This document shows, piece after piece, positions 1 through 12,736 of a DNA stretch of 12,736 nt. The notes under the pieces are model-generated. The model was not told the DNA's origin and did not search any database. It saw nothing but the letters and a program-made list of their open reading frames with translations. The stretch comes from a virus. Each line of letters begins with the position of its first letter. Position 1 is the first letter of the stretch. The position numbers were made by a program, and so were the translations under genes. The stretch is taken from the IMG/VR virus record IMGVR_UViG_3300045988_046651. One strand, given 5' to 3'.

Positions 1-54
1 AAGGCTCGCTCGGCCTCCGGCCTCGCTCGCACGGCTACCAATATAACGCAATAG

Positions 55-105
55 CTATAACCATATAACAAATTTGATATATCAAACCTGCTATAAGCAT
101 ATAAC
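55..105. promoter_or_regulatory. Ordered protein-binding-like array in the ITR: 15-bp direct repeat, 14-bp perfect palindrome, 15-bp direct repeat (mirrored at 12632-12682)
   Basis: CTATAACCATATAAC (55-69) and CTATAAGCATATAAC (91-105) differ at one base. They flank the perfect palindrome TTTGATATATCAAA (73-86). A further ATATAAC lies at 41-47. Confidence 0.5.
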
Positions 106-116
106 GAAAGAAGTAT

Positions 117-145
117 TTTAAAAGAGCCATACATAATATTATAAT
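117..145 (+). promoter_or_regulatory. Putative inward-facing sigma-A-type promoter inside the left ITR (drives TP-DNAP)
   Basis: TTTAAA (117-122), 17-nt spacer, TATAAT (140-145). There is no other room for a promoter upstream of the first gene of either arm. It is followed by the hairpin AGGC-GAAA-GCCT (157-168). Confidence 0.45.
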
Positions 146-256
146 AAGGGTGTTCCAGGCGAAAGCCTAACCAAACACAGCCCCATGGGCAGGAGGAATA
201 AAATTGGCATATCAAGGCGAAGCAATGGGGTGGAGATGTAAGGGGGAAAATGATAA

Positions 257-901
257 ATGCCTAAATTCTCAGTCGATAAGTTAATCACAAAGTACGGTTT
301 ACAGGGCGGGCGCAATGCGCTCACCCCTTACGCGCTTGAGAACACGGATATTTCCGCGCGGCAGCTCCGAAAGCTATATACAGAGCTGCGCGATATCGCA
401 AACAAGCGCATCAAACGCGCGCAGGCAGCCGGCTACGGCCAGAACCTTGTCATTCGGCAGGGCGCGAAGAAGATCCCTAAGATCTCGGAAATTCGCACGG
501 AAGCGGAACTCCGATACCGAATCGGGGAAACTGCTATGCTTCTGGAGAACCCGCTTTCCACGATCTCAGGTATTGAGCGCAACGAGGCAAAGAAGCTCGA
601 AACCCTGGCGCGTCACGGTTACGATTTTGTAAACGAGGGGAACTTGCAAGACTTCGGGCGCTTCATGGAATGGGTTCGTGCCAACTATTCCGACCGGCTT
701 TATGATTCAGATACGGTTGCACAACTCTATAAAACCGTCACAAAAGGCGGATTTACCACAAGGGCCATCAAACGGATGTTTGATGATTATATGAATAATC
801 TGGACGCATTCACGCAAGTTGTCGAAGAAAATCCGGGCCGGACAGCGGCCTGGTATAGAAAGCTGCTGAAAAAGCGCGGCGTGTGGGTTGAGGAGGGTTA
901 A
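257..901 (+). CDS. Putative terminal protein (priming protein), 214 aa
   Basis: ATG at 257 with AAGGGGGA upstream. It sits immediately upstream of pPolB (stop 3 nt before the polymerase ATG), as in phi29 gene 3/gene 2. It has a basic helix LRDIANKRIKRAQAAGYG, then RY and IERNEAKK. These come in the same order as phi29 TP segments recalled from memory (KAKIARTKKKYG, MRY, IERNTKE). Confidence 0.55.
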   Translation: MPKFSVDKLITKYGLQGGRNALTPYALENTDISARQLRKLYTELRDIANKRIKRAQAAGYGQNLVIRQGAKKIPKISEIRTEAELRYRIGETAMLLENPLSTISGIERNEAKKLETLARHGYDFVNEGNLQDFGRFMEWVRANYSDRLYDSDTVAQLYKTVTKGGFTTRAIKRMFDDYMNNLDAFTQVVEENPGRTAAWYRKLLKKRGVWVEEG

Positions 902-904
902 GGC

Positions 905-2902
905 ATGATCATTCGGGCAGATGATTTTGACCATGAATATATGAAGCTGACCGGCCTTCGGCGGATGCAGAAGAAGCAGCGCGGGAACCCCGGCACCCGC
1001 GCAAAGCGCAGATACCGGGACGAGGTGACGGCCTTTGATATTGAAACCTCCACGATCCCTGGAACGCAGCAGGCGGTCATGTACATATGGCAGTGGCAGA
1101 TCGGTGATTTTACTGTCATTGGCCGCACTTGGGATGAATTCCGGGATCTTTGCTACCGGCTTAAAGCACAGTGCAAAGAGGATCAGTATATAGTGGTGTA
1201 TGTGCATAATCTATCCTTTGAATTTCAATTTTTGGCCGGCATCTATGAATTTAAGCCGGAAGAAGTGTTCTGCATCGAAAGCAGGAAGATCCTTAAATGC
1301 GATATGTTCGGCTGCCTGGAATTCCGCTGCTCCTATTTGCACAGCAATATGTCACTGGATGAATTCACCCGCAAAATGGGAGTAGAACACGCAAAGCTGC
1401 ACGATTTCGACTACAATCAATTCAGAGGGCCTTGGACAGCTTTAACAGATGATGAGCTGCAATATTGCGTAAACGATGTAAAGGGCCTTGTTGAGGCCCT
1501 TAAAATCGAAATGAAGCACGATGGAGATAATCTATATTCCATCCCTCTGACTTCCACCGGTTATGTGCGCAGAGATGCGAAAGCAGTTCTGAAGGGCGTG
1601 AAGCATTTCATCGTGCAGGATATCCTGCCGGATTATGAAGTATTTGAGATGCTGCAGGAAGCATTCCGGGGTGGAAACACCCACGCAAACCGCTATTATG
1701 CTGGGCTGATTCTGGAGAATGTGAAAAGCGCGGATCGCTCCAGCAGTTACCCCGATGTGCAAGTAAATTGCAAATATCCCATGTCCCGGTGGTTCCGTTC
1801 CGGAAACATCACCACGGACCAATTATTTGACCTCATAGACCGCAGAGGGCGCGCGGTGGCAATGCGTGTCGCTTTATTCAATGTGCGCCTACACGATGAA
1901 TTTTGGGGCTCTCCGTACCTTTCTATAAGCAAGTGCAGGAATATTAAAAATCATGAGCCGGACAACGGCCGCATCCTATCCGCTGACTATCTGGAAACTA
2001 CCATTACAGATATAGACTTGAAGATCATTGCCGACGAATACGATTTCGACAGTATGACCATTATCGACAGCGCGCACAGCAGATACGGCTATTTACCGCG
2101 GAAATTTGTGGAGCTGGTCAACAAGTATTACCGGCTGAAAACAGAGTTGAAAGGCTCGGAGGATCTTTTCGATCAGCTGCTATACATGAAAAGTAAAAAC
2201 AAGCTCAATTCCCTGTATGGCATGAGCGCCCAAAACCCCATCAAACCGGAAACGCAGTTTAAGCAGGGCGAATTCAGCATCTTGGAGGAGGATTACAAAG
2301 AGAAGCTGGAAGCGCAGAACAAAAAAGCATTCTTCAATTACGCATGGGGCGTCTGGTGTACCGCCTGGGCGCGGCTGCGGCTTGAAGAGGGGATAAGGCT
2401 GGCCGGAAGCCGCTTTGTGTATGCCGACACAGATAGCGTGAAATACCTTGGGGAAATAGATTGGAGCCAGTATAACGCCATCCGAGAAGCGCAGAGCAAA
2501 GCCCATGGGGCTTATGCCATCGACAAAAAAGGAAAGGCCCATTACATGGGGGTATTTGAATATGAGGGCGAATATGCGAAATTCTCCACGCTGGGAGCCA
2601 AAAAATACTGCTCCGAGGATACAGCCGGCAATGTCCAGATCACCATTGCAGGCGTCAGCAAAAAAGCAGGAGCCAAGGAGCTGCAGCAGGCCGGGGGGAT
2701 CTCCAAGTTTAAGCCGGGGTTTATCTTCCGGGAAGGTGGCGGTCTTGATGCTGTTTACAATGATGTTCCGGAGATAAAGGAAGTTACGATAGACGGCCAC
2801 CGGCTGGAGATCACCCGCAATGTTTGTCTTGTTCCGGGCGAATACACATTGGGCCTTGCCGGCGACTATGAACGCCTGCTTGACCGGCTGGCGATAGAGT
2901 AA
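905..2902 (+). CDS. Protein-primed family-B DNA polymerase, 665 aa
   Basis: SD GAGGAGGG upstream. ExoI is FDIETS (D45 = nt 1037-1039), ExoII is HNLSFEF and ExoIII is YCVNDV. Motif A is DRSSSYPD, motif B is KNKLNSLYG, motif C is YADTDS (nt 2420-2437) and the KxY motif is GAKKY. The pattern matches phi29-type pPolB. Confidence 0.95.
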   Translation: MIIRADDFDHEYMKLTGLRRMQKKQRGNPGTRAKRRYRDEVTAFDIETSTIPGTQQAVMYIWQWQIGDFTVIGRTWDEFRDLCYRLKAQCKEDQYIVVYVHNLSFEFQFLAGIYEFKPEEVFCIESRKILKCDMFGCLEFRCSYLHSNMSLDEFTRKMGVEHAKLHDFDYNQFRGPWTALTDDELQYCVNDVKGLVEALKIEMKHDGDNLYSIPLTSTGYVRRDAKAVLKGVKHFIVQDILPDYEVFEMLQEAFRGGNTHANRYYAGLILENVKSADRSSSYPDVQVNCKYPMSRWFRSGNITTDQLFDLIDRRGRAVAMRVALFNVRLHDEFWGSPYLSISKCRNIKNHEPDNGRILSADYLETTITDIDLKIIADEYDFDSMTIIDSAHSRYGYLPRKFVELVNKYYRLKTELKGSEDLFDQLLYMKSKNKLNSLYGMSAQNPIKPETQFKQGEFSILEEDYKEKLEAQNKKAFFNYAWGVWCTAWARLRLEEGIRLAGSRFVYADTDSVKYLGEIDWSQYNAIREAQSKAHGAYAIDKKGKAHYMGVFEYEGEYAKFSTLGAKKYCSEDTAGNVQITIAGVSKKAGAKELQQAGGISKFKPGFIFREGGGLDAVYNDVPEIKEVTIDGHRLEITRNVCLVPGEYTLGLAGDYERLLDRLAIE

Positions 2903-2905
2903 AAG

Positions 2906-2934
2906 AATCCCTCCCCGATTGGGGAGGGATTTTA
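2906..2934. terminator. Bidirectional intrinsic terminator between the convergent arms
   Basis: Perfect 11-bp stem AATCCCTCCCC / GGGGAGGGATT with loop GATT. A T-run follows on the + strand (TTTTA). An A-run precedes it (AAAAG), which gives a U-tract on the - strand. Confidence 0.8.
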
Positions 2935-3366
2935 TCACACATCAAAAACGGCATCGATTATTGTTGCGGCGCCGCTCCCATCGCTAATAAATGCGATGGT
3001 GTATCCGTCAATTCTGGCATTGCTTGGTATTTGATACGAATATGTGCTGCCGCCCTGACTGGAAGAGTTGAGTGAATATAGAAATGTCGATACCGCTTTT
3101 CCTCCGGTCGGCTTTTGTATAGCAATTTGAACTCTAGACGAGCTGTATTTCGCTCCGTGTCCGGAAAAATTCAAGGTTCTAAATTTCGACAGCGGAATTT
3201 CTAAAAATGCCGCTTTTACTCCATTTTCCGGAATTATTAGCCCAGCTTCGTTTAGAACCACATTCGCTGCAAAATCAGTAGGATAGTTGGATTTACCATT
3301 TTCGAATAGATGCGTAAAAAGTTTTTTTGTTTTTGCCATAAACGGATATGCAGTATTAACGATCAT
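2935..3366 (-). CDS. Hypothetical protein, 143 aa; last gene of the tail/fibre module (possible distal receptor-binding or accessory domain)
   Basis: ATG with GAGGAGG 7 nt upstream. Ser/Gly/Tyr-rich and beta-looking sequence. Clearly more AT-rich than the adjacent fibre gene. No motif recognised. Confidence 0.6.
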   Translation of the reverse strand: MIVNTAYPFMAKTKKLFTHLFENGKSNYPTDFAANVVLNEAGLIIPENGVKAAFLEIPLSKFRTLNFSGHGAKYSSSRVQIAIQKPTGGKAVSTFLYSLNSSSQGGSTYSYQIPSNARIDGYTIAFISDGSGAATIIDAVFDV

Positions 3367-3378
3367 CTTCGCACCTCC

Positions 3379-4095
3379 TCACCCCAGGTTGATGATGTTC
3401 ATGTAAACGCTCTGCTCCGGAATGCTGGTGGCGTAGAATGTCACCTGGTTCTGCGCCTGCGCGGTCGCTCTGATCTGTGCAGCCACAGCAGCATCAAAGC
3501 TGTTAGGGCTGGGGGAGATCACAAGATTGGTATTTGCATTGACCTGGGCCACAGTCACGGTCTGCTGATAGCCTTCCCCGGAGACAGTCCAGCCGGCCAC
3601 AGTCAGCTGCACGCTGGATCCGGTCGATTTATTGGCTTTGGTCGCAAGCTGCTCCGCAGTGGCGAAATAGTCCGCATTGTGGCCATCCAGAGTGTCTGCG
3701 TCAATAGGGCCGGAATCCGCAGCTCCGGCGACAAAGACGGTCAGCAGGGTGTCAACCAGGATGCCCAGCACACTGGAGCCGATGATCCACGCACCTTCCG
3801 GCGGAGTGGTTCCGGCCGGGGTTAGCACGGAAACCTGGACACCGTCTACTGTCACGGTGTCCCCGGCTTTCCATTTGCCGGTGGCCTTAAAGGTGATAAC
3901 CTTATTACCCGGCAGCTGGCGGGTGAGGGCGTGAACGGTGCCGCTCACCACTTCGGTGGCGGTTCCAACTCCAAGCTCCTGCACCTGCTTCAAAGCGAGA
4001 TCCACACGCTGCATATTCACATTCTCAACAGACAGGGGATTAAAAAGGTCGCTGCCCTCATATTCAATGAGGTTGAAATTTGTGGTATTAGTCAT
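3379..4095 (-). CDS. Tail fibre-like protein, 238 aa
   Basis: AGGAGG SD. The N-terminus TNFNLIEYEGSDLFNP...VDLAL and the internal DADTLDGHNADYFAT are motifs I associate with phage tail-fibre proteins. Position is in the tail module. Confidence 0.65.
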   Translation of the reverse strand: MTNTTNFNLIEYEGSDLFNPLSVENVNMQRVDLALKQVQELGVGTATEVVSGTVHALTRQLPGNKVITFKATGKWKAGDTVTVDGVQVSVLTPAGTTPPEGAWIIGSSVLGILVDTLLTVFVAGAADSGPIDADTLDGHNADYFATAEQLATKANKSTGSSVQLTVAGWTVSGEGYQQTVTVAQVNANTNLVISPSPNSFDAAVAAQIRATAQAQNQVTFYATSIPEQSVYMNIINLG

Positions 4096-4109
4096 GGTTC
4101 ACTACCTCC

Positions 4110-4328
4110 TTAAAACTGTTTCAGCCGGGAAATGATCTCCGGCGCTTTTTGATTACTGGTGGTGATTATGAATGTCCAGCGGGCGCTGCCGCTTTCCTTG
4201 GCAGCCTCATAGACGCACTGGTTTTGCTCCAGGTATTGGATCACCTGGGAAGCGTTTCCTCCGTTTTCGGTGGCCCACAGGAGATTTGTTTCCTGCGCTC
4301 CCCATTCGTCAAAGGTGATTGGATTCAT
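4110..4328 (-). CDS. Hypothetical protein, 72 aa (between two fibre-like genes; possible assembly factor)
   Basis: ATG with AGGAGG 8 nt upstream. Tightly packed in the operon. No motif recognised. Confidence 0.55.
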   Translation of the reverse strand: MNPITFDEWGAQETNLLWATENGGNASQVIQYLEQNQCVYEAAKESGSARWTFIITTSNQKAPEIISRLKQF

Positions 4329-4341
4329 TTAATTTACCTCC

Positions 4342-4926
4342 TTAATTGGGATAGAAGATCTGATAGCCATTGACCACAATGTCAGTACAGGTGGCTTTAT
4401 AGCCCACAACTGTGGTAACAGTGCGCTGCGCGTTCCCGATCTGGGCCACGCTGATAGCGCCGGTGAGATGGAACGCGGACAGATAATCGAACATCTCCTG
4501 CACAGTCACATACTTACCGGTAAACAGGTTCAGCACCTTCAGATCAATCAGGCCCTTGGAGATTTCCTCCATCAGAAATTCATTATTCTGCGCGATCTGC
4601 GCATTGGTGTAACCTCTCGCGGCCACCAGATTCGCGTCAATTTCAGCATCTTGCTGTTTCAGCTGCTCCTGGAATCCAGTCAGTGCACCATTGACCACAT
4701 TCTGAAAATCCCGAATTGCGGTTTCAACAGATTGTTTCAGTTCCAGATTAGCTTGGTTGGAGCGTTCTGCTTCGGCCGCGACCTTTACATCCGTATAGGC
4801 TTTGGCCGCGTCCAGAACTTCGGTGCTCCACTTGTCCACCGCTTCCGAAACTCTCTTGACCTCCTTTAGCACCCAGTCAAGATTAAGATCGTGGAAATTG
4901 GTATAGGGGAACTGCTCAAATGCCAT
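4342..4926 (-). CDS. Coiled-coil tail appendage/fibre stem-like protein, 194 aa
   Basis: GGAGGTG SD. The N-terminal FPYTNFHDLNLDWVL motif is one I recall from Firmicute phage tail-associated proteins. A long Ala/Gln/Glu-rich helical segment follows. Position is just after the collar genes. Confidence 0.55.
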   Translation of the reverse strand: MAFEQFPYTNFHDLNLDWVLKEVKRVSEAVDKWSTEVLDAAKAYTDVKVAAEAERSNQANLELKQSVETAIRDFQNVVNGALTGFQEQLKQQDAEIDANLVAARGYTNAQIAQNNEFLMEEISKGLIDLKVLNLFTGKYVTVQEMFDYLSAFHLTGAISVAQIGNAQRTVTTVVGYKATCTDIVVNGYQIFYPN

Positions 4927-4939
4927 TGTATCACCTCCA

Positions 4940-5500
4940 TCAATAAACTAACAGGCAGAATCTTTCTTTGAATTCGCCTATGATCTCGTACACTGCCGAA
5001 TATTTCCGGCTTTCGCGCTCGCTCTCCAGCATCTGTTGAGTGGTGGTAACGCCAATGTTGCCGGAGATCCTCGCGGTGTGTCTGCTCTGCGAGGTTGTGT
5101 AGGTTCCGGTTCCGGCAGTCTGTACGGTGCGCTCCCGGTCAGCCATATCCGATTCATTGAATCCAGCCACGGAAAGATCGGTGATGTTGCTTCCGGAATT
5201 TTTCACGCTTCCGGTGCCATCGTCCACCCAATCTTCCTGCCGGTCATAGTTGTGAATCGGATTATATTCCACCGTTTCTGTTTCAAGCATCTTAGACCAC
5301 GCATTTACACGCACATTCGACCATCGGCCCAAAAGCTGCTTCATGATATCCGGATCCGGTGTCAGCAGCTCCAATTCGGCAGTATCAAACAGGAGCATTT
5401 CGACAAAATCGTCTCTGTCAATGCCTTCCGGCAGCTTGAAGTCATCCAGAATATCCCCTCGGAAACTATACAGCCCCAGCAGGCTCAAGGTTGCCACCAT
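4940..5500 (-). CDS. Putative lower collar / head-tail adaptor protein, 186 aa from ATG 5500
   Basis: The track ORF begins at a GTG (5509) that lies inside the SD itself. AGGAGG (5509-5514) followed by 8 nt and ATG (5498-5500) is the better start. It overlaps the portal 3' end by 35 nt. The functional call rests only on phi29-type gene order (connector then lower collar). Confidence 0.5.
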   Translation of the reverse strand: MVATLSLLGLYSFRGDILDDFKLPEGIDRDDFVEMLLFDTAELELLTPDPDIMKQLLGRWSNVRVNAWSKMLETETVEYNPIHNYDRQEDWVDDGTGSVKNSGSNITDLSVAGFNESDMADRERTVQTAGTGTYTTSQSRHTARISGNIGVTTTQQMLESERESRKYSAVYEIIGEFKERFCLLVY

Positions 5501-6395
5501 CAGCGCCACCTCCTATCATGGGGATTTCCCTCCAGCGTACCGAGATAGACAGCCCGAACATATCATTGACCCTCTTGCAAGCGTCCTGCAGATTTTCCAG
5601 CCACATGGCGCATTTTGAATAGGTTTCGATATTGTTCGCGTTGACCTCGTCCTGGATGAGCCGTTCGCGTTTGTCGGTGTTGGCATTGGGGATGCCAATT
5701 TCGGTATCGAACATGGCTTCGATTTTCCGAAGATCCGCCAGCAGGTTTGTAACGATATAATTACCGCCAACATTCTGCTCAAAGGCTTTCCAGGTTTCCT
5801 CCCCATCAGCTGTGTTTTTAAGCCGGGAATCAATGACAACAGCCGGCTCTCCGCTGGCGATCTGGTCGTACATCTTCTTGAGAGATTCCGCCAGAGCCTT
5901 TGTTTTTGCAGTAAACACATAGGAAAGCTTACTGTTCAGAAGATTGACAGAGACGGATTGGCTCGCCAACGCCATCTGCTCCGCATAGTGGCCGACCAGA
6001 TCCAGAATCCCGGAGAAGTCCGGCTGGAGCTTCAGCAGCTCGCACTGTGTGCCGATACGCGGCTCCAGAATGCCGGAAAGAAGGGGATTTGCTATCACTG
6101 CATGAGTAGGGGCGTAGAATACATCGTAGCCTTTTAGGCCGCATCCCTGCGGGATCACCCCGAATTTATCGGTATTGATAACCGCAACATATCCCCAGCA
6201 GTACAGCACATACAGAAAATAATCCTTGTTCCAGGTCTCCGGAAGATCCCATTCAAACACGCTCATGGCCTTTTGAAGCAGATACTTAGTAAAATATCTG
6301 CATAAGCCGCTATCCTTTACATGGACGGTCGAGGGCGTCACCTGGGAAGTTTCCGCGTTGATGTAGTTGTAATAATAGGGTGCGCCATTAATCAA
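5466..6395 (-). CDS. Portal / upper collar connector protein (phi29 gp10-like), 309 aa
   Basis: TTG start at 6393-6395, 7 nt after AGGAGG, overlapping the upstream gene by 8 nt. The segments VFEWDLPETW and IGIPNANTDKRERLIQDEVNANN resemble phi29 gp10 segments recalled from memory ([33 protein letters not shown]). The length equals that of gp10. Confidence 0.88.
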   Translation of the reverse strand: MINGAPYYYNYINAETSQVTPSTVHVKDSGLCRYFTKYLLQKAMSVFEWDLPETWNKDYFLYVLYCWGYVAVINTDKFGVIPQGCGLKGYDVFYAPTHAVIANPLLSGILEPRIGTQCELLKLQPDFSGILDLVGHYAEQMALASQSVSVNLLNSKLSYVFTAKTKALAESLKKMYDQIASGEPAVVIDSRLKNTADGEETWKAFEQNVGGNYIVTNLLADLRKIEAMFDTEIGIPNANTDKRERLIQDEVNANNIETYSKCAMWLENLQDACKRVNDMFGLSISVRWREIPMIGGGADGGNLEPAGAV

Positions 6396-7776
6396 AATGC
6401 ATTCCTCCTTCCATGTAAGATTTGATCATGTCGATTTCGCCGGAAGTGGCAGGGATTTCCAATTCAGTATCCACCGTTTGCAGAAAGCCGGACAGAGTGT
6501 TGATCTTCCGTCTTGCACAAAGAGGCCGGCCGAGCCGCTCGTTATCTTCTGCGGCGATGGTGATGAATTGGCAGATGATCCTCGGCATAATGTAATAGTC
6601 AGCTATTGAACCATTCGATCCGCTTGTGCGCATTTGCGGAACCAGGCTGTCAATCGCATTGCTGATTCCGGATAGGCCGCCGGTGAGCAATGATGCTCCG
6701 CCCGAAGCAATGGCGGCTCCTACGGTTTGAATCGCTTGCACAGCAGCACCCTTATAATCAACCGCGATTTGCGCCAGAGAAATATCAACGCCGATCTTCC
6801 CGCTCGCATACGCCAGCGTTCCGCCTCCCGGAGATGTAACTTGCAATATGGCATACCCAGTGACTAAATCGACCTGCATATTAGCGTTGACAGTTCGATT
6901 CGATGTGTCAGGAAGCGCAGAAGCATCGAGCGGGACATCTCCGAATGTTCCATAGATCAAAGAATATCTGGAATATGGGGACTTGTTCAGATATGTTCCT
7001 CTCGACAACTGCGGATGGTTCGGTAGTGCAAATTCGGTATTAACGATGTGAATCGGGTTCGCAGGAAGCTTATAACACTGTGTTGTGAGCTGCCACCATC
7101 CAAAATCAATATATTGCTGCGCAGTTCCTTTTGAAATGGTAAAAGGGAACCATTGACAATACACGATGTATTGGAGCGGGTTAAACTGCGTTTTGAACGT
7201 AGAAATTTCACTTTCTGTAACATTATATATTGACGTATCCCCGTACAGCTTTTTTCCAAATGCATCAAATTGGGTTGGCGTCATAATATAATAGCTGACT
7301 GCTCCCATCGACCCGGACTTCCCAACAATTCCGATAACATACTCGCCGGATCCCAATTCGTGCGCAAATGGATTTTCAGAAGGAATAGCGCTATCCCAGG
7401 TTGAAGCACTGGTAGCCGGGTACATACTATCTTGTACGGTTGGATTACTTTCGCTTGACGATCTAAGAACATACTGAAATGTGTTCCCGATCTCCTCTTT
7501 CCAGCTCGCCAGCGGATCAATAGAAAGGGTTGCTACCCATTGCCCGCGGTTTACAGTCCAGTCTGACACCCAGTAATAGCGGTTATACTCTGCAATATAT
7601 GCATAGTTGGCCCCGGTGGGGTTGGCCTGCGGTCCTACATTGAGCAGGATCACAGGCCGCAGGATGCTGCAGGCATCCAGCATACGGCATTCGTATTCTG
7701 CCATAGGCTCCCCGGTCGGCAGTGCGGTGCTGTTGACAGCTTTGGAGACGCTGTAAAATTTTACGGTTAGTGCCAT
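6388..7776 (-). CDS. Tail knob / distal tail tube protein (phi29 gp9-like), 462 aa
   Basis: AGGAGG SD. Lies between capsid and portal as in phi29. The N-terminal signature ANYAYIAEYNRYYWVSDW...LSIDPLASW is typical of picovirus tail proteins as I recall them. A Gly/Ala-rich hydrophobic segment sits near the C-terminus. Confidence 0.6.
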   Translation of the reverse strand: MALTVKFYSVSKAVNSTALPTGEPMAEYECRMLDACSILRPVILLNVGPQANPTGANYAYIAEYNRYYWVSDWTVNRGQWVATLSIDPLASWKEEIGNTFQYVLRSSSESNPTVQDSMYPATSASTWDSAIPSENPFAHELGSGEYVIGIVGKSGSMGAVSYYIMTPTQFDAFGKKLYGDTSIYNVTESEISTFKTQFNPLQYIVYCQWFPFTISKGTAQQYIDFGWWQLTTQCYKLPANPIHIVNTEFALPNHPQLSRGTYLNKSPYSRYSLIYGTFGDVPLDASALPDTSNRTVNANMQVDLVTGYAILQVTSPGGGTLAYASGKIGVDISLAQIAVDYKGAAVQAIQTVGAAIASGGASLLTGGLSGISNAIDSLVPQMRTSGSNGSIADYYIMPRIICQFITIAAEDNERLGRPLCARRKINTLSGFLQTVDTELEIPATSGEIDMIKSYMEGGMHFD

Positions 7777-7795
7777 GCCCGCACCTCCTTATTGG

Positions 7796-9007
7796 TTAGT
7801 CAAGCAGCAGTACAACTGCCTTTTCGGTGAGATCACTCCAGCTGCGCTGCGTCTCGTGGATCCACATGGTAGTGTAACCGCCACGGGCATTGAAAGGTGC
7901 AGGATTGGCCCACTGCTGCATAGTGGTGTAGCCGAGGGCTTCTTCATCAAAGATGATGCCGAAGATACCAGCCTGCTCTACCGCGGTTTCGGGGGTAACC
8001 AGAGCGCCATTAGTGCCAATGTAGACAGGCTTCACCTTGATGCTGTCGGGGGTTTCGATGCTCTGCCAGAAGTTAACCGTTTCATTGTCCGCGAAGCGGA
8101 GGAAGTTATCGTGGTAGGTGTCCGCGATCGCCATGGTCTCGGTCTGGAATCTTGCGGGAGCATACAGATAAACTTTCTGCCGATCCAGAGGAGTATGCCG
8201 CAGAATATGCATTTCGTTTACAACAGTCTGGAACATCTCGCTTCTCTCGGTCATCAGGGCCGAAATGGAAGAAATGCGCGCGAATACCCATTGCATAAAC
8301 GGTTTGAAATTCGCGGGCTGATAGACGGTCTGGGCGGTGAGATCTTTAAGACCGGTAAGGGCCTTATATTCGCTCAGCAGATGCACAATGCGGCCTGCCT
8401 GGGCTTCATTACAGATTGCGCCAATATGGTTGGCGATGGTGGCGCGGGCGATGTTCTCGCGGACCTGCTCCAGCTTGTCGGTGACATTCTGAGTTACCAT
8501 TGTAATGAAGCGGCTGAATTCGTCAGGGGTAGTGAACGCGCAATCCAGCTGATCCTTGTAGATGGTGTAATAGTCCTCATAGACATTAGCACCGTAAAAG
8601 TTGGTTTCAAGGATCTTAGGCTTGCGCTGGATCTGCTGATCAACTGCCTTGCCGTCACCATTAGGAGGGGTTTGGCCGGTAGTGTATGCGACCGGGTACT
8701 GATAGCGGTCGTCATTTACCAGATCGCTGTCTGCGATTGACAGCTTGCGAACACGATTCCCGAACCGGATCTGATCCACTTCGATTCCGCCAAATTTACG
8801 CCGGTAGGGACGGATCGAAAAGATAGTGCGGGAAAGCACTTGAGAAATCGCGTTCATCAGCGGGTCGTAGCCGGTTTTGAGCGCGGTCTGCGCCGAAGTG
8901 ATAAAGCTCGCGCTGTCTACCGGCGCGATGGTGGATTTCCCGGTTGCCTGGCTCTGAATCTCATTCAGAATTGCCGAAGCCTGGGTAAAAGTAAGATCAT
9001 TTGCCAT
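7796..9007 (-). CDS. Major capsid protein, 403 aa
   Basis: Its ATG overlaps the stop of the upstream gene (TAATG). Size and position fit (scaffold-capsid-tail). The N-terminal pattern FITSAQTALKTGYDPLMNAISQVLSRTIFSIRPY resembles picovirus major head proteins. This needs HHpred confirmation. Confidence 0.75.
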   Translation of the reverse strand: MANDLTFTQASAILNEIQSQATGKSTIAPVDSASFITSAQTALKTGYDPLMNAISQVLSRTIFSIRPYRRKFGGIEVDQIRFGNRVRKLSIADSDLVNDDRYQYPVAYTTGQTPPNGDGKAVDQQIQRKPKILETNFYGANVYEDYYTIYKDQLDCAFTTPDEFSRFITMVTQNVTDKLEQVRENIARATIANHIGAICNEAQAGRIVHLLSEYKALTGLKDLTAQTVYQPANFKPFMQWVFARISSISALMTERSEMFQTVVNEMHILRHTPLDRQKVYLYAPARFQTETMAIADTYHDNFLRFADNETVNFWQSIETPDSIKVKPVYIGTNGALVTPETAVEQAGIFGIIFDEEALGYTTMQQWANPAPFNARGGYTTMWIHETQRSWSDLTEKAVVLLLD

Positions 9008-9351
9008 TAGGTTTTAACCTCCTTAATAGAATATGGTGTGCCGCTTTGTTTCTGCGGCGGATTGATTATGGATGCCAGGATGTCGTCAACAGATTCCTGG
9101 GGCGGCTGCTGTGCCTGCTGCAAGTTTGCCTTTACAATAGCATCGTTCAGCTTTGCAAACTCCGCGGCCAGCATTTGAGAAAGATCCTCGATGCCCTGCG
9201 GCTTAGGCGGTTCCGGCTCTTCCGGAGCGGGCGTAGGTTCCGGTGCCGGAGTAGGTGCCGGTGCTGGCGTAGGCGCCGGGGCCTGCATTGCCGCGATCTG
9301 ATCTCTTGTGTAGCCAGCTTTCACCAGCAAAATGATATCCTCATAATTCAT
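9007..9351 (-). CDS. Putative scaffolding protein with Pro-rich linker, 114 aa
   Basis: AGGAGGG SD. Immediately upstream of the capsid gene and translationally coupled to it. Small and acidic/helical at the C-terminus. Contains an (APAPTP)-type repeat. The call is by synteny only. Confidence 0.45.
   Translation of the reverse strand: MNYEDIILLVKAGYTRDQIAAMQAPAPTPAPAPTPAPEPTPAPEEPEPPKPQGIEDLSQMLAAEFAKLNDAIVKANLQQAQQPPQESVDDILASIINPPQKQSGTPYSIKEVKT
9230..9283. repeat. Three imperfect 18-nt tandem repeats inside the putative scaffold gene
   Basis: ggcgtaggttccggtgcc / ggagtaggtgccggtgct / ggcgtaggcgccggggcc. On the - strand they encode APAPTP-APAPTP-APEPTP. Confidence 0.85.
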
Positions 9352-10054
9352 TGATTTTGCCCTCCTTAATAATTACCGGATAGCCAATGGCGGACAACTC
9401 ATCGGTCATCTTCTGCGCGTTCTCTTTGGAGCGGAAAGCACCAACCTGGACGCGATATATAATATCGGTCTTTTCAGCCAGCTTTGCCGCTACTCTCGAT
9501 CTGAATTTGTCCATGTTTTCCCCGAAACCAAAGAAATAAGATTCTGGATCTCCGTGGTTTGATGCGTAGCCGGCCGCGGCCGCTTCCTTGTGGGAGGTGA
9601 TCTTGTCCACAGAAAAACCGTACTTGCGGCAAAGATCCGCGACAAGCTCCACCAGATAAGCATAACCGGTATGGAAATACTGCGAATCTGTCATATCGCT
9701 TTCGCAGAATTCAATCTGGATGTATGCCGTAGGCGGATAGTTATAGGATCCTTTCTTTCCGGCTCCACAGCCCCAACAGGCGATATTAAGAGGAAGCACT
9801 TCGCAAGCCGCCATATGGCCCGCTTTATCCAGCCCAACAAAAATATGGGGGCTTTTCTTGATTCCGGGTTGGTTCCAGTGATTCCCATACTTGTTTTCAC
9901 CAAGGAGATCCGGAGCATCTACATAGCGCCGCAAATTGGGATTTGCTGCCCCGGTGCTATGTACCAATATCCCTGCCGGCTCGATGGGGATCTGATTTGC
10001 AGGAATGCTTAAAATTTCGTGCTTGGTGTGGTGGGTGATGTAGTAATTGATCAT
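9341..10054 (-). CDS. Endolysin: N-acetylmuramoyl-L-alanine amidase (LytA-type Amidase_2) with one C-terminal SPOR-like repeat, 237 aa
   Basis: ILVHSTGAANP, IQIEFCES and ITSHKEA...SNHGDPESYF parallel pneumococcal LytA (VHAHSTGNP, VELIESH, THEY...HSDHVDPYPY; recalled). The C-terminal YRVQVGAFRSKENAQKMTDELSAIGYPVIIKE matches one SPOR repeat of CwlC type. ATGA overlap with the holin. Confidence 0.88.
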   Translation of the reverse strand: MINYYITHHTKHEILSIPANQIPIEPAGILVHSTGAANPNLRRYVDAPDLLGENKYGNHWNQPGIKKSPHIFVGLDKAGHMAACEVLPLNIACWGCGAGKKGSYNYPPTAYIQIEFCESDMTDSQYFHTGYAYLVELVADLCRKYGFSVDKITSHKEAAAAGYASNHGDPESYFFGFGENMDKFRSRVAAKLAEKTDIIYRVQVGAFRSKENAQKMTDELSAIGYPVIIKEGKINEL

Positions 10055-10239
10055 TTCGGTTCCATCCTCTCCACCAGCTTCGTCATAACAACAGTATTGT
10101 TGTTAATGGCTTCCACGAATTTGTCAGATTCCAGCTTGTGATCTTCACGCTCTTTGTTAAGCATCCAGAACATTGCCACCAGGCACGCCACGGGAACTCC
10201 CAAATTGCTGACGATCTGAACGATTGCGGTTACATCCAT
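10051..10239 (-). CDS. Holin-like protein, BhlA/UviB-type architecture, 62 aa
   Basis: AGGAGG SD 7 nt upstream. Has a single N-terminal hydrophobic helix (VPVACLVAMFWML), then KERE and a charged helical tail, like BhlA. Directly upstream of the endolysin and overlapping it. Confidence 0.72.
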   Translation of the reverse strand: MDVTAIVQIVSNLGVPVACLVAMFWMLNKEREDHKLESDKFVEAINNNTVVMTKLVERMEPK

Positions 10240-10263
10240 GAATACACCTCCTTAAATTTAAGA

Positions 10264-10342
10264 ATAGAGACCCCCATTCAGTCCGCTGCACGGCGGAATG
10301 GGCAGGCTTCCGGCCTTGTGCATAGCCCTTGGGGGTCTCTAT
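10264..10342 (-). ncRNA. 79-nt GC-rich structured RNA element (leader or small RNA) with three-way-junction potential
   Basis: A perfect 12-bp closing stem joins 10342-10331 (AUAGAGACCCCC) to 10275-10264 (GGGGGUCUCUAU). Inner helices are GGGC/GCCC (10328-10325 with 10303-10300), AGGC/GCCU (10316-10313 with 10307-10304, loop CGGAA) and CCGC/GCGG (10296-10293 with 10286-10283). It lies in the only sizeable intergenic gap of the right arm. Confidence 0.6.
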
Positions 10343-10346
10343 GTTC

Positions 10347-10374
10347 ATTATAACACGATGATTTTCTTTGTCAA
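10347..10374 (-). promoter_or_regulatory. Perfect-consensus sigma-A promoter for the lysis and structural operon
   Basis: On the - strand: TTGACA (10374-10369), 16-nt spacer ending TGT (extended -10 TGn), TATAAT (10352-10347). The -10 overlaps the ATPase stop codon. The predicted start is near 10340, at the base of the structured element. Confidence 0.7.
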
Positions 10375-11364
10375 ATATTCTTTGACAAGATAATCCTCGC
10401 AGTATAATTCCCCACTTAGATACTTCCGAAGGATCCAGCCATACTTAAGGCGAAAGCGCTTAATATCAATATCATCTCCTGTATAAGTTTCCGGGCTGCC
10501 GGATGTATGAAATGTGGCGTACAATGTTCCGTCGCTCTTGTGGGAATAAATGCAGACTTCACCAACCTTAACAATAGAAATATACTCCCGGAGTGGCTTT
10601 GATCGAATGTACGCTGCGTCATCCTCTCGGAAAGAATTATTTAATGCCATCTCATTAAATCGGCTGTCCTTTGCTGTGGCCTTGTATAACGCAGTATTTG
10701 CTTTCTGTGCGCTTATATGGCTGTCACTTAGAATATATATCCCTATTCCTCGATCTCGAAGCAGAGACATAGTTCTCCCTGTCTGCTGCATCCTCATGGC
10801 CCGGCTGACAAGCCCCAACTCCATAAAGATCGGGTTGCCAAGATCGTTGGCATTTGCCAGGCATAGCGTTTGTATAGGTTTATAGCCCTGCAATTCCCTG
10901 TTACGGTTCATTGTCTCATAGGCATTCAGAAAAGCTGCTCCCTCATTTTTGATTGGCCGCTCATGCCGTTCCGGGATGAATTCATCGAAAATCCACAGCT
11001 GCACATCTGAAGCATCAAAGCCGCGCAAATTGGACATTGTGGAAAGGGCCGAAGCATAGCCGATGGGATCTCCGCTATCATCCGCATAGAAACCAGTATT
11101 GTACTTGGTGATCTTCGAAGCGGTAATATCTACACCCAGATCCCGATTAATTGGCTTGAATGGGCTGAATTCGTTTTTTGTTACAATGTCTATCTGCGCC
11201 TGTGTGCGGCGCGTCAGCATGAATTTAATATGATCCTCGACCACAACTTTCAGCGCTCCATAGGTCTTGCCGGTTCCGCGTCCGCCCACCAGGAAGTTGA
11301 ACGGTAGGCTCTGTGCAAGGATCCATCGAATATCAACATAGCCGTTAGGCAGATATAAGCCCAT
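10348..11364 (-). CDS. DNA packaging (encapsidation) ATPase, phi29 gp16-type, 338 aa
   Basis: Walker A is GGRGTGKT (nt 11263-11286) and Walker B-like is LWIFDEF. Size is close to gp16. TAATG overlap with the upstream methyltransferase. Confidence 0.9.
   Translation of the reverse strand: MGLYLPNGYVDIRWILAQSLPFNFLVGGRGTGKTYGALKVVVEDHIKFMLTRRTQAQIDIVTKNEFSPFKPINRDLGVDITASKITKYNTGFYADDSGDPIGYASALSTMSNLRGFDASDVQLWIFDEFIPERHERPIKNEGAAFLNAYETMNRNRELQGYKPIQTLCLANANDLGNPIFMELGLVSRAMRMQQTGRTMSLLRDRGIGIYILSDSHISAQKANTALYKATAKDSRFNEMALNNSFREDDAAYIRSKPLREYISIVKVGEVCIYSHKSDGTLYATFHTSGSPETYTGDDIDIKRFRLKYGWILRKYLSGELYCEDYLVKEYLTKKIIVL
10382..10408 (+). promoter_or_regulatory. Perfect-hexamer divergent (antisense) promoter
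   Basis: On the + strand: TTGACA (10382-10387), 15-nt spacer, TATAAT (10403-10408). It points antisense into the ATPase gene. Its -35 box is the inverted-repeat partner of the - strand -35 box. Confidence 0.45.
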
Positions 11365-11792
11365 TAAATCACCGCCTTTAGAATTTCCGGACGATAGATA
11401 ACAAGCATTGACGGGAATGGTGCCGAGTTTGTACTACCATTAAAATGCAAACGGCCCCTAATAAATCTAATTTCCGCTCTATTTAATACCCAGTCATGGA
11501 ACCATTTTGTATCGGTTCGCGCAGGAACTAAACAAACAACGATTGCTGATGCTTCAGCTGCTTTTTTCATCCATTTTCCTATACCTCTACCATACGGAGG
11601 ATTGCACCAACAAACGCCAACCCATTCCTGCTTTAGACCGTCCATTTCTGGTGTAAAAAATTTTTCACATTTTGCATTATCTTTAGTTGCGCAAACATCT
11701 ACTGTAAAATGAAATTCAGCATTTAGATTGTCAAAAAGTTCTTGCGGAGTTTCCCACATTTCACTTTTACTTGAAAACAAAATATTATTCAT
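11364..11792 (-). CDS. Phage-type DNA N6-adenine methyltransferase (Dam family, small T1/HP1-like type), 142 aa
   Basis: WETPQELF, FTVDVCA, the catalytic NPPYG, LVPARTDTKWFH, IRFIRGRLHF and APFPSMLVIY follow the order of the phage Dam (Pfam Dam-like) family signature. Confidence 0.9.
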   Translation of the reverse strand: MNNILFSSKSEMWETPQELFDNLNAEFHFTVDVCATKDNAKCEKFFTPEMDGLKQEWVGVCWCNPPYGRGIGKWMKKAAEASAIVVCLVPARTDTKWFHDWVLNRAEIRFIRGRLHFNGSTNSAPFPSMLVIYRPEILKAVI

Positions 11793-11810
11793 AATACCTC
11801 CTAAAGAGAT

Positions 11811-11828
11811 GGGAGCCGTCAGGCTCCC
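11811..11828 (-). terminator. Hairpin between the SSB and methyltransferase genes (weak terminator/attenuator or processing site)
   Basis: On the - strand: GGGAGCC-UGAC-GGCUCCC followed by AUCUCUUU. It is located between the stop of 11837-12214 and the SD of the methyltransferase. Confidence 0.4.
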
Positions 11829-11836
11829 AATGTAAA

Positions 11837-12214
11837 TTAGAACGGAATATCATTGTCACTGTCAGGATCGGCCCATTCCTGTACTACAATAACCGGGGTT
11901 TTAACTTCCTCATCATCCTTGGTTGTGAAGGTCTCGAAGGTGAGGAAAGCACGGGAAATGTCAATCTCGAAATTCATTCCGTCATCAGCTTCTGGCGCAT
12001 CACCCTTCATAAAACGGACATTGAAATAAAGATTCGACCAGTTTCCATCCTCGTCCTTTACACCCAGAGATGTGGAGAACTTGAGGAAGGAAGCGGGCTT
12101 TCCGCCCTTCTTGTACTTCACCTCCTGCGCGTAAACGCGCATTCTGCCATTCAAATTACTGCTCCAGTAATTCACCTTTTCGGGCTGCTTTTTGCTTTGC
12201 TTCTTGATTGCCAT
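11837..12214 (-). CDS. SSB-like single-stranded DNA-binding protein with bacterial-type acidic C-terminal tip, 125 aa
   Basis: AGGAGG SD. Alternating beta-like core. The C-terminus ADPDSDNDIPF matches the D-D-D-(I/L)-P-F tip of bacterial SSBs. Sits in the early position next to replication genes. Confidence 0.65.
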   Translation of the reverse strand: MAIKKQSKKQPEKVNYWSSNLNGRMRVYAQEVKYKKGGKPASFLKFSTSLGVKDEDGNWSNLYFNVRFMKGDAPEADDGMNFEIDISRAFLTFETFTTKDDEEVKTPVIVVQEWADPDSDNDIPF

Positions 12215-12234
12215 TTTGAATACCTCCTATAAAT

Positions 12235-12366
12235 TTAGGCCGGAAGGGCCTTATTAGCTTCATCGTACAGGCCCAGCAGATGGATATATAACCGGGCCTT
12301 GTCATAGTCTGCGGCCTTGAGGGCCTCGCAAATTTGATACTGAATGCGTCTGCGTTCTTTAGTCAT
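12235..12366 (-). CDS. Unannotated small ORF, 43 aa (MTKERRRIQYQICEALKAADYDKARLYIHLLGLYDEANKALPA)
   Basis: Below the 60-aa cutoff of the ORF track. ATG at 12364-12366 with GAGGAGG 7 nt upstream. It fills the gap between flanking genes exactly. Predicted helical with a basic N-terminus. Confidence 0.5.
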   Translation of the reverse strand: MTKERRRIQYQICEALKAADYDKARLYIHLLGLYDEANKALPA

Positions 12367-12368
12367 GG

Positions 12369-12533
12369 TTAATCCTCCTCTATCATTCCGGATAAGATAA
12401 TTGCATCATCGTTCAGCTCGAAAAAGATCTTAGCAAGCTGGCTGGGCATCTCCCGGCCATCGTTAAGAGTTTGGATCAGATCTCTGGTGCTGCGGATTGC
12501 CGCGCGGATTACTTTAAGTTCAGTATTACTCAT
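12369..12533 (-). CDS. Unannotated small acidic ORF, 54 aa (MSNTELKVIRAAIRSTRDLIQTLNDGREMPSQLAKIFFELNDDAIILSGMIEED)
   Basis: Below the ORF-track cutoff. ATG at 12531-12533, 7 nt after the AGGAGGG that ends the right ITR. Its stop lies 2 nt before the next ORF. It is the first cistron of the right arm. Confidence 0.55.
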   Translation of the reverse strand: MSNTELKVIRAAIRSTRDLIQTLNDGREMPSQLAKIFFELNDDAIILSGMIEED

Positions 12534-12540
12534 GATATAC

Positions 12541-12736
12541 CCTCCTGCCCAGTGGGCTGTGTTTGGTTAGGCTTTCGCCTGGAACACCCTTATTATAATA
12601 TTATGTATGGCTCTTTTAAAATACTTCTTTCGTTATATGCTTATAGCAGGTTTGATATATCAAATTTGTTATATGGTTATAGCTATTGCGTTATATTGGT
12701 AGCCGTGCGAGCGAGGCCGGAGGCCGAGCGAGCCTT
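12541..12736. repeat. Right inverted terminal repeat (ITR)
   Basis: Reverse complement of 1-196 (183 bp perfect, 2 mismatches in the inner 13 bp). Confidence 0.97.
12592..12620 (-). promoter_or_regulatory. Putative inward-facing promoter inside the right ITR (drives the early right-arm genes)
   Basis: Mirror copy of 117-145. The 54-aa ORF starts 7 nt after the SD that terminates the ITR, so its promoter must lie within the ITR. Confidence 0.45.

Follow-up and report, generated by a model that had tools for sequence, protein, structure and literature searches.

The intergenic region downstream of the ATPase gene of a 12.7-kb phi29-like phage encodes a 79-nt RNA element, at 10264-10342 on the minus strand of the window (the whole stretch of 12,736 nt that was analysed), which is confirmed as a real structured RNA with a fold far beyond chance. 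It belongs to a sequence family that is absent from Rfam 15 and was uncatalogued before, backed by covariation, containing at least one pseudoknot and found once per complete genome examined. It is laid out like the phi29 packaging RNA (pRNA), yet where it lies and how it pairs with ribosome-binding regions point to a regulatory leader, and we tentatively regard it, at a little short of an even chance, as a 5'-terminal leader riboregulator of the late mRNA.

Fold and covariation

A preliminary description of this stretch had proposed a three-way junction, and all the helices that it listed are present at the coordinates it gave, namely a closing helix (P1), an arm made of P2, a bulge and P3 with the loop CGGAA, and a second hairpin (P4). 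The closing helix had been described as a perfect 12-bp helix; the pairing stands, whilst its length is counted here as 13 bp (10342-10330 with 10276-10264). The features of the element and its surroundings, all on the minus strand, are as follows.

10347-10374, minus strand: late promoter TTGACA-16-TGtTATAAT, the sole 12/12 consensus match in the window
10369-10374, 10354-10355 and 10347-10352, minus strand: its -35 TTGACA, extended -10 TG and -10 TATAAT
10330-10342, minus strand: P1 5' strand, AUAGAGACCCCCA, pairing with 10276-10264
10325-10328, minus strand: P2 5' strand GGGC, pairing with GCCC at 10303-10300
10317-10324, minus strand: 5'-side bulge of 8 nt, UAUGCACA, in which UGCAC (10322-10318) is the 5' half of the pseudoknot PK1
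10304-10316, minus strand: P3 hairpin AGGC-CGGAA-GCCU, pentaloop CGGAA at 10312-10308
10300-10303, minus strand: P2 3' strand GCCC, partner of GGGC at 10328-10325
10283-10296, minus strand: P4 hairpin CCGC-CGUGCA-GCGG, in which loop GUGCA (10291-10287) is the 3' half of PK1
10264-10276, minus strand: P1 3' strand, UGGGGGUCUCUAU, preceded by the junction ACUGAA at 10282-10277
10240-10263, minus strand: AU-rich leader with the Shine-Dalgarno (SD) segment AAGGAGGUG (10253-10245), followed by the holin start codon at 10239-10237
12237-12246, minus strand: candidate distal target box CUUCCGGCCU, a perfect 10-bp complement of AGGCCGGAAG

The folding energy of the 79-mer was -40 kcal/mol versus a shuffle mean of -25.9 (z -4.1) and was matched by none of 200 shuffles, with P1 enclosing a multibranch interior of 53 nt. 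Across relatives the element measures 70-79 nt and P1 9-15 bp. A competing helix, CCCAUUC/GAAUGGG, and with it the two conformations that had been suggested, did not survive the comparison: its 7 bp exist in the window but in only 3 of 58 distinct family sequences, most of which form 2-3 bp there, and it was dropped as clade-specific and lacking conservation.

Covariation was computed on an unfitted MAFFT alignment of 34 diverse relatives and supports the helices. In this alignment 84.9% of the cells were paired, versus 54.2% (sd 1.2) on shuffling and 35-47% on sliding, the covariation score was 0.656 versus 0.17, and 29 of the 32 pairs changed on both sides. Such two-sided changes affect 14 of the 15 pairs of P1 and three of the four of P3 (98.5% of cells paired), and all four pairs covary both in P2 (89% of cells paired) and in the P4 stem. 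P1 also carries compensatory indels in three close relatives (L002, L003 and L004), where C5/G5 becomes C4/G4 and an additional A is matched by an additional U. Within the helices G-U/U-G pairs number 62 and A-C/C-A pairs seven, and the structure therefore belongs to the sense strand of the late genes; this 62:7 ratio rules out a structure at the DNA level or on the antisense strand. A coding reading, as a 63-aa ORF (10348-10157) lying over the element, was rejected since the P1 indels in L002-L004 shift its frame and other clades lack the ATG.

The preliminary description had missed the pseudoknot, PK1, formed between UGCAC in the bulge and GUGCA in the P4 loop. Complementarity of 3-6 bp between bulge and loop is present at all 71 loci, through at least 13 distinct sequence pairs, with a mean score of 5.87 for cognate versus 3.71 (sd 0.13) for non-cognate pairings; in a relative of 85% identity (L105) the two strands read AACACA/UGUGUU. 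Of 59 distinct sequences at least 90% have CGGAA as the P3 loop (rare variants CAGAA and CGAAA); the loop is near-invariant while every helix drifts, and the junction strand J4/1 is variable (AAGAA, ACGAU, AUUAA, ACUGAA).

Promoter and genomic placement

The consensus promoter noticed earlier, with a start predicted at the base of P1, proved to be unique in the genome as a 12/12 match; it shares bases with the ATPase stop codon (10350-10348) and places the predicted +1 at the first bases of P1, at ~10342-10340. An equivalent promoter scoring at least 9/12 occurs in nearly all of the ~70 relatives, and among the 64 that have one the end of the -10 lies 5-8 nt upstream of the element in 47. On the other side of the element the SD AAGGAGG begins 10 nt after P1 in the window, and the SD lies 10-30 nt after P1 in most clades. 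The first late gene of the window is a holin gene (identified via phrog_4898), and the late operon, a polycistronic transcript of about 7.4 kb, encodes holin, lysin, scaffold and capsid.

The element is tied to the start of the late operon and not to the ATPase gene. It is kept in relatives, each genome giving one covariance-model match, always on the late-gene strand, and the order promoter, element, first late gene persists despite an ORF inserted after the ATPase gene in L065, L078 and L079. The same order is seen where a scaffold-like or a lysin gene takes the place of the holin gene at the head of the late genes (L042, L082, L099 and L045). Adjacency to a gp16-type ATPase had been put forward as a functional link, a suggestion contradicted by one clade in which the ATPase gene is ~8 kb away in the other arm and the element still lies between the promoter and the holin gene.

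Complementarity to ribosome-binding regions

In about half of the relatives the 5' strand and loop of P3 are complementary to a box adjoining the SD of the first late gene, which had likewise been overlooked. This local box, of 6-8 bp, is found at 37 of the 71 loci through 20 different sequence pairs; in 33 of these 37 it begins 7-12 nt past the element, and 4-23 nt separate its end from the start codon. Cognate P3/box pairs scored 7.18, compared with 6.13 (sd 0.135) when the partners were non-cognate and 4.77 with shuffled leaders. The box is best developed in the L090 clade, where it spans 7-10 bp at +10 to +14 in all ten genomes and is the longest perfect match genome-wide in most of them, and it recurs in the distant relatives L099 (GCCGGAAG/CUUCCGGC) and L103. 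About half of the 71 loci have no box of at least 6 bp, and the window leader contains no local box complementary to P3, its best local match being 4 bp.

In the window the candidate box is the distal one (12246-12237), whose complement AGGCCGGAAG comprises the P3 5' strand, the loop and the following G, and which sits 8 nt 5' of the SD of a 125-aa SSB-like gene (12214-11837). This box is kept in L005 and extends to 11 bp in L008 despite diverged flanks; it was not found in L105, the relative of 85% identity. In 7 of 300 trials a shuffled probe reached at least 10 bp somewhere in the genome, and non-cognate probes also match the distal SSB site over the shared CUUCCGG core. Two other sets of matches were discarded: an 11-bp match at 2401-2411, antisense to PolB and without conservation in L005, and upstream 'boxes' in L049, L054 and L068, which fall on PolB F-R-E codons (TTCCGGGAA) and were treated as coding coincidence.

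Proposed role at the 5' end of the late mRNA

We propose that the late mRNA, for lysis and morphogenesis, would have the element as its 5'-terminal domain. Since the near-consensus promoter that would start this transcript has its -10 end 5-8 nt before the element, the RNA would begin flush with the GC-rich P1, which would close a compact three-way junction in which the P4 loop pairs with the bulge that separates P2 from P3. The flush 5' helix may then shield the long late transcript from 5'-end-dependent decay, whilst the CGGAA loop and the P3 5' strand would act as an antisense-type recognition loop, pairing with the SD-adjoining box and tuning initiation of the cistron behind it. For most clades this would be the first late gene, which lies on the same transcript 8-13 nt past P1; in the clade of the window the only good partner would be the box before the SSB-like early gene, reached either in trans or over 2 kb.

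The analysis shows the fold, the pseudoknot, the strand, the promoter spacing, the single copy per genome and the covarying complementarity. We infer that P1 has a stabilising role and that the P3/box pairing forms in vivo, where it may repress or activate initiation; the loop may in addition be read by a protein. Among the four roles originally suggested for the element (5' stabiliser, riboregulator, RNase III-type processing site and packaging-RNA analogue), the first two fit best. Were the element a leader riboregulator, it would reveal late control in ~20-gene phages without an obvious late activator, in which a consensus-strength late promoter drives the lysis genes first. The short RNA and its predicted pairings lend themselves to clean compensatory mutations.

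Some features sit less easily with this proposal. Box pairing uses the P3 5' strand, which otherwise belongs to a strongly conserved hairpin, and it therefore competes with P3. The invariance of CGGAA even where there is no box points to another partner, either a protein or another RNA. For pairing in cis, the 10-nt linker may be too short if P1, P2 and P3 stack, and a simple stabiliser would not need a pseudoknot.

The element shares traits with several known leaders. The T4 gene 32 leader and the Escherichia coli L20 and S15 operators are long-range pseudoknot translational operators in which, as here, a structured domain lies upstream of an AU-rich leader and SD and a distal loop pairs with an SD-adjoining segment; they are, however, autoregulatory sites of a known protein, whereas the element has no known binding protein. 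The aprE and ermC leaders are 5'-terminal stabiliser stem-loops of Gram-positive mRNAs and resemble the element in having a stable helix flush with +1, a strong SD shortly downstream and a long-lived or abundant transcript, but they are simple hairpins, whereas the element is a three-way junction that is conserved, pseudoknotted and capped by an invariant loop.

C4 antisense RNA (P1/P7 c4, P4 CI; RF01695) is a ~77-nt RNA, processed by RNase P, that controls the immunity operon of a temperate element. Like the element it is small and structured. It shares its promoter with its target and lies upstream of it, and has loops that pair at or near the downstream ribosome-binding site, with co-variation of loop and target among relatives, an arrangement that the element would share where it has a local box. 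The element differs in that it has no match to the C4 covariance model, one recognition loop where C4 has two, no evidence of RNase P processing, and no box in half of the family; a C4-type local target box is found at 37 of the 71 loci, and in the window only the distal box (12246-12237). Furthermore, the element is carried by a lytic phage and its targets would be late or lysis genes, whereas C4 acts on an immunity or antirepressor operon. Control of ant by C4 is mentioned in PMC8201110.

Comparison with phi29 prohead RNA

The preliminary description had also raised a short pRNA analogue. Its topological part stands, and the resemblance is stronger than was recognized there because bulge and loop covary as do the CE and D loops, whose pairing is a hallmark of pRNA (PMC12670572); the Rfam model, the size, the arms and the downstream SD and ORF go against it. 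We think it unlikely that this RNA is a functional counterpart in miniature to phi29 prohead RNA, possibly even homologous to it, and similarly doubtful that the late transcript yields it from the 5' end as a free RNA that oligomerises by bulge-P4-loop pairing at the portal vertex, with P1 as the spoke docking the gp16-type ATPase as in phi29.

What speaks for such a counterpart is that the elements follow the order of phi29 pRNA domain I with paired ends, that the 5'-side bulge of the first arm (8 nt; 9 nt in phi29) adjoins a 4-bp hairpin with a 5-6-nt loop, that a hairpin whose loop has 5-7 nt makes up the second arm, and that bulge and hairpin loop are complementary and covary. The promoter is strong in both systems, and in the L080-L085 clade an intrinsic terminator after the element might yield a discrete RNA. 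The phage is itself phi29-like, with protein-primed replication, a gp10-type connector, a phi29-type capsid protein and a full-length gp16-type ATPase that includes the C-terminal domain (7jqq_A, E 1.5e-19 by profile and 3.7e-12 by fold; 6v1w, 7.6e-3), and domain matches in the genome comprise PF05352, PF05894 and PF25622. The ATPase model and fold search confirm a gp16-type protein and do not discriminate between the hypotheses.

The Rfam model and the dimensions argue the other way. There is no match to RF00044, whilst the positive control, phi29 201-318, gives 145.4 bits with the same model (family threshold 100 bits). The element has 70-79 nt versus 117-174 nt for pRNA, and falls short of the ~117-120 nt of phi29 domain I; P2 is 4 bp versus 9 bp for the C helix, P4 is 4-5 bp versus 6 bp for the D helix, and the closing helix is 9-15 bp versus the ~26-bp A helix that binds gp16. 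By arithmetic on arm lengths of 4, 5 and 4-5 bp the arc per subunit would be ~13-14 bp versus ~19-20 bp, which would not suffice for a 5- or 6-mer ring encircling a connector of phi29 size, and the junction linkers (0-1/2/4-5 versus 1/3/0 in phi29) suggest a different coaxial stack.

Genomic context points in the same direction. Whereas pRNA has an early gene of its own, terminator included, at the genome end, the element opens the late mRNA with an SD behind it and has its own promoter and no terminator in the window; most clades have no terminator and an SD 10-30 nt after P1, and placement follows the late-operon start rather than the ATPase gene. Complementarity of its apical P3 loop to boxes beside ribosome-binding sites is not a pRNA feature. 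The best structural match of the ATPase is gp11 of asccphi28, a phage whose gp16-type ATPase forms a self-assembling ring with no evidence of a pRNA, so that gp10 and gp16 genes are not sufficient for a pRNA (PMC7823558). Since pRNA is viewed as unique to phi29 and related Bacillus phages (PMC11476376), a true counterpart would overturn the Bacillus-only view and provide a much smaller natural RNA scaffold. Small phi29-like phages that infect gut and rumen Firmicutes would then commonly have a packaging-motor RNA, in a version of 75 nt derived from the late transcript at its 5' end.

Other explanations

HK022 put RNA binds the transcribing polymerase, and the element might likewise be a nascent-RNA element acting on RNA polymerase, or else a protein operator, setting translation, stability or terminator read-through of the late operon with the box as an accessory. 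This too is improbable in our judgement, although it would account for a loop that stays invariant while every helix drifts and is conserved in box-less clades, for the constant position immediately after the promoter, and for the hairpin and U-tract between the element and the first late gene in L080-L085, which is the arrangement expected of antitermination. Most clades, however, have no terminator after the element, the late operon of the window lacks any strong internal terminator ahead of 2931-2906, the ~20 genes yielded no candidate for an RNA-binding regulator, and the P3/box covariation would be left unexplained.

A purely structural 5' cap against 5'-dependent RNases, like the Bacillus aprE/ermC stems and devoid of regulatory pairing, has a low probability: P1 flush with the predicted +1, a polycistronic transcript as long as about 7.4 kb and an SD 15-35 nt from the stem all agree with it, but a plain hairpin would be enough, and P2, P3, P4, the pseudoknot and the CGGAA loop are also under selection. 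It is very improbable that the three-way junction is the aptamer of a metabolite-sensing riboswitch with P3 versus the box helix as expression platform; a compact pseudoknotted fold does stand directly upstream of the SD and two mutually exclusive pairings involve P3, yet the junction strands are so poorly conserved that no conserved ligand pocket is evident, half of the family has no box and Rfam gives no match.

That the element parts early read-through from late transcripts, as an RNase III site, an attenuator or an intrinsic terminator, is scarcely credible despite the GC-rich P1 and U-rich tails in L057, L059 and L090. The tails UCUUAAAUUU in the window and AAUCUAAAAA in L011 show that the U-tract is not conserved, on which ground the terminator reading was rejected, the stem closes a 53-nt multibranch interior, and at 10-13 bp P1 is short for RNase III; the terminator scan does not call the element, in keeping with the earlier remark that the tail in the window is no clean U-tract and the element no standard terminator.

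Database searches and distribution

A search of Rfam 15 with the whole window and with the element region 10225-10360 (136 nt) found no match to RF00044 or RF01695 at E up to 10, the matches obtained being chance only (snoRNA, MIR319); no known element was thus recovered, the pRNA family included. ARAGORN found no tRNA or tmRNA in the window, and megablast of the window against GenBank phages gave no match.

The element is carried by tiny phi29-like phages from gut and rumen, which together make up a large group: in IMG/VR this uncultured phi29-like clade, with genomes of 12-14 kb, provides at least 430 candidate loci, alongside 2,863 ATPase homologues. Our covariance model (R1) did not detect the element in Amedibacillus phage AD70P3, MT836155 or MT836587, and the AD70P3 fold taken alone was not significant (z -0.97). 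By eye, however, a promoter followed by the same architecture can be seen in these three, with the variant loops CCGAA, CAGAA and AGCC, and on that basis the cultured Amedibacillus phages AD70P2 and AD70P3 probably carry a divergent copy of the element.

Genome organization and relatives

At 12,736 bp, the window spans a whole linear genome ending in inverted terminal repeats of 196 bp at 1-196 and 12541-12736 (99% complementary). Each repeat carries a promoter-like site, TTTAAA-17-TATAAT (117-145; 12620-12592), together with an internal palindrome (56-103); terminal repeats with these features mark it as a complete protein-primed genome. The phage is a phi29-like podophage with the following gene order.

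Features of the window in order along each arm
Left arm, +, 214-aa ORF
Left arm, +, type-B DNA polymerase
Right arm, -, small ORFs, first in order
11837-12214, -, 125-aa SSB-like gene, after the small ORFs
Right arm, -, Dam methylase, between the SSB-like and ATPase genes
11364-10348, -, gp16-type ATPase
Right arm, -, RNA element, between the ATPase gene and holin
10239-10051, -, holin
Right arm, -, amidase-SPOR lysin, after the holin
9007-9351, -, 114-aa protein, probably a scaffold protein, between the lysin and capsid genes
Right arm, -, phi29-type major capsid protein, after the 114-aa protein
Right arm, -, 462-aa protein, after the capsid protein
Right arm, -, gp10-type connector, last in order

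A DNA-level search of GenBank phages gave no close match to the window. Using the ATPase in tblastn searches, the nearest cultured relatives were the Amedibacillus phages AD70P2 and AD70P3, classified in Guelinviridae (identity at most 32%), whilst identity reached 49% in uncultured human faecal contigs. There were 2,863 ATPase homologues (E up to 1e-5), and a profile scan of IMG/VR yielded 430 confirmed relatives, of which 80 with ATPase identities of 46-97% were fetched (loci designated by L-numbers). Most of these 80 have a recognisable element directly after the ATPase gene.

A conserved structured RNA

All helices of the three-way junction proposed in the preliminary description, i.e. the closing helix P1, the P2-bulge-P3 arm and the P4 hairpin, were found at the positions predicted, and the 79-mer folds with an energy of -40 kcal/mol (z -4.1 against dinucleotide shuffles). 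Neither the window nor the 136-nt region alone had a meaningful match in Rfam 15, the same library detecting phi29 pRNA, as a positive control, at 145 bits. The structure, together with a pseudoknot between bulge and loop, was assessed on 34 diverse copies aligned with plain MAFFT, where 84.9% of cells were paired vs 54.2% (sd 1.2) with partners shuffled and 35-47% with partners slid by 1-3 columns; both sides had changed in 29 of 32 pairs and the covariation score was 0.656 vs 0.17. The helices are supported by compensating changes across relatives, and P1 shows compensatory indels among close relatives. Of 58 distinct sequences, just 3 can form all 7 bp of the competing helix suggested earlier.

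With a covariance model of the element, R1, each locus gave a single copy, without exception on the late-gene strand; there were 59 distinct sequences overall. Within helices G-U pairs outnumber A-C pairs by 62 to 7, showing that the structure is that of the transcript sense strand. In the pseudoknot, PK1, the P4 loop pairs with the final 3-6 nt of the P2-P3 bulge in every member using at least 13 different sequence pairs: UGCAC/GUGCA in the window and elsewhere AGUCA/UGACU, GCACA/UGUGC, GAAACA/UGUUUC and ACAGC/GCUGU, among others (mean score 5.87 vs 3.71, sd 0.13, for non-cognate pairings). AACACA/UGUGUU is the pair in the 85% relative L105. At least 90% of sequences have CGGAA as their P3 loop, whilst all helices drift.

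R1 also found the element in the human faecal contigs MT836263, MT835998 and MT836115 (ATPase 37-49% identical). By eye, the same architecture could be read behind a promoter in MT836155, MT836587 and cultured phage AD70P3, with variant P3 loops CAGAA, AGCC and CCGAA respectively; the AD70P3 fold by itself was not significant. As a phage RNA family the element is real and conserved, and had not been catalogued before.

A tRNA reading was ruled out. So was a coding one: small ORFs are called over the element (63 aa, window 10157-10348 (-); 29 aa, L105 2041-2130), but their substitution and indel pattern fits RNA structure rather than coding sequence.

Location at the late-operon start

The window promoter TTGACA-16-TGtTATAAT (10374-10347) is the sole 12/12 consensus site in the genome, and the +1 predicted from it falls on the opening bases of P1, as suggested earlier. 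Nearly all copies are preceded by a near-consensus promoter, the distance from the end of the -10 to the element being 5-8 nt in 47 of the 64 relatives with a promoter of at least 9/12. The proposed adjacency to the ATPase gene holds in most relatives but not in the sister clade L086-L096 (for example L090, 3568-4632 and 12672-12742), where that gene lies on the other arm, adjoining the polymerase gene and followed by a strong terminator, some 8 kb from the element, whilst the order promoter, element, holin is kept. L065, L078 and L079 have an additional ORF behind the ATPase gene, and there too the element adjoins the late genes. Which gene comes first in the late operon varies between holin, scaffold-like gene and lysin. 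What the element stays with is therefore the beginning of the late operon rather than the ATPase gene.

Complementarity near the Shine-Dalgarno sequence

In 37 of 71 loci a box downstream of the element is complementary to the P3 5' strand plus loop bases CGGA (PK2; 6-8 bp, 20 different sequence pairs, e.g. AGCCGGA/UCCGGCU, CCCGGA/UCCGGG, GCUCGGAA/UUCCGAGU and GCCCCGG/UUGGGGC). In 33 of these 37 loci its start lies 7-12 nt beyond the element; its end is 4-23 nt short of the start codon, so that it abuts the SD. Cognate pairs scored 7.18 vs 6.13 (sd 0.135) for non-cognate pairs and 4.77 for shuffled leaders. All 10 genomes of the L090 clade have the box at +10 to +14 (7-10 bp, e.g. CGGACGGA/UCCGUCCG), and in most of them no perfect match elsewhere in the genome is longer; it also occurs in the distant relatives L099 and L103. 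In L080-L085 a U-tract hairpin (AGGCGGU...ACCGCCUGUUUUAUU; L080 ~2644-2675) separates P1 from the box, and termination there could release a discrete small RNA. The window clade has a short leader of 28 nt with no local box.

It does have CUUCCGGCCU at 12246-12237 (-), which is perfectly complementary to the P3 apical region over 10 bp; the SD of the SSB-like gene (ORF 12214-11837) follows 8 nt further 3'. L005 keeps this box, as does L008, where it extends to 11 bp although the flanks have diverged; it is absent from L105. Of 300 trials with shuffled probes, 7 reached 10 bp somewhere in the genome. As a target this box is suggestive only: it may be acted on in trans in the window clade, or be a coincidence. 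In the polymerase mRNA, GGCCGGAAGCC at 2401-2411 (+) is the same as the P3 hairpin core, which makes the opposite strand complementary over 11 bp; the match is not conserved in L005 and so is probably chance.

Possible roles of the element

The predicted 5'-terminal position, single copy per genome, sense-strand fold, pseudoknot, invariant loop and complementarity of loop plus stem to the SD box are best accommodated by a riboregulatory 5' leader that would also stabilise the late-operon mRNA. This is the most likely role, though we put it at a little under even, given the missing local box in the window itself. The leader domain would cap the late mRNA and P3 would serve as an antisense-type recognition loop, a mode of working like that of the co-transcribed P1 c4 and P4 CI RNAs or of long-range pseudoknot operators; the element belongs to neither family, since it matches no model and its gene context differs.

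That the element is a miniature pRNA would matter more if true, and every part of the phi29 pRNA domain I layout does have its counterpart here, the covarying bulge/loop pair among them, in a phage encoding a connector and a full-length gp16-type ATPase. However, the element fails the pRNA covariance model, is only 70-79 nt long, has different junction linkers, and has arms of 4 and 4-5 bp where the ring-forming arms of phi29 pRNA are 9 and 6 bp. Moreover, most clades lack a terminator after it, its position tracks the late promoter and not the motor genes, and the best structural match of the ATPase is asccphi28 gp11, from a phage with a self-assembling ring and no evidence of a pRNA (PMC7823558). 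pRNA has been described as restricted to phi29 and related Bacillus phages (PMC11476376); Infernal searches seeded with the phi29, GA1 and DLc1 pRNAs added 12 more in 2025, the named examples being from Bacillus phages (PMC12670572). We consider a miniature pRNA less likely than a leader riboregulator, and improbable overall.

Other features of the genome

The 125-aa protein (11837-12214) has no match in Pfam or PHROG and is probably a phage SSB, its C-terminus (...DSDNDIPF) resembling the acidic C-terminal tip of bacterial SSBs. Between this gene and the Dam methylase gene, a terminator-like hairpin, UGGGAGCCUGACGGCUCCCA, with a U-rich tail (11810-11829 (-)) could attenuate early transcription ahead of the methylase and ATPase genes. 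Between the convergent polymerase gene and late-operon end, an inverted repeat of 18 bp (AATCCCTCCCC...GGGGAGGGATT; 2899-2938) looks like a bidirectional terminator. The 114-aa protein carries a Pro-rich repeat (APAPTPAPAPTPAPEPTPAPEEPEPP) and shares its N-terminus with the first late gene in clades L042, L082 and L099.

Follow-up and report, generated by a model that had tools for sequence, protein, structure and literature searches.

Two perfect consensus promoters lie back to back at the end of the DNA encapsidation ATPase gene of the virus IMGVR_UViG_3300045988_046651, which raises the question of whether they form a divergent early/late switch, as a first-pass annotation made from the sequence alone had proposed, or whether only one of them is functional, and what it transcribes. 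To answer this, we examined the whole 12,736-nucleotide stretch of DNA (the window) and compared the locus with its relatives in other phage genomes. The promoter on the minus strand is conserved in more than 100 related phage genomes, down to about 28% ATPase identity, and in most of them it stays a few nucleotides upstream of a previously undescribed structured RNA of about 75 nt, at the head of the late genes of a large group of gut phi29-like phages. The promoter-like site on the plus strand appears to be a lineage-specific coincidence.

Sequence features of the locus

Both promoter-like sites and the inverted repeat formed by their -35 hexamers were found exactly where the first-pass annotation had placed them, so that the observation itself is correct (Table 1). 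The pattern TTGACA-N15-19-TATAAT gave 2 matches in the window, compared to 0.01 +/- 0.10 in dinucleotide-shuffled sequences, and 0 of 200 shuffles reached 2. In a separate promoter scan restricted to spacers of 16-18 nt, the minus-strand site was the only 12/12 match in the window. The argument against chance is, however, weaker for the antisense site than it first appears. Given this particular protein tail and the codon usage of the phage, synonymous recoding yielded a perfect antisense promoter in 0.19% of trials and a match of at least 11/12 in 2.1%, which is rare, but about 60 times more likely than the uniform-composition estimate for a stretch of this length. In addition, the antisense -35 and the palindrome are one and the same coincidence, because the reverse complement of TTGACAA is TTGTCAA.

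Table 1 Positions of the features at the locus in the window. L numbers denote related loci; percentages of relatives refer to identity
Position	Strand	Feature	Observation
10348-11364	-	gp16-type DNA encapsidation ATPase; its last 9 codons carry the promoter	Pfam Podovirus_Gp16, E 3e-15; family profile matches phi29 gp16 (7JQQ_A), E 1.5e-19, over chain residues 10-289 of 332
10369-10374	-	-35 hexamer TTGACA of the conserved promoter, inside the Leu-Thr codons of the ATPase tail	TTGACA in 46 of 68 distinct upstream regions
10353-10355	-	TGT, extended -10 (TGn) element at the end of the 16-nt spacer	CGT or CGC in the 97% relatives, so not a conserved part of the promoter
10347-10352	-	-10 hexamer TATAAT	Overlaps the ATPase stop codon TAA (10350-10348), only the last T (10347) lying outside the ORF; perfect in 31 of 68 family members
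10339-10341	-	Predicted transcription start (inferred), 6-8 nt after the -10 box, at the first paired bases of P1	Gap from the -10 box to model position 1 is 5-9 nt in 55 of 68 distinct upstream regions and 3-8 nt in most of the independent set
10264-10342	-	Conserved structured RNA, about 75 nt after the predicted start	Covariance-model (R1) hit 10339-10267, 53.6 bits, E 1.6e-10; MFE -44.1 kcal/mol, z -2.7
10330-10342	-	P1 5' strand (AUAGAGACCCCCA), pairing with 10276-10264; equivalent to the phi29 pRNA A helix	10 of 10 modelled pairs covary; paired single-base indels on both arms in the 97% relatives shorten the helix by one pair or lengthen it by one
10325-10328	-	P2 5' strand (GGGC), pairing with 10303-10300 (GCCC); equivalent to the C helix	5 of 5 pairs covary across the family
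10317-10324	-	8-nt bulge on the 5' side only (UAUGCACA); equivalent to the CE bulge	UGCAC (10322-10318) is complementary to the P3 loop; AACACA/UGUGUU instead in the 85% relative
10304-10316	-	P2b hairpin AGGC-CGGAA-GCCU; equivalent to the E hairpin	100% paired, 4 of 4 pairs covary; CGGAA loop (10312-10308) columns invariant or nearly so
10283-10296	-	P3 hairpin CCGC-CGUGCA-GCGG; equivalent to the D hairpin	4 of 4 pairs covary; loop GUGCA (10291-10287) complementary to the bulge
10264-10276	-	P1 3' strand (UGGGGGUCUCUAU), followed by UCUUAAAUUU	Next 9 nt contain 5 U, a weak terminator-like tail
10247-10253	-	Shine-Dalgarno AAGGAGG of the first downstream gene	Start codon 24 nt after P1 in the window, 21-34 nt after P1 in most relatives
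10051-10239	-	62-aa small membrane protein (holin-like), first gene after the RNA	Weak PHROG holin hit, E 1.6e-4; homologous N-termini follow the RNA in nearly all relatives
10157-10348	-	63-aa ORF overlying the RNA, spurious	No family hits; frame broken by the P1 indels in the 97% relatives
10382-10408	+	Antisense promoter-like site: TTGACA (10382-10387), 15 nt, TATAAT (10403-10408)	12/12 only in the clade at least 97% identical
10368-10388	.	Inverted repeat TTGTCAAA (10368-10375)-N5-TTTGACAA (10381-10388); the right arm is the real -35 and the left arm the antisense '-35'	Arms match only 7 of 8 in the 97% relatives; left arm TTGTTAAA in L094, TTGTAAAA in L095 and L085, absent in L007
10550-10885	+	111-aa ORF, wholly inside the ATPase gene

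Conservation of the two promoters

Free drift of the hexamers at synonymous sites in relatives had been named in advance as an observation that would count against either promoter, and the two strands gave opposite outcomes when this was examined. On the minus strand, the Leu codon of the -35 is TTG in 38/38 ATPase tails compared to 15% background use, and the Thr codon is ACA in 34/38 compared to 41%, indicating synonymous-site constraint. TATAAT is kept in the 85% and 76% relatives even though the overlapping residues change from VL* to GI* to KI*. When the relatives were anchored on the RNA, the spacer was 16-18 nt and the gap to the RNA mostly 5-9 nt, while the -35 was located anywhere from -33 to +277 nt relative to the ATPase stop codon, and an independent set of loci behaved in the same way. 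The promoter belongs to the RNA and not to the ATPase gene. The match to a housekeeping-sigma (sigma-70/sigma-A) promoter in hexamers and spacer rests on sequence and conservation, as neither transcription starts nor holoenzyme-dependent initiation were measured here.

On the plus strand, by contrast, the hexamers decay through synonymous changes. In the 85% relative, GAA-TTA to GAG-CTA gives TATAGC, which loses the invariant final T, and GTC to GTA gives TTTACA, both changes being synonymous, and in the 76% relative the homologous hexamers are gone. Even within the close clade the antisense -35 is polymorphic (GTC, GTT, GTA). The hexamers match the consensus in full, but the 15-nt spacer lies outside the 16-18 nt seen in every conserved promoter of the family, which leaves it undecided whether the spacing is a functional one. 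Most of the family is near background once the free 5/6 antisense -35 match supplied by the reverse complement of TTGACAA is taken into account. Some observations point the other way: a sister clade (L048/49/53) has the same -35 offset, with an antisense TTGACA and a 4-5/6 -10 box (10-11 of 12 overall), and keeps the nucleotides CTTGTCAAA across a compensated frameshift (LVKE against SCQK), while L007 has an 11/12 antisense site at a different position. The arm spacing nevertheless differs between the two clades (7 against 6 nt between the 7-mers), and the palindrome is degenerate or absent outside these two clades, so that a conserved operator at the -35 box is not supported. Another clade has an obvious 18-bp palindrome in the promoter spacer, and repressor control of this promoter class is thus plausible. 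The 54-aa and 43-aa early proteins, which had been suggested as regulators, have no Pfam domain and no recognisable DNA-binding domain, and no repeated regulator boxes were noticed.

A conserved structured RNA

The first-pass annotation did not describe the RNA, which fills the 108-nt gap between the ATPase and holin-like genes and is 70-81 nt long across relatives. A covariance model of the RNA (R1) gave one hit per locus in 74 of 81 sources, always on the ATPase strand, and a hit in a further 34 of 64 loci on which it had not been trained. Four helices were recovered, and all 23 of 23 base pairs show double-sided, compensatory changes, with 89% of cells paired compared to 35-46% when the alignment was slid. 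The covariation score was 0.85, and 0.71 in the independent set, against at most 0.21 when slid; R-scape significance on a hand-curated alignment including the pseudoknot was not computed. G-U pairs are frequent on the transcribed strand and would be A-C mismatches on the other strand, indicating that the structure is RNA and making a DNA cruciform or origin unlikely. The bulge (7-8 nt across the family) and the P3 loop co-vary: matched bulge/loop pairs average 4.46 complementary nt against 3.09 +/- 0.11 when permuted (0 of 5000), with 29 distinct complementary cores. Whether this pairing forms within or between molecules is not distinguished by the sequence data, and it could be an intramolecular pseudoknot, as in many three-way-junction riboswitches. 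The same fold was recovered by minimum free energy alone in loci that the model missed.

The 3' end of the RNA was also examined for an intrinsic (Rho-independent) terminator. In the window, a 13-bp P1 is followed only by the weak tail given in Table 1, an observation that does not settle the matter for this genome, whereas the feature is clear in other clades. In L106, L133, and L159-161, P1 is followed by U6-U9, L088 and L097 have UUUUU close after P1, and in L079-84 a separate canonical hairpin plus UUUUAUU follows the RNA.

No curated RNA family matched the element. No tRNA or tmRNA was found, and searches of Rfam returned no credible hit in the window at E <= 1, none locally (10220-10400) at E <= 10, and none at gathering level in 20 relatives; weak hits to sn2429, MIR319, STnc390, and STnc460 are noise. 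The phi29 packaging RNA (pRNA) model, RF00044, did not detect the element in any of these searches, although it scored 145 bits on phi29 as the positive control. Conversely, model R1 does not reach phi29 pRNA, Amedibacillus phage AD70P3, or L087. Phages AD70P2 and AD70P3 of Amedibacillus sp. CSC70 carry the same promoter and RNA. A DNA similarity search against deposited phages found only one weak match. Genome bins gave only MAG bins, mostly Clostridia, as hosts, which we regard as suggestive only.

Discussion

The first-pass interpretation is thus partly supported: the minus-strand promoter is placed, as it had claimed, to transcribe the holin, endolysin, and structural genes, but the functional plus-strand partner and the divergent switch are not supported. 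We read the plus-strand site as a recent, lineage-specific by-product of this protein tail and of the near-palindromic TTGACAA, and not as part of a conserved switch. The comparative data establish that the minus-strand hexamers form a genuine housekeeping-sigma-type promoter, conserved throughout a large clade of 12-15-kb gut and rumen phi29-like phages, that its overlap with the ATPase codons is incidental, and that what is conserved is the promoter followed, 5-9 nt later, by an RNA with closing helix P1, helix P2, a bulge on the 5' side only, hairpin P2b capped by the CGGAA loop, and hairpin P3, whose loop is complementary to the bulge. What happens in the cell is inferred, as there are no experimental data of any kind and public metatranscriptomes were not mapped to these contigs. 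Transcription would start at about 10340 on the minus strand and make this RNA first, and would then either stop at P1 plus the U-rich tail or continue into the holin-like, endolysin, and structural genes. A perfect consensus promoter ahead of lysis genes implies some further control, by termination or repression, that we have not identified in this genome.

The function of the RNA is likewise an inference. The reading that we consider most likely is that it is a miniature counterpart of phi29 prohead RNA, in which P1 would correspond to the A helix that docks the gp16-type ATPase, the CGGAA loop to the E loop that grips the capsid, and the bulge-to-loop pairing to the CE/D contacts that link RNA subunits into a ring on the prohead. 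We place the explanation as a whole at a probability of about 0.6, the promoter being real and driving the RNA at about 0.9, the plus-strand site not being a conserved functional element at about 0.85, and the pRNA-like function, which is tentative, at about 0.45. Ring formation, oligomerisation, prohead binding, and a requirement in packaging were not assayed, and co-variation between the CGGAA loop and capsid E-loop residues was not analysed.

The main alternative, possible but less likely, is that the RNA is a cis-acting 5' leader of the late or lysis operon, such as a processive-antitermination element, a termination attenuator, or a translational control element for the holin-like gene, in which case the conserved promoter is simply the late-operon promoter. 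The most consistently conserved neighbor of the RNA is the first late gene and not the ATPase: in nearly every genome examined, the Shine-Dalgarno sequence and start codon of the same small membrane protein follow within 21-34 nt, and in MT835998 the ATPase lies on the other arm, yet the RNA still heads the late operon. In L079/80/82/84 the strong terminator lies between the RNA and the late genes, so that late expression needs read-through. In addition, about 60% of lineages have a 6-9-nt element just upstream of the Shine-Dalgarno sequence that is complementary to the P2b 5' strand plus the loop and co-varies with the stem (CCCGGA/UCCGGG, GCCGGA/UCCGGC, CUCGGA/UCCGAG). A three-way junction with arm-to-arm tertiary pairing is also the classic riboswitch architecture. 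However, the window clade and several others lack this element, the most conserved bases sit in an exposed apical loop and not in the junction, and L044 has an endolysin-like ORF directly after the RNA in place of the membrane protein. In several clades P1 itself plus a U-tract is the terminator, where correct folding releases the RNA and does not switch anything, and no Rfam riboswitch or leader family matches.

It is unlikely that the plus-strand site is a young, lineage-specific antisense promoter with some activity, for example damping ATPase, methyltransferase, or early transcripts late in infection without a shared operator. The perfect hexamers, the low chance probability, and the recurrence of near-consensus antisense sites at non-homologous positions in three clades, which could reflect promoter turnover, are consistent with this reading, but the 15-nt spacer, the loss through synonymous drift in the nearest relatives, and the free 5/6 match from the real promoter argue against it, and the initial selection of striking coincidences inflates apparent significance. 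We saw no plausible antisense gene downstream, the 111-aa ORF not having been tested further. The switch itself, in which one dimeric regulator on the palindrome would flip RNA polymerase between late and antisense transcription from sites 7 bp apart, is very unlikely given that the divergent pair is not conserved.

If the packaging reading holds, RNA-dependent DNA packaging is not a peculiarity of Bacillus phages but would be a general and probably ancestral feature of gp16-type motors, and this very large, mostly uncultured clade, to which the cultured Amedibacillus phages AD70P2 and AD70P3 belong, would define the minimal natural pRNA. A 2024 review of phi29-like phages still describes pRNA as unique to phi29 and related Bacillus phages (PMC11476376). 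That the Cp-1 genome paper (PMC190243) proposed a putative pRNA was not verified here. It would become testable whether all gp16-type motors need an RNA; an iterated covariance-model search of all IMG/VR and GenBank phi29-like genomes (Guelinviridae, Madridviridae, Rountreeviridae, actinophages) was not part of this work. The RNA would also give a minimal natural scaffold for structural work and RNA nanotechnology, and dozens of natural bulge/loop pairs for studying ring assembly. If it is instead a cis-acting leader, it would still be a new, very widespread phage RNA motif controlling lysis and late genes, absent from Rfam. For annotation, the intergenic gap and the spurious 63-aa ORF over it should be replaced by an ncRNA gene with its own promoter, and a perfect consensus promoter on the opposite strand should not be read as functional without comparative support.

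Comparison with phi29 and with leader RNAs

Like phi29 pRNA, the RNA is encoded by a protein-primed phage, which has, from Pfam and PHROG hits, a phi29-type major capsid protein, connector, and gp16 ATPase, the last aligning over both gp16 domains. In phi29, the gp16 C-terminal domain sits on the pRNA and the pRNA E-loop bases bind the capsid (PMC8104870), and the A1 promoter abuts the pRNA 5' end (PMC11476376), as the conserved promoter does here. The order and nesting of elements are the same as in the Rfam consensus, with a long closing helix from the 5' and 3' ends, a second helix, a bulge on the 5' side only, a capped hairpin, a short junction, and a second hairpin, and bulge and second hairpin loop are complementary and co-vary; a terminator follows in some clades. 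However, no sequence or model similarity was detectable in either direction, and the RNA is 70-81 nt compared to 120-174 nt, or about 60% of the length of the 120-nt functional pRNA and half or less of the full transcript. The closing helix is 10-14 bp without the CCA bulge, compared to about 25 bp with bulges for the A helix, the C-like helix is 5 bp against 9, the D-like helix is 4 bp against 6, and the CGGAA loop takes the place of the U-rich E loop. It lies at the head of the late operon, usually right after the ATPase gene and not at the left genome end, and often runs straight into an mRNA.

The phi29 A2b/A2c-A3 region (the p4/p6 switch) shares with this locus two oppositely oriented promoter-like sites close together at a boundary between early/middle and late genes. 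The late-side promoter here is a perfect consensus, whereas A3 lacks a -35 box and needs an activator (PMC11476376), and early and late genes here run in the same direction.

Processive-antitermination leaders (HK022 putL/putR, Bacillus EAR) are, like this RNA, structured RNAs of roughly 70-120 nt placed immediately after a strong promoter at the start of a long operon, and in one clade here a terminator follows directly. We are aware of no sequence or structural similarity to them, and a closing helix that is itself a terminator in several clades is the opposite of an antiterminator. Three-way-junction riboswitch aptamers with arm-to-arm tertiary pairing, such as the purine riboswitch, are also about 70 nt, with a closing P1, two hairpin arms joined by tertiary base pairs, and a 5'-UTR location upstream of a Shine-Dalgarno sequence. 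Conservation here is concentrated in an apical loop and not in the junction, the window has no separate expression platform, and the RNA is phage-encoded, upstream of lysis and structural genes.

Genome context and promoter motifs

The window is a complete 12,736-bp linear genome with 196-bp inverted terminal repeats that are 99% complementary, each of which carries an inward-facing TTTAAA-17-TATAAT, probably the early promoters of the two genome arms. It encodes a protein-primed family-B polymerase, a phi29-type major capsid protein, an upper-collar connector, a Dam methyltransferase, and a gp16-type encapsidation ATPase. A strong bidirectional terminator lies between the convergent polymerase gene and the end of the late operon, and a terminator-like hairpin lies between the 125-aa gene and the methyltransferase gene. 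The first-pass annotation had described two back-to-back promoters with perfect consensus hexamers at the end of the ATPase gene, together with an inverted repeat, and every one of these motifs was found where it had been placed. The pattern TTGACA-N15-19-TATAAT occurs twice in the window against 0.01 expected, and 0 of 200 shuffles reached two. The observation is confirmed.

Coordinates of features in the window and in related loci (L numbers denote loci collected from relatives)
Sequence	Feature	Position	Strand	Remark
Window	Inverted terminal repeats	1-196 and 12541-12736
Window	Promoter-like sites of the repeats	117-145	+	TTTAAA-17-TATAAT
Window	Promoter-like sites of the repeats	12620-12592	-	TTTAAA-17-TATAAT
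Window	Bidirectional terminator	2906-2931	both
Window	Terminator-like hairpin	11829-11810	-
Window	-35 box	10374-10369	-	TTGACA; 16-nt spacer ending TGT
Window	-10 box	10352-10347	-	TATAAT
Window	ATPase stop codon	10350-10348	-	Inside the -10 box
Window	-35 box	10382-10387	+	TTGACA; 15-nt spacer
Window	-10 box	10403-10408	+	TATAAT
Window	Inverted repeat arms	10368-10375 and 10381-10388		8 bp each
Window	Covariance-model hit	10339-10267	-	53.6 bits, E 1.6e-10
Window	P1	10342-10330 with 10276-10264	-	13 bp
Window	P2	10328-10325 with 10303-10300	-
Window	Bulge	10324-10317	-	5′ side only; contains UGCAC
Window	P2b	10316-10313 with 10307-10304	-	Loop CGGAA, 10312-10308
Window	P3	10296-10293 with 10286-10283	-	Loop 10292-10287; contains GUGCA
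Window	Palindrome CUUAAAUUUAAG	10262-10251	-	12 nt
Window	Shine-Dalgarno sequence	10253-10247	-	AAGGAGG
Window	Start codon of the next gene	10239	-
Window	Spurious ORF	10157-10348	-	63 aa
L085	Spurious ORF	2041-2130		29 aa
L082	Canonical terminator	3646-3676
L087	Promoter and G+C-rich element	1314-1430		64% ATPase identity
L096 (AD70P3)	Gap after the ATPase gene	5831-5953		123 nt
L165 (AD70P2)	Gap after the ATPase gene	1358-1480		123 nt

A predicted structured RNA downstream of the minus-strand promoter

The 108 nt between the ATPase stop and the next start codon are not a plain spacer, a point that the first-pass annotation missed. On the minus strand, 6-8 nt after the -10 box, the P1 helix closes a compact fold with a dG of -44 kcal/mol and a z of -2.7. 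In genomes 97% identical, one base is deleted from both arms of this helix in two relatives (12 bp) and one is added to both in another (14 bp), which argues for selection on pairing and against the 63-aa ORF that overlaps the region. This ORF and the 29-aa ORF in the gene call of a relative (L085) are spurious, as they have no family hits and, in the window, the frame is broken by the helix indels in close relatives.

ATPase homologues are abundant, with 2,855 proteins at E <= 1e-10. Loci were collected as 80 from viral contigs, at 97% down to 46% ATPase identity, as intermediate relatives at 85%, 64%, and 59% identity plus six more genomes of the window's clade, and as 64 loci from MAG-binned contigs of gut and rumen bacteria, mostly Clostridia. 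Almost all show the same unit at or after the ATPase stop, namely a TTGACA/TATAAT-like promoter followed by a 70-81-nt element whose closing stem differs in sequence but stays paired and which has a central CGGAA. In L087, a consensus promoter (TTGACA-16-TATAAT) just after the ATPase stop is followed by a G+C-rich structured element that lacks CGGAA and is not detected by the model described below, and which may be a divergent variant of the RNA. In the clade of L070, L072, L073, L074, L076, and L083, the ATPase gene ends in a plain hairpin terminator and faces convergent genes, and no RNA hit was found within 2.5 kb, so that the RNA may lie elsewhere on these contigs or be absent.

A covariance model with four nested helices was built from 53 distinct sequences and was found to give exactly one hit in 74 of 81 sources, always on the ATPase strand. 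Every modelled pair shows changes on both sides, in the training-derived alignment as well as in the independent loci.

Support for the four-helix model in the two sets of loci
Measure	Training-derived alignment	Independent genome-collection loci
Loci with a hit	74 of 81	34 of 64
Pairs with changes on both sides	23 of 23	23 of 23
Cells paired	89%	86%
Cells paired when partner is slid	35-46%	34-51%
Covariation score	0.85	0.71
Score when slid	at most 0.19	at most 0.21

Many more divergent loci that the model missed give the same fold by energy minimisation alone, as do the cultured Amedibacillus phages AD70P3 and AD70P2 (Guelinviridae). In these two phages, an unannotated gap after the packaging ATPase gene contains TTGACA-16-TATATT and an RNA of the same topology, with loop CCGAA in AD70P3 and UCGAA in AD70P2, making them a tractable system for experiments. 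G-U pairs are common on this strand, so the structure is RNA. The bulge (UGCAC) is complementary to the P3 loop (GUGCA), and this complementarity is maintained by 29 different sequence pairs across the family. Matched pairs average 4.46 nt against 3.09 +/- 0.11 when permuted, with 0 of 5000 permutations as high, and the pairing changes even between the window and its 85% relative, to AACACA/UGUGUU. No Rfam family matched the window or 20 relatives.

The minus-strand promoter travels with the RNA

When the 68 distinct upstream regions were anchored on the RNA, TTGACA was present in 46 and TATAAT in 31, the spacers were 16-18 nt only, and the gap to the first modelled base was 5-9 nt in 55. The -35 box lies anywhere from 33 nt before to 277 nt after the ATPase stop, and where extra ORFs are inserted (L064, L068, L075, L077, L078) the promoter travels with the RNA. 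The independent set behaves the same way. Where the -35 box is inside the ORF, the Leu codon is TTG in 38 of 38 distinct tails, against 15% use elsewhere in the same genes, and the Thr codon is ACA in 34 of 38, against 41%. TATAAT survives changes of the overlapping residues, from VL* to GI* to KI*. Free drift of the hexamers at synonymous sites in relatives had been set out in advance as evidence that would count against a functional promoter, and for this strand the opposite, conservation, was observed.

In some clades, this promoter class may be repressor-controlled. In L058, L060, L061, L069, and L071, and also in L115 and L121 of the independent set, a perfect 18-bp palindrome, TTGTTTCACGTGAAACAA, fills the space between a weakened -35 box (TTGATT) and TATAAT and looks like an operator, and L111 and L120 carry one-base variants of it.

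The plus-strand site is not conserved

The plus-strand site does not pass the same test, as it matches at 12 of 12 positions only in genomes at least 97% identical. In the relatives at 85% identity (L085/L086), the synonymous change GAA-TTA to GAG-CTA turns TATAAT into TATAGC, and the synonymous change GTC to GTA turns TTGACA into TTTACA, while in the relative at 76% identity (L007) several changes have removed the homologous hexamers. Within the close clade (L094, L095), the Val codon is GTC, GTT, or GTA, so the antisense -35 is polymorphic, whereas the sense TTGACA never varies in these genomes. The site is further weakened by its 15-nt spacer and by a built-in bias of the region, because the reverse complement of TTGACAA matches TTGACA at 5 of 6 positions. 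With the protein tail fixed, synonymous recoding gave 12/12 in 0.19% of trials and at least 11/12 in 2.1%.

Residual evidence in favor of the site comes from a sister clade (L048/49/53) that shares the -35 offset (-24 from the stop codon) and has an antisense TTGACA with a 4-5/6 -10 box. When compared with window 10360-10390, this clade keeps the nucleotides CTTGTCAAA although the reading frame differs (SCQK against LVKE), a compensated frameshift in the ATPase tail that hints at DNA-level constraint on the left arm of the palindrome. In addition, L007 has an 11/12 site at another position. Some lineage-specific antisense activity is therefore left as an unlikely possibility, and the full switch model, in which one regulator on the palindrome would choose between two functional promoters, as a very unlikely one.

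Genes and termination signals downstream of the RNA

In nearly every genome, a Shine-Dalgarno sequence and the start codon of the same small membrane protein, which is holin-like, follow 21-34 nt after P1, and endolysin and/or scaffold-like and capsid genes come next. In MT835998, the ATPase lies on the polymerase arm, and the RNA, with its own promoter, still heads the late operon on the other arm. The most consistently conserved order is thus promoter, then RNA, then late genes, and adjacency to the ATPase is common but not obligatory. In the window, the palindrome between the RNA and the start codon overlaps the first bases of the Shine-Dalgarno sequence and may form a small hairpin that modulates translation of the holin-like gene.

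Termination after the RNA varies between clades. The window has 5 U in the 9 nt after P1, a weak terminator-like tail, L106, L133, and L159-161 have U6-U9 directly after P1, and L088 and L097 have UUUUU close after it. In L079/80/82/84, a separate canonical intrinsic terminator (CAGGCGG-loop-CCGCCUG-UUUUAUU) follows directly after the RNA, and after it come the same small membrane protein, a scaffold-like protein, and the capsid protein, with no endolysin gene in between. The inference is that the RNA can be released as a discrete molecule, with the late genes expressed by read-through.

About 60% of family members, among them L009, L010, L012, L020, L028, L033, L041, L066, L067, L069, L077, and L097, have a 6-9-nt element, (A/U)UCCGGN, just upstream of the Shine-Dalgarno sequence of the first late gene, 7-11 nt after P1 or, in L079/80/82/84, after the separate terminator. 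It is complementary to the P2b 5′ strand plus CGGA of the loop and co-varies with the stem (9 nt in MT835998), but it is absent in the window clade. It could be a pseudoknot, a switch, or trans pairing of the released RNA with the late mRNA leader, and is unexplained.

Interpretation and comparison with phi29 packaging RNA

The existence and conservation of the minus-strand promoter and of the RNA fold are taken directly from the comparative data, whereas any function of the RNA is inferred. The minus-strand promoter is real and conserved, and is the promoter of a new structured RNA plus the late operon (probability about 0.9). The interpretation in the first-pass annotation thus holds in part, since its assignment of this promoter to the late genes is supported, while the plus-strand promoter and the palindrome switch are not supported by comparative evidence. 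The RNA is most likely a miniature counterpart of phi29 pRNA, although this assignment is tentative (about 0.45). The main rival, a less likely one, is a cis-acting leader, and the co-varying element before the Shine-Dalgarno sequence points to at least an additional cis role in the lineages that carry it. Also against membership, there is no model-level similarity in either direction, and the RNA is about half the size, has a short closing helix, lies at a different genomic position, and is tightly linked to the first late gene. No paper describing a pRNA outside the Bacillus phages, or any RNA motif at this position, was found in the literature searched, and a 2024 review calls pRNA unique to phi29 and related Bacillus phages (PMC11476376). 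The element is of considerable interest because it makes the generality of RNA-dependent packaging directly testable in a cultured system, the Amedibacillus phages.

The Rfam consensus for phi29 pRNA, checked on phi29 itself (145 bits), reads as a long closing helix, a second helix, a 9-nt bulge on the 5′ side only, a 4-bp hairpin with a 6-nt loop, a 3-nt junction, and a 6-bp hairpin with a 5-nt loop, which is the same order and nesting as P1, P2, bulge, P2b, and P3. In phi29, the bulge and second hairpin loop pair between subunits to form the ring (PMC5066667), and the A1 promoter abuts the pRNA 5′ end (PMC11476376). The ATPase family described here aligns with gp16 over both domains (7JQQ_A, E 1.5e-19).
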